From a virus (Duplodnaviria; Caudoviricetes), in the IMG/VR virus record IMGVR_UViG_3300042508_000526: a stretch of 64,000 bases of DNA. One strand, 5' to 3'. The notes under the pieces were generated by a model. The model was not told the origin of the DNA, did not search any database, and saw only the letters and a list, made by a program, of their open reading frames with translations. This document shows positions 1 through 64,000 of this stretch, piece by piece (within the stretch, counting starts at the first letter, position 1; each line of letters opens with the position of its first letter). The position numbers and the translations under genes are program-made.

Positions 1-1704
1 AAACTTGCTGCGCAAACCCGCGGCGTTGACGCGGCGGCAAAATTCTGTAACGCAATCTGCCGTGTACTGGGAGATCGCGCCGGAGTTATAGTACGCGCGA
101 TCAATCCAATCTTGGACTTCTGGATGCGAAGACGTTGGTCGTGTCGCTCCCACGCCCCATTTATCGTTTAGATATTTGAAGACACGCATTAACTCAGTTG
201 TCGTCAGCGCGCGATCATAGATAATGCACTCGGCGATATCGCCAGTGAACACGCGAGACGGCACACCCGAACCAGTACGCCCGCCAACCTGCACGCGTGT
301 GTGCGAACCTAACGCCACGCCTGTGCCAGTAAAATATTCTTCGAGCCCACCGTCGCGATAAATATACGAGTTTTTCGTGTTTGCTTGCGTATAAACCGCC
401 GCTACAGTCGTGAATACAGCGACGTGATTTGTGGTCGCGGTATTTGAAGAGGTCGTGGTATTCCCACCCGGGCCGTCAGCGATATATTGCGCGGCGTTAG
501 AGTAAATACCCGGACCGCCTTCGCCGCCGGTCGAGTTACCGGTCGTGAGCACGCCGGCCACTGTTGAGATAGTCCCGCGATCGCGGCACGCAACAATAAC
601 TGTGGCGGGCGCCGTGGTTGTTCTGTCGGCTGCTGACAATAAAGAGTCACCGCCGTCAAATGAAAGAACCGGCTTGCCGTTTTGGCGATTTAACACATAG
701 GTCGGGCAGACGGAACTACCGCCGGCGTTAATTACGTGCTGATTCGCGCCGCTTTTATCCGCCCAGTACGCGACTGTTTGCCCGCTAGCTGTTACGGCAG
801 TTGTTCCAGCGCTGTCTTGCTTTAACGAAGAAATATCACTCGCATCTACCCAAAACGAACAGTTACTGATATCAGTAGGCGCTGTAATAGGCGCTACGGT
901 CGTGGGCAGCGGGATGCCCCACTTGCGCGCCAAGTAGTCTTCGATATCTGTGACGGTTTTAGCCGGCAACGTGTCATTGAAAACCAAGATCTCAGCGACG
1001 TGCCCGGTGAAAAAATTTGAGTAATACCCGCCAGAGATTACGCCGTTTCGCGCGCCGACACACTGCCCCTGCTGAGAACCGTCCAGCAGGCCACCGGCGC
1101 CAGACAATACAGTTGCGCGATTCGCCGCGGCTTTTAAGTTAAACGTGAAAAAATTCGTAACGGTAAACGTCGTGTCGTCGTATGTCACGCGCATAATAGC
1201 CGCGTTGTTTAAACCAGCGCCCGGCACAGAATTGTTAACCGCGCCTGAACTGGTTGCGCGTTTGAAATAAGAAAAATTACCTGCTGGCGTATAGCCAAAC
1301 TCGACAGTCGGCACCCACGATATGCTACCAGTCGCCATCGGGTAGTAATCAAAGAAGATGGATGTCGATCCGGGCGTAGCTGTCGGCACAATCACAAAGA
1401 ACATCGTCCGCTTACCAAGTCCCGGTATCGTGGCGTTGCGCAGCACTGTATTTGTGCCGTTGAACGACAACACGGTGCGCCCGTTGTACGTCGCCAGCGC
1501 GGGTCCGTTACGCGGGCCGTCGAATGAGCCGGTACCGCGTGTAAACGCAAGTGCATTGCTGCTCTTGTCGAGCCACTGCGTAACCTGCCCCGACGACGTA
1601 GTAATCGTGCTGGGGTCATCAGCGTCCAGCCAAAGAGCAAGGCTAGAGAACATACGCGGGTCAAACGTGCCGCGCGTAATAGCTGGCAAAGCATTATTCG
1701 CCAC
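1..1704 (-). CDS. Tail fibre/adhesin with two LamG-like modules (3' end runs out of the window; absent from the ORF track)
   Basis: Hand translation from GTG at 1704 (GAGGT SD upstream) stays open to base 1: MANNALPAITRGTFDPRMFSSLALWLDADD...WLDKS...EILVFNDTL...IEDYLARKWG...FWVDASD...YWADKSG...YLNDKWG...QDWIDRAYYNSG...LRSKF. Paralogous to 6823-8295 and 3825-6821. Confidence 0.8.
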   Translation of the reverse strand, partial: MANNALPAITRGTFDPRMFSSLALWLDADDPSTITTSSGQVTQWLDKSSNALAFTRGTGSFDGPRNGPALATYNGRTVLSFNGTNTVLRNATIPGLGKRTMFFVIVPTATPGSTSIFFDYYPMATGSISWVPTVEFGYTPAGNFSYFKRATSSGAVNNSVPGAGLNNAAIMRVTYDDTTFTVTNFFTFNLKAAANRATVLSGAGGLLDGSQQGQCVGARNGVISGGYYSNFFTGHVAEILVFNDTLPAKTVTDIEDYLARKWGIPLPTTVAPITAPTDISNCSFWVDASDISSLKQDSAGTTAVTASGQTVAYWADKSGANQHVINAGGSSVCPTYVLNRQNGKPVLSFDGGDSLLSAADRTTTAPATVIVACRDRGTISTVAGVLTTGNSTGGEGGPGIYSNAAQYIADGPGGNTTTSSNTATTNHVAVFTTVAAVYTQANTKNSYIYRDGGLEEYFTGTGVALGSHTRVQVGGRTGSGVPSRVFTGDIAECIIYDRALTTTELMRVFKYLNDKWGVGATRPTSSHPEVQDWIDRAYYNSGAISQYTADCVTEFCRRVNAAGLRSKF

Positions 1705-1713
1705 AACGCCACC

Positions 1714-2163
1714 TCAAAGTTGTACAGCGTCGCGGAAAGCCTGATCAATTTGCTCCGCGGTAAAACCTAACGCCGCACCCAATGTAGCAATCATCGGGTG
1801 TTTGCGCTCTACGTATGGCGCATATTCCCACTCGACACGAACGACATCGCGCTCCAGCGGGTCGGCAATGTTATCAATAACTGTTTCAACCGCGGCCAAA
1901 GAAATGCCGTGTGTAACAAGCCACATGCGAATTTGCCGCGCGCTAATCTGCTGCGGAACAGGGCCGAGTTCTGGCGGCGCCCACTCCCACCCGGCGGGCA
2001 GGTCTGTATCGGCCACAAGCGTAAGCCCTTCGCCCGGCTCCCAGCCGTCGGGATAGTCTCCGCGCACGAACGTTACAACTTTGCCGTCACTTGCACGCAC
2101 TACAGCGTAAGAAGTCGGCTGCGGAGCCGGCTCTGGCACAACTTCGTTTGCTTCTTCGCTCAT
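1714..2163 (-). CDS. Tail-fibre-associated (assembly/chaperone-like) protein
   Basis: Start moved to ATG 2163 to avoid overlap with the upstream gene. C-terminal VPQQISARQIR...EWEYAPYVERKHP...QIDQAFRDA resembles small proteins that follow phage fibre genes. Confidence 0.6.
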   Translation of the reverse strand: MSEEANEVVPEPAPQPTSYAVVRASDGKVVTFVRGDYPDGWEPGEGLTLVADTDLPAGWEWAPPELGPVPQQISARQIRMWLVTHGISLAAVETVIDNIADPLERDVVRVEWEYAPYVERKHPMIATLGAALGFTAEQIDQAFRDAVQL

Positions 2164-2173
2164 TGTTGCCCTT

Positions 2174-3430
2174 TCAATACCAAACTGTAATACGCACGAA
2201 ACCGTTTCCGCCATTGCCGCCGGCGCCACTGGCATTGCCGTTTAAACAGCCGCCGCCACCGCCACCGCCGCCACCCGGAAAACCGCCAGTACCGCCGAAT
2301 CCGCCCGGGCCGGCATTATTGCCGCCGCCGCCGGAGCCGCCAGAGCACCAACGACCGAAATAGGTAACGCCCGCGGAGCCGTTGCCGCCGCCGGCTGATC
2401 CGCCGGTAGGGCCGGCGTTAGCGCCCAGCATAATCGGGATAGTGCCGGCATTGCCGCCAGCGTAGTGATTATTAGACGCGTCTGCGCCCCCACCGCCGCC
2501 GCCATTACCGTTGCCGGCTGTGGCGTATGACCCAAATGCTCCGGCGGCATTAGAAGCGCCCGTTAAAGACGAACCCGCTACCAAATTTTGAAACTGGGAC
2601 GCCCACGCATTGTCTCCCCCGCTTACTGTTGCAGCGGTCGTACCGCCGGTACCGCCGGTGCAGTGCCAACCAAGTGCTACATATACGCCGTTAATACTTA
2701 CAAAAGAGCCGCCAGAGCTGCCCCCGGCGTTGCCGTTTGTATCGTCTGTCGTTACAGAGGCTCCGCCAGCACCGCCGGCGCCAACAGTCACACTGCACAC
2801 AAGCGTAGGCAAGTCACTCGCGCGATAAGTCAATTCTGTCCAACCACCAGCGTGACCAGCTCCGCCGCCACAACGCGCAGTTCCAGCCGCGCCACGACGG
2901 CCAGAACCGCCGCCACTACCGCCGCCATGCGCAAGAAAAGTTACATAGCGGGCGGCCGACGGGATAGACCACGTGTACGCGCCGTTACTTCCCGATGCGT
3001 CAGCCGGAGCACTTGTACGCGTAAAGTCATATATCACGGCTTGCGAGCCCGCAATTTTAACGACACCGCCAGTACGCCAACGGGAACTTGTGCCGTCATA
3101 AATCAGCGAAAGGCTGTCATTCGGCGCAAGAGTAACGTCAGAACCAGTGGCGCTCGTTACACGATTCGCTGTGGTGCTGCTTAGAGACTCGTGGGCGATG
3201 CGGATATCAAAAACGCCTACGTTGCAGATAGTTGCCACAGCGCCATCAATACCCGCAACAAAACCCGTAATAGTGCGCGTCGAATCTGACGAGAGCCGGA
3301 CGACGTCTGTGCTCGCCGGTAAGGCGTAATTGTTCTGGTCCGCCACAATTTGTGCCGGAGAACTAATTGCTGCCCGCGTGTTGACTAAAGCTTTGCCGCC
3401 AAAATCAACGGTGCCGTATACGCTAGACAT
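2174..3430 (-). CDS. Glycine-rich tail fibre protein
   Basis: 418 aa. C-terminal GGGSGGGSG/GAGGAGG/GGNGGNGFVRITVW repeats are typical of phage Gly-rich fibre domains. Confidence 0.75.
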   Translation of the reverse strand: MSSVYGTVDFGGKALVNTRAAISSPAQIVADQNNYALPASTDVVRLSSDSTRTITGFVAGIDGAVATICNVGVFDIRIAHESLSSTTANRVTSATGSDVTLAPNDSLSLIYDGTSSRWRTGGVVKIAGSQAVIYDFTRTSAPADASGSNGAYTWSIPSAARYVTFLAHGGGSGGGSGRRGAAGTARCGGGAGHAGGWTELTYRASDLPTLVCSVTVGAGGAGGASVTTDDTNGNAGGSSGGSFVSINGVYVALGWHCTGGTGGTTAATVSGGDNAWASQFQNLVAGSSLTGASNAAGAFGSYATAGNGNGGGGGGADASNNHYAGGNAGTIPIMLGANAGPTGGSAGGGNGSAGVTYFGRWCSGGSGGGGNNAGPGGFGGTGGFPGGGGGGGGGCLNGNASGAGGNGGNGFVRITVWY

Positions 3431-3437
3431 TATTTAA

Positions 3438-3776
3438 TCACTCCGCGGGCGTTTCGGGTTCCGGCGGCGGCGCGTACACGACGCCTTGCTGCTGCCCGAC
3501 TTTCATAACATAAGACAACAAACCAACGACGACAGCACCTAGTTCAGGATCTGTTTGCGCTGCGCTAAGGAGTCCGGGAACGTCGAGTGTTTGGGTTTCA
3601 CCCGACAACTCCGCATTGCCATTTTCATCTGTGCGAAATTTGCCAAGCACTACGTGCGCATTTGCGTCGCCGTTCGGACTGGGTGCCTGAATGAGAATCG
3701 TCTGCACCCACCATTTATCAAACACTTTAGCGGGCACTTCTGTGGGCTGCGCGGCGACAAGAACGGGAATAGACAT
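3438..3776 (-). CDS. Hypothetical protein in the tail module
   Basis: 112 aa, AGGAG SD, fills the gap between fibre genes. Confidence 0.7.
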   Translation of the reverse strand: MSIPVLVAAQPTEVPAKVFDKWWVQTILIQAPSPNGDANAHVVLGKFRTDENGNAELSGETQTLDVPGLLSAAQTDPELGAVVVGLLSYVMKVGQQQGVVYAPPPEPETPAE

Positions 3777-3824
3777 ATTAAACTCCTACAGGTAGGTATA
3801 TCTTACACAATTTTGCGAGAGGCA

Positions 3825-6821
3825 CTAGACGCGTCCGATAGCCATTCTGAAATTTTGAAAAGCCGTCGCGAGAGCCGCCGCTTGTGTGTCGTCTAGCCCC
3901 AGCCCGACAGAATAATCTGCAATCCGGCCGGGCCACGATTCGTACGGGCTAGATTCAACACCGGTGCCGTCGGTTGTGTCGTAAAAGCTCGTGCCAGAAG
4001 CTAACCGCGTTTTGGTATTTAAATACGTCGTCGTATTAATTAGCGACTGCGCGCCATATACACCGTTTACATATCCGCGAACACTCGTGTTGCTTGTGCG
4101 CGAAATGACGTAATTACGGAACACGTTATCAAACGCCATAGTGGTAAAACTTACGCCGCTGCTGACGGTGCCTGTCACCTGCCCGCTAGCGGCAACAGAA
4201 AAACCGTACGTGCCACCAGTGCCGTTAACGTTTTGAAACGTGGCTAGCGTGCGCCGATTGCCCGTCCACGTAGCGTTCGCCGCAATCGTCGTTGCCATGT
4301 GAACGTTTGTCAGATCAGACAAGACGTTTTTAATCGGCTTGTTTGACAGCACTAGATGCTTTGTGCCGGAAGTCGTGTTGGCGTTGAAGCCGCCATTTAG
4401 CGTGTAGTCAGCGGTTGTGTAGCCAGTATTGACATCAAGCAAGCCGCCGTGGGCATGCGGCGCGTACGCAGTTAAAGAACCAACTTCCAGCTGCGCGCCC
4501 CAAAAATACGTACCCGCGCCAACAACGCCGGGATGAGACGATTCGGTCGGCAGCGTCGTGCCGACAATGTACATCGGCCGGTCGTTTGTGGCTGTAGTGT
4601 TCGTTGCTGTAATCGAGCACCGCCACCAGCCGTTGCCCGCAGCAGTAATCGTCGGGGAAGGGGCGGGCCCGAATGTGCCTGAGACGGCTCCCGTGTCCAA
4701 ATCGAAGTACGCGCCGGTGTTTTGCCCCACATAAAGATTGAGCTGCGCGTAACGCAGATCTTTTTTCTTGATGTAGCAGCTCAGCGTATACGTTGTACTC
4801 GCGGCAAGATCGACGTTTTGCCGCACGCCATAGTTGTTCGTCACCGTGTTGTTTTCAATAAACAGGTCGGCCGTCAGCGTGCCGTTCGGAGCCGCGATCG
4901 CATTTTGCGTAACCGTGCCGTTGACGATTAACCAACGCGAGAAGTTTTCATTCAAACCGAGAATGTTTTTTGTCGCCCAACCGTTTACAGGGCCGGCATA
5001 CAGCGGCACAACGGCGGCATTGATATTAGCACCCGCGCATAAATTCAATCTGTAAATCTTGTCGCGCAGATCGGCGGCGTCGATTTCTCTACAAAAATTA
5101 GCTACAGCGCTAAGCGTGGTTTCGTCCGCCGCGCCACCATTTGCAACCACGCGCTGATACCAACTTTGCGCGTCAGCGTGTAAGTCAAGGCGGCTATCAA
5201 ACGACCGTCCAAGCGCCCGCTGAAAAGTTTGCATAATCGTGCTGTAGGTTGCGGCTTCAGCCGCTGTAAAATTTGTCCCAACAGAATACGCACGTAAACA
5301 GCTGCTGGGGTTTTGCGCCGATGCCGCGGCGTTTACGGCATACACAATAATGTTTGACGCATTTGTAGCCTGCGGCGACAAGTTATTAGTGGCGCTCGCG
5401 GCAACTGCGCCATTTTTGTACAGCGCTGCTTGCGTAGCGTTGTTTGAGCCGATCCAAAACGCCTCACTGGTATTATTTACCGGATCTGTTACATACGACA
5501 CGGACGCACCCAACCCAGAATACCGAACAGTGGTTGGAGGACTGCCGTAGGCTATAAACCAGTCAGTGGTGACGCCGGACGTGACAGATGAGATGAGCGT
5601 AGCGTAAGAGTTTGTCGGTAGCGGCGGCGCTTCATAAACAGCCAAGTGCCGGTCATTTGTCGCGGCTGTGTTTTGCGGTAATCCGGTATTGATATAAGCG
5701 CTGTTCAATACGCCTAACAAACCGCCAGCCACGCCCGAGCTTTGATAATTTGTCGTCGGGAAATTTGTTGCCGCGTCAATTTCACTGCCGTACTGTGTTT
5801 CCGCTAATGATTGTCCGCGATACAAGGGCACAAGCGCGGCGTTCAAACTATCGCCGCACATAAGATTCAGGCGATAAAACTTTGTTCGCAAACTCGCGGC
5901 CTCAATCGCGGAACAGAACGTAGAAACAGCTGTGGCGGTTTGCGGAGAAACCGTACTACCGTTAACGTATGCGCGATTGATCCAGTTTTGCGCTTCTGCA
6001 TTAGTGACCTGCGGCGCCATTTGTACATTATGTTTGCTGGTTAAGTAATTCCGAACAGCAGTGATTTGCGCAGTTGTTAACGCGGAAGAAAACAACAGCA
6101 CTTCTTTATACTCACCGTCGCCGGGATAGTTGTAGATGCCCGCTGTTGTTAGATGGCCGCCAATTCCCGGTACAACAGTAGCGTTTTGCTGCGCGATACT
6201 AGACGCAGTCGCAGAATATGTAGGCGCGCCGTTTAAAAAATACGACTCTACGTTGTTTATCGTGCGTTGATTGTGCGCTTCGTGCAAAGTTAAGTCTGTT
6301 CTATGTTGAACGCCGACTATAGACAGCCGCCCGCTCCGCGCAAATGACGTGAAGTACGTGTTAGTCGTCCACGGATGATGATTAGGAAAAGCGCCGGTGT
6401 CGCCGACAAAACTGTGGAGCGCACCGAAAGGGGTCGCGTCTGTTCGGCGCGCGACGATGAATAAAGACGCGCCGGAACTATTCAGCGTAATTTGCGGCGC
6501 AACTAAAAAATCTGACGAAAAAACAGTTGCGGTGCCAGCTGCAGCCGCGGTGTTATAAGTTGGTTTGCGCGCGTTGTCTGTTTGCGTCAAATGTTTGCTG
6601 TTACCGCTACGATCTTGCACAAAACCAACAGCAGACCCGTTTACAACAGCCCCGGTGCCGTCGTTGTTTTGTTTTAAGTAATCGCTATTCGAAAAGTCCC
6701 ACCAGCCGGCCAAACCCGGAATCTCAGCGGGGCTGAACGTTTTAGATATCTTTGAGCGGGCGCCGCTTAAAGCAGTCGTTTGCCCGCCCGAAATAACGTT
6801 GTTGATTTTTATGATGCCCAT
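3825..6821 (-). CDS. Large tail fibre/adhesin (LamG-like module, duplicated helical module, carbohydrate-binding-like module)
   Basis: Likely ATG 6821 (TAA-T-ATG coupling). Contains WWDFS...DRSGNSKHLTQ...KEVLLFSSAL...YLTSKH, two copies of W..R...NG...FC..I.AA.LR.K.YRLNL..G..NAA.VPLY, and a NILGLNENF...WGAQLEVG segment. Confidence 0.8.
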   Translation of the reverse strand: MGIIKINNVISGGQTTALSGARSKISKTFSPAEIPGLAGWWDFSNSDYLKQNNDGTGAVVNGSAVGFVQDRSGNSKHLTQTDNARKPTYNTAAAAGTATVFSSDFLVAPQITLNSSGASLFIVARRTDATPFGALHSFVGDTGAFPNHHPWTTNTYFTSFARSGRLSIVGVQHRTDLTLHEAHNQRTINNVESYFLNGAPTYSATASSIAQQNATVVPGIGGHLTTAGIYNYPGDGEYKEVLLFSSALTTAQITAVRNYLTSKHNVQMAPQVTNAEAQNWINRAYVNGSTVSPQTATAVSTFCSAIEAASLRTKFYRLNLMCGDSLNAALVPLYRGQSLAETQYGSEIDAATNFPTTNYQSSGVAGGLLGVLNSAYINTGLPQNTAATNDRHLAVYEAPPLPTNSYATLISSVTSGVTTDWFIAYGSPPTTVRYSGLGASVSYVTDPVNNTSEAFWIGSNNATQAALYKNGAVAASATNNLSPQATNASNIIVYAVNAAASAQNPSSCLRAYSVGTNFTAAEAATYSTIMQTFQRALGRSFDSRLDLHADAQSWYQRVVANGGAADETTLSAVANFCREIDAADLRDKIYRLNLCAGANINAAVVPLYAGPVNGWATKNILGLNENFSRWLIVNGTVTQNAIAAPNGTLTADLFIENNTVTNNYGVRQNVDLAASTTYTLSCYIKKKDLRYAQLNLYVGQNTGAYFDLDTGAVSGTFGPAPSPTITAAGNGWWRCSITATNTTATNDRPMYIVGTTLPTESSHPGVVGAGTYFWGAQLEVGSLTAYAPHAHGGLLDVNTGYTTADYTLNGGFNANTTSGTKHLVLSNKPIKNVLSDLTNVHMATTIAANATWTGNRRTLATFQNVNGTGGTYGFSVAASGQVTGTVSSGVSFTTMAFDNVFRNYVISRTSNTSVRGYVNGVYGAQSLINTTTYLNTKTRLASGTSFYDTTDGTGVESSPYESWPGRIADYSVGLGLDDTQAAALATAFQNFRMAIGRV

Positions 6822-6822
6822 A

Positions 6823-8295
6823 TTACACCAACGTAATCTTCCATTTGTTGGCCAGATAACGCTCAACTATACGGCACTCGTTACTGCTGAGTACGCGGCT
6901 AAAAGCCAACAACTCAAATGGACGGCCAACCAAAAACTGTTCGTTTGCCAGCGGTACAGTCCCGACTGCAAACGTGTCAGAAGTATAGGCCACCAGTGCC
7001 GGTGTTGGCGTCGTAGATACAGACTGCGCGCCATTTAAACGTATTGTTACGTTATTTGTGCTGGGATTGATTGCCCATGTCGTGATGCCTGTTCTGTTTT
7101 GCGCGGAAACACCAGTGGAGACAGCGGCAGTATAAACGTCTAAACCAATTTGAGTGCTGCCAGAACCCATTACCCAACGTTTTCCAGCCGCACTGTCACC
7201 GACAGCGAATAACGAAGAAAAATTTACGCCCCCCGAGAAATATGCTGCGCACAACGTCATACCGTTTTTAAACACTTGCGCGCCCGTACCAGACAACCAC
7301 TGATTTGTGCCGTTGAGCGATATGGTCGCGCCGCCGGGCTGATAGTTAGACAGCAGAGGTTTAGACGCCGCGGTTGCTTGTGTAGCGTGCCTAGAATTAC
7401 CAGATTTATCGCCCCAGTAGCCCACTGCCGTCCCGGGGTACGCGCTGTCGGCACTTGGGACGTTCCACTTGGCACTCAGGTACTTTTCAATCCGGCGTCG
7501 CTCCGCATCTGTGACCGCGCGGTTATACAAAATGACCTCATGGATTTTGCCGCTGCCGTGCGTGCCCCCCGTGACCAGCACGCCAAAACCCGCTGTGGTC
7601 GAATACAGGTCGTCAGGGTCAAACGTCGCCGATAATAGCCCGTTGCCGTACGTGCTAACAGAACTCGTGCTCGCAAAAATAAGCGAGCTTAAAAAGCGCC
7701 CGGTCTTTGCGTTAGCTGCCGTATTGACATTGTTTACAGTACCAGCCTGCGTCGCGAAGTATTGCGTAGTCGGATTAACGTTTTGCCCGGCTACATAAAC
7801 TGCTGCATTTGTTGTACGCCCGCAAACCCTGCCGTTGGTAACCTCGCCAAACTCGCTATGCACGATAAACCAAGATTGCGCCGTAGTAGCCGGCACGCTG
7901 GCGTTGTGCAACCACTTAGCTTGTGCGCTTTGCGTAATGAAATAATCGCTGTACACACTGCGCACGGGCTGATTGTTGTCTGTCTTGACCGCTAACTCTG
8001 GTCGGCTTGCCGTATTTGTCGCCACCATGTGATAGCCGTTGCCAGACTTATCAGCCCAGTAGCCGATCTTGTTGCCGGTAACGAAAACGTTACCAGTGCC
8101 GCCGGTATTCTGCTTTAGCGTGCTTAAATCGTTGGCGTCGTACCACGCTAAACAACCAGATATATCTGTCGGCGCGGCGACTGCTGTCACACGCCCGGCA
8201 GGATCTTGACTGAGCGTGCTCAAATCGGCGGCGTCGAGCCACAGCGCCAGATTAGAGATGTTCCGCGGGTCAAACGGCGCCGAAAGAAAAGACAT
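6823..8295 (-). CDS. Tail fibre/adhesin with LamG-like repeats
   Basis: Repeated LWLDAAD / W.DKSGN..H..Q / EVILYNRA...IEKYL..KW motifs. Confidence 0.8.
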   Translation of the reverse strand: MSFLSAPFDPRNISNLALWLDAADLSTLSQDPAGRVTAVAAPTDISGCLAWYDANDLSTLKQNTGGTGNVFVTGNKIGYWADKSGNGYHMVATNTASRPELAVKTDNNQPVRSVYSDYFITQSAQAKWLHNASVPATTAQSWFIVHSEFGEVTNGRVCGRTTNAAVYVAGQNVNPTTQYFATQAGTVNNVNTAANAKTGRFLSSLIFASTSSVSTYGNGLLSATFDPDDLYSTTAGFGVLVTGGTHGSGKIHEVILYNRAVTDAERRRIEKYLSAKWNVPSADSAYPGTAVGYWGDKSGNSRHATQATAASKPLLSNYQPGGATISLNGTNQWLSGTGAQVFKNGMTLCAAYFSGGVNFSSLFAVGDSAAGKRWVMGSGSTQIGLDVYTAAVSTGVSAQNRTGITTWAINPSTNNVTIRLNGAQSVSTTPTPALVAYTSDTFAVGTVPLANEQFLVGRPFELLAFSRVLSSNECRIVERYLANKWKITLV

Positions 8296-8310
8296 GTGTG
8301 TGCCGCCTCG

Positions 8311-10209
8311 TTATGCTGGCGTACCGAACGACACTTCACTCGTCACGACAGCCGCATGCCAACGAAGCGTGGCGTTACTTAAACCCGTAACTGTGATAAT
8401 TAAAGCCTCGTTCGTGTCATCAGCGGTCAGCGCTACCGCAGCATTATCCATACCCGTGTCATACCAGCGCTCAGACGTGACTGTCCCCATAAGCGCAGTA
8501 TTGTTTGAGTTGTCGCGCCTGATAGCGCCGCGCAGTGTCCACGCAGCCGCTTTGTTATTTGTAGAGTCGTATGCTACTACTTTAGCTTCAAACTGCAATA
8601 CTGTTTGAGCGACCAGCGTTAGCCGTTCGTTTGCGACTGTTGGGCCTAGAAAAATCTCGGCGGGCGTGCTTGAGGCCGTGGCGCCGCGATAGTTGTAAAT
8701 CACGGCGCGGGCATCGCCGCGGTTGGCAAACTGGCCGGCGCCGGTTACGTGCAGACCCTGCATCGTAACACGAGCCCGTTCAGTGCCGGAGGAGCCAAGC
8801 GTAAAGCGGACAAAATTGCTCGCGACCGTGTTGCTCCACACCGAACCAATATCAACGCTTTGCGACGAGCTGCGCAGTACTATGTCGCCGTTTTGTCCGC
8901 GACATTGAATTGTCGCGCTGCCGCTTTGAAAAGTTAAATGGCCGGAAGTGTCTGTTGTAATGTACGCGTATGTGTCTCCTTGCGGGGACGCAAAATACGC
9001 GCGACCAAACGTCGAGGTCGTATTGCGAAAATACGCGTAACCGTTTACGTCAAGCACGTCGACTGGCGTAAGTGTGTTTACACCAAGCCGCCCGCCCATT
9101 ACGGCCATAACGTTGTTTTGCGCCAGCGTGCGGGCAGTGGCGTCAAGGCTGACGCCAATGCTACGCTGCCCCGAAACGGCCATCGCAGCGTCGCCAATTT
9201 CGATGTTTCCAGTGCCCGCCCAGTTAACAAAAACACTGCCATTAGAGTTTGTCGGGTTTATCGTGTTGCCGTCAAACCGCAGATTGTCGATGTTGATTTG
9301 ACCGGTGACGTTCAGCGCTGACCCGTCAAACGTAAAATTGCTACTACCAGCTAGCACGCCAGAAGAGTTGTACTGCACTTGCCCGCTAGAGCCGGCTGGA
9401 AACGCGCTGACTGTAATCGTGCCCGTCGTGCCGTCAGCCACCACAGAAATGTTCGTGCCGCCGACGAGGTCATAGCTTGTGCCGGGCGTTATCGTGCCGC
9501 TTACCTTTAAATCGCCCACTACGTCTAGAGGCGCTGTGGGCGCAGCCGTGCCGACACCCACATAACCGTCATCTCGCACAGTGAGCAAAGGCGCTAAAGA
9601 CGAATTGACAACAGTAAGAGCCGTCGACGCGGAAGTTGCGCCACTGCCGAAAATGTGCAACCGGGAACTCGGTGTTCCTCCGATTCCGATACCATTTAAA
9701 TAACCGTAAACAGTCAGCAAATTGTTGTAAAAAGCTGCCGAGCCAGAGTTAACAGTCAAAGCCGAGACAGTGGCATCAATAACTGAAAATGCGCCATTTA
9801 CGTCGAACGAATTGTTTACCGAAGTATGCGTGTGCGCTGCCGGTGTAAACTCTGTCGGCTTGTTTGCAATTGCGTCCCACTCTGGCGTGACATCTGCTAT
9901 TTCGACATAACTCGCCGCTAACGTTTTGTCGCCTGCGCCTGTGTACACCCATCTCCGCCCGTCAGTAGTTGTGACAAGCGAACCTTTTTCGATATCCGCC
10001 TGTTGGCCGACCGTTAAAGCCGCAATTCCGCCGGTAGAAAAAAGTTGATTAGATGCCGCCGACGCGTACGCTAGCGCATTCCACGCAGTTACCCCGTCGC
10101 CAAATTTGAATTTGCGGGTATCGCTTTCAAGGCACAGTTCTCCAGCCGCGAGCGTTGGATTTACCAACGCCAGATCTGCTGCCGTACCGCGTTTTAATTG
10201 AATGTCCAT
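8311..10209 (-). CDS. Tail fibre with Mtd_N-like N-terminal anchor
   Basis: N-terminus IQLKRGTAAD...NPTLAAGELCLESDTRKFKFGDGVTAWNALAY matches the major tropism determinant N-terminal domain. GIGIGGTPSSRLHI and GYVGVGTAAPTAPLDV shaft repeats follow. Confidence 0.8.
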   Translation of the reverse strand: MDIQLKRGTAADLALVNPTLAAGELCLESDTRKFKFGDGVTAWNALAYASAASNQLFSTGGIAALTVGQQADIEKGSLVTTTDGRRWVYTGAGDKTLAASYVEIADVTPEWDAIANKPTEFTPAAHTHTSVNNSFDVNGAFSVIDATVSALTVNSGSAAFYNNLLTVYGYLNGIGIGGTPSSRLHIFGSGATSASTALTVVNSSLAPLLTVRDDGYVGVGTAAPTAPLDVVGDLKVSGTITPGTSYDLVGGTNISVVADGTTGTITVSAFPAGSSGQVQYNSSGVLAGSSNFTFDGSALNVTGQINIDNLRFDGNTINPTNSNGSVFVNWAGTGNIEIGDAAMAVSGQRSIGVSLDATARTLAQNNVMAVMGGRLGVNTLTPVDVLDVNGYAYFRNTTSTFGRAYFASPQGDTYAYITTDTSGHLTFQSGSATIQCRGQNGDIVLRSSSQSVDIGSVWSNTVASNFVRFTLGSSGTERARVTMQGLHVTGAGQFANRGDARAVIYNYRGATASSTPAEIFLGPTVANERLTLVAQTVLQFEAKVVAYDSTNNKAAAWTLRGAIRRDNSNNTALMGTVTSERWYDTGMDNAAVALTADDTNEALIITVTGLSNATLRWHAAVVTSEVSFGTPA

Positions 10210-10216
10210 AGCGTTA

Positions 10217-12517
10217 TTAATTACTAAGCTTCTTTAGCGCAAACGTACCAACGACCGTAGGATACACTGCAGTCCATGTCGTGTCAGATCCGATTTGCGT
10301 CCATGTCGTCAGATTTACGTTGTCGCCTGTGCCTAAATTTTTATTTGTATTTGTACCGACCACGTATAACCGACCCGCGCGAATAGCGCAAGCGCTCGAA
10401 TAGCCCGCCGAAGCAAAAGTCCAATCAGTGTCTGTGCCTACTTGCGTTGGCGTGCTGGTGTTAGAGGGCAACGCGCCCAGCGTGCCCGCACTTGCGCCAA
10501 ACGCGTACAGCCCGCCGTTACGAATACCAACTACCAGCCCGCGACCACCGCTGATACTAGTCCAGCCAGAACCACTACCGGCTACCTGCGTGATTACGGC
10601 GTCATAAGAAATTGAATACAGCAGCCCGTTGCGAATGCCGTAGATAGTAGCCGGATTAATAATGTCTACCGCAAGATGCGTCCAGCCGCCGCTATCGCCA
10701 GATTGAACGGGCGTCCAACGAACTGTCGCAAAGCTAAGGCCCCACAAATACAAGTCGCCGTTTCGAATGCCGGCGACCATGTATATGTGCCCCGTTACCG
10801 CCGTCCAACCGGTTAGATTTCCTACCTGCGTCGGCGTCGCCGCATTAAGTGCGCTTTCGCCGAGGCCGAGTTGCGCAAACCCGTTATCACCCCAGCTGTA
10901 CAAGTACCCAGAACGAATAGCAAACTTTGCGGCGTACGTGCCGTCTGAGGTAAGGCCGACGTACGTCCAGTCGTCTAAATAGCCGATTTGTGTCGGCGCA
11001 AATCGCCGCTGATTTTGCCCGTCGCCTAAGTTGTTCCATGTGGGCTGCCCCCACGCATACAATTTGCCGCCAGCTACGCCGATAACATAAGTATCGGCGA
11101 TAGTGTTTGTTTGCGGAATTGCGAGCATTGACCAGTTATAAGAAACTGGCATGAGCGTAAACGTTGCGTATTCAGTTACAAAATTTTGCCCGGCTTGACC
11201 GTTTGTATTTTCTCCTGTGCCGTAAAGTTTGCCCGCGCGCAAAGCTAGTAAATGCGCGGCACCAGTCGTCGAGGTGGCCCCGCTAGCAGATATGGCAGTC
11301 CAATCTGCGTCTGCGCCAATTTGAGTCATAACGCGGCGGTCAACTACGTCACCAAGACCGAGTTGCCCCTGCCGGTTTGAGCCTATACCGTAAAGACGGC
11401 CCGCGGCTATTCCGACAGCGTACGCGTTACCGGCAGCAATGTGCGTCCACGTCGTCATCAGACCTATTTGAATAGGCGTAGTCGAGACGATGTTTGTGCC
11501 GTTGCTGAGCTGATAGTTAGTGTTAGAGCCCCAGCCGTACAACGATCCACCCGCAATGCCGTAACCGGTCGCATAGCCGGCGGCGACGCTCGTCCAATTA
11601 GATAGCAGACCCACGCGTGTGGGCGAGTTTACTTGACCGGACGCGCTGCCATTTCCAAGCCGGCCGGACGTGGCTAACCCCCAAGAATAAAGTTGGCCGT
11701 TTTTAATTGCCAAAATATAGCGATCGCCAACCGACACAGCCGACCAATCTGTGTCTGTGCCAACCTGTGTTGGCGTAGTGATTGTGGTGGTCGTCGTGCC
11801 GTCACCTTTCTGCCCGTTAGTGCCGGCACCCCACACATAAAGCCTGCCGCCGCGAATAGCCGCAGAGTTTGAACCGCCGGCGGCCACGTGAGTCCAGTCT
11901 GTAAAAGACCCAATCTGCACAGGCGACAGAACGTCAGTCGAGTTGGCAACACCGTTGCCGATTGTCCCGCTGACGTTATCGCCCCACGCAAAAAGCGCGC
12001 CGTTTTTAATCGCCAGCGTATGGTTTAAACCCGCACTAACAGCTGTCCAGTCACTGTCGGTGCCCAGTCGCGTCGGGCTGTTTATTGCAGTTGTAGTGCC
12101 TTGCCCGTGGCGCCCGTCAGAGCCAGTGCCCCACGTATAGAGCGCGCCATTAAGAATAACGCACGACCACGTGTTACCAGCCGCAATAGCCGTAAAAGTA
12201 ATGCTGTCAGCAAACGTCGTAGTTTTTGAAAGTTGCGTAACTTGCGTGACACGACCATCCGCTGAAATACCGCTATTATTAGACCCGGCGTAAAACAAGT
12301 TGTTTGTAGTTTGCACTACGCCGCCGTCAATGCTGCCGACAATAGAGTCGCCCGGAATCTTTATGTGCGGCAAATTCTGATAAGGCGTAACGCCGTCTCC
12401 AATCTTTAATAGATTGGTGTCTGTCTCGTAGCAAAATTCGCCGGCGGCTAAAACAGGATTTAACGTTTCCAAACTCGTGGAGTAGCCGCGCCGCGTTTTT
12501 ATTGTTGTAGTAGCCAT
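10217..12517 (-). CDS. Mtd_N-anchored RCC1-repeat (beta-propeller) fibre
   Basis: IKTRRG...NPVLAAGEFCYETDTNLLKIGDGVTPY followed by about 13 repeats of LYxWGxNxxGQLG...PTQ(I/V)G...W..(V/I)(S/A)AG. Confidence 0.85.
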   Translation of the reverse strand: MATTTIKTRRGYSTSLETLNPVLAAGEFCYETDTNLLKIGDGVTPYQNLPHIKIPGDSIVGSIDGGVVQTTNNLFYAGSNNSGISADGRVTQVTQLSKTTTFADSITFTAIAAGNTWSCVILNGALYTWGTGSDGRHGQGTTTAINSPTRLGTDSDWTAVSAGLNHTLAIKNGALFAWGDNVSGTIGNGVANSTDVLSPVQIGSFTDWTHVAAGGSNSAAIRGGRLYVWGAGTNGQKGDGTTTTTITTPTQVGTDTDWSAVSVGDRYILAIKNGQLYSWGLATSGRLGNGSASGQVNSPTRVGLLSNWTSVAAGYATGYGIAGGSLYGWGSNTNYQLSNGTNIVSTTPIQIGLMTTWTHIAAGNAYAVGIAAGRLYGIGSNRQGQLGLGDVVDRRVMTQIGADADWTAISASGATSTTGAAHLLALRAGKLYGTGENTNGQAGQNFVTEYATFTLMPVSYNWSMLAIPQTNTIADTYVIGVAGGKLYAWGQPTWNNLGDGQNQRRFAPTQIGYLDDWTYVGLTSDGTYAAKFAIRSGYLYSWGDNGFAQLGLGESALNAATPTQVGNLTGWTAVTGHIYMVAGIRNGDLYLWGLSFATVRWTPVQSGDSGGWTHLAVDIINPATIYGIRNGLLYSISYDAVITQVAGSGSGWTSISGGRGLVVGIRNGGLYAFGASAGTLGALPSNTSTPTQVGTDTDWTFASAGYSSACAIRAGRLYVVGTNTNKNLGTGDNVNLTTWTQIGSDTTWTAVYPTVVGTFALKKLSN

Positions 12518-12519
12518 AT

Positions 12520-13839
12520 TTAGTATGACGGGAAGCTGCTGAGACTAATTTGTGTTAACTGGTATCCGCCGCCAAGCTGCGTCATCATATCGTTTATAGC
12601 GATTTTTTGCTGGACAATGCTCGTGCCGCTTCCCGCGCCACCAAAGGTCCAAACACACAACAGCACCAACTGCCCGCTAAGAATTAAAAAAGCGGGGTTA
12701 CCGGAATCGCCGACAACGATGTTTTCAAAAAAAGCGAAACGAGACGATGTCGTGTTTGGCGCGGAAAATGATGCGCGATTAGCTGTTATAGCACTTAACT
12801 CTGATACCAAAGCGTTTTCTTCTTGATCAAAACATAGCGCCGGGATTCGGGCCGACAACGAAATATTTGGCAACTTGGTCGCCCAATCATCCGGTAAAAT
12901 TCGCGCGAAAGAAATACCGACAGGTACATCAGAATCGAGCACGCCGATTGCGATGTCGTTTGCGTAGCCGTCAGACGCGCCGACGTATAATGGGTGCTGC
13001 CTAACAGCAGTAACAGTTCTCGTAACAACGGTGTTGTCGCTCTGCACGAAGCGGATAGTAGCGCCGGCCGAAATCTGATAGTGCGCGGCAAACAAAATGT
13101 GCCGAGGACTTATAAGTGTGCCGGCACGCGTATTCGCGCCCGTACTATTCCAAGGCGACACACAGGTTAAATCCAGATCTGCGGCCCAACAATTTGTATT
13201 CCGCGTGTACGTACCAGCAGTGTGATCTTGTACAGTAAAAATTGGTTTAACTTTATTTGCAACAGCGATGCGACTGTCTACTGCCGTAGTCGCGTTTTCA
13301 GCTGTTGAGCCTGTAACCCAGCTGACAAAGGTTTGCGCCGCCGTACCATTTAAAAGAGACACAACAACAGTCTCTTCGTAAAACTCGCCAGAGCCGTCGG
13401 TCGCGTCCGCGCGCAGCACTGTTGTTAGTGCGCCTGCGCTGCTCGCCAAAACATTGTTTACAATTGTCGTGGCTGGATTTGTCGTGGACAACGTTGTTGG
13501 AACAAACACGTTGGGCACGTGCTGCCGCATAGCAATCGCGTAGTCGTATATTAACGTGGGGCCTACGGACTCCAGCAAGTTAAGATCGCGGTCAACTTTA
13601 TTGCTCGTGCTGCTTGGCGCAAACGTACGCTCAACCGGCGTAAGCGTGAAAGAAAAACGCGGAACTACGCCGCCGTCTACAATTTCAGGCGTTGTAAGGT
13701 CAGTTACAACGCCGCTATCTTTTTTTGCAAACAACTTGCCGTCAGCTGTGTTGACAGCAAGCTCGCCAGCGGCTAATTGCGCAGCCGTTGGAATAGCGCC
13801 AGAAACAGCGCTCCGCTTATGCGTGATAGTGTTCGGCAT
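12520..13839 (-). CDS. Fibre anchor fused to a trypsin-like serine protease
   Basis: Anchor HKRS...PTAAQLAAGELAVNTADGKLF. Protease motifs GTLISPRHILFAAH (His), NDIAIGVL (Asp), GDSGNP (Ser). Confidence 0.85.
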   Translation of the reverse strand: MPNTITHKRSAVSGAIPTAAQLAAGELAVNTADGKLFAKKDSGVVTDLTTPEIVDGGVVPRFSFTLTPVERTFAPSSTSNKVDRDLNLLESVGPTLIYDYAIAMRQHVPNVFVPTTLSTTNPATTIVNNVLASSAGALTTVLRADATDGSGEFYEETVVVSLLNGTAAQTFVSWVTGSTAENATTAVDSRIAVANKVKPIFTVQDHTAGTYTRNTNCWAADLDLTCVSPWNSTGANTRAGTLISPRHILFAAHYQISAGATIRFVQSDNTVVTRTVTAVRQHPLYVGASDGYANDIAIGVLDSDVPVGISFARILPDDWATKLPNISLSARIPALCFDQEENALVSELSAITANRASFSAPNTTSSRFAFFENIVVGDSGNPAFLILSGQLVLLCVWTFGGAGSGTSIVQQKIAINDMMTQLGGGYQLTQISLSSFPSY

Positions 13840-13863
13840 ACGGCCCCCAATAACGAAAAGCTA

Positions 13864-15249
13864 TCAGTAAGAGCCGCCATCAAGCGTAGACTCACTGCTA
13901 AGGAGCGTGCAAGAAGAAATACCTGAACCGTGATCCGGCAGCGAGTAAGTGCGGCTAGCGGTTAAAACAGCTGTATCTAGTGTTGCGCTAAAGCTGCCGG
14001 TTCCGCCGGCACGGCCACGAACAATAATAGCGTCATTAGTAGCCGCCTGCCGAAAAGTCTGACCACTTGCGTTCGTGAACGTATTAGCGCCAGTGAACGC
14101 ATTGTTAATGCTCAGACCGGCAACAGTCGTGCTGCTCGCCGGAAACGTCATCGTTGTTGAGTCGGTGCCGGCGAAGGTCAGTGTGTTATTGACCGTGATA
14201 ACCTTGGACGCCGCCACTACGAGCGGGCTATCGGCCGACGTAACGCGACCATACGTGTCGACGTTTACGCGCGTATAAGCAGTGCCGGCAGTCACGCCAG
14301 ATGTTGCGAGGTCAATGTCGTTGGCATTGACGACGATGCGAGTCGCGCTGGCTGTGCCAACATTCAGCACGTTGCCAGACTGGGCTAAACCAGCGCCGGC
14401 CATGATATTGCCGGCAAAAGAAAACAGCGCAAACGTAAGCGCCGTCGAACCTAGCGTGATCGCTCCGCTATTTGACAGCACCCAGCCGCTCGCCGCGTTC
14501 GTAGTGCCTTCTTCGACGAACGTGAACATGCCCGGCGTGACTTCAGTGTTGCTGTCAGCGTCGGTGGCCCTCGTCGGGGCAGCAGCGGCGTTGACCACAT
14601 AAATACCGTTCTCAGCCCCATTAGTTTGATTTTTGATTAAAATACGGTCGCCGGTTGCCAGCGTTATACCATCTACCGTCTGGCCGGCAGTAAAAGTTCC
14701 GAGCGTTCCGGCTGCAGTAGTCGCAACGCGAACACTCGCTTTGACGTCTAACCCAGACCGCGCCGCATCGACATATGCTTTTGTGGCAGCGTCTTGCGCG
14801 CTTGTCGGATCGGCTACATTTTGAATCCGCTGATTGTTCAGCAGCGCGCCACCCGAGAGCGTTGTTGCGCCGGTGACACCAAGTGTGCCGCCAATCGTGG
14901 CGTTATTGGTAACGGCCAAACCGGTGCCAGACGCCGTCAGATCAAGCTTGCCCGCAATCGAATGCGTGCCAGTACCGGTAACGCTGAGTGTGCCGCTTAC
15001 CGAGACGGTATTGCTAAACGTATACGCGCCGGCGGCAGTCTGCGTGGCGCCGCTCGCAATCGCGAGGAAGGCACCGTCACCACCGATAGCAATGGCGTTG
15101 ATCGGCGAGGTTCCCGCGGTCGACTCGCCGATATAGAGAACGTTATTGACCTCGTTAAAGGCCAGCTCCGACATAACGAGACCAGACGGCGCGCCGGATA
15201 GATTACCACCAGCGTTTGTCCGGCGCTTGATTTGAATCGTATTGGGCAT
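13864..15249 (-). CDS. Tail fibre protein
   Basis: IQIKRR...ELAFNEVNNVLYIG anchor; DPTSAQDAATKAYVD and DVKASVRVATT...DGITLATGDRILIKNQT...ENGIYV fibre motifs. Confidence 0.8.
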   Translation of the reverse strand: MPNTIQIKRRTNAGGNLSGAPSGLVMSELAFNEVNNVLYIGESTAGTSPINAIAIGGDGAFLAIASGATQTAAGAYTFSNTVSVSGTLSVTGTGTHSIAGKLDLTASGTGLAVTNNATIGGTLGVTGATTLSGGALLNNQRIQNVADPTSAQDAATKAYVDAARSGLDVKASVRVATTAAGTLGTFTAGQTVDGITLATGDRILIKNQTNGAENGIYVVNAAAAPTRATDADSNTEVTPGMFTFVEEGTTNAASGWVLSNSGAITLGSTALTFALFSFAGNIMAGAGLAQSGNVLNVGTASATRIVVNANDIDLATSGVTAGTAYTRVNVDTYGRVTSADSPLVVAASKVITVNNTLTFAGTDSTTMTFPASSTTVAGLSINNAFTGANTFTNASGQTFRQAATNDAIIVRGRAGGTGSFSATLDTAVLTASRTYSLPDHGSGISSCTLLSSESTLDGGSY

Positions 15250-15260
15250 GAGTCACTCCG

Positions 15261-15695
15261 TTAAAAACTGCCGCCGTCTAAGGCATTTGTAGAGGGGATT
15301 CCTGACGCCAAAAGCTCAACCCAGTTACCGACTATCGTAGCTGGCGCAGCTGCAAGTATAAAGCTTTTACTTAGATCTGCGCGCACCGCCACGTCGCCTA
15401 CTTCTGCGGTTAAAGCTACCATTTCAGCCTGCGAGTTTACCACAAAAGTATCATTAATCGCAATTGCGGGAATTTGCACGGCGGGGATCTTACCTGTGCC
15501 CGCTTCAAGTGTGGCAACGCCGCCAGCTATACCTTTTTCGGCTTGAGTTACAGCGTTTAGGGTAGACAACATTGCCGCAACAGTTGTACGTTTTGTAGCT
15601 AAATTATTAGGGTTATCGGCGTCTACAATTGGCAATATATCGGACGACGCCGGAATGGTTTTAATCGGCAGTGCAGAGATTTTTTTGTTAGACAT
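15261..15695 (-). CDS. Tail-associated protein
   Basis: MSNKKISALP N-terminus, GVATL..GKIP..Q.P motif, ends LDGGSF like the neighbouring fibre gene. Confidence 0.7.
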   Translation of the reverse strand: MSNKKISALPIKTIPASSDILPIVDADNPNNLATKRTTVAAMLSTLNAVTQAEKGIAGGVATLEAGTGKIPAVQIPAIAINDTFVVNSQAEMVALTAEVGDVAVRADLSKSFILAAAPATIVGNWVELLASGIPSTNALDGGSF

Positions 15696-15706
15696 GGCGC
15701 GACCTG

Positions 15707-16012
15707 TTAATAAATGTTGTTATCCTCGTCGTCGCGCTCATAATGCGGCTTGCGCTTTTTTGCGGTTTTATTGCCGTCGAGTTCATCGGCTGCTCGCGTA
15801 AGCCATTTAGCGAGCTTCCGGGCGTCGTTCGGCGATAGTAACGGAAGCTGGGCCCCATAAGCGTCTACGACGATACCCGATTCTGTATAGCCACCCGCGT
15901 CCCAGTCACCGGCCTGAAAACTGACCGTCGGCGTATCGTCTGCCGGTATGCTGGCTGGGGTCGCGTTCTTAAATTCTATGTGATCGGGTTTGTTAACAAC
16001 AACTGTGGCCAC
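15707..16012 (-). CDS. Hypothetical protein
   Basis: 101 aa, GTG start with GGAG SD, tiles between neighbours. Confidence 0.6.
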   Translation of the reverse strand: MATVVVNKPDHIEFKNATPASIPADDTPTVSFQAGDWDAGGYTESGIVVDAYGAQLPLLSPNDARKLAKWLTRAADELDGNKTAKKRKPHYERDDEDNNIY

Positions 16013-16017
16013 GTAAT

Positions 16018-16284
16018 TTACTCCTGCCGCATATCGTCAAAAATAACCGGCGTGTTTTCGCCGGCACGTAGAGCAAAAAATTTGCACGCGTAGTACTCGT
16101 TAGCGTCTTCGGTCGAAAAACCGTCGGCTAACAGTTTTTCATATATTTTGGCCCGACTGTACACGGGCACTGGATCTGCGCCGCCAACATAGCCAAGACC
16201 AACAATGGCCTCGTTCATGTTGTCAAAAAATACAGCCTCCGGATTTAAGTCCGACAGCTCGTTAATGAAGTGTTGTGGTGTCAT
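16018..16284 (-). CDS. Conserved phage hypothetical protein
   Basis: 88 aa. EAIVG...VYSRAKI...EDANEYY...GENTPVI pattern recalled from aquatic phage hypotheticals; ATGA overlap with the upstream gene. Confidence 0.7.
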   Translation of the reverse strand: MTPQHFINELSDLNPEAVFFDNMNEAIVGLGYVGGADPVPVYSRAKIYEKLLADGFSTEDANEYYACKFFALRAGENTPVIFDDMRQE

Positions 16285-16781
16285 TGCAGAACTCCGTTTT
16301 GGATATCATTTAAAAACAGCACAGCAATCTCGCTGGCTCTACGGTAACCTTCACGCACGCCGCTCTGAAATTGCAGCTCCCCGGCCGGCGCACTTTTCGT
16401 CGGCAGGTCGGCAATAGTCGCGAGCGCCGCAATAAACTTGTTACGCAATTTTCGATATTCCGCAGAATTTACTATAGCGCCGCGCTCTATGCTGTTTGTT
16501 GGCGCTACGATGTTTGACGCTAAGGGTGCAGCCGCGCATAAACGTTTAAGTGATTTTGTAATACACGTCAGCGAGTTGAAGTCTACAAAAGTCTGCGGCG
16601 TATTTGGCACGTACCGCTGCGCTAACTCATGTAAAAGTATACATAATTCACGCAACTCTTCTTTAATGCCCGCGTCCCCCGAAAGCTCAGCTTCTTTTCT
16701 CTCGGCGCGATGTTTTACGGCCTGAACAAAACCTTGACGATTCTTTTGCCGTGCAAGCATTTCGGGCGATAGCGATATCAC
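16281..16781 (-). CDS. Hypothetical protein
   Basis: 166 aa, 4-nt overlaps on both sides. Confidence 0.65.
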   Translation of the reverse strand: MISLSPEMLARQKNRQGFVQAVKHRAERKEAELSGDAGIKEELRELCILLHELAQRYVPNTPQTFVDFNSLTCITKSLKRLCAAAPLASNIVAPTNSIERGAIVNSAEYRKLRNKFIAALATIADLPTKSAPAGELQFQSGVREGYRRASEIAVLFLNDIQNGVLQ

Positions 16782-17401
16782 TGAGGAATCCTTTCCTGTT
16801 GGGACCGAAGACTAGAGAACAACTCGTACACCTCGCTGTGTGTCATTTCCACGGGTTGTAGCGCGTTGATCACGTGCAGACGGGCGGCGGCTAGCTCGTG
16901 CCCGGAGAAGCGCATATAGGCCGCGCGCATCCGTTTACGGTCTTCTAGGCTGCGGCGCTCATATCGGTCTCGCGGCTGGCCGACCCGCGTGGCAGCGGTT
17001 TCAGGATCTAAATCCAACAGCACGCACAGATCCGGCGAAACATTGGACGTACCTTTAAATATCTGAAGAATCAGGTCTGGATCAACGCCATTGATCTCGC
17101 CCTGATAAACCAGCGTCGACAGCAGCCAGCGATCGCAAATAATGACTTTACCGGCAGCCTGCTGCTCCAAAATGTACGCTGCCAACTCGGCTCTAGCAGC
17201 AGAAAAAAGAAGCATCTGCGCCATAACAGAGATAGGCGCGTCGTTATGCAGCAAGATTTGACGAATAGCCGTCCCGATTTTTGTCGTCCCGGGATCGGCT
17301 ACTAGTTCTACGGCAACGTTTTCTTTTTGAAGACGTTGCGCGAGCATACGAGCCTGCGTTGTTTTGCCGGCGCCGTCAATGCCCTCGAAACAAACAAACA
17401 C
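16778..17401 (-). CDS. tmk: Thymidylate kinase
   Basis: FEGIDGAGKTTQ P-loop, LLFSAARA, ICDRW, PDL..LLD.DP motifs. Confidence 0.95.
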   Translation of the reverse strand: MFVCFEGIDGAGKTTQARMLAQRLQKENVAVELVADPGTTKIGTAIRQILLHNDAPISVMAQMLLFSAARAELAAYILEQQAAGKVIICDRWLLSTLVYQGEINGVDPDLILQIFKGTSNVSPDLCVLLDLDPETAATRVGQPRDRYERRSLEDRKRMRAAYMRFSGHELAAARLHVINALQPVEMTHSEVYELFSSLRSQQERIPQ

Positions 17402-17410
17402 GAAAAGCTC

Positions 17411-17725
17411 CTATACCCGGCCAGTAATAGCAACGCTTGGAGAATCACCGACGATGGGCTTACTGATTTTATTAGCCGTACCTGTGATCGGCATTTCTCC
17501 TGCAACCGACACAGCGCCCGCATCAGGCGTTAGCAGTAACAGCTCCTGCCCGTCAGCAAATCGAAGCGCGATGCCGTTTGTGGTGTGCCCGATGCCCACC
17601 AGCCCGCGGGATGATAACCACGTCGTAGCGTAATCGCAAAACGTTTTTACCGAGCCGGTTTCCATGTCAGGGTTGCCGGCGGTAAAGTCTTCAAGAATTT
17701 TGGTCAACACTTCGCTTGCGGGCAT
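17411..17725 (-). CDS. Hypothetical protein
   Basis: Likely start MPASEV at 17725; the track's upstream extension overlaps the HD gene heavily. Confidence 0.55.
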   Translation of the reverse strand: MPASEVLTKILEDFTAGNPDMETGSVKTFCDYATTWLSSRGLVGIGHTTNGIALRFADGQELLLLTPDAGAVSVAGEMPITGTANKISKPIVGDSPSVAITGRV

Positions 17726-18446
17726 AACGCACTTCTTTCTTCTTTTTGGGTTGAACCTTTTCTTCTTCCGCGGCTTTTGCGCGTATACCGGTTGTATTCT
17801 GCGCCACGATTTTGTCAAGTTTCGCCTTTTGTCGACACGCTTTTATCGCCTGACTTATGTCCGTTAATTTGTTGCGTGCGGCGTGCACATACAGCCGCAA
17901 CATGTAGTAGCGGCTGGCTGCATGAATAGCAAGCAAATCACCATCAAGCTGCGTTAGTAATTTCTTCGCGCGCGGAATGGCTGGCATGCCGTATTTGGCT
18001 ATCGCCTTGAGCGTGTCTTGCGCTGTGCAGATAATATCCGCAACCACGATGATTTGAGCGCCAACCGGACTTTGACTTAACCGCCCGCGGAACTCCATAT
18101 CACGTTTAGTCTCTACAAGCCTGAAGTCGCGACTAATGTCTGCGACCATAGCGGCAATCTGTACGGTTGCTATCTCGGCGATATTTTCAAAAGCACACGC
18201 GCGCACATTTAATACGTCGTGGAGCAGGGCGCCCTGTGCAATGGCGTCAATATGCTCTTTTGCGTCATCCGGCAAAATATCAACGCGCATGTCCTGATAA
18301 AGCTTTTGCGCGATCAGCTCAGCCTGCGCTGAAACTAGTTTTGCGTGAGTCAACAAATTTACGCCAAAGTTTGTAACCTGATCTGCGTAATGTTGCGTGG
18401 CAAACTCTAGTGTTTTTTGATATGAAAGCTCGTCTGCTTTTTTCAT
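17691..18446 (-). CDS. HD-domain protein, RelA/SpoT-hydrolase (HD_4)-like, divergent
   Basis: LEFA..HY..Q.......H...V, ALLHDVL, AMVADIS and AQIIVVADII align with the (p)ppGpp hydrolase pattern, but the ED pair after HD is absent. Confidence 0.65.
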   Translation of the reverse strand: MKKADELSYQKTLEFATQHYADQVTNFGVNLLTHAKLVSAQAELIAQKLYQDMRVDILPDDAKEHIDAIAQGALLHDVLNVRACAFENIAEIATVQIAAMVADISRDFRLVETKRDMEFRGRLSQSPVGAQIIVVADIICTAQDTLKAIAKYGMPAIPRAKKLLTQLDGDLLAIHAASRYYMLRLYVHAARNKLTDISQAIKACRQKAKLDKIVAQNTTGIRAKAAEEEKVQPKKKKEVRYARKRSVDQNS

Positions 18447-18464
18447 GGCATCTCCATATGCCCA

Positions 18465-19508
18465 TCAAACAAGCTTCAACAACGTTTGCCAGCCAAGATC
18501 GAAAGACTTTCGACGCGCGGCCAAGTTGTAGTTCACTCGTTTATTTAGGTTGTCAATGTGAATGGGTTCAGCAATCATTGTCTGCAATACAGTCATTAAA
18601 CGTTCGTAGTCCGGCGCCGCGTGGGGCACGCCGTTTTCGTCGTAATCTACCCGCGTTTTAACAAGTACGCCATTGGCGTCCTGATAAATAAAGTCAACTT
18701 GCGGCGACAGCGCAAACGACAGAACAGGCGTGCCGCAAGTAATTGACGTCAACCCGCACAAACCGTAGTTGTCGCACTCGGCCGGGAGCAGCGTGATATC
18801 GTGCGCTGTGTACATCGCAGGCCGCTTGCTTAACGGCGTATTACGGATCAGCTTCACGCGGCCGTTCGTTCTGCGGCTGAGCCGTTGGAAAAATTTGGCG
18901 ACGGACGGCGCGAATCGGCTAGACGTAATCGCAACAGTGAGCTGCGCTTCCGGCATACGTTCAAATATGTAACTAACGAACGCTAGAAACTGACTATTAG
19001 CGCAGCGCGCATTACGGTCAAACCACGGCAAAAAAACTTTGATCTGCTTGTGGTTTACTGATTTTGTTTTTTTTACAACCGGCAATCCGGTATCGAACGG
19101 AATCATCGTAACGTGTTTGATCTTGTAAATCTTGCCAAACAGCTCGCGGGCTTCGGCTGTCATGGCAATCACGTGATCAACACGCTGCATAACCTTGCGA
19201 AAAGGTCGTACAAGATCTTGCCACATAGGCACGATGATCGTGCGAATGCCGAGGCGCTTCGTGTAATTCAGCGTGTCCATTTTGGGCGGATGCGTCCAGA
19301 TAATCGTCGTGTAGTCTTTGGCCCACGATGAGTATCGCCGCTTTTTCTTGTGGCACACTACACCATCATGCGCCACGCGTAGCTTTGCCGGATCGGTATC
19401 GGAATAGATGCCATACTCTACGCCTGACGCGCGTAAAAAATCGGCTAGCCTAATAGTAAAATACGCCTCATCGCAGTGGGCGTAATGTGTGTATATGCCA
19501 ATTCGCAT
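18465..19508 (-). CDS. GT-B fold (GT4-like) glycosyltransferase, divergent
   Basis: N-terminal MRIGIY and DHVIAMT; C-terminal DITLLPAECDNYGLCGLTSITCGTPVL...DFIYQDANGVLV. Confidence 0.7.
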   Translation of the reverse strand: MRIGIYTHYAHCDEAYFTIRLADFLRASGVEYGIYSDTDPAKLRVAHDGVVCHKKKRRYSSWAKDYTTIIWTHPPKMDTLNYTKRLGIRTIIVPMWQDLVRPFRKVMQRVDHVIAMTAEARELFGKIYKIKHVTMIPFDTGLPVVKKTKSVNHKQIKVFLPWFDRNARCANSQFLAFVSYIFERMPEAQLTVAITSSRFAPSVAKFFQRLSRRTNGRVKLIRNTPLSKRPAMYTAHDITLLPAECDNYGLCGLTSITCGTPVLSFALSPQVDFIYQDANGVLVKTRVDYDENGVPHAAPDYERLMTVLQTMIAEPIHIDNLNKRVNYNLAARRKSFDLGWQTLLKLV

Positions 19509-19514
19509 TGACTA

Positions 19515-21443
19515 TTAAGCCGGCGGCTGCCCCTGTCCATACTGCTGCGCCATAACCATAGCGCCGCCCTGCGACCGGGCCTGTTGTCGAATATCATCAA
19601 TAATGCTTGTAACGAGCGCGTGCATCGTCGAGTCAGCGCGCTTCAGTTTGATTAGCTCGCCGTCCTTGATCGACTCCGGCATGCTGAGCAGCTGGTTCGC
19701 GATAAGCTGTGCTTGCTGCTGCAGATCTTCCGGCGTGCGCGGTACGTTTGGTGAGTTTTGCCGCTGGGACAGGAACTGATCGACTGGGCTTGGCTGCTGA
19801 CCCGGCATACCGCCAGCCGGTGGCGCGGCAGGCGCAGCGCCGCCTTGCGCCGGCGGCTGACCTGTAGCGCTTGCACCGGGATCGCCGGCACCCATCATCA
19901 TGTCCGGCGACTGGCTCAACGACTTCATCGTCTGCGCCTGCTGCATTTCAAGCTGCATGCGCTCTTGCTCTTCCGCGTAAATCTTTTCCTCTTCGAGCAT
20001 CTGCTTGACTTCGTCTTGGTAGTCGAGGCCGACGCTCTTGAGACCCGTACGCTTGCTGATCTGCTGCCCCTGCATGAGCTGAAGCTTAGCCATCTGCCGG
20101 TTAAGGTCGTCCGCGTGCGTGACCCGGATAAGCTTCGCGCTCACAGGCTGCCACGACATCACACGAGAAAGCTGCCCAACCAGCTCGTTTAAAAATATGT
20201 TTAGGTTGTGCGGCAAATGACTCCAGTTTGCTTCAAATAAGCGCAAAGCCGCAGGCGCCGCTTGGAACGACAATGTGCCGCTGAACAGTTCTACAGGCAT
20301 GCCAATACATTTCAGCAGCGTATCTAGCCCTTGCTCGATGAGATCGCGCGGGGCCAACTGCGACGCGTCGCCGCCTAGTGCCTGATAGTTAACCGGAAAC
20401 GGCAAGACGTTCCAGCGCGCCGGATCTGTGCGGCGCGCACGAATCATCGCATTGACGCGAGACGTAAAGCTAGACAGGTTGATCGTGTGTACCGGGTCTG
20501 ACGACTGGCCGTCACCGCCGCGCGGCATGGGAGTTACAACACGGAAAGGAATGATGTAGTCCAGCGCAATCGCCTCGTTGTAGCGCTGCATGATCTGGTA
20601 GTACCATGCCTGCCTAAAGTTAGACAGCACGCGAGAGATACCCCAGCCGCGGTTACGCATGCCAGAGAGCGCGTCTTCTTTCAAGTGAAAGACAACACCC
20701 TTATCAAACATCAGATTCTGGCCGTTCTTGACCGCTTGAATAATTTCCCAGCTTGCGCGCTCAAGATGATGTAGATGCCCAGCGCGGATTAGCGTGCGAT
20801 AGTCTTCTGGAATCTTCCACACATACGAGCACTCGTTCGTGTAGGGGTCCCACAAAATATCAATTTCGTGCGGACTCCATCGTTTGACCGTGATGTGCCC
20901 GGTGTCACCGCTGCGCCTGTCAATGTGTTTCCACGGACCAGAGTATTTGCAGTGCGGGCAGGTCGCATGAAACTCAAAATCCTGCCAAGAGAAGTTGCAG
21001 GCTTTCGAATTGAAGACACGGTCGAGCGGCATTTCGAGGCCGCACTTCTTGCAAGACAAATACCGACGAAACGGCACGATCAAACTGGTAAATGAATTGC
21101 CATAGGTCATGTAGTCCATGGCAACCGAGTGCAGCACATTTTTAATACTCAGCGTTTCTTCGAGAAAAGTCTGATACTTTTCTTTTTCTTCGCTGCCAGT
21201 TTTGTTATCGCCAACATCGCGAATTTCTACGTCAGTAATAAAATAGCTGACAACGCGGTCAATGGCCTGCCTGTAGGGGCCGTTGGCGTTCATGATGTAC
21301 TCGACCCAGCGTAGAGCAGACTGGATGCTCTCGGGCATCGACAGACTTGCTACGTCGCAAAACGGGTCGGGAAAGCGCTCGTCATTCTGGGCGCCGCGGC
21401 CAAGCGCGTTATAGCCAAAAGACGTATTTGGTTGTTGCGTCAC
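19515..21443 (-). CDS. Probable portal protein with Zn-ribbon insertion
   Basis: 642 aa with portal-like order: YRQAIDRVVSYFIT, DYMTYGNSF, KRWSP..IDI, VFHLK...RGWG, IG.PVELF; internal CKKC...CPHC; Q/P-rich C-terminus. Confidence 0.6.
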   Translation of the reverse strand: MTQQPNTSFGYNALGRGAQNDERFPDPFCDVASLSMPESIQSALRWVEYIMNANGPYRQAIDRVVSYFITDVEIRDVGDNKTGSEEKEKYQTFLEETLSIKNVLHSVAMDYMTYGNSFTSLIVPFRRYLSCKKCGLEMPLDRVFNSKACNFSWQDFEFHATCPHCKYSGPWKHIDRRSGDTGHITVKRWSPHEIDILWDPYTNECSYVWKIPEDYRTLIRAGHLHHLERASWEIIQAVKNGQNLMFDKGVVFHLKEDALSGMRNRGWGISRVLSNFRQAWYYQIMQRYNEAIALDYIIPFRVVTPMPRGGDGQSSDPVHTINLSSFTSRVNAMIRARRTDPARWNVLPFPVNYQALGGDASQLAPRDLIEQGLDTLLKCIGMPVELFSGTLSFQAAPAALRLFEANWSHLPHNLNIFLNELVGQLSRVMSWQPVSAKLIRVTHADDLNRQMAKLQLMQGQQISKRTGLKSVGLDYQDEVKQMLEEEKIYAEEQERMQLEMQQAQTMKSLSQSPDMMMGAGDPGASATGQPPAQGGAAPAAPPAGGMPGQQPSPVDQFLSQRQNSPNVPRTPEDLQQQAQLIANQLLSMPESIKDGELIKLKRADSTMHALVTSIIDDIRQQARSQGGAMVMAQQYGQGQPPA

Positions 21444-21454
21444 AGTAACCTCGT

Positions 21455-21595
21455 TTATTTACTGGCCGCGTCAGCTGCGCGCTTACGAAAATCGTTATCC
21501 AGTTCTTCTATTTGCGCGCGCTTTTCCGTCGGCAATTTATCGCTGGGCTGCTCGGGCGGTGTGGTGCCGGGTTTAATTACGCCCTGCTTTTCCAT
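21455..21595 (-). CDS. Small protein directly upstream of the portal gene (below track cutoff)
   Basis: ATG 21595 to TAA 21455 gives 46 aa MEKQGVIKPGTTPPEQPSDKLPTEKRAQIEELDNDFRKRAADAASK. GAGG SD; fills the gap exactly. Confidence 0.6.
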   Translation of the reverse strand: MEKQGVIKPGTTPPEQPSDKLPTEKRAQIEELDNDFRKRAADAASK

Positions 21596-21597
21596 TG

Positions 21598-22521
21598 TTA
21601 AGCCTCATCAAAATGGGACTGGATAGCCCGCTCGACGCGTAAAACGCAGTATTCACGGCTATCATAAACATACTGGAAACCGGTCGTATGGACAAGGTAT
21701 AAACGCGAGTCATCGTTAATTTGCGCCGCCCACGGACGCTGATATGGATCATTTGACGGAGGAAACCACCGGGCGGCATTTTGCTCAAAACGCAAATCGT
21801 AAACTAGAACGATAAAACCGCTTTCTTCCATGCTGTCCGTGTCAGTGCGCGAAACAGCCACAATGACGTCATGAAAAAAAGCGGGCACGGTGCCGATACC
21901 CTCTTTTTCAAAATACACAAGTTTTTGTGGCGGGCCTGATCTGTGCGCGACTACCGTCGTGGGGGCCGTGGGCTGAAGCTTTTGTTTTTTAAGTCCGAAT
22001 GCCGCCATCGGGCTGTAGTTTCTATCAATTTTTTCAATTGGCGGCAGCTGCGGTTGCGGGGCCACTTCTTCTTCCAAGTTAGCCAGTAACGCTTCCTCAT
22101 CGTTGTCTACCGGCGGCGGAGGCGACTGGCGCACCGCGGCTTTTTTTACCGGTGGCCGCATACCTGCTGCGATCGACTTTTCCATACGCGCTAACTCTTC
22201 AAATACCATTGCCGCTCGCTCCCTCACAGAGTTGATATCATTACCCGGGAACTTTTCTTTGGCTAACGCCGACGCTGCTTCTACGGCATCTGGACTAATC
22301 TGGTCAAGCCGCAAACCGCCGACGTTAGCGCCATTTGGATCGATTACATTGATAGTGATTTTGCTGCGGTCATGCGGATCAAAATTCACAGGAACACCCC
22401 CAGCCGTAGACGGCGCCACAATAACGCCGCGCAAACCTTTTGGGCCGCCGCGCATCAGCTCGACCATAGAGCGCCCATTTTCTAGCCGTGTGGTGGCCGG
22501 GTCGCCGTAGCCGCTCTGCAT
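21598..22521 (-). CDS. Hypothetical protein
   Basis: 307 aa, GGAG SD, first gene after a terminator. Confidence 0.7.
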   Translation of the reverse strand: MQSGYGDPATTRLENGRSMVELMRGGPKGLRGVIVAPSTAGGVPVNFDPHDRSKITINVIDPNGANVGGLRLDQISPDAVEAASALAKEKFPGNDINSVRERAAMVFEELARMEKSIAAGMRPPVKKAAVRQSPPPPVDNDEEALLANLEEEVAPQPQLPPIEKIDRNYSPMAAFGLKKQKLQPTAPTTVVAHRSGPPQKLVYFEKEGIGTVPAFFHDVIVAVSRTDTDSMEESGFIVLVYDLRFEQNAARWFPPSNDPYQRPWAAQINDDSRLYLVHTTGFQYVYDSREYCVLRVERAIQSHFDEA

Positions 22522-22537
22522 AAAAGCTCCAATAGCT

Positions 22538-22573
22538 AAAAAAAAGGGGGGAGTAGCTAGGCTACTACCCCCC
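22538..22573 (-). terminator. Intrinsic terminator
   Basis: 12-bp GC-rich stem with one bulge (gggggg-agtagc / gctact-a-cccccc), followed by 8 U on the minus strand; overlaps the stop of 22565-22849. Confidence 0.8.
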
Positions 22574-22849
22574 GAAGGTTTCTGGTTTTAAATCTGCACA
22601 CACTGTATACAGCTCTGCTTTCGGCACACGAAAGTAGAGCCTACCCAGAGGCACGCCGCCTCCGCACGATAACTTAACCTGCGCTACTGTCGGGAGTACC
22701 TCGGCGAGTACCCTGCCCGAAAATAGCTGCGCCACCACCAAACCGCAATTGCTGTCGCCGTCAAACGACGGCAGCGTTGTCGGAGTAGGGTCTATGCCTA
22801 ACAACCAAGACATGACACTATCAGACTGCGGTTTGATGAAATAACGCAT
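22565..22849 (-). CDS. Hypothetical protein
   Basis: 94 aa, 1-nt overlap with the upstream stop. Confidence 0.65.
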   Translation of the reverse strand: MRYFIKPQSDSVMSWLLGIDPTPTTLPSFDGDSNCGLVVAQLFSGRVLAEVLPTVAQVKLSCGGGVPLGRLYFRVPKAELYTVCADLKPETFGG

Positions 22850-24069
22850 CAGACTAATTCAGCGTCGGAAGTTTCGACAGGCTGCACGTGGAATGTATCC
22901 GCGTGCTGCAAGTCGATCGGGGCGAGCAGGTCGCCGGCATACGGACGGGGCGGATTCTGCCACGTCGCAATGTCGTTAACCTGCACCGCGCTAAGCCGAT
23001 TCAATACCAATGGTTTACTCGGATTCGCCAAAGCTGTAAATAGCTCCTGATCCGTAGCTTCTTTTTGCGCACGCTTAGAAGCCTGAAACCGTAAAGACTC
23101 GGCTGCTGCTTCCGGCATTGTTTCCAGTGCCGTTTTAACATCGACCGAAACCCGCATGGGCTCGTCCGGAGCCAAAATGGCCTCAGCCACTTCTTCTTCG
23201 GACAGCGTCATTTCGGGCATTGTCATGCGAATTTCCATCGCAATATCATCCACAACCATCTGAGACGTGTGATTGTCGATCGCTACAATTCCACGCCGGC
23301 GCAGAATTTTAGCCGCCGGATTGGGTAGCGAAACGACAAGACTATCGACCCCGTTAATAAACGGATTACGGTCGAGAGCCCCGAGCACGGGAGTAAAGTC
23401 CTCCCGCGCACGGTCACGGAGTACGGCGAAAGACACGTCTTCGTCTAACGCGATCTTCGCGTCTACGAAAACAGTCTTACCGCGCGACGTAACCAGTTCT
23501 TTGCGTAACGCAGATCGCGTAATATCAAACAGGTGCTCTGGCGCAATACGCAGAGCAAGCCCGCTTAAGCGATCCTCGTCAATACGCTCAGCCCCGGCAG
23601 GAAACGGAATCATCACCCGCGGCCAGCGGGCTGGTTCCAGCTGCGGATCTTCGCCCCGCCTATCGGCGTAGCCAAAATCGCAGATCGCGTGCAACATGTC
23701 ACACGCACGCCGCGCATTCAAACGATGCTTGGGCTTGTTGAGATTCATCTGTGCGTTCCGACCCCGCGGGGTAATTGGCGCACGAAAATCCCAGCAACCG
23801 ATCGTTTCGAACGTCGGGACTCCATTCCTCGGATAACACACCGCTACTGAGAGCGACAATCCATCATTCTGCGTAACTTCAAGCACCAGAGCAGTCGGAC
23901 GAACTATGTCGCCGAATCTACGAAAGGGCTTGTCGAACGTCCGACCCTCGCCGGCGAGCCAACTAACAGCCACGAGTCCTTCGCAGCGATTAGCAACCCG
24001 ATCGAAAGCTTGCACGCCTACGGCCTGCATCCTTACGATATCTACTTCGTTCATTTTCTGCTCCCTCAT
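22849..24069 (-). CDS. Hypothetical protein
   Basis: 406 aa, protein-like composition; start could be 24054. Confidence 0.7.
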   Translation of the reverse strand: MREQKMNEVDIVRMQAVGVQAFDRVANRCEGLVAVSWLAGEGRTFDKPFRRFGDIVRPTALVLEVTQNDGLSLSVAVCYPRNGVPTFETIGCWDFRAPITPRGRNAQMNLNKPKHRLNARRACDMLHAICDFGYADRRGEDPQLEPARWPRVMIPFPAGAERIDEDRLSGLALRIAPEHLFDITRSALRKELVTSRGKTVFVDAKIALDEDVSFAVLRDRAREDFTPVLGALDRNPFINGVDSLVVSLPNPAAKILRRRGIVAIDNHTSQMVVDDIAMEIRMTMPEMTLSEEEVAEAILAPDEPMRVSVDVKTALETMPEAAAESLRFQASKRAQKEATDQELFTALANPSKPLVLNRLSAVQVNDIATWQNPPRPYAGDLLAPIDLQHADTFHVQPVETSDAELV

Positions 24070-24349
24070 ACAAAGTTACACCGGCGTTCCTACCTGAACC
24101 CCGGTCAAAGTGCTTCGAACTAAACAAAGTCCATTCCCGCGGTGTCACGACGATTTCGCGCCGATTACCGTAGACGTCTTTGTCAAAGAATTGAACGCGT
24201 ATCCTGCTTATATCAATCGTTTCCTGTCGTCTAACAGGCTGACCGTTAAAGCAGACTACTTCGCGCAAACATAGCACCTCCAATGCGGCACTAACGCCGC
24301 GATGATGAAAACGACGCCTGCGGCAAACAGAAGAACGCAGGACATACAA
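23990..24349 (-). CDS. Possible hypothetical protein
   Basis: Only track ORF covering the 24070-24381 gap; weak SD and 80-nt overlap. Confidence 0.3.
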   Translation of the reverse strand: MYVLRSSVCRRRRFHHRGVSAALEVLCLREVVCFNGQPVRRQETIDISRIRVQFFDKDVYGNRREIVVTPREWTLFSSKHFDRGSGRNAGVTLYEGAENERSRYRKDAGRRRASFRSGC

Positions 24350-24381
24350 TAAATATGCCCGCGTATGCGCAAAAATTTAGA

Positions 24382-24810
24382 TCAGCTATCTGGGTCTGGC
24401 AGGATGTTATCAAACACGTTTATCGTGTTTTCATCCTCATCAGAAAAGAACTCGTTCGCAGGCGCAGAAGAAGTGCGAACGTTTGGCGCCTTTATTTCAG
24501 GCGGCGTTTCTAAATACGTCGGATCAACTCCCAGATAACCAGTGTCATCGGGTTCCAAATCTTCGGGCACGTCGTACAAAGCAATGTTTGCTTCCGGCGT
24601 CAAAAGATATCTGTACGGCGGTTTTGATATGTGCAACCGTGTACCGGAGAACGCGAACACAGACACATCTGTATTTATAAGGGCCTTTAGCCGTGCAACA
24701 AGATCGGGCAGCGCCTCGAACTCTTCTGTCGCCAACGCGCCGTCAGAATGCAATATGACTACGTAATACTTAGTCGGCGGCGGGATTGGTTCATTTTGTT
24801 CTTCAGTCAT
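24382..24810 (-). CDS. Hypothetical protein
   Basis: Start MTEEQ at 24810 (TGA-C-ATG coupling); acidic tail. Confidence 0.7.
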   Translation of the reverse strand: MTEEQNEPIPPPTKYYVVILHSDGALATEEFEALPDLVARLKALINTDVSVFAFSGTRLHISKPPYRYLLTPEANIALYDVPEDLEPDDTGYLGVDPTYLETPPEIKAPNVRTSSAPANEFFSDEDENTINVFDNILPDPDS

Positions 24811-24811
24811 G

Positions 24812-25453
24812 TCAGTCTCGCATGGACAGTGGGTCTTCACCGGTAAACCCGCCTAATAACCCAGCCTCTCGGATTGCAGTCGGTATTTGCTCTTGGGCCG
24901 ACATTTTTACCCGCTGTACGCGTGCGGGAAATCCGGGGCGCGTAACAGCGTATACAACATCTTTGTTCGACATCACGCCAAAGACGGTTACCGTAATCAC
25001 CTGTCCCGAGCGCGATGTGGGATCTGGCACAACAACGTCGTGCTGCAAAGAATTCGCGAACATTGCGATTTTGGGATTAGAAAACGCGATGCCGCCAAGA
25101 AACTCGAAACACTCTTCTTTACGCGACGCTACGATACCGTAAACGCGCTTGTCCCAGTTCACTGATCGCTGCCGGCCGGGCGAAGGCATAATACCAAAAC
25201 CGCTAAAAAAGAACTCATGCTCGCGCGTCAGGTCGACGCAAAAAGGTCGCGCGTCAGCTGACTCGGCGGGGAACCGCGCGTCAAACTCGACAACGGGATC
25301 TCGGTCAAAGCCGCCGTACGTAAACAACAACGCGGGCGTGAACAGCACAACCGGCTCATCACGACTCTGCAGCGCGTCAAAAAAGGACAACGTCTGCACC
25401 GCGTCGGCGCCGACGATTACCTCTGCCTCGCGAAACGTGTCAGGACGGTCCAT
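24812..25453 (-). CDS. Hypothetical protein
   Basis: 213 aa, coupled to ruvC. Confidence 0.65.
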   Translation of the reverse strand: MDRPDTFREAEVIVGADAVQTLSFFDALQSRDEPVVLFTPALLFTYGGFDRDPVVEFDARFPAESADARPFCVDLTREHEFFFSGFGIMPSPGRQRSVNWDKRVYGIVASRKEECFEFLGGIAFSNPKIAMFANSLQHDVVVPDPTSRSGQVITVTVFGVMSNKDVVYAVTRPGFPARVQRVKMSAQEQIPTAIREAGLLGGFTGEDPLSMRD

Positions 25454-25456
25454 GAC

Positions 25457-26095
25457 TCATTTCTTGGCGTTCGTGATGCCGGCGTGCACGGTCTGAATAA
25501 GCAGCAGAAGAACGAAAGCGGCGTCTACCACATTATCTATGCCGGTGGACTTATACTTGCTCGCGTCAAAAGCCGCGCCCAGCAGTTTGTTTGCCGCGGC
25601 GATCATGTCGTCTTTGCTCGCTTTGCCGTTGCCCGTGGCATACTTTTTAATTGTGCTGATAGCGAAGCCGTTTGATAACAGGCTTGCCTCTTCAACCCAA
25701 GTCGCCACCGTGACTTTCATCCCGCCAAGCACTTCAGACGCTGTAGCTACGCGAGAAAGAACCGCCGGAATCCCAAACTTCTTGTTTACAAAAAACTCGC
25801 GGGGCGGCGTGTATTTGACGTCCTCGTAGCCGACGACGTCCGGCGACACAGTGTTTAAAAACGCGCGCAATCGAACAAACCGCGCCGCGCCGGATTCCAG
25901 CCCTTGAGTCGACAGGTCCCACTGAAAAAGCTGCAGCTTCTCCTGCAGTATTTTTTTGCCCGGAACTAAGTCGTAAACGGCGACGCCACAATTACTGCCC
26001 AAATCCAGCCCAAGGAACCGAATAGCGTCTGCCGGTTTTTTATCTAATTTTGCCCCAAACTGCTTGGGGTCTTTGTACATCCTGTACTTGGGCAC
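25457..26095 (-). CDS. ruvC: RuvC-like Holliday junction resolvase
   Basis: FLGLDLGSNCG (D), VGYEDV (E), IKKYATGNGKASKDDM, DNVVDA (D..D). Confidence 0.85.
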   Translation of the reverse strand: MPKYRMYKDPKQFGAKLDKKPADAIRFLGLDLGSNCGVAVYDLVPGKKILQEKLQLFQWDLSTQGLESGAARFVRLRAFLNTVSPDVVGYEDVKYTPPREFFVNKKFGIPAVLSRVATASEVLGGMKVTVATWVEEASLLSNGFAISTIKKYATGNGKASKDDMIAAANKLLGAAFDASKYKSTGIDNVVDAAFVLLLLIQTVHAGITNAKK

Positions 26096-26108
26096 GCCGG
26101 GCTCCTAA

Positions 26109-26792
26109 CTATTTCGGTCCTGTGTAGTCGGTCTTTTCAGACGACCAGTCAACAAACCGCTGCCACCAGCTCTTCTTTGCTGCTAGCGCCGCAGTAGCTA
26201 ACTTCTCTTTTGCAACAGCCTCATCAAGTTTTTCTTGAGCGGCTTGCAACTCCTTATACACCAAATTCAAACGTGTTTGCAACACATCATTGCGCAACTG
26301 CATCAGCGCCGCGGTTATATCGGCGTTGTACGTTGGCGCATTAGCGCGTTTAGCGAACTCATTCACAATAGCAGTAAACCGCGCCATACCTGCGGCTACC
26401 GGAGAGTCTTCGCCCATGACCGACACTTCGCGTACGGCAGAAAACCACGCAGCGCAAAAGACCTCGCCAATTGACGAAAACAGCGCCTGCCGCACGGCGT
26501 ACCGAAAGTTAAAAAAACCATGCCGGTTCAATGCCTGCTCAAAACTTTGAACGGGATCACCGCCGTTGACAAAGTCTTTTTGCGCTTTTGCTAAGGCTGA
26601 CGCAACAGCAACGATCTCGTCTTGCGACACGTTCTCGTCGGCATACCACTGTTTGGCCTCTTCTGTGCGCGCAGCCTCATCAAGGTTTTCAATCGCGCGT
26701 ACCATGAGCGTTGGCGTAATGTACGCGTAGTCGCGCTCAGGATTATAAAGCGGGCCCGAATCACCCTTTTGCCGATACCCAATACTCGCCAT
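26109..26792 (-). CDS. Hypothetical protein with C-terminal coiled coil
   Basis: 227 aa, GGAGG SD. Confidence 0.7.
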   Translation of the reverse strand: MASIGYRQKGDSGPLYNPERDYAYITPTLMVRAIENLDEAARTEEAKQWYADENVSQDEIVAVASALAKAQKDFVNGGDPVQSFEQALNRHGFFNFRYAVRQALFSSIGEVFCAAWFSAVREVSVMGEDSPVAAGMARFTAIVNEFAKRANAPTYNADITAALMQLRNDVLQTRLNLVYKELQAAQEKLDEAVAKEKLATAALAAKKSWWQRFVDWSSEKTDYTGPK

Positions 26793-26801
26793 TATCGCCT
26801 C

Positions 26802-27653
26802 CTAGTGCGTTGGCTCTGCGTGTTGTGAAGAAACATACCGACACCGTACGCACATTACGCCGGAATCAGCCGGATCAAAAAACCCATCAGCATTACAGTT
26901 TGCGCAGTGCCGGCTTACGTATGTTCGCGGATGGGTAGCAAAAGCGCATTGATCATAGCCTAGCCAGCAGTGCACGCACGCATGCTCGTACTGATCGGGA
27001 CAAGGCTTTGCACGCACCCGAACCTCAATCCGCTCTCGGTTCGCGCGCAGCATGCTACTACTGGCGCTTACTTTCGAGAAGAACGGCGCCTCGCGGCTTT
27101 TTGCGGCCTCGACATGCGCGTAAAAAAGCAGATTTACAAAGTGCAGCGCCGTGTGATACGGATATGGCCCCCACTGCTTTGAAAAGCCAATGCTCTGTGA
27201 AATTGCTCCGCAGCTAGCCCGCGATAAAAACTGCGTGAATAACATTGGACACGGAGACCCGGCCAACGCGCGACAGCTGAAAATAAAACCCGGTGTGTTC
27301 TTCCGCTTAAATGGCCGCACGCTTTCAACAATAATCGGAACAATCTCGTCCTCAACTTGGCGCGTCCACGGTAGAACAGCCTGCCCCGCGTTTAAGCGGT
27401 CTATGTTACCGGCGAGCCGCCACGCTAAGTTTGCCGCCCCTTGCCGCGTAAGTTTTGTTCCGGCTAACGCGCGTATAGAGTCGAACACAGCCAGCTGTGA
27501 CACTGACTCTGGCATTTCTTGAAGTACATCGCGGCACATGTCGCGAAGAGTGTCGCTGACAATATTTGCGTCGATGTACGGGCGCAATGCCACGTTAGCT
27601 AGGCGATCGCGCCGGTCGCGCAGCCTTTTATAACTAAACGGGGTTGCTTTCAT
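26802..27653 (-). CDS. Hypothetical protein with Cys-rich multi-Zn-finger C-terminus
   Basis: Likely start MKATPF at 27653; CP...HACVHC...C...CANC...CVRC. Confidence 0.65.
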   Translation of the reverse strand: MKATPFSYKRLRDRRDRLANVALRPYIDANIVSDTLRDMCRDVLQEMPESVSQLAVFDSIRALAGTKLTRQGAANLAWRLAGNIDRLNAGQAVLPWTRQVEDEIVPIIVESVRPFKRKNTPGFIFSCRALAGSPCPMLFTQFLSRASCGAISQSIGFSKQWGPYPYHTALHFVNLLFYAHVEAAKSREAPFFSKVSASSSMLRANRERIEVRVRAKPCPDQYEHACVHCWLGYDQCAFATHPRTYVSRHCANCNADGFFDPADSGVMCVRCRYVSSQHAEPTH

Positions 27654-28257
27654 TTTGTCCCTGTGGCTGCAGCGTAATCGGCGCATCAGAGACACTGTTC
27701 GCCGGCGTACTCGACGAAACCCGACGATCCGGGTTGTTGGCTTCCCAGCTTTCACGCGCTTTAGTGCACGTGTCTTCTGTCTGCTGCGCAGTATCCTTGA
27801 CCGCCGCAGCTTCCTGCTGCAACGTCAAAATGATTGTACCAAGCTCTGTCGACAAAAGGTTAGCGATGTCGCCTACGCAAATGACGTTCTTTATGACCGC
27901 CGTGGTCGACTCAGATTCTTTGCCGTCTTTTACCGTTTTGAACTTGAAGACAATTTCTTCAATCTTCAGGGTGTCCGGTATTGGATCTGAAAGAGATTTG
28001 CCGTGCAACTCAGCGCCGATTTGTTTCAGCGCGTTGAACCGCGAATAAAGCTCTTCCATACGCGCGCCAGCAGATTTAATGATATCTGCCGGATTGATCC
28101 GCGTCACCGACGGCTGCGCCTGCGTTTGCGCGGCCGATTGGAGCGCCTTAACTAAACCAGACGCATCCATTTTGATCGGCACGTTGACGTTTGTCGTGCC
28201 GCTAACTGTAGTGTTTCCAGCACTCACGCACTTTACGGCGTCCACAACATCTGCCAT
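27634..28257 (-). CDS. Hypothetical coiled-coil protein
   Basis: 207 aa, GGAG SD. Confidence 0.7.
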   Translation of the reverse strand: MADVVDAVKCVSAGNTTVSGTTNVNVPIKMDASGLVKALQSAAQTQAQPSVTRINPADIIKSAGARMEELYSRFNALKQIGAELHGKSLSDPIPDTLKIEEIVFKFKTVKDGKESESTTAVIKNVICVGDIANLLSTELGTIILTLQQEAAAVKDTAQQTEDTCTKARESWEANNPDRRVSSSTPANSVSDAPITLQPQGQNESNPV

Positions 28258-28269
28258 ATATCTGTTCTC

Positions 28270-28674
28270 CTAAAAAAGTGTAACTGCAAAACCGACCCAA
28301 AATCGGATACCGGTATGCTTATCGCTATCGTTTGCGTACAGCAACTCTACTGGGTTGCCGGTGACAATAAATAGTTGGTCTACTTTGCCGGGCAACTTAC
28401 CCGCGCAAGATAATCCGAGCTGCAGCATAAACGCCAGCGCTAAATCGGACGTCGGATGTAAATCATACGAGAACAGCGGAATACGTAAATACTCGTCGTT
28501 TTTCGTAAACGCCCAAACCGGATTTTCATTTGGGTTAAACGGCGCGTCCAACACAATCCAATCTTTGTTTCCTGCGTCATCGGCAGGAACTAAAAGAGCT
28601 GGCGCAAACGGCAGTCCGTCCGGCCAATTGGCTTTTGTTTTATTTAAGTCTACGCGCGCTGTTCTTAGTTTCAT
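28270..28674 (-). CDS. Hypothetical protein
   Basis: 134 aa, ATGA overlap. Confidence 0.65.
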   Translation of the reverse strand: MKLRTARVDLNKTKANWPDGLPFAPALLVPADDAGNKDWIVLDAPFNPNENPVWAFTKNDEYLRIPLFSYDLHPTSDLALAFMLQLGLSCAGKLPGKVDQLFIVTGNPVELLYANDSDKHTGIRFWVGFAVTLF

Positions 28675-29396
28675 TGGTAGTCGTGGCCAATCGGTTGTTC
28701 TTTAGCTGCCCGTCTGGACCCCGCAGCCTCGACGCCATCGGCATTGGCGTTGATCCATATGCCGTCGCGAAAATGGCAGACTACCAGATTTTGCTGTCTG
28801 CACAACTCCCCAAACATGACGTCTAAGCCCGCATGAATTTTTGTATCTGGCGGCCAGTTACATTGCTGTAAAACAGCTGTCTGCGCCGCCCACCAGCTGC
28901 CCGCAGCATGCGTAATATACGGCTGCGGTTCTTTGTCGTTATACCACGGCTGAGCTTTTATCCAATTTGCCTGATTTCCTACAAGCCGGGTTTTGTAAAC
29001 AGAACCAACTACTGCGTTAGATTGCAGCTGCTGTTGCAGCCGCGGCAGCCAACTGTCGATATCAGTGTCCGGCGCAAAACACGAGTCGTCATCAAACCAG
29101 ACGGTTATAGGCGCCGTAATCGGCGTCGAGTAAAACAGCCGGCGCATCATCGGGTATTTGTGTATGTTGTGCGGCGAGTCGATAACTTGCGCGTTTTTAA
29201 AGTGCGCAGAAATCTGCTGCTGTATAAACAAACGAGTTTCGTCGCTCACGGCATTGCAGCCGAAACGAAACTCAACCGGATACGCAGCTAACTGCTGCAT
29301 CGGTTTGTTTAAGACACGCTGCGCCAGTTTATGGCAAGCCGCATCGCTGCCATAAAACAACACGCACACGCAGACAATAGCGGCTCCATCCGCCAT
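28671..29396 (-). CDS. GT-A fold (GT2-like) glycosyltransferase
   Basis: N-terminal beta strand CVCVLFYG, N..KYP.MR, ITVWFDDDS (DxD), HAAGSWW, DVMFG. Confidence 0.7.
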   Translation of the reverse strand: MADGAAIVCVCVLFYGSDAACHKLAQRVLNKPMQQLAAYPVEFRFGCNAVSDETRLFIQQQISAHFKNAQVIDSPHNIHKYPMMRRLFYSTPITAPITVWFDDDSCFAPDTDIDSWLPRLQQQLQSNAVVGSVYKTRLVGNQANWIKAQPWYNDKEPQPYITHAAGSWWAAQTAVLQQCNWPPDTKIHAGLDVMFGELCRQQNLVVCHFRDGIWINANADGVEAAGSRRAAKEQPIGHDYQ

Positions 29397-29420
29397 ATCG
29401 ACTCCGTTCTTTATCGCGTC

Positions 29421-29846
29421 TTATAGCCGCTTATAGCCGGTCTCAATAATGTCCGCGATTTGCGCAAAAGAAAAGCCGTCGTCATTCAGCTCAGCCAAAG
29501 CGTCATGCACACTCGGCGGGCGAATAGTGCCATGATCGTCGTACATACCAGCCCACCGCCGTACGCGCGCCGGCAAAACAGCCTCACCGTTAACCGGCTC
29601 TTTCCCGAAACAAAAGATCGTCGTTCCGGCGGGCAGCGCGCGAATATCTTTCTTGCCAGATTTGCGACGATTGGTCACAAACTTTTTATTCGCCGGAACA
29701 GCCTTCTGGTAAAGCTCGCAAAGCACCCCGAGACAACAGTGCCGGGTCGTGCCGCTTTTGGTTTTAACTTTGAGCGCGCGGCGACCTTGTTTGTACTTTT
29801 TAGATCGAAGTGCCACGACCCACTTTTCTGCAATTGCCTTTTTCAT
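29421..29846 (-). CDS. Conserved phage hypothetical protein
   Basis: KWVVALRSKKYKQG...HCCLGVLC...LAELNDDG.SF.QIAD pattern; AGGA SD before ATG 29846. Confidence 0.7.
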   Translation of the reverse strand: MKKAIAEKWVVALRSKKYKQGRRALKVKTKSGTTRHCCLGVLCELYQKAVPANKKFVTNRRKSGKKDIRALPAGTTIFCFGKEPVNGEAVLPARVRRWAGMYDDHGTIRPPSVHDALAELNDDGFSFAQIADIIETGYKRL

Positions 29847-29905
29847 GTTTTTCCTATTACGACTGGCGGCTCCATCCGCGCCAAAGGCTCCATCCAAACA
29901 CCAAC

Positions 29906-30454
29906 CTACAACTTCACGGGTTTCATGTGTGCACGCGCCACGGCAACCGGTAAGACAACCGGCGCCGCGCGAGATCGGCCAAGGGAGGTCATAGCCCGCA
30001 TGACTGTTTTCGAGTCCGGTACGCGACCACCCTTTGCGTCTTTAATCATGCTTTCAATCGCATCTAGAAACGACGTGCGCTCTTTGAGCGAACCAAAATT
30101 AAACCGCACAGAAAATTGCGTGACAGTCTTACCCGCGTGCTCGTCTGCCACATCGCAACGCTCCCACGCCGCATCTTTTGCGCCGCGGGTATACACGACA
30201 GACAGCCGACCAACCATGTCATAGATAACAATAACCGCCGATTTGTCGATATCTGTTACGAGCGTAAACGCGTGAGGAAATCGAGTCGACGGAATAAACG
30301 GTAGCTTTTCAGCCATATCGCTGGATAAGTCGATACGCTGAAGCTGTAACGGAAAAGTTCGGTTGCCTAGCTTGTTGTCAGAAACAAAAAACTCAGCCTC
30401 CAAAGCACCGACACCCGGTTCGATTACGACCGGCACATTGCGTACAGAAAACAT
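29906..30454 (-). CDS. Hypothetical protein
   Basis: 182 aa, GAGAGG SD. Confidence 0.65.
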   Translation of the reverse strand: MFSVRNVPVVIEPGVGALEAEFFVSDNKLGNRTFPLQLQRIDLSSDMAEKLPFIPSTRFPHAFTLVTDIDKSAVIVIYDMVGRLSVVYTRGAKDAAWERCDVADEHAGKTVTQFSVRFNFGSLKERTSFLDAIESMIKDAKGGRVPDSKTVMRAMTSLGRSRAAPVVLPVAVARAHMKPVKL

Positions 30455-30463
30455 AACAGCCTC

Positions 30464-31351
30464 TCATCGTGTAATGTCCGACCGGCGACGTTGCGGTACG
30501 GAATCCTCATCTTCTTCTTCGGTCTCGTCTTCCCTGCTGTTTAGCTCTTCTTGTACCTTTGTGCACATGGCCACATGATCAGAAATAATGTCCGACAACT
30601 TACTGAAATTTTCGACGACCTCGTTGAAATACCCCATCGTGGTTTCATCGAGTTTTGTCGGAGACGCATTTGCGATGTCGTCGTAGATATTGTCGCTCTT
30701 CTCGCAAAGCCACAAGGCCTCCGAGCGCGCAATAAACCGCCGCTGATGCTGCAGCAAGTCGTAGATCTGCTGCTTGATGCCCTTGGGCGCCTGATGCGTG
30801 CGTCCACTATTCTTCTGCTTGCCGCGAATCTCCTGCAGCTCCGTGGCCAACGTCCGGGCGGTGTACGCCTCCTCGGCGCACTTGCTCTCAATGGCCTGCC
30901 GCTGCGTGTCGTCGGGGATCTGCGACAGCAGCTGCACGTGCGAGGTCGTGATGCGCCACCGCGGCCGATCGGGGCAGCGCATGGCCAGCAGCCTAGTGAT
31001 CTCACCCTCGCTGGGATACTTCTCGAAGAAGTTCACGGCGCCGCGAAGCTGCTCTGCCGTATAGATCGGCGCGAAGATGGAGATGATCAACGACGCCCCG
31101 TCGACGTGCGCCGCCTGCTGCTGCGGCGTTAAGTACCGCTCTGGATCATCGCGCACTTCGGTGATAAGCCTGCCGACCCGCCAAAACGACGTCAGATTTG
31201 CCACCTGAATATCGCTGAACAGGTTTTCAATCTCGGATACGACGTCTTGTAACGCCGGCGTGAGATTGTCGGCCGCGGTGAGGTATGGCGAGTTACGAGC
31301 ATCAATGATTTCCGCTTGGATCGCCAGCGCGGCCTTTGATTTCCTACCCAT
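30464..31351 (-). CDS. DUF1016 N-terminal (YhcG-N)-like DNA-binding protein
   Basis: SFWRVGRLI...LRGAVNFFEKYP...ITTSHVQLLSQIPD...R....A....T.R.L matches the DUF1016_N pattern; no PD-(D/E)XK C-terminal domain. Confidence 0.6.
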   Translation of the reverse strand: MGRKSKAALAIQAEIIDARNSPYLTAADNLTPALQDVVSEIENLFSDIQVANLTSFWRVGRLITEVRDDPERYLTPQQQAAHVDGASLIISIFAPIYTAEQLRGAVNFFEKYPSEGEITRLLAMRCPDRPRWRITTSHVQLLSQIPDDTQRQAIESKCAEEAYTARTLATELQEIRGKQKNSGRTHQAPKGIKQQIYDLLQHQRRFIARSEALWLCEKSDNIYDDIANASPTKLDETTMGYFNEVVENFSKLSDIISDHVAMCTKVQEELNSREDETEEEDEDSVPQRRRSDITR

Positions 31352-31380
31352 TTCTGCTCTCCTTGGTTAAAGGTATCAAA

Positions 31381-32532
31381 CTACTTTTTCTTCCTGACTT
31401 TAATGTCAGGCAACAAGATTCGTAACGCTGTTGATTGCAGGTGATCGCGCAGTACGCAGTATTGCGACCGCGAGCACCGCAAGATTGAACAAAACAAGTC
31501 ATATGCCGTACGTGTTCTTAAAACTTCCTTTGTATAAACACTCAAAACATCTCTAGCCTCCAAATCAGATCCAACCATGGCGGCGTTTTTAAGAATCTGT
31601 TTTGCATCTTCGCGCGAAACTTTGAATTTCGCCAAGTACGCCGCCCACTTGTCATAGGCAGCTTCAAGCGTGTCCTTGTCGTCTGAAAACTCTAATGACA
31701 CGCGCATCAGCTCAGCAATACGCTTTGCGACGACATTCATATCAATTACTCTGTCCGCCGCACGCGAGACCAGTATGGCCGTGCGTCCGACGAGATCGGC
31801 GCCAATGTGGTTTAACCGCGCGCCGACACTCGCCGGTTCGACCGCGACGCCAAACTTCGTATACAGGCACGTGTTAGCCCGAATAGCGTTGCCCGTGTCT
31901 TCGCGGTTTGCAAAGTACCAACCAGCCGCAAAATTATGCCGTGGGTCTGTATAAATATCTGACCGCCGGGTGGCTGGATCGATAAAATACAGCCGCAATT
32001 CACGGCCTAACAACTCGGCGCGAAAAAACTCGGCCGACGGCTGTTTTGCTGTTAACTCGTTTACGACTGTTTCCAAAAATACGCTGTTGTCGAGCAGCCT
32101 GTGGTCTAGCCCCAGAAAGCCGTCAATCGTCTGCTCGCGATGACTCACCAGCAGATTACGCTCTCGGATAGCTTCAAATCGTACGCGCAGCGTCGTGTTG
32201 TAAATGCTCACGGCCGCCGCGACGTCGGTTTCGCGGGCGAGCATTTTGATATTACGCACGTTCTCGCCGGACAACTCGTTGAACAACTGCGCTAAGCCAA
32301 CAGATAGCGAAGACGCCAACGCACGAAAACCGACGGCGTTAAACCGATAGCCGCTCTCTGCGATGCGGCCGTCAGCGCTCATTAGCAGCTGCGACTCGTC
32401 TACAACGGGGACGGATTCTGTCGTAGATGAGCGATTTGCCAGAAAGCTGCGGCAGTCTTCAAACTGCCCCGCCGAGAAGGCGAACGCTGGCACAGGTGCG
32501 AAGATACTGCGGAGAGTAGCGGCCGACGACAT
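31381..32532 (-). CDS. DUF932-like protein
   Basis: IDGFLG..HRLLDNSVFL...ELRLYF...GWYFANRE.G...I.A...LY resembles DUF932. Confidence 0.5.
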   Translation of the reverse strand: MSSAATLRSIFAPVPAFAFSAGQFEDCRSFLANRSSTTESVPVVDESQLLMSADGRIAESGYRFNAVGFRALASSLSVGLAQLFNELSGENVRNIKMLARETDVAAAVSIYNTTLRVRFEAIRERNLLVSHREQTIDGFLGLDHRLLDNSVFLETVVNELTAKQPSAEFFRAELLGRELRLYFIDPATRRSDIYTDPRHNFAAGWYFANREDTGNAIRANTCLYTKFGVAVEPASVGARLNHIGADLVGRTAILVSRAADRVIDMNVVAKRIAELMRVSLEFSDDKDTLEAAYDKWAAYLAKFKVSREDAKQILKNAAMVGSDLEARDVLSVYTKEVLRTRTAYDLFCSILRCSRSQYCVLRDHLQSTALRILLPDIKVRKKK

Positions 32533-32550
32533 CCTTGCGCTCAGCTGTTT

Positions 32551-33117
32551 TTAGCCGTAATACCAGTCAGCCCCGATCGCCGCGAACAGCGTAGAAGTGT
32601 GCTCAACCGTCAAGTTCGACTTGTTAGTTGGCGGTATGCTGCACCGCCATTGAATACGAGGACCGACAATACCGTCATCAGCGTCGCAGTTGTGCGCGCA
32701 AAGCATGGTGCGCACAATCGGGAAGCACATGACAAATCGCCGGTCTAGATTCACTTCTAGCCTGTGCAGGTTTTTTGCAAGCGCCGCACATAATCTGTTT
32801 TTACCAGTTTTGTGGAGTTTGAACAGATCAGTAATTGTCAGCTCGTGTAGGCGCGGAATGCGTTTACCGTACAGCATGGCCGGAAAATTACGAAATTCAG
32901 AGTTAAACCACTCAAAATTTAACTTGTCGTGCCCGGTCATGTCGCGGCACTGGTTTACGTAACGACCCCAGCCTGATATTTTTACGCCGCACTCTTTAAA
33001 CACACGCTTGATAATACGTTCTTCAAAAGCCAGCTGCCGCTGAAACCGAATAGCCTCTGCGCCTTCGCCGCCCTGATTGAACAGCTCACCAAAAAACTGA
33101 TCACGCGAATCAGCCAT
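32551..33117 (-). CDS. Hypothetical protein
   Basis: 188 aa, coupled to neighbours. Confidence 0.65.
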   Translation of the reverse strand: MADSRDQFFGELFNQGGEGAEAIRFQRQLAFEERIIKRVFKECGVKISGWGRYVNQCRDMTGHDKLNFEWFNSEFRNFPAMLYGKRIPRLHELTITDLFKLHKTGKNRLCAALAKNLHRLEVNLDRRFVMCFPIVRTMLCAHNCDADDGIVGPRIQWRCSIPPTNKSNLTVEHTSTLFAAIGADWYYG

Positions 33118-33292
33118 TGGTGACCTTTTCCACAGCAGTCAAAAGTTGTTCAGCCTGCAAGATTTTGTCGCAGGCTGATTCACCGGGTGGAACGCAGTGA
33201 TGCGTTTGCAGTATGTCACGCACCACCCACGCCAGCCACTCTACTTCTTCTTTGCTAAACGAAATAGTTATCCCAGACGCTGCTGCCGCCAT
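33110..33292 (-). CDS. Small hypothetical protein
   Basis: 60 aa, TAATG overlap with the recA stop. Confidence 0.55.
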   Translation of the reverse strand: MAAAASGITISFSKEEVEWLAWVVRDILQTHHCVPPGESACDKILQAEQLLTAVEKVTNG

Positions 33293-34662
33293 TAGTCCAC
33301 CTGTCCAAGCGGGTCAAAATCGGACGCCACAACTTCGCCGACTGTGCTCGACGCGGCCATAAGCTCCGGCACGTCAGTCATCTCGTTCTTCTTCAGCTCT
33401 TCCATCACCTGCTCGCGATACTTGCGGGCCGGGTCGCAGACGGTGTACTCGTTTACGCCGAGAAGACCGTGAAGCATGCCGAGCACCTTGGGGTTGTCCT
33501 CAAGAATGATGGACGCTTCGACCTCAGATACCGCTTCCTGTTTCGAGATGCCGAGCGCCTTTGAAAACACCAACGGCGTCTCGGCGTTCTTGGTGCCGTG
33601 CTTGTATTCAAGATCGCAGACCTGCTTGAGCAGACCGGGCAGCTTGGGGTCCATGCCGGGAACAGGTTTGCCGTCGCCGGCCTGTAACTCCATCAGCAAC
33701 CGAATCGACGCCGTGTGCCAGTCCCAGAAATGAAACTGCTGGTTCTTGAACGTCTCATTACCGTTCTTGTCGTGCGACGGCACAATTTCGTTGTACCAAA
33801 GCAAATTAACGACAATTTTGCGCCCGGGCGCGCCAAGATTATTTTTCGTAGCGGTAATGCGGATAGATGACCCTTCATACCGCGCCGGGATATTCTTTTG
33901 CGACGCCTTGGACATGTCGAGAATTAACGTCGGGTAATAATCGAGACTAGCACCACCCGGCGCATATTTCTTCGGTGGGCCAAAGCCCATCGAATTAATT
34001 TCTTCCTTCAAGTGGTTCGTGGCCACCAGTGCAATCGGGTAGTGCCGCAAAGTAGGCACCAGCGCCGTACGCATGAAGTCAGAAAGATTGCGGGCCAGAT
34101 ACGGGTGACCAGCAGCAGCGTGACCCTCATCCGCCACTTTTTCAACGCGACGATCAACCTCGACAGCAGAAATAGAGTCGACGCCGATACAAATAGGAAT
34201 AACACGTTCCGGCGCGTTAGCCGCGTCGATTTGCTTGTGAATTGCCTGACAGAAGCCCATATACTTCTTCTGCCACTCTTCCACACTAGCCGCAGTCTCG
34301 ACGCGCGTGCGCCCGATGTACTGCTGGTTGTGGCTGAACAAGCCGGCCATCATGGTCGGCGAACCCTTGTTCTCCGTGTCGATCATGATGGCGCCGCCGC
34401 CGTACATGTGAAACCACCGCATGATCTCGATAAGAAACGCAGACTTGCCAGCGCTAAACTCACCGCGAAGCTGCGTAAAGCGAGACAGCGGAAAGATGTT
34501 CGCCTGCAGCAGATACCGCGCGGCTAGCGTCGGCAACGGCAGACCAATGAGCGGATCTTGATCTTCCGCCGTGGCCTTCAGGACTTCAGTGATAACTGGA
34601 TGCTCGCCGTTGCGGGCGTGAACATCAATGACGTCGGATTCTTCTTTACGTTTGCGACCCAT
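33292..34662 (-). CDS. recA: RecA/UvsX-like recombinase
   Basis: TQLRGEFSAGKS (Walker A), IDTE, IGVDSI (Walker B), TNH, PGGASLDYY, KNNLGAP; start MGRKRK at 34662. Confidence 0.9.
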   Translation of the reverse strand: MGRKRKEESDVIDVHARNGEHPVITEVLKATAEDQDPLIGLPLPTLAARYLLQANIFPLSRFTQLRGEFSAGKSAFLIEIMRWFHMYGGGAIMIDTENKGSPTMMAGLFSHNQQYIGRTRVETAASVEEWQKKYMGFCQAIHKQIDAANAPERVIPICIGVDSISAVEVDRRVEKVADEGHAAAGHPYLARNLSDFMRTALVPTLRHYPIALVATNHLKEEINSMGFGPPKKYAPGGASLDYYPTLILDMSKASQKNIPARYEGSSIRITATKNNLGAPGRKIVVNLLWYNEIVPSHDKNGNETFKNQQFHFWDWHTASIRLLMELQAGDGKPVPGMDPKLPGLLKQVCDLEYKHGTKNAETPLVFSKALGISKQEAVSEVEASIILEDNPKVLGMLHGLLGVNEYTVCDPARKYREQVMEELKKNEMTDVPELMAASSTVGEVVASDFDPLGQVD

Positions 34663-34688
34663 AAATTCCCTTCTGATGTGAAAGCCCC

Positions 34689-34731
34689 GGCTCCGGCACA
34701 CGCGCCCAGAGAAATACGCGGTGCCGGAGCC
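34689..34731. promoter_or_regulatory. Strong intergenic hairpin between the SSB and recA genes
   Basis: Perfect 11-bp inverted repeat ggctccggcac / gtgccggagcc plus inner cgcg/cgcg; no U-tract. Confidence 0.6.
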
Positions 34732-34755
34732 AGTGCAAAAGCTACTTAGCGAAAG

Positions 34756-36135
34756 CTACTTAGCAGAGGCACGCGCGCGGGCACGAGCCAGAATATCCGC
34801 AGAATCGCGCTTCTGCGCCGCTGGGGCCGGAGCCGCAGGAGCAGGAGCGGAAGCAGAAAACATATCCGCAACACTATCCGCCGCTTCCGGCGAGATCTCA
34901 CCAGCTACTTCGGGTTGCGGGTCCCACGGCGCAGGAGGATCAGCTGGAGGAGCCTTAGCCGCCGCCTTCGGCTTTGCCGCGGGCTGCGTGCGCTCCATAT
35001 GCTCTTCCTCAAGCTCTTCGACATCAACGCCGGCACCAGTAAACGTTGCCGTGCTCTTCGGCACCGTACGCAGGTACTCGGGGAACTCGCGCCACGCGAA
35101 ATCCAGCGCCTCACGCGGGAAAGCTGTGGCTAACAACTCAGCCTGCTCTTCGTAGGTCGGAACCCACAGATAATCGTCCCAAGACTGCGTCTCGGCAACG
35201 ATCTTGTCGGCGTACGGCTCAAGAGAAACCTCTTGACCCTGATACGTGTCGTGCAGCACGGCGAAGTGCGTGAAATCACTGCGCGACTGCGGATAACCGA
35301 CAACAAACTGCGCGTCCTTCTTGTTACTCAGCGCAAACTTCGGGCACTGGAACGTTGCCGGTCCGGCCGCAGACGTCGCGATGACGTTCTTGGAGCCGCT
35401 GACAAAGTTATCAGGCAGGAAGGTGATAAGCTTGGCAGGGCCAAAAGACAGCATATCGCCGCTCATGTACTCGCCAGTGCTTTCGTCACGAACGCTGAGC
35501 GCTGAATACAACGCCTGTGTGGCGCTGGTCTTCAGGCCGATAACACGAGCGCGACGCTTTTCTTTTTCATCGTCAGAAAAAGCGCCAAGAACAACCTGCC
35601 CGTTCTCGTCAACGTAAACGACGCTGGCGGAAATGAACAGCGTCTTCTCAGGCTTCTTCAAAGACCCGATGTGCGAATCACGCACAAAGTTCTTTGACAA
35701 AAGATCGCTGAAAAGCCGGCCAATACCCGGCGTATCCTTGTTGTCCCACGCGGCCTTGCGCAGAACGTGCAGCGGGCTCTCGTACAAATTGACTTCAGGA
35801 TTGCCGTCATGAATGATGAAGCACACACCGGGATTTCCAACCCAGTGGGCGCAAGTCATCAGCCGGCTCCAGTCGCCAAACGCGACGCCGTCACGGCCTT
35901 CGCGCAAGTTAACAAACTCGCGGGAACCGCCGGAACCACCCTCTTCGTAGATGGGTAGTAGGCGTAAACACATGCCGTTATCAAGAAGCTCTCGACCAGC
36001 AGCAACGAGAACGTTGTTCTGCTTGCCGTAAGCGTAACGGCTCTTCTTACCTCCGGTCCCGCCAGAGCCGATGTTATGGGCTTTGCGGTACTCGGGATCA
36101 ATAGCGGCTAAATTTTGCGCGCTGTAACGTGGCAT
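34756..36135 (-). CDS. Probable single-stranded DNA-binding protein
   Basis: Lies between polymerase and recA; LRLLP motif as in gp32-type SSBs; Ala/Pro/acidic tail ending SADILARARAR. Confidence 0.5.
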   Translation of the reverse strand: MPRYSAQNLAAIDPEYRKAHNIGSGGTGGKKSRYAYGKQNNVLVAAGRELLDNGMCLRLLPIYEEGGSGGSREFVNLREGRDGVAFGDWSRLMTCAHWVGNPGVCFIIHDGNPEVNLYESPLHVLRKAAWDNKDTPGIGRLFSDLLSKNFVRDSHIGSLKKPEKTLFISASVVYVDENGQVVLGAFSDDEKEKRRARVIGLKTSATQALYSALSVRDESTGEYMSGDMLSFGPAKLITFLPDNFVSGSKNVIATSAAGPATFQCPKFALSNKKDAQFVVGYPQSRSDFTHFAVLHDTYQGQEVSLEPYADKIVAETQSWDDYLWVPTYEEQAELLATAFPREALDFAWREFPEYLRTVPKSTATFTGAGVDVEELEEEHMERTQPAAKPKAAAKAPPADPPAPWDPQPEVAGEISPEAADSVADMFSASAPAPAAPAPAAQKRDSADILARARARASAK

Positions 36136-36209
36136 AAAAACCTTTCTATAATTGAGGGCCCAATTGCCCGTGTGAACTGCCTGCATCATAGCAGACAAAA
36201 TCGGCTTGT

Positions 36210-39200
36210 CTAGCCCTTCTCCTCACAAAACCAATCGACCCCCAAACCCCGGGCATTTGAGGGTTTGAGGTTTTCTCCCCAGTGGAAAAATACGTCACGG
36301 CTCATACCGAAATGGTACGGACCCGCGCCTTCGATCAGTGTGCCGTCCAGCCGCCGTGGCCAGAACGGCACGCCGTCAACCATGCAATACGGAATAACTT
36401 CTTTGTACAACCGTTCAGCATGCTCTAGTGGCGCGATCAATACAATCGCGTCGTGGATCTGTAACGCGATTTTGTAATCAATATCCGTGTGCTCTTCGCG
36501 GTAGCGATAGAAATTGTTGAGCGCAATAGACACCGCGTCAGCTACACCGCCCTGAATAGGGAAGTTCTGTGCTTGCCGCTCCTGCTCTCCACGGACCGCT
36601 TTATCGCGAGTCGCTACAAATCTGCGAAAACGCCCATATGGTCCCATGAGCCAACCGGGATTTTGCGACCGCTGCCGGCACTCCGCTAGAAACGTTTTCG
36701 TCCCCGGATAGGAACTGAAATACGCGTCGATCATCGCCTGACACTGCTCAGGCGTGACTTCGTGACCTTCCTCTTTGCATTGCCGCGCCAACGCTTCTGG
36801 CCCGCGGCCGTACGGGATTCCAAAGTTTACGTTTTTTGCCGCAACACGGAGTCCCTTTACGCCTGCGTCAGCCATACCCTGCTTTGTCGGCACAACGCCG
36901 TCCAAATGGAATGTCTTAACGGCCTGCTGACTATGGATGTCGTAATGGTCGGGGTGATCCTCTGGCAGAAGATTACGCCGAACATGTTCAATCATATTTT
37001 TGTCTTGCGACAACCACGCGAGGACCGCCAGTTCCGCACCAGTGAGGTCCGTTTCGATACCAACGCAGCCCTTGGGTACACAAAGGATCGAGCGGACGGG
37101 ATGTTGATATCGGTCCTTTCCGAGGATGCGCTTGTAGTCGTCTTCGCGTCGCGAGCTGAGATTTTGTAGCGGAGGCCGTGAGCTGCTGGCGCGCCCAGTT
37201 TCCTTGGTTTGAAAGAGGTGAGTACGTACTTTACCGTCGGCGTGAACGCAGCCGACAAGACCTTTTTCATACGTGTAATTACCGTTGTCATCTAGCTCCA
37301 ACTCTCCTTCTTCGTTTGACGCTGGCTTGCGCAGCACAGACTGCAGCACCTGACTGATGAACTTGTAGTCACGAATTTTGGCCGCGGTCGAGTTGCCGTG
37401 CCCAAGAATGCCAAGGCTTTCTTTGTCTGTGCTGGGCGTTGCCGTGTCCGGATTAATCCCGCGCCAGCTCATTTCGGCCCACAACACCGGCCGCTTACCA
37501 GTCGTTTTAATCGGCCGCATATTCAGCAGCCGGGCGTCTTCTGGTATTTCCGGCGTGTTTGTATACCTGTCAGCAAACTTCCGCCCGAACAACGCAATCG
37601 CTAACTGCGGCTGAGATTTTGGATTGAAATTTGGCCAGTTAAGCGCATCGCGGATCTCTGCCAGCAAACGATCCTGCGTGTTCATAAACAGCGTCGTTAG
37701 CTCGTCGGCGCGGTTGCGATCCACAACCATGCCGGTCATTTCCATCTCCAGAAACGCCAGAGAAGAATTGTGCGCCGTCCAATACGGCAACCAGCAATCG
37801 TGCCCGGTAGAAGACCGAGCCAAAAGCCCGTCTTTGCCATTTGTTCCGTAGAACCGCATGGCAATGCGACGAGTTACGTCAACGTCGTATGAGGCGTACG
37901 GATGCAGCACGTGCGCCGGGCAGTTACCGTAGCCGCCCATCTCGCCGGCTTTGAGCTTGTGTTCGGTGCGGTACTTTTTCTTCCAGTTATCCAACGGCGT
38001 CCAGTATGTAGGCGCCGTTGTAAACCGCATTGAGCACTCGTCTAAGCCATATCGCGCACACTCGTTTACGGCGTGATACATGAGACTCGTGTCCCATCCG
38101 CCGTGGGTGCGATCGTCGGGGTCTTGCGCGGGTGCGTACTCCGGACGTACATCAACACCAAAATTAATAAGCCATGGCAAGTCAGCACGGAAAAAGTGAC
38201 CACCCACACGTACATGTCGTGTTGGCGTGCTTTTGAGCAGTCTAGTGAGTTGAACACGCGCTGCTTCCAAATCCGGCTTAAACGCATCTGCGCCCCCTTG
38301 ATGGCGCAAAACAATAGTGCGCGCCCACTTGTCTTTGTTAGATATTTGAACCGTCCGCAGATAGGCACCGTCTTCTGTCGGATACTCGCCGTGCCACTCG
38401 CAGTCGATTGCGATGATATTGGCATTCGGGTCTGGATCTGCGAGCATCTCGTTGACCACTTCTGTCAAAGCGGCTTCGGTATAAATATCAGCGTGATCAA
38501 CAACTTCTTCGTCCTGCATCTCATTGTTAATCAGCGCTTTAAACCGTCGAATCTGCCCAATAAAATCTTCAGTGACTTCAGGTTTGCGCAGCACAAACGC
38601 CGGGTGCATCACAGATAGCGCTTTAATTTCTCGCTTTTCGCCCTGAATGTCGTACGCCGGGATTTCCAGCACACGACCGGATAAACCAGTCACAGCACTG
38701 TTTGTGCGCATGACAGCTTTCGTGGCCTCATTGCCAAGGCACAAAATGTAGTCAGGCTGAACAATCCGCAATTCCTGTTCGAGCAGGATTGCGCAATTTT
38801 TCAGCCACGAAGCCGGCACCGCTGTGATGTCATCTGTCGGCGGCGCAAACTTGCAGGCGAACGTGACATACCAGCGCTGATATTCAGCTTCAGATATGCC
38901 GCATTCTTCAAGAATGCCAGCTAGCGCGACCATGCCGGGACCAGCAGTTGCGCTAAGGCGCTCCATCTCGTAGTAGCCGGGAATCTTGCCGACCACCATT
39001 ACACGAGCGCGCGCCCGAGGACCGAAAGAGTCTTCAGACAGCTGCGCGCCGCGTTCACCCCAGACGTGCCCCGGTAGAAACCGAACAGTAATCGGCTCTT
39101 TCGAAGACTTGTGCGAAATTGGCAGATGAAAATCTGCTTTGTACAGCGCGTTGCGATACAGCGTTGTCAGATGCGTACCAACTGGTACCGCTTTCTTTTT

Positions 39201-39386
39201 CTTTGTTTGCGCCTCGTCGATGTCATCGCCAAGCGCTATAGCATGCGCAATGAAATCCGGACCGGCCGGCGGCATTCCCGGTTCCGTTAGCGGAATAAGC
39301 GGAAACGCGGCGGCCGTAAACTCTTCGCTGTTGGGATCGTACAGCGTTTGTGTTAACCGATGCGTTAACGAAATACCCGCAGTCAT
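36210..39386 (-). CDS. polA: Family A DNA polymerase with N-terminal UDG-like domain and 3'-5' exonuclease
   Basis: UDG-like VVGKIPG..E, YVTFACKFAP, ILCLGNEA, MHPAFVLR; Exo IAIDCE, HFFRADL, YASYD; Pol TGRASS, DLTGAEL, KNVNFGIPYG, NFPIQG, QIHD. Confidence 0.93.
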   Translation of the reverse strand: MTAGISLTHRLTQTLYDPNSEEFTAAAFPLIPLTEPGMPPAGPDFIAHAIALGDDIDEAQTKKKKAVPVGTHLTTLYRNALYKADFHLPISHKSSKEPITVRFLPGHVWGERGAQLSEDSFGPRARARVMVVGKIPGYYEMERLSATAGPGMVALAGILEECGISEAEYQRWYVTFACKFAPPTDDITAVPASWLKNCAILLEQELRIVQPDYILCLGNEATKAVMRTNSAVTGLSGRVLEIPAYDIQGEKREIKALSVMHPAFVLRKPEVTEDFIGQIRRFKALINNEMQDEEVVDHADIYTEAALTEVVNEMLADPDPNANIIAIDCEWHGEYPTEDGAYLRTVQISNKDKWARTIVLRHQGGADAFKPDLEAARVQLTRLLKSTPTRHVRVGGHFFRADLPWLINFGVDVRPEYAPAQDPDDRTHGGWDTSLMYHAVNECARYGLDECSMRFTTAPTYWTPLDNWKKKYRTEHKLKAGEMGGYGNCPAHVLHPYASYDVDVTRRIAMRFYGTNGKDGLLARSSTGHDCWLPYWTAHNSSLAFLEMEMTGMVVDRNRADELTTLFMNTQDRLLAEIRDALNWPNFNPKSQPQLAIALFGRKFADRYTNTPEIPEDARLLNMRPIKTTGKRPVLWAEMSWRGINPDTATPSTDKESLGILGHGNSTAAKIRDYKFISQVLQSVLRKPASNEEGELELDDNGNYTYEKGLVGCVHADGKVRTHLFQTKETGRASSSRPPLQNLSSRREDDYKRILGKDRYQHPVRSILCVPKGCVGIETDLTGAELAVLAWLSQDKNMIEHVRRNLLPEDHPDHYDIHSQQAVKTFHLDGVVPTKQGMADAGVKGLRVAAKNVNFGIPYGRGPEALARQCKEEGHEVTPEQCQAMIDAYFSSYPGTKTFLAECRQRSQNPGWLMGPYGRFRRFVATRDKAVRGEQERQAQNFPIQGGVADAVSIALNNFYRYREEHTDIDYKIALQIHDAIVLIAPLEHAERLYKEVIPYCMVDGVPFWPRRLDGTLIEGAGPYHFGMSRDVFFHWGENLKPSNARGLGVDWFCEEKG

Positions 39387-39392
39387 AAACCC

Positions 39393-49121: not shown

Positions 49122-49775
49122 TTAATCCGTTTCGCCGTACTCGTCGGTGTAGTACTCGTCGTCATCCTCGTCGTCTTCTTCCCAATCGTCGTCGTCAGAA
49201 TAGTACTCGATAGTGGCGTTGAATTTGAACGTCTGTGGCGGCAGATTCCAATGCGATAACGGATCGTCTGCCAACGGATATTTTTTGTTGTGCGGCGAAA
49301 ACAGTTTAAACGCTGCATTCAAATAACTGCTCAAAAGATTGGGCAGTTTTGTTTTGTCTGCTTTTTGCAGCGTCTTGAACATCTCGACGAGCATTTCTGG
49401 CTCGCCGCTAAACCAACCCTCGTCTTTTTTGCCGGCGGGGGTTGGCGACACCACCTTGAAAAAAGACAGCGTGAACAGATCTGCCAATTCTTCGTCGGTG
49501 GGGCTTTCGGCTATTTTTTTAGCTTTTGCGCGATGTTTTACGCTCAGCGCGTGCAGCGATTGCTCAAACTCAGCTTGCATTTCTTGCAGTTCTTTTGCCG
49601 CCCTTGTTGCATCAACTACGCAACGAATCCCAAGGTCTGTGGGATTCATCAGCGCCAGAACAGACTGCAATACGTGATACTCGCGCTTCATGGCGCGCAC
49701 GTATACCCGAATAAACGCTATTTCAGCTTGAGTGATTTTATGCGGGTTGAACACGCAGCACCTAAGCGCCAGCAA
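49122..49775 (-). CDS. Hypothetical protein with very acidic C-terminus
   Basis: 217 aa, ends DDDDWEEDDEDDDEYYTDEYGETD. Confidence 0.65.
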   Translation of the reverse strand: MLALRCCVFNPHKITQAEIAFIRVYVRAMKREYHVLQSVLALMNPTDLGIRCVVDATRAAKELQEMQAEFEQSLHALSVKHRAKAKKIAESPTDEELADLFTLSFFKVVSPTPAGKKDEGWFSGEPEMLVEMFKTLQKADKTKLPNLLSSYLNAAFKLFSPHNKKYPLADDPLSHWNLPPQTFKFNATIEYYSDDDDWEEDDEDDDEYYTDEYGETD

Positions 49776-49980
49776 GACCTAAAAAAGACGTTTCAGGAAT
49801 AGAGACAGTATTCAGCAATTCGTTGAACCCGTGCTCTGTCCAGTCAATTTTATAGTGCGTTTGTTTTTTCGCAACAGCAATGGCGAGTACCGTCACAGCC
49901 ATTGCGGGTCTTTGGCCTATTTTTAACAGCAACCGATCGCCGATTTTGTACAGCGGTGTTACGTCCTGTTTTGCCGCCAT
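49762..49980 (-). CDS. Small hypothetical protein
   Basis: 72 aa, tiles with neighbours. Confidence 0.6.
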   Translation of the reverse strand: MAAKQDVTPLYKIGDRLLLKIGQRPAMAVTVLAIAVAKKQTHYKIDWTEHGFNELLNTVSIPETSFLGLAGA

Positions 49981-49986
49981 ATGTTG

Positions 49987-50223
49987 CTACAGTTCGCAAT
50001 CGGTCGTCGCGGCGTGTTCGTCAAGGTTGAACGCTGCTTTAAACGTATCAAATGTCTTGTCAACACGAATGCGCGTCATTACTGCAACACCAATTAAAGC
50101 ATTTACAATTTCATCAATGTCAATGTCGTCTTTTTCTAGTATGCGCTCTACAAGCAGATCAAGATCATCTGCCGTGTTGTAGATATTTGTAATGTCCGTC
50201 TCTAATTGAAATCTATCAGCCAT
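49987..50223 (-). CDS. Small hypothetical protein
   Basis: Start MADRF at 50223 (GAGG SD). Confidence 0.65.
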   Translation of the reverse strand: MADRFQLETDITNIYNTADDLDLLVERILEKDDIDIDEIVNALIGVAVMTRIRVDKTFDTFKAAFNLDEHAATTDCEL

Positions 50224-50265
50224 GATTAACCTCAAAAATAACGTAGCCCGTCGTCAGCCTCCGAA

Positions 50266-50408
50266 TTGACCGGGCGGGAATTGCACCCGCTATGTACCTC
50301 ACCACCACGCTGTGTATATCGCCGCGTCCGGCTAGGTCAAGCACGGGGCTGTTGGGTACCGGCACACCAAAGTGCCGCTTTAGTCGCTGTCACTAAAGAG
50401 CCGATCAA
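50266..50408 (-). ncRNA. 143-nt tRNA-like RNA with oversized variable region
   Basis: UUGAUCGG/CCGGUCAA 8-bp terminal stem; CUUUAGU/ACUAAAG hairpin; CGGCAC-UUUGGU-GUGCCG hairpin; GUACC/GGUAC-closed insert of about 65-70 nt; T-arm GCGGG-UGCAAUU-CCCGC. Fills most of an ORF-free gap. Confidence 0.6.
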
Positions 50409-50412
50409 AATG

Positions 50413-50676
50413 TTATTTTGTTCTCTCCAGCAGCGCAAGAAGCGTGTCAACATCTTTGCGCCAACCGTGTTGATCCAACCAAAACGCAACTCGATCAATC
50501 GCCTCCCGCTCCTCGTCCGTGAGCGTGGCGTCCATCGTCACCGTCACGTTCCCGTCGCACACTGACAGCGTAGCGTCTTGATCGGCGAGGCGGCGGATGG
50601 CCTCGCGGTGCTTCTCTAATTCTTCCGCCAGTAATTTGTTCTCTGTGCGGAGATTTGTAAGTTCGCAGTCAGTCAT
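50413..50676 (-). CDS. Conserved phage hypothetical protein
   Basis: LADQDATLSVCDGNVTVTMDATLTDEEREAI motif. Confidence 0.7.
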   Translation of the reverse strand: MTDCELTNLRTENKLLAEELEKHREAIRRLADQDATLSVCDGNVTVTMDATLTDEEREAIDRVAFWLDQHGWRKDVDTLLALLERTK

Positions 50677-50929
50677 CGCGCGTTACTCCCTGTAAACGCA
50701 AGTCAGAATTTGCACCCATTGTTGCCGCCATACTTCGAAACTGTTCGCGTTGCATAGCCATAAAAGTCTCGTTTGATACTTTGCGCACCATCATGTTGAT
50801 ACGCGCCGGAATCACAATATTGTTGTCGCAGTCGTTGCAGCAGCGCCCGTGATTAACCGGCGCCGCGTTGTTGCCAGAATCCCAGCCGTTGACGCTGGGA
50901 ATGTCGTTGAAACAGATTGAACAGAGCAT
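50669..50929 (-). CDS. Small Zn-finger protein
   Basis: CSIC...GNNAAPV..GRCCNDC...VIPAR. Confidence 0.7.
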   Translation of the reverse strand: MLCSICFNDIPSVNGWDSGNNAAPVNHGRCCNDCDNNIVIPARINMMVRKVSNETFMAMQREQFRSMAATMGANSDLRLQGVTRDD

Positions 50930-50948
50930 TCAAAACTCCACTAATTTG

Positions 50949-51212
50949 CTACCACTCACCAGAATGAAAACGGCTGCCGTGATACGCCGCATCAGTTGAT
51001 TCTTGCGGAGAACCGCCATACGAACGTCGCGAACCCCCGCGCAAACACATATCGCACCACGGACCAGAGCCGCGAAACTCTTCAATGAGTTTTTTGGCAT
51101 CGACGGTCATTTTGTCGTTGCAACCTTTGCAGTACGCATAAAACAGCCCGTCTGGTTTTGCTCGCCTTTGAGCAAATTGAACAAGTTGCACTTCTGTGTT
51201 GTCAGCGCTCAT
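50949..51212 (-). CDS. Small Zn-finger protein
   Basis: CKGC...CDMC, GGAGG SD. Confidence 0.6.
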   Translation of the reverse strand: MSADNTEVQLVQFAQRRAKPDGLFYAYCKGCNDKMTVDAKKLIEEFRGSGPWCDMCLRGGSRRSYGGSPQESTDAAYHGSRFHSGEW

Positions 51213-51223
51213 AAACCCTCCAA

Positions 51224-51294
51224 ATGCCCGACTAGGATTCGAACCTAGACAAAGGGAACCAAAATCCCTTGTGCTACCGTTACACCATCGGGCA
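51224..51294 (-). tRNA. tRNA-Gln (anticodon UUG), CCA not encoded
   Basis: TGCCCGA/TCGGGCA acceptor, D-arm TGGTGTAACGGTAGCAC, AGGGA-TTTTGGT-TCCCT, CTAGG-TTCGAAT-CCTAG. Confidence 0.95.
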
Positions 51295-51314
51295 ACCGGG
51301 TTACCCCGAAAACG

Positions 51315-51587
51315 TTAATCTTTGTCTATTGTGTTGACGTTGTCGTTAAAGCTGACGAACTCGCCACCTTCGCCGTCAAACAATATGCCGGGTTCGCCGG
51401 GCATGTCAGCCGTTGCACGCCGTGCGTATTTAGTTAGAAACCGATAAATGTCGCGGCCGCGTTTTTCGCCGTACTTGAGGCAGAGTAAAGCTTTGACCGT
51501 CAAATACTCCTCAAAGCCAGCCTCCTCGTTTTCCTCGGCATAAAGATTGTCGTCGTTCAGGAACTCGCCGAAGTCAAAATTTGTCAT
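51315..51587 (-). CDS. Hypothetical protein
   Basis: Likely start MTNFDF at 51587. Confidence 0.6.
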   Translation of the reverse strand: MTNFDFGEFLNDDNLYAEENEEAGFEEYLTVKALLCLKYGEKRGRDIYRFLTKYARRATADMPGEPGILFDGEGGEFVSFNDNVNTIDKD

Positions 51588-51592
51588 GAAAA

Positions 51593-52747
51593 TTAATCCA
51601 GTATGTTGAGCACTACCGCGCATTGCGGTAGCGGAAATAAGTAAACACCGCGCGCAGAAAACTGCCGCGGATACTCTAGCCGCATCACAACGTTATCGTC
51701 GTACATAAGGCGGGCCACTACGTACGACCCTGTGACGGCGGTCAGCGCGTCAAGCACAACGACAAACTCTGTGCCGGGCACAGCAATTCGGACCGATGCG
51801 CCGTGCGGACCAGTAGCGCCAGTGACTCCAAGATTAGCAGCTTCAGTTGCTGCGTCAATGACCGTCTCTAATGACGCCACGGCCGAACGCTGCGCAGACA
51901 CAAGCATTAGCTGGCGCGAAAACGCTACCGTGGCTGCAGCTGTCAGCGCTGCGGCTTTTGCGTCGTTCAGAACGGCGAGGATTTTGAGATCCTTTGCCGC
52001 CGCGCCGCAGAAAGCCAATAACGCGGGGCAAACCTCGGCATAGTCTTCTGCCGTATTTGTTACGCGTACCGATTCGTCGTCTTTTGCCCGCGTCACAAAC
52101 TCGCCGCTCTCAAGAATAATATGCCACGTATTTGTACCGTTATCGAATGCGATGCCGCGTAAAGACGGGCCCATGTCGCCGTTAGGCAGCGCGTCACGAA
52201 ATACGACAAGGCTGGCTTCAAGCTCGGCGGCAAACGTGTCAGTAAAACCAAACGCGGCTGGCTTAAAAACGCGCGCCAACATGCGCTCGTTGTATACCTC
52301 GGGCGCCACGACCGGCTCGGCATAAAACGATTTGTTTTGCGCCAGCTCGGCAATCTCTGCGATCACAGCGTCGAACAGGTCGGCAGGATTGATGTCCTGC
52401 GACATTAAGCCGTCGCCAATCATATCTGAAAATACAGCCAGCGCTTCCAGCAATACAGCGTCTACCTGCTCGGGTTTTGCGCCGTACTGCGCTGCTACCT
52501 GCTTGCCGCGGCCAAGCGTTGCCTGCGTAATCGAAAAAGGCAGTGCGCCCCAGTTTGTACTGCCGGCTGCCTGTGCAAACTGCCCAAGTGCTTTTAGAAA
52601 CGCTGGATTCTTTGCCGGCATCTGAGACTGACGAAATAGCTCAAGCGTGCAAGCGGCAAGTGTGAGTTTTTGTTGGGCAGGTGCGTCAAAACTATCTAAG
52701 AACTTTTTAATCGTGACTGATGTTTTCTGTCGTGGTGCAGTTGTCAT
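51593..52747 (-). CDS. Hypothetical protein
   Basis: About 384 aa, Ala-rich and helical; no family recognised. Confidence 0.7.
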   Translation of the reverse strand: MTTAPRQKTSVTIKKFLDSFDAPAQQKLTLAACTLELFRQSQMPAKNPAFLKALGQFAQAAGSTNWGALPFSITQATLGRGKQVAAQYGAKPEQVDAVLLEALAVFSDMIGDGLMSQDINPADLFDAVIAEIAELAQNKSFYAEPVVAPEVYNERMLARVFKPAAFGFTDTFAAELEASLVVFRDALPNGDMGPSLRGIAFDNGTNTWHIILESGEFVTRAKDDESVRVTNTAEDYAEVCPALLAFCGAAAKDLKILAVLNDAKAAALTAAATVAFSRQLMLVSAQRSAVASLETVIDAATEAANLGVTGATGPHGASVRIAVPGTEFVVVLDALTAVTGSYVVARLMYDDNVVMRLEYPRQFSARGVYLFPLPQCAVVLNILD

Positions 52748-53900
52748 ATGAATTTGTTCCGCTAAATACTGCGTCACATGTGTGTAGAAGTGTGATTAAA
52801 TTTGCGCGATATGCGCCGTCAAGTTTGTAACTGGTGCCGCCGTGGCTGCGAACGTAATTGTGAAAATCTGATTGAACATGGTTGTCGATAGATACGACTG
52901 TAAACGGACCTGCAGCGGCGCCGCAGGCTGTGGCACGCGCTTGCAAAAACATATGCAAGCCGCGCATAGCGTTGCCTATAAGCAGCACTACGCCGTTTTG
53001 CGTTGCACATAGCTGACGAACTTGCTCAGCAAATATCAAAAGATCAACATACGTTGCAGCGCCAATAGCCGCGCCCAGCTCGGCGCCACGCACAGCCGGA
53101 CCTGTATGCGCGCGCAATTCTCCCAGCTCGACATGCGCCGTGGCCGGAAGACCCAACGAATACGCGGCATGAAATAGGCTGCGCGCTTTGTTGTCTTTCG
53201 GTGCAAACGCCCATCGGCCTGTCGCCTCTCCGTATCCTATACCCTGCGCAGCCGCAAGGCGAGCAACGTGATTCAGATCTGGGGGCGTGTCTGGTCGCGT
53301 CATCTCAATGTCCGCCAGCAAACCGGCACCAGTCGTTGCCGCAGCCGTGGCGTACCGTTTGCGCAGCCATTCGGCGGCAACGATGCCGGCGCCGGCGTAG
53401 ATAGCCTCTGCGCCGATAAACAATAAAACGTTGCTGTCTGCGCTGCGAGCGCAATGAACAGCTTTTGCTGCCAGTACGTGCGTTTCGGATGCTGTAGCCG
53501 GCGTGTCAACTACTTCAGGCGGCATTATTTGCGTCAACGGCCAAGCCGCTGTCTGGGTTTCAAAAACAGGAAAAGAACTTTCAAGCCTAAGCGGCAAATG
53601 TAACGACAGATCTACATCCGCTGTTGCGTGGGCAGACCGCATATCGCCGTCGCCCAAAAGTAACCACTCAAACCGGACATCGGTGAAGGCGACGACTTGC
53701 GCCAGTACTTCAGGCGTAACAGCAATCTCGCCAAGCAGAATGCGCGCCACATGTTTAGAGTCCAGCTGGATCGCCGCGGCGAAAGCGCGGACATCATTTC
53801 CAAACAACACAGCGCATACGTACTCAAGTCTCTGCCGCCATGGCTGATTCGATTGACGTAGCTTGCGTTGTGTCCGTCTTCTCTTCGGCTTCTGTGACAT
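52707..53900 (-). CDS. XRE-like HTH fused to a deoxyhypusine-synthase-like domain
   Basis: N-terminal FAAAIQLDSKHVARIL...VRFEWLLLGDGDM; C-terminal VLLFIGAEAIYAG, TTGAGLLAD, GIGYGEATG, SLFHAAYSLGLPATAHVELG, GVVLLIGNAM. Confidence 0.55.
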   Translation of the reverse strand: MSQKPKRRRTQRKLRQSNQPWRQRLEYVCAVLFGNDVRAFAAAIQLDSKHVARILLGEIAVTPEVLAQVVAFTDVRFEWLLLGDGDMRSAHATADVDLSLHLPLRLESSFPVFETQTAAWPLTQIMPPEVVDTPATASETHVLAAKAVHCARSADSNVLLFIGAEAIYAGAGIVAAEWLRKRYATAAATTGAGLLADIEMTRPDTPPDLNHVARLAAAQGIGYGEATGRWAFAPKDNKARSLFHAAYSLGLPATAHVELGELRAHTGPAVRGAELGAAIGAATYVDLLIFAEQVRQLCATQNGVVLLIGNAMRGLHMFLQARATACGAAAGPFTVVSIDNHVQSDFHNYVRSHGGTSYKLDGAYRANLITLLHTCDAVFSGTNSYDNCTTTENISHD

Positions 53901-54903
53901 GTTCGCGCCTCGCTTTAAATTGCTCCAGCAGCGATCGGCCTACACGTCGAAACACGCCGGTGCCGGAAACGGTGTGCATACCGTCTACAGCGCGCAAATA
54001 CGCCGCAGTCAGTTCCGCATAACCAGTTAACAGTTCAATGGGATACCGGTTGAATTGCCCCAACATAAAGTAAAAATCTGTGTCGGGAGAATCGTAGCAA
54101 TCGGCAATTTTAATTGAACGCAGATACGTTACCCGCCCGCCATGCGGTCGAACGAGCGGCAGCTTGGTTTTAGGGTAGTGCAGCAAAAACTGTCGCGTCT
54201 CAATTATCCAGCCGGTGTCTGTCGGCACAACAGCTATGCGCCACATTGACCCAAGCGTTTTTCGATTTAGCGCTTTTGTGCAGCGCTGATACAGCGAACG
54301 TTCGCGCCGAAGCTCGCCCCACAACAGGCGCTCATATTGCCCGACCTGCTCATGAGAGCAACCAAACACCGCGTCAAATCCGGGCGCCAAAAGAACGCGG
54401 CTAGTAACGCGACATGTGACAATAAGTTTTGTTTTAGCGTTGTGCTTACCGATCTGTCGAACTTTGTGCCGCACGCTCACATACTGCGCTTGACTGATAC
54501 GTGCGAAACAGAACGGGCAGAAATACGACCGGTGACACGGACGAAACACCTTTTCTTTCTTCCAATGAAAGTAGAGGTATGACGGCCGGCAGAACAGGCA
54601 GCGCTGAAACGATAGCGCAAAATTTTTCAGGTCAAAATCGGCCGCGTACGGGTCTAGCGCGCGAGAATGTGGAAACCACAGATTGCGGGTGGCCAATTCT
54701 TTTAATCGACGAGCCCAATGATTTCGCACTGTGTTCGTGCGCCCGACTACCGCCCCGTGCGTTTTCTTGCCGTCTAGGTTTAATACAAATTGCTGCGCAA
54801 AAGTCTGAGACATCCGGCGCCCGACTCGCGCAATTTTCCACGGCCGCAATGCGTAGCGGCTGACATGCGCCACAAAATCGAACAGCGCCATCAAAAACTC
54901 CAC
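53824..54903 (-). CDS. Cys-rich protein resembling a degenerate HUH/rolling-circle Rep
   Basis: CLFC...PCHRSYFCPFC, LIVTCR, GSMWRIAV...GWIIETRQFLL, AVDGMHTVSGTGVFR in Rep-like order; HUH histidines absent. Confidence 0.4.
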   Translation of the reverse strand: MEFLMALFDFVAHVSRYALRPWKIARVGRRMSQTFAQQFVLNLDGKKTHGAVVGRTNTVRNHWARRLKELATRNLWFPHSRALDPYAADFDLKNFALSFQRCLFCRPSYLYFHWKKEKVFRPCHRSYFCPFCFARISQAQYVSVRHKVRQIGKHNAKTKLIVTCRVTSRVLLAPGFDAVFGCSHEQVGQYERLLWGELRRERSLYQRCTKALNRKTLGSMWRIAVVPTDTGWIIETRQFLLHYPKTKLPLVRPHGGRVTYLRSIKIADCYDSPDTDFYFMLGQFNRYPIELLTGYAELTAAYLRAVDGMHTVSGTGVFRRVGRSLLEQFKARREHVTEAEEKTDTTQATSIESAMAAET

Positions 54904-54906
54904 TGG

Positions 54907-55179
54907 CTATTTATGCCAATCGCCCATGTACCGCACGGCGATGTACGTTCCTAAAAATGCGCCTATCGCCAACGGAATGAGATAGAGCGCGTTGTGCAGA
55001 TAATTCATGACGCCGTACGCGCCTAAGCTATACAAGACAGAGCTAATGACGCTCGCCGCTACCGCTTGCCGGCGGCTCACACAAATGACGTACAGCGCGT
55101 ACAGGATGTCAAAAAAGACATAGACAACAAAAACTGTTGCAGCTGTCGCCCAATTAAAGTCGTTCATTTTTCTGCTCAA
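54907..55179 (-). CDS. Small three-helix membrane protein
   Basis: Three hydrophobic segments; GAFLGTY motif. Confidence 0.7.
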   Translation of the reverse strand: MSRKMNDFNWATAATVFVVYVFFDILYALYVICVSRRQAVAASVISSVLYSLGAYGVMNYLHNALYLIPLAIGAFLGTYIAVRYMGDWHK

Positions 55180-55375
55180 ACATTGCGTCGCGCACTGTTT
55201 GAAACAACTCCTCTCGTGTCATTGTGCCGGCGAGAAAAGCAGCTGCCGTATCACGCACGTTTTCAAAGTGCGCGACTTTTTTTCGCAGCGCCGCGATCGT
55301 TTGACTTTGTTTAATAAACCGCTGCTGCAGCTCAGTAAATTGCTGTGCCGGAACAGCATCGTTCACGTTTTCCAT
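55154..55375 (-). CDS. Small coiled-coil protein
   Basis: 73 aa, GGAGG SD. Confidence 0.55.
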   Translation of the reverse strand: MENVNDAVPAQQFTELQQRFIKQSQTIAALRKKVAHFENVRDTAAAFLAGTMTREELFQTVRDAMFEQKNERL

Positions 55376-55668
55376 GCTGGTGAAGCCTCCGTGATTGAAC
55401 TGTCTGCAGGAATATCAGATTTTGGAAATGGATTGTCCCATTCCAACAACGTGCGCCGTTCTTCCCGCAACAGCGCTATCTCGTGACGCTGCGTTCGAAT
55501 CTCGGTGCGCAACGATTGATTTACGTTTTTCAGATCCCGCACTTTAGCACGCAGTTCTTGCAGTTCTTCCGCGTGATCATGCAGCTCCGCAACTGCTTTT
55601 TGATATCTCAGTTCGCCTTTAAGCCGTAGTACCTCTAAACGCAATTTTGCCGTATCGGCGTCATCCAT
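55363..55668 (-). CDS. Coiled-coil hypothetical protein
   Basis: 101 aa with heptad pattern, AGGAG SD. Confidence 0.65.
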   Translation of the reverse strand: MDDADTAKLRLEVLRLKGELRYQKAVAELHDHAEELQELRAKVRDLKNVNQSLRTEIRTQRHEIALLREERRTLLEWDNPFPKSDIPADSSITEASPAWKT

Positions 55669-55690
55669 GACGGCTCCTACAGATAGTGGT

Positions 55691-56230
55691 TCAAGTTTCC
55701 TTGACGAAAATGCCTTCGGGCGTCAACCGGCCTTTGCGATCTTTAATCGTTTTGTACGCCTCTTCAAGACACAGCCGCAAACTCATCGCGGGGTCGTACA
55801 GGTTTGCGCACAGAATAAGCGTAACAAGTACGTCGCCGATCCCGTCGACAACACCGTCGCCGTCATCTTTCAATAACGCGTCGGCTAATTCGCCCAGCTC
55901 TGACATCGTTTTCAGCAGCTGAACTCTTGGGTTGCTGTTCGGGATGATGTGCCGATCCCGCGCCCACTGAATGACTTTTTCTTCCAACTCGGTAAATGAT
56001 GGGTGCATGTTGTGCTTCTCCTTGTGTTTTTCTGCGGCATGCTCCAGCGCTTGATCATGCGCTGACAATAATTCAAGTGCGTAAAGCCTGAGCTGTTTTT
56101 GCAATTGCTCACGCTCTGGACGCAGCAAATTTAATAGCGCCAAAACGCTACGCATTTCCTGCGCTGACAACTCGCCCATATGCAAGCGAATAGCTTGCTT
56201 GTCGCCGGCCCATATTGGTTCAAGATTCAT
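55691..56230 (-). CDS. mazG: MazG-like nucleotide pyrophosphohydrolase with N-terminal extension
   Basis: WARDR...QLLKTMSELGELADA...DGIGDVLVTL...AYKTIKDRKG. Confidence 0.85.
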   Translation of the reverse strand: MNLEPIWAGDKQAIRLHMGELSAQEMRSVLALLNLLRPEREQLQKQLRLYALELLSAHDQALEHAAEKHKEKHNMHPSFTELEEKVIQWARDRHIIPNSNPRVQLLKTMSELGELADALLKDDGDGVVDGIGDVLVTLILCANLYDPAMSLRLCLEEAYKTIKDRKGRLTPEGIFVKET

Positions 56231-56720
56231 TTACGTTTTCTTGCTCGGGCGCGGGTGTTTCTTCCGGCGGATCAACCGCGTCAGACATGCTCTCTAATTT
56301 GTTGCGTTGCAGTTCCATACGTTCGCGTACAAGTGCAATGCCTTGTGCGGCATCAGCAACCTCGACGTACGGTAATTTCTCTTTCAGGTGCTCCCACTTT
56401 GTCGGGCCTACGCCGGCAACATTAATCTCGCCCGGCGCTGCCTCCGCAAAGTCTTCCAGCAGCGCCACAGCCGTAGCGTCTTGCCGCGTTTGGAACACAA
56501 TAATGTTGTTGTCTTTGTCGGAAAAGAATTTAACGCCGGTATCGTCGCAGATAACGTAACGAGCGGCTTCTTCGCCGGTATCGATATAGCGCACCGGCTT
56601 CATGTAGCTGTTGGCGTGCTTTGACGCTTCTGGCGAACAGCACCGTTTAAATTTCTGGCCACTGCCGCACGGGCAACGGTCATTACGTTTTACAAAGCTG
56701 TTGCGACGAATCGTTGTCAT
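56220..56720 (-). CDS. SEC-C motif protein
   Basis: KRNDRCPCGSGQKFKRCC. Confidence 0.85.
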   Translation of the reverse strand: MTTIRRNSFVKRNDRCPCGSGQKFKRCCSPEASKHANSYMKPVRYIDTGEEAARYVICDDTGVKFFSDKDNNIIVFQTRQDATAVALLEDFAEAAPGEINVAGVGPTKWEHLKEKLPYVEVADAAQGIALVRERMELQRNKLESMSDAVDPPEETPAPEQENVNES

Positions 56721-56735
56721 TGTTCCTCCATGAAA

Positions 56736-57020
56736 TCAGTCAATCGTTACCGCGCTGGTCGTACGAACTTGAAACGCGTTTTTTGTTCTGTGCGCTGTTG
56801 GCACAAAATATTCGGGTGTGTCTGTTGCGCCGATCGTAGCCGGACCGTGAATGGCTACCGTGTCGCCGAGATAGACTTTGCCGGCGCACACAACGCAGGT
56901 TTTACCGTCTTCATACGGACTGCGCAGAACCACCTTTGGCGTCCCGGCTTCCAGCGTTAGACCCGTTGTTGCCTTCACAGGAATCTGCGTGGGAATGGTC
57001 ACAACACCCGGCTTTGGCAT
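56736..57020 (-). CDS. Hypothetical protein
   Basis: 94 aa, AGGAG SD. Confidence 0.6.
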   Translation of the reverse strand: MPKPGVVTIPTQIPVKATTGLTLEAGTPKVVLRSPYEDGKTCVVCAGKVYLGDTVAIHGPATIGATDTPEYFVPTAHRTKNAFQVRTTSAVTID

Positions 57021-57122
57021 CGTTAGGTGCTCCTAATTTGAATAGCCGACAGCATACCTTGCCGATATCGGTCGTCAATACAGCATTACCGTCAAACTGG
57101 TTGTCAAAAACGATGTGCATAG

Positions 57123-57929
57123 TTAACTCCTCGCGAGGTTGTTCACCCAGCGTGTTTTGATATGTTTAGTGCCTGTTGGGTACGCAAATATACTTTTGCG
57201 CTGCGCAACATTGGCCGGCTGATTTGCGCCATTGCAAAGGCGGCACTTGTTGCATTGAATCAGTTTGTTTATTTGTTCGTTTTGATGCGGGCATAAAACT
57301 TCGTTTGCCGCGGGACCGTCAACGCCTACACGATAGTGGCGCCAGCCAAGCGCCGCTGCACGGGGCATATCCTCGACGCGGTGCACGCTGGCCATGTAGT
57401 ACGGCCGATAGGCCTGATACTCGGGTTTCATCCATTGCTCGGTGAAACCGGTGTAGTTGCGACGCGATACGGTAACAAGTCGTTCCACAATTTCAAGCGG
57501 AATCAAAACCGGATCTCCGTAGGCGCCAAAGCGTACGCCCTTTGCCGCCACAATTCTGTCGTGGCGGTCTGGGTCGTAGTCCGGGTAGTTTCCGTTCTTG
57601 TAAGCGTTCCAGACCATCCGCGGCGCTTGATGCAGCTTGACGTAGCAAACCTGCACGAGCTTGCAGTCGCCGCAGACCAGCCGGTGCAAACCGCCGGCTC
57701 GGGCCTCTGTCGGCTTGAGCTTGTCCGCAAACAGCCAAACCTGACACGTGTCGCCCGTTTTGCGGTTGGTAGAGGTAAACGTCATCAGGATCACAATCTG
57801 GCTGTCAGCGTCGCTGGCGCCCTCTGGGGCCCAAGGACTGCGGCCGCGGTACAGCACACAGCCCGAAACTGTCTCCTGCCGAAGTTTGCGTTTTTTACGG
57901 GCTTTTTGCGCTTTTTTCGTGATCGTCAT
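57123..57929 (-). CDS. GP88-like Cys-rich phage protein (radical-SAM-like fold suspected)
   Basis: TNRKTG..Q, CGDC...CYV, VRFGAYGDP, TGFTEQW, MASV, CP...C.KC.LC; start MTITKK at 57929 (AGGA SD). Confidence 0.6.
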   Translation of the reverse strand: MTITKKAQKARKKRKLRQETVSGCVLYRGRSPWAPEGASDADSQIVILMTFTSTNRKTGDTCQVWLFADKLKPTEARAGGLHRLVCGDCKLVQVCYVKLHQAPRMVWNAYKNGNYPDYDPDRHDRIVAAKGVRFGAYGDPVLIPLEIVERLVTVSRRNYTGFTEQWMKPEYQAYRPYYMASVHRVEDMPRAAALGWRHYRVGVDGPAANEVLCPHQNEQINKLIQCNKCRLCNGANQPANVAQRKSIFAYPTGTKHIKTRWVNNLARS

Positions 57930-57949
57930 TGTCCTATCTAAAATCAGCG

Positions 57950-58345
57950 ACATTGGGGGGTAAAATGACCCCAAAATCTGTCGCAAATCGTTGAGGCCAC
58001 ATGACTTACGCTGCGCGCTTTACGCAAATTTTGTCCGATTTATGCGGACCTAGTGTAGGCTTCGCCTACAAGGTAGTTCTTTCTTAGAATTTTTTATTGG
58101 TAGCAGATGATCGGGGGCTGTTTGATTAGGCAGTTAAATACTGCCTTTTCAAATAGCGCCCCAATACGTTGTAATAAAGACCCCAACAGCCGAATTGCAC
58201 GGCTACACCACAGGGCATGAACCTTTAGTGACACGCGTTTGGGGTGACCAGTCTGTTTTCTGCGGAGTTCGGTAACGCAGCACGTGGAACAGACAAGTGA
58301 GTCCAGCTTTACTGGTCAAGAGGCTGCTGGACAAGCACTGGATAT
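57950..58345 (-). ncRNA. Highly structured ~400-nt intergenic region containing a tRNA-like minihelix
   Basis: GTCCAGC/GCTGGAC stem whose loop pairs with downstream CTGGTCA; acceptor-like stem plus AGCCG-TGCAATT-CGGCT (58180-58245); long rod hairpin (about 58108-58167); TGTAGGC-GAA-GCCTACA; GTCCG/CGGAC; GGGGT/ACCCC. Confidence 0.5.
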
Positions 58346-58346
58346 C

Positions 58347-58392
58347 AAAAAAAAAGACAACGGTAGGGGCGGGTAATTAAACCCGCCCCTAC
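58347..58392 (-). terminator. Intrinsic terminator
   Basis: Perfect 12-bp stem gtaggggcgggt / acccgcccctac, 6-nt loop, 9-U tract 7 nt downstream on the minus strand; just after the stop at 58409. Confidence 0.8.
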
Positions 58393-58408
58393 GCGTTTAT
58401 CTTATTGT

Positions 58409-59833
58409 TCAACGGGTAATGCTTTTGGCATTGCCTGCTGCTTTTACAGACTTCAACCGCTGTTTCGGTCCAAGTCGCTTAGCCAGCGCAGCGTTCATTT
58501 CAGCAATGAACCGCTTGCGCTCGTTTTCATCCTGAATGCTTGGCGCAACGTGAAACAGTTGCCGCAACTCAGGCGGGCAGTCGGCCCAATTGCTACTTCG
58601 CGCTTTTGGCTGCGGTACGCTGGCCAGATACAGCCGGCGCATCGCGGCAGCGTAATTGTGATACCGTTTCGACTCGTCTCGCGAGATCGACGCTTCAGGA
58701 ATCTGCATTTCCACCGTAAGTAGCGCCGGAGACATTTCCTTAGCAAGTTCCTCGATGCGCGACAGAACGTCGGGGCGCGAGAACATATGCTTCAGGCCAA
58801 TGTCGTGCATGTACCCCGGCCGCTCGTAATAAGCGATCAGGTGACACAGTCCGCCAAAGAAGTTTTGCTTCAGGGCTTCTTTGTGCTTGTACAGACCTTC
58901 GCACGCCGGATCTGTAATCAGCTGCAGCGCGCGGCGCACGTCCTTTTCCGTGATCCACGGAAAATGATATCGTGCTCCGTCGCACATGTGCATGATGATT
59001 TTGCCGTTAGCAAAGCGCGGCCAGCCGCGCTTGTTTGGCGGTGCGGACGCATCTAGCCCGTACTCAGCAGCCAGTTCCACCGCTTTGACGACTTCCTCGT
59101 CGCCGGCGATGTACATGTTACGCCAGCTGTCGCTTCCGGCCATCGGTCGCTTGCCGTCGTCGTTGTTCTTTGAGAACGACGTAGCAACTTCGGCCATCGA
59201 CGCTACCGGCGCAACCTGCACCTGTATTTTGATGGGGTTCTTACCCGTGCGCAGATCGTCCGGCCGATCCGCGTAGGCAAGCTCCATCTGGATTCGCGTG
59301 CGATGCCAGCCGTCTGGCACTTCAAACCGCACGGTGACTAGTCGGCCGTTTTCATAGATAGGCCGCATGTTTACAAGCGGCGGCGTCATGCTTGGCGCAT
59401 GATAGTGCTGCACGATGTAACCGATGTGTCCCTTGTCTACGCGTTTTTCACGCCCGATACCGTCTGCCGGAAAATCGAGCATCGTCCACGGAATTGCAAA
59501 CGGGATGCCACCCGTATTTACAACGTCCGCCGGCTGCGCCCTCAACGCACGGGTAATCTCGTTAAACAACGCGATCCTCGCGGTCGGTGGCGCGCTAACA
59601 GTTGCCGGCACGTCGTGCAAGATCTCTTCATACAGCGCAACAAACACGCCCGTTTCGCCGGACTTGCGGTGCTTCCACGCCAGCTGCTTTGGCCGGATTG
59701 TTTCACCGGTCATTTCTACATCTTCATCGTCCATGTCTACCTCGCGCGCTTCTACGTAGGCGTCGTGACGCGCAACTGCAGTCTTACGTGCTGCGCGCTT
59801 TTTAGCCATACGACGGTTGCTTGCGTGTCCCAT
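58409..59833 (-). CDS. ParB-N/Srx-like domain protein (DUF6551-like)
   Basis: PPLVN...FEVPDGWHR, AEVATSF..NN, RP...SDSWR....AGD pattern. Confidence 0.65.
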   Translation of the reverse strand: MGHASNRRMAKKRAARKTAVARHDAYVEAREVDMDDEDVEMTGETIRPKQLAWKHRKSGETGVFVALYEEILHDVPATVSAPPTARIALFNEITRALRAQPADVVNTGGIPFAIPWTMLDFPADGIGREKRVDKGHIGYIVQHYHAPSMTPPLVNMRPIYENGRLVTVRFEVPDGWHRTRIQMELAYADRPDDLRTGKNPIKIQVQVAPVASMAEVATSFSKNNDDGKRPMAGSDSWRNMYIAGDEEVVKAVELAAEYGLDASAPPNKRGWPRFANGKIIMHMCDGARYHFPWITEKDVRRALQLITDPACEGLYKHKEALKQNFFGGLCHLIAYYERPGYMHDIGLKHMFSRPDVLSRIEELAKEMSPALLTVEMQIPEASISRDESKRYHNYAAAMRRLYLASVPQPKARSSNWADCPPELRQLFHVAPSIQDENERKRFIAEMNAALAKRLGPKQRLKSVKAAGNAKSITR

Positions 59834-59847
59834 ACTTTGCTCCTTGG

Positions 59848-60162
59848 TTAGGTTTCATTCGTAACTAATTGATCCGGCACGTTTTCTTCTACGTCGTGTT
59901 CCGGAATGAATTCATACACAGACATGTTGACATCCAGAATTAACCACGGATGCGCGGGGCCGGCGTAGATCCGGCAGCGCATATGCGGTTCTGCTGGTTT
60001 GCCCATGATGTGTTCGTGCACCATGAGCGGCATGACTACAAACAACAAATCATCAGACAGCGATTCAATGACGCTTTCTGGCAGCGTTCTGTTGTAGCCA
60101 ATTCGTGTTGATACGCCGTTGATTTGCCGCAGCAGCTTTTTGTCTAGATATTTAATCTTCAT
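59848..60162 (-). CDS. Hypothetical protein
   Basis: 104 aa, ATGA overlap. Confidence 0.65.
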   Translation of the reverse strand: MKIKYLDKKLLRQINGVSTRIGYNRTLPESVIESLSDDLLFVVMPLMVHEHIMGKPAEPHMRCRIYAGPAHPWLILDVNMSVYEFIPEHDVEENVPDQLVTNET

Positions 60163-60425
60163 TGTCCGCGGGCCTTCTGGGCATTGTGAAATTTGATAAT
60201 CGCTTCGGCCGCCTGCGCAGCTTCGCGATCACTGTAGCCTTCTTGCTTTACGCGTTCCTTGGCGTACCGGTACTCAAAAGAGCTTTTGTCCGGCGCGCTT
60301 GTGCTCGTGCTGCTCGTGCTGCTCGTGCTATTTGTGCCGTTGCCGAATAGCATGCTTATAAAGATGCACACGACAAATACAAATACAATCAGCGGCCACG
60401 GACTGCTGTCATTACTCTGTTTCAT
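60159..60425 (-). CDS. Small membrane-anchored protein
   Basis: TM segment PWPLIVFVFVVCIFISMLFG, then an STS linker encoded by a 9-nt tandem repeat; start 60425 (GGAG SD). Confidence 0.65.
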   Translation of the reverse strand: MKQSNDSSPWPLIVFVFVVCIFISMLFGNGTNSTSSTSSTSTSAPDKSSFEYRYAKERVKQEGYSDREAAQAAEAIIKFHNAQKARGQ

Positions 60426-60990
60426 TTCCGTACTCCTTTTTGAGTTTGTCCCAGTACGCACGAATTGCGGTTACTGCTGCGTGCAGATAGTCCATCCGCT
60501 CGTGATCTTCAAAAATGCCGTCACCCACCGGGTTGGCGGTGTACACAGTTTCGCCGCCGACATCTGGGCAGTCGGCGCGAAAAGTACCGTGTCGCAAACG
60601 AAGGTACCCGACCAGCGAGCCGTTTTCGTTGTTAAATACGTCATACTGCTCAGGGCACGCGGGGCACGTGCAGATTAGGCGGTAGCCGTCAATTACGATG
60701 TCGGTGTCGGAGGGCGTATGGCCGCCGTATTTTTTGGTTTTGCGTTCTTCGTTCATGATTTCCTGCTTGCGCTGTAAAACCTGTAAAAATTCTGATTGCA
60801 CGGCGAAAAGATCTGGCGCTTTTTCTGCCGCTATAACCATCTCGTGCCTCATTGGAAAATGACGCAAAACCCAGCGTGCAGCCTGCCTTACAGCTTTGGG
60901 TACTTTTGGCGTTTTCTTTGGGTCAAGCAAGTCATACAAAAACTCGCGCGCGTTTTCTACCGCTCGAAACCGCTCATACGGTAACGTCAT
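60412..60990 (-). CDS. Two-domain conserved phage protein (BPSL0761-like N-half)
   Basis: MTLPYER...FL.DL.DP..TPKVP..VR..A...LRHFP plus CPACPEQYD...GYLRLRHG.F; ATGA overlap at 60987-60990. Confidence 0.65.
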   Translation of the reverse strand: MTLPYERFRAVENAREFLYDLLDPKKTPKVPKAVRQAARWVLRHFPMRHEMVIAAEKAPDLFAVQSEFLQVLQRKQEIMNEERKTKKYGGHTPSDTDIVIDGYRLICTCPACPEQYDVFNNENGSLVGYLRLRHGTFRADCPDVGGETVYTANPVGDGIFEDHERMDYLHAAVTAIRAYWDKLKKEYGNETE

Positions 60991-61358
60991 AAAATCTGCT
61001 CCATGCGGCGCTCTACAAATCCGCCGACGGTTGCGTCGTAGGCGACAACTGGCGGCTGCCAAGTCTTTTTGCGCGGACCGCAAAAACGATCTTCGTGATC
61101 TTTGTCGGTCCAGCCGGCTTTTATTTCTGCCATACGCGCCTCAAGCTCTTCTGGCGTTGGATCTACGTCTCGTGTGCGCCCGACGTTTCCGTTTTCTTTT
61201 TCCGGCAGCTTGTGCTTTGCCGCAAGACGACTAAGCGCTCCCGGCGAAATGCCCAGCTGCTTTGCTATTTCAATTTTGGACAGCTCCGTATTCCAAAGCC
61301 GAAACAGCGCGGGTACGTCAGTTTTTTTCCGCAGCCGATGTGTTGTCTGTTTCGTCAT
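60987..61358 (-). CDS. Small HTH protein
   Basis: SKIEIAKQLGISPGALSRLA. Confidence 0.7.
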   Translation of the reverse strand: MTKQTTHRLRKKTDVPALFRLWNTELSKIEIAKQLGISPGALSRLAAKHKLPEKENGNVGRTRDVDPTPEELEARMAEIKAGWTDKDHEDRFCGPRKKTWQPPVVAYDATVGGFVERRMEQIL

Positions 61359-61776
61359 CTTCGTCGTTATCTCTGGTTACCGGCCTATATCCGTATTTGT
61401 CTGCCTGAGCCGACGAGAGCGTGCGTAGCCAACGACCTGTTGTGCACAGCTGTCCGGTTTCGCCTGTGACCTCGCAGATGTGATACGACATGTGCTCGGC
61501 CATATTGCACACGCCGGAAACAAAATCATCGCCGCCGTAGTAGTACAACCGCAGACCGCCAAATTTTTCTTTGATCTGGCTAAAGCGGACTGGCGGGCAT
61601 TCTGGGCGGTGCTTGAGATGATTTGCAATTTGTGCGCACGCATTGTGGATCAGCGTGAACCAGCCGTTGTCGCATTCGCAACCAAAGCACATCAGCGACT
61701 GCGTAGGCGGCTTGTCTTTGTCGATGAAAAGGTCGGGAAACTTTTTTACCAGTTTTTCTTCAAGTTCCGGGCTCAC
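61318..61776 (-). CDS. Conserved phage hypothetical protein
   Basis: FGCECDNGW...QIKEKFGGLRLY...ICEVTGETG...WLRTL. Confidence 0.8.
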   Translation of the reverse strand: MSPELEEKLVKKFPDLFIDKDKPPTQSLMCFGCECDNGWFTLIHNACAQIANHLKHRPECPPVRFSQIKEKFGGLRLYYYGGDDFVSGVCNMAEHMSYHICEVTGETGQLCTTGRWLRTLSSAQADKYGYRPVTRDNDEDDETDNTSAAEKN

Positions 61777-62020
61777 TTTTGCGTCCTTTGCGTTTCTTTT
61801 TTGTTGGTTTTTTGCGCGGTGATTCTACTTCGTTGGCTACTCGGCGTAAAAGCGCTGTCAGGTTGTCGTGAAAGTCAAACGTCGCGTCAAGCTCTTTGCG
61901 GTTTGTTTCGCCGTTTGCAAGAAATTGTCGGATGACGTCTAGCTTGTGGTTTGTAATTGCTGCATTAGCCGCGCGTAAAACCTGATAGAGCAGCAGCGTT
62001 TCTTTTTCAGTAAGTTTCAT
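61760..62020 (-). CDS. Hypothetical protein
   Basis: 86 aa, coupled. Confidence 0.6.
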   Translation of the reverse strand: MKLTEKETLLLYQVLRAANAAITNHKLDVIRQFLANGETNRKELDATFDFHDNLTALLRRVANEVESPRKKPTKKKRKGRKSEPGT

Positions 62021-62021
62021 G

Positions 62022-62546
62022 TTATGTCGCCATTGCGACTAAGCGGCGCTTGGTCTTTTTAGTCGAATGCGCCGCCGGTTCGATATGCTTTAGCTGTGAA
62101 CCCGGAATCAGTCCCGCCATGTGCCGCAAAAACGTCTGCTCAAACTCTGTCTTTGTCAGGTCAGAGTAGGTGCCCATAAAACCTTTGTGATACACCATTT
62201 CTCCGCGGTAAAGCAGCTTGCCTTCTTTATTTATTCGGCACTTCCACGCGCAGCGGCACGCAGATCGGCGGCTCCAAACCTCAAGGCCTACGATCACATC
62301 ATCTTTGCGGACGTATTTGCCGCACTTGCTGACGGGAATTTCTAGCTCTTCAAGATCCTGTTCGTAGTGCGGGACAAGGATATCTTTGGCGCTTTCCCAG
62401 ACACCCGGGATACATGTGTCCATAAAAGCTGCGTGCTGCAGCGCAAGTTGTTCGTCTTTCTTTTTTTCTTGAGCCAGCAGCTCTTCGCAAATTGCGCGCT
62501 GACTCGCAACAATCAAGCCTAGCAATTCATGATTGTTCTGTTCCAT
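62022..62546 (-). CDS. Hypothetical protein
   Basis: 174 aa, GGAGG SD. Confidence 0.65.
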   Translation of the reverse strand: MEQNNHELLGLIVASQRAICEELLAQEKKKDEQLALQHAAFMDTCIPGVWESAKDILVPHYEQDLEELEIPVSKCGKYVRKDDVIVGLEVWSRRSACRCAWKCRINKEGKLLYRGEMVYHKGFMGTYSDLTKTEFEQTFLRHMAGLIPGSQLKHIEPAAHSTKKTKRRLVAMAT

Positions 62547-62793
62547 GTTGGCGGATTACCTCCCACCCTATGTGCTTAAAAACCTTTTGCGTCGCGAAAA
62601 AATCAGCGTCATCGTCGTTGCCCGGTTGCACCAGTATGAGTTGCTTTTTTTGCTTATCAACTTTGAATACAGTTTCAGACCGCGGGATGCCCCATATTCC
62701 GCCGTCGGTCAGTGCGCTCACCAGACTTGTGCACCATGAAAGCACGCTAGCCGCCGGATGATCTAGTTCAAATTCGTCATTGCAGCTAACCAT
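62527..62793 (-). CDS. Hypothetical protein
   Basis: 88 aa; W...LV..L.DGG.WGIPRS motif. Confidence 0.65.
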   Translation of the reverse strand: MVSCNDEFELDHPAASVLSWCTSLVSALTDGGIWGIPRSETVFKVDKQKKQLILVQPGNDDDADFFATQKVFKHIGWEVIRQHGTEQS

Positions 62794-63280
62794 TTTTGCT
62801 TTCCTGTGCGTGGCGGCGATGACGAAGCGCCATTGCCTGCAGACAGTCGCGCACCATGAGATCCTGCCCCGTTTCGAGCTTTGCTATTTTTATCAGGATA
62901 TCTGGGCACCATAACGCGCTATAGGGCATGACATCCGGCCAGCTTGCGGATTCTTCAGCGTAAAGCGGATCGTCACCGTTTTCGATCAACAATTGCTTTA
63001 CTGTGTTGACGTAGAATTCTTCGGCTTTTTGGCCCTGCAATACCGGCACGGCGTCGTCAAGCTGCGCTTCTGTTTCCGCGGCTGCCCGGGCCTCGTCGAC
63101 GCGGAGCTGCGCAAGGCAGTTGGTGAGGTACTCTAGCGTAGTAGTCGTCATCTCGTCGTCAACAGTGCCACAGAAATGCGCGGCAAAAGCACGAAGAACC
63201 AAGTCTTCTATTACGATAGCTGTCACGGGAGCTTTGTCGGCCGCAAGATACAACAGCCTTAGATCTTCTTTTTGGCTCAT
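62786..63280 (-). CDS. Hypothetical protein
   Basis: Start MSQKED at 63280 (AAGGA SD); the track's upstream extension spans an inverted repeat. Confidence 0.65.
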   Translation of the reverse strand: MSQKEDLRLLYLAADKAPVTAIVIEDLVLRAFAAHFCGTVDDEMTTTTLEYLTNCLAQLRVDEARAAAETEAQLDDAVPVLQGQKAEEFYVNTVKQLLIENGDDPLYAEESASWPDVMPYSALWCPDILIKIAKLETGQDLMVRDCLQAMALRHRRHAQESKNG

Positions 63281-63312
63281 TGATATTTGTGTCCTTGTGT
63301 TTGCCGCGCGTG

Positions 63313-63376
63313 ACCCGGGCAGTAGGCGTTCGGACTTATTAGGCGAGCGCCTGTCGCCGCAGCCTACTGCCCGGGT
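63313..63376. repeat. Perfect 15-bp inverted repeat with a structured 34-nt spacer
   Basis: acccgggcagtaggc (63313-63327) / gcctactgcccgggt (63362-63376); inner ggcga/tcgcc. Confidence 0.8.
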
Positions 63377-63389
63377 GTGTACGCGTATG

Positions 63390-64000
63390 TCAATCAATAA
63401 CGCGAGCGATTGTGTTGTCCTTGGCTACCGTGCGCTGATAGGTGATGCGATACGTGCCAGCCGGCAGCATCCAGTCACCGTGCTCGGGGTGCGTAACAAC
63501 ATTCGGCTCCGTTAGGACGAGAATCGGCCCGGCGAAGCTGACCATTTCAGCTGCCGCGGCAAGCGTCAGGATGTCGGCGTTTTGATCCTTGCGGCGAGCG
63601 GCCCACTCCGCCTCGCGCAATTCGGAGCGCAGGTTCGGCGACTTGACGTCAACGCCCGGATACTGCCGGGCAAGCTGTTCGATCATGCCGTACGAATTTG
63701 CAACCATCGGCTGGTAGACCGTCACGCCGTTGCCGTGCGCAAGGCAGTGGCGGCTGCCCTTGCTCGTGCCCTCGGCTAGCTGCAGCGGAAATACCGGCTG
63801 CAGAACGCGCTCATACAGCATCGGCGCCGACGTCACGTCGTCGATGAGCTGGATGTACACGTCGCCCTGCCGCACGGCATCGCCTGCGCTGGCGGCTTCA
63901 GGGAACTGCTGCGGCGCGTCGTTCTTGACGCGCTCCACGGCTGCATTGGCGTCGCGGAGAACGCGGGTAATCTGTTCAGCTCGCTCAAGAGTAGCAGTAG
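63390..64000 (-). CDS. Conserved phage protein (RQGD...H...HPEH family), 5' end just outside the window
   Basis: Frame stays open past the track start to the window edge; RQGDV, LAEG..GSRH, THPEH...LPAG.Y....QR. Confidence 0.75.
   Translation of the reverse strand, partial: TATLERAEQITRVLRDANAAVERVKNDAPQQFPEAASAGDAVRQGDVYIQLIDDVTSAPMLYERVLQPVFPLQLAEGTSKGSRHCLAHGNGVTVYQPMVANSYGMIEQLARQYPGVDVKSPNLRSELREAEWAARRKDQNADILTLAAAAEMVSFAGPILVLTEPNVVTHPEHGDWMLPAGTYRITYQRTVAKDNTIARVID

Follow-up and report, generated by a model that had tools for sequence, protein, structure and literature searches.

The DNA analysed here (the window: 64,000 nucleotides of a member of the Caudoviricetes, IMG/VR record IMGVR_UViG_3300042508_000526) comes from an uncultured 200-kb lake phage and carries, on the minus strand, an open reading frame translated into a family A DNA polymerase (PolA) of 1058 amino acids with an N-terminal part that resembles uracil-DNA glycosylase (UDG). 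Recent work has demonstrated a link between replication and uracil repair in UDG-PolA fusions (PMC13697223), and the locus raises the question of whether its UDG domain still excises uracil or serves the polymerase in another way. Our analysis favours, with a probability of roughly 0.6, the view that residues 1-295 constitute a pseudo-glycosylase, a non-catalytic module most likely guiding or holding the template strand on the polymerase.

Pfam analysis of the protein predicted the domains UDG, DNA_pol_A_exo1 and DNA_pol_A, and the PHROG search matched it to phrog_17 "DNA polymerase" (E 9.5e-100). The full-length AF2 model was confident as one body (pLDDT 89.5, pTM 0.81) and, like the Pfam order, placed the UDG fold, the exonuclease and the polymerase in this sequence on one chain. 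The fusion of a UDG domain to a family A polymerase, as described in the earlier note, was thus confirmed. The catalytic residues of the exonuclease and of the polymerase are invariant or nearly so among relatives: the acidic motifs of the exonuclease are intact (D328, E330, D432, Y497, and D501, all invariant), as are D780 and E785 in polymerase motif A and R847, K851, F855, Y859, and G860 in motif B, and H978 and D979 in motif C are nearly invariant (at least 90%). When the whole model was submitted to Foldseek, all matches were PolA structures, with Klenow and Bst PolI at E 1e-26, and were uninformative on the placement of the UDG domain.

Table 1. Positions of the polymerase gene, its domains and motifs, and the context genes in the window.
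Feature	Residues	Position	Strand	Evidence
UDG-like / 3'-5' exonuclease / family A DNA polymerase, whole gene	1-1058	36210..39386	-	ORF, Pfam, PHROG, AF2
N-terminal extension	1-120	39027..39386	-	conserved columns, pLDDT, VIA, dN/dS
Family-4 UDG-fold core	121-290	38517..39026	-	Pfam PF03167, profile vs PDB, Foldseek, VIA, dN/dS
3'-5' exonuclease domain	about 297-520	37827..38498	-	Pfam PF01612, invariant columns
Polymerase palm and fingers	about 640-1010	36357..37469	-	Pfam PF00476 (E 5.9e-46), conserved columns, Foldseek
Motif A, GKIPG	133-137	38976..38990	-	phmmer, motif search
Glu140 (Tth UDGa E47)	140	38967..38969	-	ungapped register with UdgX in phmmer
Thr147, at the uracil-stacking Phe site (Tth F54)	147	38946..38948	-	alignment, site variation
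YVTFACKF	173-180	38847..38870	-	phmmer, motif search
Cys198, sole Fe-S ligand position still Cys	198	38793..38795	-	aligned to UdgX Cys
Motif B and DNA-contact loop, HPAFVLRKPE	261-270	38577..38606	-	phmmer, conserved columns
Tmk		16778-17401		E 2.7e-40
MazG		55691-56230		Pfam/PHROG scans
GT1-like ORF		18465-19508		PF00534, E 3.7e-5, below cut-off

The kinship of the domain with family-4 UDGs is far beyond chance. PF03167 was matched at residues 121-270 (E 3.8e-12; score 46.9 bits, cut-off 24.3), and profile search of the PDB retrieved UdgX (E 1.4e-18) and Tth UDGa (1UI0, E 4.9e-17). Foldseek with the UDG domain found the S. tokodaii enzyme 4ZBX (E 1.4e-11, TM 0.73), and VIA-align gave Z scores of 19.2 to UdgX (6AIL) and 18.9 to the UDG of T. 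maritima (1L9G). Since 186 of the 191 T. maritima residues were aligned, the UDG fold is complete in this polymerase. In the phmmer comparison with PDB sequences, GEQPG, YVTNAVK and HPS of UdgX aligned with GKIPG, YVTFACK and HPA, so that the three motifs lie exactly where the earlier note had placed them (HPA at residues 261-263, nt 38598-38606). A search for stand-alone or split forms of the UDG domain yielded just two short proteins, probably fragments.

The core is preceded by an extension that is folded in the AF2 model (pLDDT 86-96) and contains the near-invariant residues P39, G42, F45, Y82, G106, and H107. It corresponds in part to the N-terminal helices of family-4 UDGs, since VIA-align matched UdgX from model residue 40 onwards and the T. 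maritima enzyme from residue 24, and it comprises roughly 80 additional residues. The extension had a dN/dS ratio of 0.086 and the UDG core one of 0.055, compared with 0.041 in the polymerase and 0.029 in the exonuclease. The UDG domain is thus under strong purifying selection.

Comparison of the pocket with that of Tth UDGa, in which mutation of seven important residues caused 7- to 2500-fold losses in k2/Km (PMC5387724), revealed that five of the seven are replaced in the window's protein: E41 by K134, G42 by I135, F54 by T147, N80 by F176 and N89 by T184. In Tth UDGa, the corresponding losses were 888-fold (E41Q), 89-fold (G42), 17-fold (F54), 44-fold (N80) and 7-fold (N89) (PMC5387724). 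Motif A therefore departs from the family-4 form GE(A/G)PG in having Lys for Glu and Ile for Gly/Ala, the stacking Phe is lost, and Phe176 stands in place of the uracil-reading Asn. The two residues that are kept are E47 (E140), which blocks thymine in Tth UDGa, and the catalytic histidine H155 (H261). Glu140 is E in 92 of 121 close relatives and E or D in 149 of 151 representatives of the broad family. The Fe-S cluster would also have been lost: three of the four cysteine positions have changed, with not one Cys within residues 1-120, as the earlier note had observed, and with Phe180 at the "KC" cysteine. Cys198, at the fourth position, is C in 117 of 121 close relatives. The R-loop of UdgX (KRRIH), whose His109 forms a cross-link to the abasic site, has no counterpart in the phmmer alignment: the window's protein is some six residues shorter there and offers no His. 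Thus, the domain has the fold, motif B (HPA...R), E47 and the GPxG loop in common with family-4 UDGs (1UI0, 4ZBX, 1L9G) and with UdgX, whereas it differs from the former in the five pocket residues and the Fe-S ligands and from the latter in the R-loop and its His. The loops that contact the DNA backbone are kept, GPxG at residues 149-151 and HPAxVxR at 261-267 (motif B in close relatives: H 105/121, P 121/121, R267 103/121), and K134, G149, P211, G218, P262, and R267 are conserved among relatives. The motifs suggest that the residues for uracil recognition and excision have been given up and the grip on the DNA backbone retained. The statement that the domain is not a uracil glycosylase, which the earlier note had made, is therefore well supported by the replaced residues and by the variation at the base-reading sites described below, though short of proof.

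Lys134 was found in 117 of 121 close relatives, in all 52 relatives from IMG/VR and in 139 of 151 family representatives. The replacement of Glu by Lys, overlooked in the earlier note, is the truly diagnostic change: it marks a large family of polymerases of uncultured phages (GKxPG; 258 clusters at 50% identity, E <= 1e-30), newly recognised here, no member of which is close to a cultured phage. Despite this replacement, other family members mostly keep the remaining uracil pocket, and E140, F147, N176, and H261 all rank among the most conserved sites of the wider family. In a tree built from the exonuclease and polymerase parts alone, the window falls into a clade of 111 sequences (support 100) with neither Asn at 176 nor an aromatic residue at 147, whereas the sister lineages have N176 and F147; Asn176 occurs in 0 of 111 clade members as against 121 of 151 family representatives. 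This course, which to our knowledge is described here for the first time, has two steps: the Glu of motif A changed to Lys in the ancestor of the large family, and the uracil-reading Asn and the stacking Phe were lost once, at the base of the clade of lake jumbo phages that includes the window. Within this clade, positions 147, 176, and 184 count as some of the most variable sites in the UDG domain (T, I, L, M or V at 147; F, A, Y, S or H at 176), the base-reading positions lying at the 53rd to 85th percentile of site entropy, K134 at the 12th and H261 at the 26th.

The near-invariance of K134 across the family, the retention of E140 and H261 and the conservation of the whole pocket in the wider family are consistent with continued activity as a DNA glycosylase or glycosylase/AP-lyase of altered chemistry or specificity. 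In such an enzyme the active site would be remodelled around Lys134, His261, and Glu140, and the substrate would be a non-uracil base or abasic sites of the template. UDG families 2, 3, and 5 function without the family-4 Glu. However, we know of no characterised UDG family with Lys at this position of motif A, the free variation of 147, 176, and 184 in the clade is unexpected for a single-substrate pocket, and no phage ligase that could finish the repair was detected in two complete relatives. We regard this explanation as unlikely. Inactivity deduced from motifs can mislead: the UDG of YerA41, with MUG-like motifs (VLIGY, MYSL) and neither Glu nor His, nevertheless excises dU (PMC13697223), which shows that non-canonical motifs are compatible with this activity. 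The conservation of K134, E140, and H261 also exceeds the obvious needs of a backbone grip. For those GKxPG members in which the pocket is intact, the domains could sense uracil ahead of the polymerase, binding it without excision as the pocket in family B polymerases of archaea does, or they could be Lys-dependent glycosylase/lyases. If so, the clade of the window would have moved one stage further, keeping only its hold on DNA and the Lys and no longer reading bases. It is a tentative thought, with the odds against it, that the GKxPG proteins form an undescribed polymerase subfamily whose N-terminal domain may act on the template in a new way.

The earlier note had suggested, with reference to two glycosyltransferases, Tmk and MazG, that the domain might instead read a modified base; hmU or a glycosylated pyrimidine within the phage genome would be candidates. 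UDG-PolAs of the SPO1, SP15 and PMBT14 types do occur alongside thymidine-modification genes, and Tmk and MazG were confirmed in the window. Pfam and PHROG scans of 40 ORFs, however, revealed only one glycosyltransferase, a sub-threshold GT1 match 17 kb from the polymerase and beside tail-fibre-like genes, and all three context genes lie 16-20 kb away from the polymerase rather than adjacent to it. Tmk and MazG are, moreover, common in phages with ordinary DNA. The two complete relatives (204-205 kb, PolA identity 84 and 68%), to which the HMM searches for missing genes refer rather than to the window's own genome, yielded no ThyA, ThyX, dUTPase or TGT/DpdA, and a dCMP deaminase in just one of them. 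A context of thymidine hypermodification or 7-deazaguanine was accordingly discarded. Together with the pocket positions 147, 176, and 184, which are not fixed in the clade, these findings speak against the proposal, and we consider it very improbable.

A further possibility is that the UDG domain makes no meaningful contact with DNA and serves as a brace that joins the exonuclease to the fingers, or provides a docking site for the primase and the DnaB-like helicase, whose genes lie directly upstream of the polymerase gene (Pfam, PHROG). The conservation of G42, Y82, G106, and H107 in an extension unique to the GKxPG family and the single confident body of the AF2 model are in line with this possibility, and in all UDG-PolA models of Czernecki et al. 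the UDG is firmly sandwiched between exonuclease and polymerase (PMC10201439). A brace alone, however, would need none of the conserved elements GPxG, HPAxVxR and K134, the last at the mouth of the pocket, and we judge this role to be rather unlikely.

The reading that we prefer, a pseudo-glycosylase holding the template, draws on analogy with experimentally determined UDG-PolA structures. In cryo-EM of the phiLo and YerA41 enzymes, the UDG domain contacts and holds the single-stranded 5' template just before it reaches the polymerase site, and a role in strand displacement was suggested where the catalytic residues of the UDG are lost (PMC13697223). By the same logic, the UDG domain of the window's polymerase would most likely guide or hold the template strand while removing no base, with possible benefits for processivity, strand displacement or helicase coupling. 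These SP15-like polymerases (PDB 9QHS; Missoury et al., 2026, PMC13697223) share the architecture of the window's protein and offer the sole experimental picture of the placement of the UDG domain. The phiLo UDG domain superposed on our model with a Z score of 14.4 (VIA), and the sequence match to 9QHS was weak, with E 1.9e-13 over 180 polymerase residues and E 1e-5 for the UDG domain. SP15-like UDG domains have been shown to excise dU; the proteins are further distinguished by a C-terminal domain and two large inserts, and their phages also encode PolX and a ligase (PMC13697223). In contrast, the motif A Glu is Lys in the window's protein, and HMM searches of the two complete relatives for an ATP-dependent ligase, a beta clamp and a clamp loader detected none. 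These relatives, in which a dUTPase was likewise not found, thus show no sign of a clamp or of a set of repair genes of the SP15-like type, and for want of a ligase in them the idea of replication-coupled repair was dropped.

The best full-length matches from cultured phages were the SPO1-like polymerases (SPO1 gene 31, CP-51, Lysinibacillus phages; 21-23% identity over residues 124-1008), which belong to phages with hmU-DNA (PMC10201439). They have the identical domain order, and the Asn site, whose alteration the earlier note had stressed, is already Ser in SPO1, Ala in CP-51 and Pro in PMBT14. They differ in keeping the motif A Glu (QENP), an acidic residue of the active SPO1- and SP15-like UDGs that the window's protein has exchanged for Lys, and in having no 120-residue extension.

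A dead UDG domain on PolA and its role in processivity have already been published for N4-like phages: Czernecki et al. proposed a processivity module or a structural role for these polymerases' UDG domain (cluster #17), in which a family-4 UDG fold with unconserved catalytic residues likewise precedes exonuclease and PolA (PMC10201439). The processivity role advanced in the earlier note is thus plausible, though the suggestion itself had been made for N4-like UDG-PolAs before (PMC10201439, PMC13697223), and no new field is opened. N4-like PolAs comprise about 800-900 amino acids with a truncated UDG that lacks one helix and a beta-hairpin (PMC10201439). The N-terminus of N4 gp39 is without recognisable motifs and whole secondary-structure elements, aligned poorly with our domain and is far more degenerate, whereas the window's protein has a complete fold, motif B, E47 and an extra conserved extension. 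Moreover, tblastn with the UDG domain matched no Schitoviridae or other N4-like phage at E <= 0.01. Membership in the N4-like group appears unlikely on these comparisons. The polymerase of PaBG and "Lupandier" jumbo phages, described with a UDG domain (PMC7412058), proved to be unrelated as well, the family profile finding nothing in the PaBG genome and the weak UDG-like region reading LDYVP at motif A (about 0 bits).

The fusions that link replication to uracil repair contrast with the present family, in which uncultured jumbo phages of hundreds of lineages keep the domain under strong selection after the uracil pocket was dismantled in two datable steps. Such phages provide a natural test case for a non-catalytic use of the UDG fold by a polymerase, in template handling or processivity, in a 200-kb genome for which the relatives searched have no detectable sliding clamp. 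The automatic label "uracil-DNA glycosylase family 4", borne by many of these proteins, should be read with caution. A UDG fold within a replicative polymerase holoenzyme, lying on the template ahead of the active site, is also known from poxvirus D4/E4, which is however a separate and enzymatically active subunit of UDG family 1 that serves a family B polymerase (PMC13697223); vaccinia D4 aligned with our model at a Z score of 8.4 (VIA).

The polymerase encoded in the window is a family A protein in which Pfam recognised, in order, a UDG domain (residues 121-270, E 3.8e-12), a PolA-type 3'-5' exonuclease (301-509) and DNA_pol_A (648-1001, E 5.9e-46), and which was assigned by PHROGs to DNA polymerase (phrog_17, E 9.5e-100). 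Its gene is part of a replication operon, and the IMG/VR relatives with 65-85% PolA identity are contigs of 198-205 kb, one of them with terminal repeats. Comparison of 121 homologues revealed invariant exonuclease residues (D328, E330, D432, Y497, D501) and invariant residues of polymerase motifs A and B (D780, E785, R847, K851, F855, Y859, G860) as well as a nearly invariant motif C (H978, D979). Because the catalytic residues of both activities are conserved, the protein is predicted to be a working replicase.

Coordinates of the polymerase gene, its operon neighbours and the genes considered for base modification
Feature	Position	Strand	Remarks
Polymerase ORF	36210..39386	-	1058 residues; UDG domain at 5' end of ORF
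Primase	39393-40463		upstream of polymerase; Pfam/PHROG
DnaB-like helicase	40476-42197		upstream of polymerase; Pfam/PHROG
SF2 helicase and SbcCD			upstream of polymerase; Pfam/PHROG
480-aa ORF	34756-36198	-	directly downstream of polymerase, upstream of UvsX-like recombinase
UvsX-like recombinase			downstream of polymerase; Pfam/PHROG
Tmk	16778-17401	-	E 2.7e-40
MazG-like pyrophosphatase	55691-56230	-	PHROG E 2.5e-32
GT1-like ORF	18465-19508	-	PF00534, E 3.7e-5, below cut-off

The UDG motifs read in an earlier note were all correct, namely GKIPG (residues 133-137), YVTFACKF (173-180) and HPA (261-263); in a phmmer search against PDB sequences GKIPG, YVTFACK and HPA aligned with GEQPG, YVTNAVK and HPS of UdgX, respectively. 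The N-terminal Fe-S cysteines are absent, as that note had claimed: residues 1-120 contain no Cys, F180 occupies the position of the "KC" cysteine, and the fourth ligand position, C198, is the only one that is still Cys. Despite the incomplete Fe-S ligand set, C178, C198 and C216 show high conservation across the lake clade (116/121, 117/121 and 121/121; nt about 38739-38855); if close in space, they might form a disulfide or another metal site. The domain is securely homologous to family-4 UDGs. A profile built from 52 relatives matched UdgX (E 1.4e-18), the Thermus enzyme Tth UDGa (E 4.9e-17) and the enzymes of S. tokodaii and T. maritima in the PDB, and gave no match to family-5 UDGb at E <= 1. 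The AF2 model of residues 1-300 (pLDDT 91.2, pTM 0.89) matched 4ZBX, 1UI0 and UdgX in Foldseek with E about 1e-11 to 1e-10, and VIA-align yielded Z 19.2 for UdgX, 18.9 for the T. maritima UDG (186/191 residues aligned), 15.4 for family 5 and 14.4 for the phiLo polymerase.

The uracil pocket of Tth UDGa is formed by E41, G42, E47, F54, N80 and H155, plus N89, and the loss of k2/Km was measured for each mutant (Xia et al., PMC5387724). In a residue mapping that rests on an ungapped alignment with UdgX across motif A, five of these seven residues are replaced in the polymerase domain: E41 by K134 (888-fold loss in E41Q), G42 by I135 (89-fold in G42D), F54 by T147 (17-fold in F54A), N80 by F176 (44-fold in N80A) and N89 by T184 (7-fold in N89A). 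E47 and H155 are kept as E140 and H261 (about 120-fold loss in E47A and about 2500-fold in H155S). Unlike UdgX, the domain lacks both the R-loop and its His109. With five pocket residues gone, the domain is unlikely to excise uracil at a useful rate, in line with the earlier suggestion that the domain is not a uracil glycosylase. A counter-example is the YerA41 polymerase, which excises dU with MUG-like motifs lacking both Glu and His (Missoury et al. 2026, PMC13697223); rewired catalysis, for which this enzyme is a precedent, is considered unlikely.

A dead UDG domain on PolA and a processivity role for it are already published and are not new. In N4-like PolAs the family-4 UDG has lost its catalytic residues and was suggested to be a processivity module, other UDG-PolAs not yet forming clusters (Czernecki et al. 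2023, PMC10201439). For SP15-like UDG-PolAs, cryo-EM and assays revealed removal of dU from the 5' template before it reaches the active site; where the UDG catalytic residues are lost, a role in strand displacement was suggested (Missoury et al. 2026, PMC13697223). The window domain is barely alignable with N4 gp39. Among cultured phages, the full-length protein was matched best by SPO1-like Bacillus and Lysinibacillus phages (21-23% identity) and the domain alone by Pseudomonas phage PMBT14 and its relatives (30-32%, core only); the N-terminal extension had no match in any cultured phage of the collection searched, and a UDG domain of the window type was essentially never found alone. The aligned motifs read QENPF/YYTSIVKY/HPN in SPO1, QENPY/YYTAVVKC/HPN in CP-51 and GDNPN/YYTPAVKC/HPA in PMBT14. 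Since all three likewise lack the Asn, its absence is not special to the window gene; the Lys at motif A is.

SPO1-like UDG-PolAs have been described as retaining catalytic residues, yet the Asn position is Ser in SPO1 gene 31 (L115) and Ala in CP-51 gp104 (L114), and SPO1 gene 31 has neither an N-terminal CxxC nor the "KC" cysteine. In PMBT14 (L113), genes for a nucleotide pyrophosphohydrolase, thymidylate synthase and dCMP deaminase directly precede the UDG-PolA and form a compact nucleotide-modification-like cassette. PaBG-type jumbo phages, for which a UDG-PolA has been described, proved unrelated to the window in the UDG domain by profile search; the published "UDG domain" of PaBG gp205 (L117) scored 20.8 bits, below the Pfam cut-off, with LDYVP at motif A, and is probably also non-catalytic.

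When 1.84 billion cluster representatives were searched with a profile, 258 clusters scored E <= 1e-30, and the best 150 of these were almost without exception PolA proteins, 1040-1950 aa long, matching both extension and UDG core. Of 151 such family representatives, 139 have Lys134 and the remaining pocket was largely intact (E/D at 140 in 149, Asn176 in 121, His261 in 124, Phe/Leu/Met at 147 in 141). In the wider family, site entropy at these positions lies between the 5th and 18th percentile, which places them with the best-conserved sites of the domain. In the window clade, positions 176, 147 and 184 are relaxed (53rd, 82nd and 85th percentile), whereas K134 (12th) and H261 (26th) are still constrained. 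In a FastTree phylogeny built from the exonuclease and polymerase part only, the window belongs to a clade of 111 sequences (support 100), none of which has Asn at 176 (F 79, A 10, Y 8, S 5, H 3) or an aromatic residue at 147; the sister lineages have N176 and F147. This distribution shows a two-step loss: Glu changed to Lys in the family ancestor, and base reading was lost once later, followed by drift at those sites. We found no published description of this family or of its two-step decay; the wider family, the family-wide Lys and the dated pocket loss are new here. Many members (P0127, P0128, P0130, P0137, P0140, P0227 and others) have 1430-1950 aa versus the usual about 1050, an excess that points to inteins or to large insertions within the polymerase.

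The sites that contact the base drift freely, which speaks against a pocket adapted to any particular base, modified bases included. The earlier note had proposed a modified-base reader as one possibility, which would fit with two glycosyltransferases, Tmk and MazG nearby; Tmk and MazG are real, but only one weak glycosyltransferase-like ORF was found in the window. Its neighbours are tail-fibre-like genes with Mtd_N and RCC1 repeats, and it may serve something other than DNA, and about 40 other window ORFs scanned contained nothing relevant to base modification. Phages usually arrive at hmU, hmC and the glycosylated forms of these bases by a route that needs a ThyA-type hydroxymethylase. HMM searches of two complete relatives, G002 and G003 (204.6 and 205.0 kb), detected Tmk and two or three GT1-like genes, a dCMP deaminase only in G002, and no ThyA, ThyX, dUTPase or TGT/DpdA in either, so that this route is missing; the polymerase UDG domain is the sole one in each genome. 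Taken with the drift, a modified-base reader is very improbable. Two Mtd_N tail-fibre-like proteins, one with eight RCC1 repeats, are encoded at 8311-12517 (-), with Tmk and the GT1-like ORF a few kb upstream, and the MazG-like ORF overlaps the start of a 166-aa SEC-C-motif protein (region 55691-56720, -).

The UDG domain as a whole is not decaying. In close relatives dN/dS (NG86) was 0.055 in the UDG core and 0.086 in the N-terminal extension, compared with 0.041 in the polymerase and 0.029 in the exonuclease. K134 (117/121), H261 (105/121), P262 (121/121) and R267 (103/121) are conserved among the homologues, as are P136, G149, Y173, T175, P211, C216 and G218, and K134 is invariant in 52/52 IMG/VR relatives with identity down to 26%. 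The conserved sites span two loops that bind the DNA backbone, GPxG and HPAxVxR. A pure protein scaffold or docking platform would not require these loops, and we regard such a role as unlikely. We favour, with a probability of roughly 60%, a pseudo-glycosylase on the replicase whose UDG fold would hold and guide the single-stranded template or brace the fork, while K134 would touch phosphate or sugar at the mouth of the former pocket. HMM searches of G002 and G003 detected no beta clamp, clamp loader or ATP-dependent ligase; PolA alone would then have to copy a 200-kb genome processively. The 480-aa ORF had no match in Pfam and PHROG scans; judging from where it lies, it may be a replication accessory protein that has escaped recognition, e.g. 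an SSB or processivity factor.

Follow-up and report, generated by a model that had tools for sequence, protein, structure and literature searches.

The window, a 64,000-nucleotide stretch of DNA from a lake-water phage of ~200 kb, carries two tRNA-derived RNA genes, RNA1 and RNA2. Both lie on the minus strand and occupy tRNA slots, bearing out an initial annotation that had described two tRNA-like minus-strand elements. The features of the two loci are as follows.

50266..50408, minus strand: RNA1, 143 nt, tRNA-derived, with a class-II-tRNA layout
50274..50290, minus strand: RNA1 T-arm (GCGGG, loop UGCAAUU, CCCGC)
50294..50359, minus strand: RNA1 long arm H3, closed by GUACC/GGUAC
50360..50377, minus strand: RNA1 hairpin H2, 6 bp closing the 6-nt loop UUUGGU
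50378..50398, minus strand: RNA1 hairpin H1 (CUUUAGU, loop GACAGCG, ACUAAAG)
51224..51294, minus strand: canonical tRNA-Gln(UUG)
58180..58245, minus strand: RNA2 (allele W), 66 nt, tRNA(CAU)-like, D-arm absent
58182..58191, minus strand: motif A' of RNA2, formed by the 3' strands of T-stem and acceptor
58223..58233, minus strand: motif B' of RNA2, covering the end of the single-stranded linker and the 5' strand of the anticodon-like stem
58247..58298, minus strand: conserved nested hairpin (GUCUGUU..CUGCG..CGCAG..AACAGAC) directly upstream of RNA2
58363..58392, minus strand: intrinsic terminator belonging to the 474-aa gene upstream, a 12-bp stem followed by a T-run

RNA1 comprises, in order, an 8-bp acceptor-like helix, H1 at the D-arm position, H2 at the anticodon-arm position, the 66-nt H3 at the variable-arm position and the T-arm. 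Covariation over four copies supported this fold, with 98.9% of cells paired and five pairs changed on both sides (slid controls, 0). A U:A pair of H1 in the window is C:G in the other RNA1 copies, compensated in cis; in H2 an A:U pair is replaced by G:C, and in H3 both the closing helix and the apical GCCG/CGGC showed compensatory changes. The H1 loop and, in H3, CCCAACAGCC were unchanged in all six RNA1 copies. The H2 loop differed among copies (UUUGGU, UUUAGU, UUGAGU), and its UUUGGU form resembles the tRNA-Gln anticodon loop UUUUGGU less one U. Neither the Rfam tRNA model nor the tRNA-Sec model matched RNA1, while RNA1 model R2 aligned end to end with the tRNA-Leu genes of relatives, which share an identical T-stem with RNA1. 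The RNA1 slot is the tRNA-Met(CAU) slot of relatives, with a 3' flank common to both; RNA1 replaces that gene. In two relatives, L031 and L235, RNA1 lies directly behind tRNA-Gln, an arrangement that touches on the processing considered below.

In RNA2 a 7-bp acceptor leads through an 8-nt linker into a 9-bp stem capped by the loop UUCAUGC; a T-arm whose loop is UGCAAUU completes the fold. This corrects the first reading of the element: RNA2 has an anticodon-like arm with a 7-nt loop, and the D-arm is the missing part. Comparison with relative L001 gave 97.7% of cells paired and five pairs changed on both sides (slid controls, 0), and the hairpin directly upstream, kept in L235 and L001, showed one compensatory pair relative to L001. 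RNA2 of the window was identical (70/70) to that of L234, L235, L236 and L244. The ordinary tRNA-Gln was equally conserved between the window and L235 (71/71), so the invariance of RNA2 requires no constraint in trans. A second allele, L, carries two substitutions in motif B', both compensated inside RNA2, and three in motif A', compensated in the 5' strand of the T-stem; its divergence is ~3 times that of tRNA-Gln of the same lineage. The cis stem of allele W is weak, with one U.G and one A-G mismatch, whereas that of allele L has nine perfect pairs, and allele L has no complementarity to RNA1. In L002 and L238 the position of the RNA2 slot is occupied by tRNA-Thr.

Family comparisons place RNA2 within a tRNA(CAU) lineage whose members were seen on phage and metagenome contigs only; a search of 185,579 cellular species representatives yielded none. 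The family shares the loop UUCAUGC, the T-loop UGCAAUU (G at position 55), a 1:72 mismatch and two invariant G:C pairs adjoining the anticodon loop. In its cloverleaf, assessed in five independent metagenome members, both sides had changed in 15 of the 21 pairs, with none of 500 shuffles as good, and two members were called tRNA-Met(CAU) by ARAGORN and Rfam, within dense tRNA arrays. The family model R3, built without the window, scored RNA2 at 32.3 bits (E 1e-6). The family D-stem is GUGA/UCAC in register 10-13:22-25, and RNA2 alone is without its 5' strand; RNA2 is a D-arm-deleted member of this lineage.

The missing strand raises the question of a bimolecular tRNA, in which RNA1 would supply the lost D-stem strand in trans and rebuild a cloverleaf-like core. 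G18-G26 of RNA1 could pair with C11-C20 of RNA2 at the exact place of the D-stem, and the resulting GUGA:UCAC matches the family register. We consider this very unlikely: allele L retains the linker though RNA1 is absent, RNA2 stabilises itself by pairing CAC with GUG, and the second contact between the RNAs, A:A', would break RNA2's own acceptor and T-arm, which is at odds with a functional tRNA.

That second contact forms part of a two-site complementarity. All four motifs are exactly as first described: ggctgttggg (50347-50356, motif A) and tgtcactaaag (50388-50398, motif B) in RNA1 are matched by cccaacagcc (58182-58191) and ctttagtgaca (58223-58233) in RNA2. Likewise present were the identical 31-nt gap between motifs in the two RNAs, the extension by GCG/CGC beyond a 1-nt bulge, and a TGCAATT loop on a 5-bp stem at both elements, its only two occurrences in the window. 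The acceptor-like stem described beneath both T-arms as roughly 8 bp is 8 bp in RNA1 and 7 bp in RNA2. Motif B corresponds to the 5' strand of H1 plus four loop bases, and motif A runs from two closing pairs of H3 across the internal loop CAACA, which is invariant, to three more pairs; the four motifs thus fall largely within intramolecular helices supported by covariation.

The likelihood of such a match arising by chance depends on the search. Equal-offset double 10-mer reverse-complement matches, sought window-wide, occurred at a mean of 0.47 per shuffled window and at least once in 35% of shuffles; because they are this common, the pattern is not rare under a whole-window search. For the pair specified beforehand, in contrast, the probability of a run of at least 11 was 0.003-0.005 and of at least 10 was 0.011-0.019, and both runs together were seen in 0 of 20,000 dinucleotide shuffles. 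Among 1,830 real phage tRNA pairs, 0.2% had a run of at least 11, and none had two runs (at least 10 and at least 8). The earlier estimate of well below 1 in 1,000 stands for the pre-specified RNA1-RNA2 pair, whose complementarity at two sites is genuine, specific and not random. Pure coincidence, picked post hoc from a very large scan (~250,000 windows), would fit the window-wide frequency, and pairing does not require equal spacing. We nevertheless regard it as unlikely given the shuffles and tRNA pairs, an energy z-score of about -4 to -5 (below), and matched segments that are exact helix strands of the tRNA architecture.

Two complementary stretches of ~10 nt had also suggested a guide-target pair of box C/D type, with the protein encoded at 44893-45873 binding it as a Nop-like factor. 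Nothing further favours this dual-guide reading, which is largely refuted and which we rate as highly improbable: no C box (RUGAUGA) was found in or around RNA1 or RNA2, the sole CUGA lies in a ribosome-binding region ~90 nt from motif A and adjoins neither motif, the 326-aa protein had no Pfam, PHROG or PDB sequence match, and both RNAs are tRNA-shaped.

A further possibility is facultative functional pairing, in which RNA1 would bind allele W and in this way remodel, sequester or switch a tRNA(CAU)-like RNA that has no D-arm. Pairing would start between the invariant H1 loop of RNA1 and the single-stranded linker of RNA2 (CGC-G-UGUC), followed by strand exchange, which is possible since the 3' strand of H1 is the same as the 5' strand of the RNA2 stem (ACUAAAG); a second contact would form at A:A'. 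Besides the excess of complementarity over chance, predicted energetics are consistent with such an interaction. Accessibility-corrected net energies for the window pair were -5.8 and -5.0 kcal/mol (sum -10.7), compared with +0.85 +/- 1.7 and +4.8 +/- 3.1 for 58 real tRNAs, among which RNA2 is an outlier; RNA1 with allele L gave +1.6 kcal/mol, and the L235 pair -6.2. However, predicted net binding is weak, each site contributing only some -5 to -6 kcal/mol, motif A' is fully buried in RNA2 (opening cost 10.8 kcal/mol), formation of both intermolecular helices leaves RNA2 nearly unfolded, and the topology is crossed.

The distribution of the two RNAs among relatives bears on the same question. 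Loss of complementarity in close relatives had been named beforehand as a ground for refutation, and the outcome was divided: it is lost in the closest, L001/L237, which carries the diverged allele L and has no RNA1, and kept in L235, a second lineage with RNA1 and allele W, where it amounts to 11 + 8 nt. In L235 a lineage-specific G extends motif A pairing to 11 bp, while motif B falls from 11 to 8 nt. Allele W accompanies RNA1 in both genomes with both slots visible, and allele L occurs without RNA1; complementarity is allele-specific, and the ~3-fold excess divergence of allele L is in keeping with facultative pairing. Each RNA, however, is present without the other in essentially complete relatives. 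RNA2 is present and RNA1 absent in the L001+L037 phage (~201 kb; contigs joined via a 127-nt identical overlap). G004 (205 kb, rated 100% complete) has RNA1 with both motifs kept and predicted affinity for allele W unchanged (-5.1 and -5.1 kcal/mol). In that genome RNA2 was not found by BLAST or by models R1 or R3, complements to motif A did not exceed the control rate, and none of its nine tRNAs was a binder (best, -2.1 kcal/mol). Retention of RNA1 motifs in a complete genome without a partner argues against required pairing. With only three informative lineages, and a very large scan that yields some rare coincidences, we hold facultative functional pairing to be possible but less likely than not, and grade the prediction that RNA1 and RNA2 pair at all as tentative. 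The RNA-RNA heterodimer first proposed is thus partly supported: its complementarity is real and specific, but with motifs in cis helices, each RNA occurring alone and weak predicted binding, the pairing itself stays tentative.

The explanation we favour, at a confidence just short of even, is that RNA1 and RNA2 are autonomous tRNA-derived RNA genes and that neither needs the mutual complementarity. The data establish both folds, the tRNA slots and family membership, and show that each RNA occurs independently of the other. RNA2 would have lost ~9 nt of its D-arm, the leftover D-stem strand extending the anticodon stem in compensation, and RNA1 would be a derivative of class-II-tRNA shape that shares the T-loop, its D-arm remodelled, its 6-nt loop non-decoding and its variable arm 66 nt long. 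Each RNA would fold alone, be excised in tRNA-like fashion from long minus-strand transcripts, and act as a tRNA mimic or special tRNA. Complementarity may then be a by-product of descent from cloverleaf genes plus some chance. The core of B:B', AGUGA:UCACU, would be the family D-stem, its 5' strand kept by RNA1 and its 3' strand by RNA2; homology of the RNA1 5' part to the family is a by-eye reading, model R3 scoring only the RNA1 T-arm (local match, 14.4 bits). ACUAAAG is present in both RNAs, and motif A resembles the RNA2 acceptor 5' strand fused to the T-stem 5' strand. This by-product account is incomplete. It covers ~9 of 11 bases of motif B and only ~4 of 10 of motif A, requires an extra rearrangement for the CCCAAC part, and leaves the equal 31-nt spacing unexplained. 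Also against it are the exceptional complementarity relative to shuffles and real tRNAs, the accessible H1 loop opposite a single-stranded linker, as in known kissing complexes, the weak cis stem but predicted perfect trans duplex of allele W (the reverse in allele L, without RNA1), and the G added in L235.

Several known systems resemble parts of this arrangement. D-arm-lacking mitochondrial tRNAs, such as mt tRNA-Ser(AGY), join their acceptor to an extended anticodon stem by a short connector, carry a T-arm, and operate with specialised mitochondrial factors; RNA2 has this layout, with putative decoding, and we know of no D-arm-lacking tRNAs in bacteria or phages. RNA1 shares the 8/5 arrangement and a long arm at the variable position with class II tRNAs and bacterial tRNA-Sec (8-bp acceptor, 5-bp T-stem), the class II likeness extending to alignment of its model with tRNA-Leu(UAA) of relatives; unlike these, it has a 6-nt loop that varies between copies, no UCA anticodon and a 66-nt variable arm. 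T4 RNAC and RNAD are encoded within the T4 tRNA gene region, and their ends are tRNA-like. These RNAs (species 1 and 2) are small, stable and still of unknown function (PMC9697503). RNA1, at 143 nt, is comparable to them in size and setting. To our knowledge, no mutual complementarity of RNAC and RNAD has been reported. Escape from host anticodon nucleases has been proposed for phage tRNAs whose anticodon loops are altered (eLife 2023, PMC10264068). Like them, the RNA2 family comprises tRNA(CAU) genes in dense phage-type arrays, with loop UUCAUGC departing at positions 32, 37 and 38 from the usual CUCAUAA; unlike them, RNA2 has no D-arm and no encoded CCA, and the family T-loop is changed too (G at position 55).

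For the complementarity, the retroviral primer tRNA, bound at the primer-binding site with upstream contacts, and T-box leaders, which also bind tRNA, offer parallels: two sites of a tRNA are contacted with 5'-to-3' order preserved, one of them being the T-stem plus acceptor 3' strand. Here, however, complementarity ends short of the RNA2 3' end, no reverse transcriptase was seen in the annotated part of the window, and there is no specifier or T-box sequence. In Nanoarchaeum split tRNAs, two transcripts, each without its partner's acceptor strand, base-pair through nested helices into one tRNA-like body, whereas RNA1 and RNA2 have closed acceptor helices and a crossed geometry. Antisense kissing complexes (CopA/CopT, RNA I/RNA II) arise from opposite strands of one locus with full complementarity, while RNA1 and RNA2 come from separate loci and are complementary at two sites only; in common with them, a 7-nt hairpin loop faces an accessible complementary stretch, from which a helix could propagate.

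All four motifs were exact, with 31 nucleotides between the two motifs of each element and with the GCG/CGC extension present past the bulge, as the initial annotation had described. The features concerned are as follows.

50266-50408, minus strand: RNA1, a 143-nt tRNA-derived element
50388-50398: motif B, in RNA1
50347-50356: motif A, in RNA1
51224-51294: tRNA-Gln(UUG), the sole tRNA found in the window by general tools
58180-58245, minus strand: RNA2, a 66-nt element without a D-arm
58223-58233: motif B', in RNA2, complementary to motif B
58182-58191: motif A', in RNA2, complementary to motif A

The claim of a shared T-arm loop also stood: a 5-bp stem with TGCAATT (minus strand) occurs at these two places only in the window, and it was by this common rare loop, independently of their complementarity, that RNA1 and RNA2 were singled out. 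The accompanying estimate, that the complementarity lay well below 1 in 1,000 by chance, held for the RNA1/RNA2 pair (11-nt and 10-nt runs in 0 of 20,000 shuffles) but not for the window as a whole, where such complementarity was unremarkable; the window-wide test demanded equal start offsets, so it missed the 10 + 11 pair and serves as a window-wide background only. Real phage tRNAs, compared in 1,830 pairs, gave no case of two such complementary runs. Once the energy needed to open the internal structure of each RNA was deducted, net energies at the two sites were -5.8 and -5.0 kcal/mol. The best site of RNA1 against 58 real tRNAs was, by comparison, +0.85 +/- 1.7 (minimum -5.2), and its two best sites together gave +4.8 +/- 3.1, versus -10.7 for RNA2. 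Because of the shuffles, the real tRNA pairs and the net energies, we regard the link as real and beyond chance for this pair, and the complementarity is confirmed. Binding as predicted by these calculations is weak in absolute terms, and with both intermolecular helices formed at once RNA2 is predicted to be nearly unfolded.

The proposed likeness to box C/D guides was not borne out. No C box (RUGAUGA) was found; the D-box sequence CUGA occurs once, in the region of ribosome binding that follows RNA1, and adjoins neither motif; the protein suggested as a Nop-like partner (326 aa, 44893-45873) had no Pfam, PHROG or PDB sequence match. A split, trans-assembled tRNA was likewise rejected, as each RNA has a complete acceptor helix of its own, backed by compensatory changes, and the two intermolecular helices would cross rather than nest.

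RNA1 folds into five helices: an 8-bp terminal helix, H1, H2 and a long H3 in the D-arm, anticodon-arm and variable-arm positions, and a T-arm. In the four copies compared, 98.9% of this fold was paired; both sides had changed in five pairs, against zero such pairs in slid controls. Homologues of RNA1 are ~90% identical in four IMG/VR records in which the adjacent Mre11-like protein is only 60-62% identical, and contig L235 carries one more copy. Motif B comprises the 5' strand of H1 and four loop bases, while motif A runs from two closing pairs of H3 through CAACA, an invariant internal loop, into three further pairs. The top non-self matches of the RNA1 covariance model were class II tRNA-Leu genes of the relatives, in which acceptor aligned with acceptor, H1 with the D-arm, H2 with the anticodon arm, H3 with the variable arm and T-arm with T-arm, the T-stem being identical. 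With five helices and a 6-nt H2 loop, RNA1 is not a cloverleaf tRNA of four arms and a 7-nt anticodon loop containing U33; a fixed anticodon is unlikely because that loop, besides its length, varies between copies (UUUGGU, UUUAGU, UUGAGU). Neither RNA1 nor RNA2 was called by ARAGORN or matched any Rfam family even at E <= 10, and readings of the elements as tmRNA, Y-RNA-like RNA or tRNA-Sec were unsupported by Rfam. RNA1 does have the 8/5 helices and long arm of tRNA-Sec, but no UCA anticodon and no match to RF01852. Its likenesses to an intron-containing tRNA, a permuted tRNA or the antisense of a tandem RNA2 junction were too weak to claim. RNA1 is clearly an autonomous tRNA-derived RNA, a tRNA-Leu-like derivative with a giant variable arm.

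Many relatives have tRNA-Met(CAU) in the slot of RNA1, which precedes the Mre11-like gene by ~1.2 kb, and share the ribosome-binding flank downstream. In contigs L031 and L235, RNA1 follows tRNA-Gln at a distance of 1-2 nt, a layout that appears to be that of genes co-matured by tRNA-processing enzymes; in the window, four small ORFs lie between the two RNA genes (50413-51223). Two records that have RNA1 only carry a second sequence nearly identical to motif A (CCCAACAGCA; G004:147760-147769 and G003:9164-9173), on the same strand and ~100 nt downstream of that gene.

RNA2 consists of an acceptor, an anticodon-like arm and a T-arm, and is not a cloverleaf, the D-arm being absent; ~9 nt of D-arm are missing both here and in its homologue on contig L001. 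What is left of the D-stem, the strand CAC, is paired with GUG, giving a longer anticodon-like stem, and this central 9-bp stem bears a 7-nt loop, UUCAUGC, read as U33-CAU-G37. Motif B' spans the end of the single-stranded linker and the 5' strand of the anticodon-like stem, and motif A' consists of the 3' sides of T-stem and acceptor. Relative to the L001 copy, no stem substitution is left uncompensated: an acceptor pair, three T-stem pairs and two positions of the central stem are affected. More generally, wherever motif positions of either RNA vary among relatives, each change is compensated inside the same RNA.

A loop-anchored scan of metagenome contigs yielded five further elements with differing, covarying stems around the loops UUCAUGC and UGCAAUU and with a closing acceptor helix. 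These were the real elements among 30 metagenome matches to the loop pattern; none of 22 genome matches was real, and most of the others were coding look-alikes such as a Treponema gene. The family was defined in this analysis, membership being a match to a covariance model (R3) built from the five independent members only. This model scored RNA2 at 32.3 bits (E 1e-6), which places RNA2 in the family, and matched RNA1 in the T-arm alone (14.4 bits, E 0.12). In the family cloverleaf, 15 of 21 pairs are changed on both sides, a number equalled in 0 of 500 shuffles. Two members, found in dense tRNA arrays (11 tRNAs in 5 kb), are full-length and were identified as tRNA-Met(CAU) by both ARAGORN and Rfam (50.5 and 41.7 bits), and three full-length members encode a 3' ACCA:

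L204:4673-4746, full-length family member encoding 3' ACCA
L202:835-909, full-length family member encoding 3' ACCA
L209:3179-3251, full-length family member encoding 3' ACCA

No member was found in representatives of 185,579 cellular species; the lineage is therefore observed on phage and metagenome contigs only. Stricter RNA1 and RNA2 patterns gave no carriers beyond those known, and a 14-base pattern scan of IMG/VR gave 119 matches, mostly random, that were not used. The loop-anchored pattern also matches a conserved coding stretch in Treponema and its relatives, a class of false positives for RNA2 searches; the false-positive metagenome loci were L196, L201, L210, L218 and L222.

Position 1:72 is unpaired in four of the five members, and two G:C pairs beside the anticodon loop are invariant, both of which are initiator-like traits; the helix end of RNA2 is, by comparison, A:U. 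Bacterial initiator tRNAs combine a 1:72 mismatch and a CAU anticodon with three G:C pairs beside the anticodon loop; that loop is CUCAUAA, from which the family differs at U32, G37 and C38. The initiator-like traits coexist with an unusual G37 and C38 and with a T-loop G at position 55. Phage tRNAs have been proposed to carry loop changes that evade host anticodon nucleases (PMC10264068), and by analogy the altered loop of the family would fit this idea. RNA2 is clearly an autonomous tRNA-derived RNA, a member of this tRNA(CAU) lineage that lacks the D-arm and is still under structural selection.

The window phage (~200 kb, host uncultured) is common in lake-water metagenomes; the sequencing runs listed as containing it included none of RNA. 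Megablast against INPHARED found no close phage genome, and sensitive blastn matched tRNA-Gln only. Some 40 relatives were found in IMG/VR through the Mre11-like gene, many on contigs of 190-205 kb; the nearest record, G001, is a 21.5-kb fragment on which neither RNA locus was present. Genes around both loci in the window are all on the minus strand, with RNA1 inside the gap 50236-50412 and RNA2 inside the gap 57987-58408. The latter gap holds conserved structure beyond RNA2 (57987-58178, 58247-58345) and as a whole folds at z = -6: a nested hairpin supported by one compensatory pair lies upstream of RNA2, and a rod-like hairpin and two small hairpins lie downstream, kept in L235 and in L001 despite a ~200-nt insertion in the latter. 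The 474-aa gene upstream of RNA2 (58409-59833; homologues P0001-P0015) is a mosaic, which ruled out its protein tree as a clock. Its copy on contig L244 belongs to a different clade (56% identity), while the remaining L244 locus is 82-90% identical to L235, and in other clades it is followed by tRNA-Thr. Homologues of the 394-aa middle gene are all distant. Two relatives carry a tmRNA (L192:938-1282, record G014, and G004:9922-10269; tags GAYAPALAA and GAHAPALAA) within a tRNA array with Lys, Leu, Val, Ile(UAU), Glu and Leu genes.

Each RNA also occurs without the other. RNA1 without RNA2 was found, by BLAST and two RNA2 models, in G004 (205 kb, rated 100% complete) and in three partial records. 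In G004, complements of motif A do not exceed the control rate, and its RNA1 is predicted to bind none of the nine tRNAs encoded there, yet it would bind window RNA2 as well as window RNA1 does (predicted -5.1 and -5.1). Conversely, RNA2 without RNA1 occurs in the closest relative, represented by contigs L001 and L037 (127 identical overlapping bases, total ~201 kb), where the next conserved gene directly follows tRNA-Gln; the segment equivalent to window 50413-51223 has been lost there entirely, and RNA1 with it. At least eight near-complete relatives have neither RNA. Both are present in the window and L235 only, the latter identified through homologues of the 474-aa gene. Since each RNA exists and is conserved without the other, the obligate form of the suggested heterodimer is excluded.

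Conservation of the complementarity among relatives was divided. L235 retains it, with motif A pairing extended from 10 to 11 nt through a lineage-specific G and motif B pairing shortened from 11 to 8 nt by changes in RNA1, but in the diverged RNA2 of L001 and L237 (allele L) it is gone, no run of 7 or more bases being complementary to any RNA1. The window sequence of RNA2 (allele W) is 70/70 identical in the window, L234-236 and L244, where coding DNA is 66-75% and non-coding flanks 83-90% identical; allele L has 12-13 differences from it, of which ten make up five compensated pairs. RNA2 is identical in the two genomes holding both RNAs (n = 2), and among strain variants listed in contigs of four lake-water runs, none falls inside either core. 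This allele pattern looks like co-adaptation, a resemblance weakened by tRNA-Gln as a control. The tRNA-Gln genes compared are:

window 51224-51294
L235:13171-13241
L037:5833-5903
L033:4639-4709

The tRNA-Gln gene of the window matches that of L235 at every position (71/71) and that of the L001/L037 phage at 67/71. With tRNA-Gln equally invariant, we dropped the idea that RNA2 is frozen because of RNA1 as specific evidence. Divergence of allele L is ~3 times that of its lineage's tRNA-Gln, with only three informative lineages. The tRNA-Gln alleles are themselves at odds with genome relatedness, the L037 and L033 genes also being 71/71 identical although the phages are distant; the sequences suggest exchange or extreme constraint of tRNA genes.

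The complementarity may have no function in trans and be a relic of common cloverleaf ancestry, partly chance, a reading that we hold to be about evenly balanced. Full family members have a D-stem GUGA/UCAC preceded by U8-A9. Because RNA1 has UAGUGA at its D-arm position and RNA2 keeps UCAC, the B:B' core AGUGA:UCACU reproduces the ancestral D-stem register. The remaining B:B' bases would come from RNA1's own H1 pairing with ACUAAAG, a heptamer also present at the corresponding position of RNA2. Motif A could be read as the RNA2 acceptor 5' strand (CCCAA) joined to the T-stem 5' strand (AGCC), followed by two bases and then GUGC as in RNA2; joined from such RNA2-like 5' strands, it would therefore be complementary to the contiguous T-stem/acceptor 3' strand of RNA2 automatically. 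These homologies were read by eye. The relic account is better for motif B than for motif A, and leaves the equal spacing as coincidence.

Functional pairing in one form or another takes the rest of the probability. With limited confidence, we regard as plausible an interaction that would be facultative and allele-specific, starting between the invariant H1 loop of RNA1 and the RNA2 linker. With much the same limited confidence, the two RNAs might form a switch in which RNA1 would recognise RNA2 (allele W) by a loop-linker kiss, exchange strands at the missing D-stem and make a second contact with the T-stem/acceptor, so that RNA2 would alternate between its tRNA-like fold and an unfolded, sequestered state. 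Such a switch, if true, would be an RNA-level regulator, an 'anti-tRNA', of a phage tRNA mimic. If the complementarity is instead a relic, it is a record of phage tRNA arrays making new structured RNAs from rearranged cloverleaf pieces.

Phage tRNA genes are currently viewed as weapons against host tRNA-cleaving defences. Three findings stand out from this picture. In the tRNA(CAU) lineage, observed on phage and metagenome contigs only, the anticodon loop is altered and the T-loop has G where pseudouridine 55 is nearly universal. RNA2, a member of that lineage, has lost its D-arm but remains under structural selection. RNA1 has a giant variable arm and is ~90% conserved among phages whose adjacent proteins are just 60% identical. 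To our knowledge, there is no earlier case of one tRNA-like RNA base-pairing with another to control it; if functional, the complementarity described here would be the first.

Follow-up and report, generated by a model that had tools for sequence, protein, structure and literature searches.

The window analysed here (the whole stretch of DNA, 64,000 nucleotides, from an uncultured lake-water jumbo phage of about 200 kb) carries on its minus strand, at 50408..50266, a real and conserved RNA with a structure that is under selection. This RNA, E1, is tRNA-like but is not a tRNA. It belongs to a family of phage RNAs, apparently undescribed and recognizable by a GACAGCG D-loop and a UGCAAUU T-loop, in which a conserved tRNA frame holds an insert that is entirely different from one lineage to another. 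We give an even chance to the reading that E1 is a tRNA mimic without a decoding role, excised in the manner of a tRNA, with a frame that docks on tRNA-handling machinery and a lineage-specific insert.

Fold and conservation of E1

E1 fills most of a 188-nt gap between an ORF at 50413-50676(-) and an ORF starting at 50224 or 50235(-). It is part of a same-strand run of small genes, and almost every long ORF of the window lies on the minus strand. Searches of the 20 ORFs neighbouring E1 against Pfam and PHROGs returned nothing informative for the RNA. The element is 143 nt long when an eighth terminal pair is counted; the version with a 7-bp terminal stem spans 50407..50267(-). The minimum free energy (MFE) and centroid folds computed with ViennaRNA for the 143-nt RNA agree with each other (-60.6 kcal/mol, z = -2.84) and with the fold and coordinates that had been drawn by eye in the preliminary description of this DNA. 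One of 200 shuffled sequences folded as well as E1, and the plus strand of the same stretch is unremarkable (z = -1.44).

From its 5′ end, E1 starts with the acceptor-like strand (U)UGAUCGG (50401..50408), which pairs with 50266-50273, and continues over a 2-nt linker, CU (50399-50400), into a D-like arm with the 7-bp stem CUUUAGU/ACUAAAG (50378..50398) and the loop GACAGCG (50385-50391). Next come the anticodon-like hairpin CGGCAC-UUUGGU-GUGCCG (50360..50377) and a 66-nt domain closed by GUACC/GGUAC (50294..50359), an irregular hairpin that has GCCG-GACG-CGGC at its tip and is interrupted by the internal loops CAACA, ACCUA and GAUAUA. A linker, AUA (50291-50293), leads to the T-like arm GCGGG-UGCAAUU-CCCGC (50274..50290), which is directly stacked on the 3′ strand of the acceptor. 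All of these parts are on the minus strand. We rejected a K-turn in the CAACA/GA internal loop by eye, as a C stands where the G of a G-A pair is required. CCA is not encoded, as stated in the preliminary description. Outside the tRNA-like fold, a conserved 14-nt 3′ flank, UUCGGAGGCUGACG (50252..50265, minus strand), follows directly and is here called the trailer.

Close variants of E1 were recovered via searches with flanking proteins, DNA patterns and look-ups of exact proteins. They comprise one sequence found three times (L011, L012 and L062; complete contig G007, 205 kb), L059, L093 and L096, and the more diverged L107. The window copy and L011 differ by 16 substitutions: eight fall in four compensatory pairs, two are G-U/A-U alternations, five are unpaired and one produces a C-A mismatch. 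When 16 substitutions were placed at random in simulation, the probability of at least four compensatory pairs was 1.5e-5 and that of at most one broken pair was 0.0013. In the alignment of five variants, 99.6% of the pair cells hold standard pairs. Both partners have been replaced in five pairs, which are located in the D, anticodon-like, tip and T helices, while controls with slid partners gave no such pair. The covariation expected of a genuine structure is thus present in homologues. It includes a U-A to C-G replacement in the D-like arm, a pair in the anticodon-like stem that occurs as A-U, G-U or G-C, two compensatory pairs in the tip helix of the 66-nt domain, a C-G/G-C flip at alignment columns 80:121 in the same domain, and a G-C to A-U replacement in the T stem of L096. 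L107 adds an A-U to G-C replacement in the base helix of the 66-nt domain; its hairpin loop is UUUAGU instead of UUUGGU, and one internal loop is also altered. For the acceptor stem of the window copy, one U-A/U-G alternation among the E1 variants and the family comparison described below constitute the support, and they suggest the pairing.

Across the five window-type variants, no change is present in the D-loop, in the hairpin loop or in any internal loop of the 66-nt domain; the bulge position of E1 varies freely between C, A and G. The C-G pair that closes the anticodon-like hairpin is invariant, and the adjoining pair covaries within the 6-bp stem. Between the 64-kb window and G007, E1 is the best-conserved stretch of at least 150 nt, with 89.9% identity, compared with 65-75.5% for genes. 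A mechanically called ORF that overlaps E1 shows a codon pattern without protein-level constraint; the minus-strand ORF at 50216-50365 was rejected as coding by eye, as 7 of about 10 codon changes relative to L011 alter the amino acid and the start codon has disappeared.

Among the 24 sequencing runs listed with the E1 sequence, all are of lake-water DNA and none is of RNA; contigs from four runs carry identical E1 sequences and no new variants. A metagenome scan returned one copy identical to L011 and one further candidate, L063, which folds no better than its shuffles (z = -0.12) and was treated as a chance match. R1, a covariance model built on E1 (182 bits for the window copy), detected no E1 copy in five further complete relatives, each about 200 kb long.

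Relationship to tRNAs and other known RNAs

The sole match of ARAGORN and Rfam in the window is a true tRNA-Gln(UUG) at 51224..51294(-) (RF00005, 62 bits), 0.8 kb upstream of E1, which marks a tRNA neighbourhood. As predicted in the preliminary description, these standard tools do not return a full match for E1. Rfam searches at the gathering threshold and at E <= 10 of E1, of the 58-kb region and of six family loci gave nothing except true tRNAs, and over 50150-50500 a search at E <= 10 gave noise and no tRNA or tRNA-Sec match. No standard Rfam family explains E1, even at E <= 10. ARAGORN made no call on E1 with lowered thresholds, with introns allowed, with the 66-nt domain deleted or shortened, or with a U added to the hairpin loop.

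The frame of E1 is nevertheless tRNA-shaped, because R1 aligns true tRNAs of related phages end to end, with 27.6 bits for tRNA-Leu(UAA), 18.9 bits for tRNA(CAU) and 17.1 bits for tRNA-Gln. Fold and family covariation agree on a canonical acceptor branch, with a 7-bp stem stacked on a 5-bp T-stem and a 7-nt T-loop, and the T-arm retains U54, C56, A58 and G53-C61 of tRNAs. The remaining landmarks deviate. Position 55 of the T-loop is G, the 7-nt D-loop lacks G18 G19 and position 8 is C instead of U, and this holds for all family members. Instead of the canonical 5-bp anticodon stem and 7-nt loop with U33 and a purine at 37, E1 has a 6-bp stem and the 6-nt loop UUUGGU. The loop is indeed one base short of the UUUUGGU loop of the neighbouring tRNA-Gln, as had been pointed out before.

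In its five-helix layout (acceptor, D, anticodon-like, extra arm and T), E1 resembles class II tRNAs, bacterial tRNA-Sec and allo-tRNAs. Further likenesses to this group are the acceptor on a 5-bp T-stem, with a possible eighth pair that would extend the branch to 13 bp, the long D and anticodon-like stems, and the location among tRNA genes; the best foreign match of R1 is a class II tRNA-Leu. The extra domain of E1, however, is 66 nt long, compared with about 20 nt at most in this group. The preliminary description regarded the 8/5 arrangement as the architecture of bacterial tRNA-Sec. The branch of 8 + 5 bp retains some support, since pair -1:73 can form in seven of the eight family types (as G-C, C-G, A-U or U-A); U(-1)/A73 is also present around the ordinary tRNA(CAU) of locus L024. 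The identity with tRNA-Sec was not supported: E1 has no UCA anticodon, no 7-nt anticodon loop and no Rfam match, and its D-arm has 7 bp and a 7-nt loop, compared with 6 bp and 4 nt in tRNA-Sec. In the allo-tRNAs (Mukai et al. 2017, PMC5389517), a branch of 12 bp is divided 8/4 or 9/3, in contrast to the 5-bp T-stem of E1 and of every other family member.

With tmRNA, E1 shares the acceptor/T-arm frame and a large insert in place of the anticodon arm. It differs in that A3-U70 is invariant where tmRNA has G3-U70, in the absence of a conserved tag frame (comparison by eye of the window with L011 showed no conservation of the reading frames that cross the insert) and in its length of 143 nt, far below tmRNA size; ARAGORN calls no tmRNA. 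A true tmRNA is part of the tRNA cluster in relatives of the window phage.

Bacterial and phage Y RNAs such as YrlA and Yrn1 carry a tRNA-like domain (Chen et al. 2014, PMC4201824). Like E1, they are non-coding RNAs that derive from or mimic tRNAs and combine D- and T-like arms with another module, and some are found in phages. Yrn1 has been modelled with a 6-nt 'anticodon' loop, comparable to the 6-nt loop of E1, and in one species RNase P and CCA addition act on YrlA. YrlA, however, ends in a Ro-binding stem and its 'acceptor' is closed by a loop, whereas E1 ends at the acceptor stem. The T-loops of Y RNAs are tRNA-like, compared with UGCAAUU in E1, and E1 has no Rfam match. Y RNAs are bound by a Ro60 (TROVE) protein whose gene lies beside theirs. 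No TROVE match was found in G007, G003 and G008, in which the positive controls matched, and TROVE/Ro60, the CCA-adding enzyme and RtcB are absent from the related complete genomes.

Stable RNAs within a tRNA cluster are also present in phage T4, where RNA C and RNA D are co-processed with the tRNAs. The likeness to E1 is one of concept, and T4 is a cultured coliphage whereas the E1 family is found in uncultured phages only. The function of these small stable RNAs, also named species 1 and 2, is still unknown (PMC9697503).

The wider RNA family and the tRNA slot

Other members were sought with a pattern that specified no more than the strings of the D-loop GACAGCG and the T-loop UGCAAUU at the right distance, which yielded 33 viral loci. 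These were filtered for a 5-bp T-stem, an abutting acceptor stem and the right offset, together with R1 scores. Among 30 pattern hits, we estimate about 0.03 false members. That the members are real is also argued by the D-arm, of which sequence outside the pattern is shared. Besides E1, seven further types were found in other uncultured phages, in L105 (two tandem copies), L112, L123, L128, L130 and L141; these are 144-165 nt long, and the family as a whole 140-165 nt. An alignment made with R1 (A4) included true tRNAs and lacked three members, and was excluded from the statistics.

We define the family by an acceptor of 7-8 bp, a 2-nt linker starting with C (C8), a D-loop GACAGYG closed by U-A, an arm with T-loop UGCAAUU stacked on the acceptor, and the pairs A3-U70 and G7-C66. 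The E1 of the window shows each of these features. The D-loop is GACAGCG in all members except for a single GACAGUG, and the T-loop and the two acceptor pairs are invariant. The stems occupy equivalent places, with equal spacing, in all types. The other acceptor positions covary, as do the T and D stems. The acceptor stems differ in sequence and yet pair in 77 of 80 cells (counting -1:73), the T stems in 50 of 50 and the D stems in 49 of 50, in a set of members that was chosen partly by required paired stems.

The insert between D-arm and T-arm, in contrast, is 87-118 nt long and has no 7-mers in common between different types, and an anticodon arm is absent from the other family types. On this sequence comparison, the anticodon-like hairpin and the 66-nt domain are the window lineage's version of the variable insert. 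The preliminary description had taken the anticodon-like hairpin and a variable domain of about 70 nt as the defining features, which the wholly different inserts of the other members contradict.

Several members are linked to tRNA genes. In L105, tRNA-Lys is followed by copy a, copy b and tRNA-Tyr, the spacers between them being about 11-60 nt long, and in L130 the member lies upstream of tRNA-Gln and tRNA-Asp. E1 itself begins 1-3 nt past tRNA-Gln in L107, 366 nt past it in L096, and 0.8-0.95 kb past it in G007 and the window. No tRNA gene is present within the fetched loci of L112, L123, L128 and L141. The link of the family to tRNA arrays is thus frequent, not universal. Members near tRNA arrays are on the same strand as the tRNAs, and every member occupies a gap flanked by ORFs on the same strand. 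We found no protein family or gene that recurs near at least three family types.

The position of E1 is itself a tRNA slot. The related phage G003 (205 kb; locus L024) has the gene order of the window (tRNA-Gln, an ORF, a zinc-finger-like ORF and an 87-aa ORF, then the slot), and its slot holds a 78-nt tRNA(CAU). This tRNA shares with E1 the leader AAAAUAACAU plus 1 nt and the trailer UCGGAGGCUGACG, and the acceptor stems of the two are in register. L090 has kept the trailer and lacks a tRNA-like element, and L088 has neither. In related phages, the slot is therefore occupied by a tRNA, by E1 or by nothing. The trailer is invariant behind every window-type copy of E1, and in a strain variant divergence begins exactly after it, which marks a recombination boundary. 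A repeated promoter motif was considered for the trailer and rejected on its single occurrence per genome. When the trailer (50252..50265) is included in folding, an alternative closing helix with 50396-50401, UCGGCU/GGCUGA, together with the hairpin CCGR-UCAAU-UCGG, is preferred by about 3.5 kcal/mol.

The public collections were searched with exact patterns only. With the patterns used, neither cultured phages nor GTDB genomes yielded family members: fifteen pattern matches in GTDB genomes were all due to chance, with either no covariance model score or no paired stems. As blastn queries, E1 and three other members had no match among cultured phages, and a 37-nt D-arm query (E <= 10) gave chance matches inside coding genes only. 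In the literature, the motif strings occur as coincidences in unrelated papers only.

Function of E1 and meaning for phages

The non-decoding mimic that we favour would consist of two modules. The first is the conserved tRNA frame, which comprises the acceptor stacked on the T-stem, the T-loop UGCAAUU, the D-arm with GACAGCG, C8 and the pairs A3-U70 and G7-C66. The second is the insert of 87-118 nt that replaces the anticodon and variable arms and depends wholly on the lineage. E1 would be transcribed together with its minus-strand neighbours and excised in tRNA fashion, by RNase P at the 5′ side and by tRNA 3′-end trimming. The product would be a stable small RNA, the frame of which may be bound by one common tRNA-binding partner, and the insert would supply a lineage-specific activity. 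The partner may be a host factor for processing, modification or translation; alternatively, it may be a defence nuclease that targets tRNAs, with the RNA as its decoy. In the modelled frame, the fixed D-loop and T-loop probably form an elbow contact, in which a G and a C of the D-loop would pair with G55-C56 of the T-loop; the single D-loop variant, C to U, would preserve a G-U pair with G55.

As an alternative to the non-decoding mimic, E1 may be cis-acting punctuation only, that is, a site for RNase P and RNase Z that separates and stabilises the flanking mRNAs and from which a functionless RNA is released. This agrees with the intergenic position in a same-strand run of small genes, with the conserved trailer directly 3′ of E1 and with a slot that may hold a tRNA, E1 or nothing, and a search for a promoter-like or terminator-like site of E1's own found none. 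RNase P, however, needs an acceptor/T minihelix only, and yet the loops are invariant in the five window-type variants, the helices are compensated, and the family keeps the D-loop and specific acceptor pairs. In L105, moreover, tandem copies between two tRNAs would be redundant for this purpose. We consider punctuation as the sole role unlikely.

A second alternative is that E1 is an aberrant but working tRNA, charged and active in translation. It would then be a tRNA-Gln-like RNA reading CAA, an ochre suppressor (in L107), or a frameshifter with a 6- or 8-nt loop. Besides the occupation of a tRNA slot and the loop that equals that of tRNA-Gln minus one U, this reading can draw on U1-A72 and G2-C71, which are as in the phage tRNA-Gln, on the invariant A3-U70 and G7-C66, which resemble identity elements, and on the UUUAGU loop of L107, which corresponds to the classical Gln-to-ochre anticodon change. 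If the closing C-G pair opened, a 5-bp arm with the 8-nt loop CUUUGGUG would result. That closing pair is invariant, however, and the pair beside it covaries within a stem of 6 bp. The absence of G18 G19, the presence of G55 and C8 and the extra 66-nt domain also argue against a working tRNA, and E1 cannot be called as one even after in-silico repair. Throughout the window the long ORFs are open under translation table 11, which gives no hint of recoding. Elsewhere in the family the frame is kept without an anticodon arm in that place, and therefore the conserved function cannot depend on an anticodon. We consider a translating tRNA highly improbable; in particular, the frameshift tRNA proposed in the preliminary description would require a decoding role of the UUUGGU loop, which is unlikely for a hairpin that is not a family feature.

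We also considered that E1 pairs with a second RNA, E2, in a two-site contact arranged like that of a tRNA on a T-box leader. E2 is a minihelix at 58245..58180(-), inside a 400-nt structured leader upstream of the gene at 57123-57986(-), and carries the same T-loop as E1; the two are the sole 5-bp hairpins with loop TGCAATT in the window. The E2 segments UGUCACUAAAG and GGCUGUUGGG, separated by 31 nt, exactly complement CUUUAGUGACA and CCCAACAGCC of E1, which are also 31 nt apart, and no other pair of complementary blocks of at least 10 nt with equal spacing exists in the window. Double blocks with spacing equal within 3 nt, however, occur about once per shuffled window, and in E1 both segments are partly hidden within helices. 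Neither G007, a complete relative that has E1, nor G003, likewise complete, contains E2 or the roughly 200 nt that surround it, and therefore the pairing cannot be the general function of E1. Such a contact, which would not be exclusive of the other readings, is in our view very unlikely. E2 was also tried as a member of the family and rejected: it has no D-loop signature and no A3, and scores 3 bits with R1.

A decaying tRNA gene disrupted by an insertion can practically be dismissed: the tRNA slot, the lack of a call by tRNA tools and the homing-endonuclease-type genes that adjoin some copies (T5orf172/MUG113 in L093) would suit a pseudogene, but every helix class, the insert included, has compensatory changes, E1 has the highest nucleotide conservation of the region, and the frame is retained in unrelated phages.

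Among the functions suggested in the preliminary description, a decoy or an RNA in a tRNA-processed shell fits the modular family best. By analogy, a decoy for tRNA-cleaving defence nucleases is an attractive candidate for the non-decoding mimic. Phage tRNA genes are now regarded as weapons against host defences that cleave tRNAs (PMC10264068, PMC13096335, PMC13056530). More speculatively, and with considerable reservation, E1 and its relatives may constitute a modular class of phage RNAs, in which a tRNA-like handle would serve processing, stability and delivery to one tRNA-binding host or defence protein, and an exchangeable cargo of 90-120 nt would act, for example, as a nuclease decoy or inhibitor, a guide or a sponge. 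In the window phage, the cargo may also pair at two sites with the second T-loop RNA 8 kb away.

The family represents a recurrent class of structured phage RNAs that is missed by tRNA finders and Rfam, and we offer the D-loop GACAGCG, the T-loop UGCAAUU, A3-U70, G7-C66 and C8 as a signature for searches. If the proposed explanation is true, these phages would have RNAs that keep only those parts of a tRNA that are gripped by enzymes, with the decoding half swapped for something else. Such RNAs would be a natural 'tRNA scaffold' that serves other RNA functions, or a new player in the conflict between phages and the tRNA-cleaving defences of their hosts.

A second UGCAAUU hairpin and its complementarity to E1

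Within a non-coding stretch of the window (57990-58350), the minus strand carries a second element, E2 (58180-58245), whose hairpin, AGCCG-UGCAAUU-CGGCU, has a loop identical to the T-loop of the tRNA-shaped RNA E1. This hairpin is stacked upon a 7-bp stem, CCCCAA(A)C/GUUGGGG, and the fold of the 360 nt around E2 had a z of -3.8. Two segments of E2, UGUCACUAAAG and GGCUGUUGGG, which follow one another in this order with 31 nt between them, are exact complements of two segments of E1, and the spacing between these E1 segments is likewise 31 nt. E2 lacks the D-loop of the GACAGCG/UGCAAUU family to which E1 belongs, and together with approximately 200 nt surrounding it is not present in the complete relatives G007 and G003.

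The E1 slot, its trailer and neighbouring genes in relatives

Directly 3' of E1 on the minus strand (window 50252-50265) stands a conserved trailer motif of 13-14 nt, (U)UCGGAGGCUGACG, which was found once per genome. In the related phage locus L024 the motif (3329-3342) directly follows a tRNA(CAU) (3249-3331) that occupies the E1 slot; in another relative, L090, the motif stands alone (2783-2795). A recombination boundary coincides with the motif in a strain variant. The motif contains a perfect GGAGG, downstream of which no start codon is conserved.

The tRNA(CAU) is itself unusual. It has either a C1-U72 mismatch or, if its stem is drawn with 8 bp, a mismatch at 2:71; its D-arm comprises a 5-bp stem and a 9-nt loop, and ARAGORN placed its anticodon at position 38.

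An 87-aa ORF adjoining E1 has paralogues within a tRNA/tmRNA cluster of the relatives (G007, loci L068-L078, 5531-10269; also L001 and L103). This cluster encodes tRNAs Lys, Leu, Val, Ile, Glu and Leu, and ends with a phage-encoded tmRNA, the tag of which has the C-terminal sequence APALAA.

Family members in unrelated phages

A compact RNA array was found on the minus strand of L105 (7764-8328), a locus from an unrelated uncultured phage, where tRNA-Lys(UUU) is followed by two differing tandem members of the new family and then by tRNA-Tyr(GUA). Three further, unrelated members, at L123, L128 and L141, are all flanked by AUG on the 5' side and by CAC or CAA on the 3' side. In L128, the upstream ORF terminates at a stop codon made up of the UG of the flank and the first A of the family element. 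With these flanks, nine terminal pairs are possible in the three elements.
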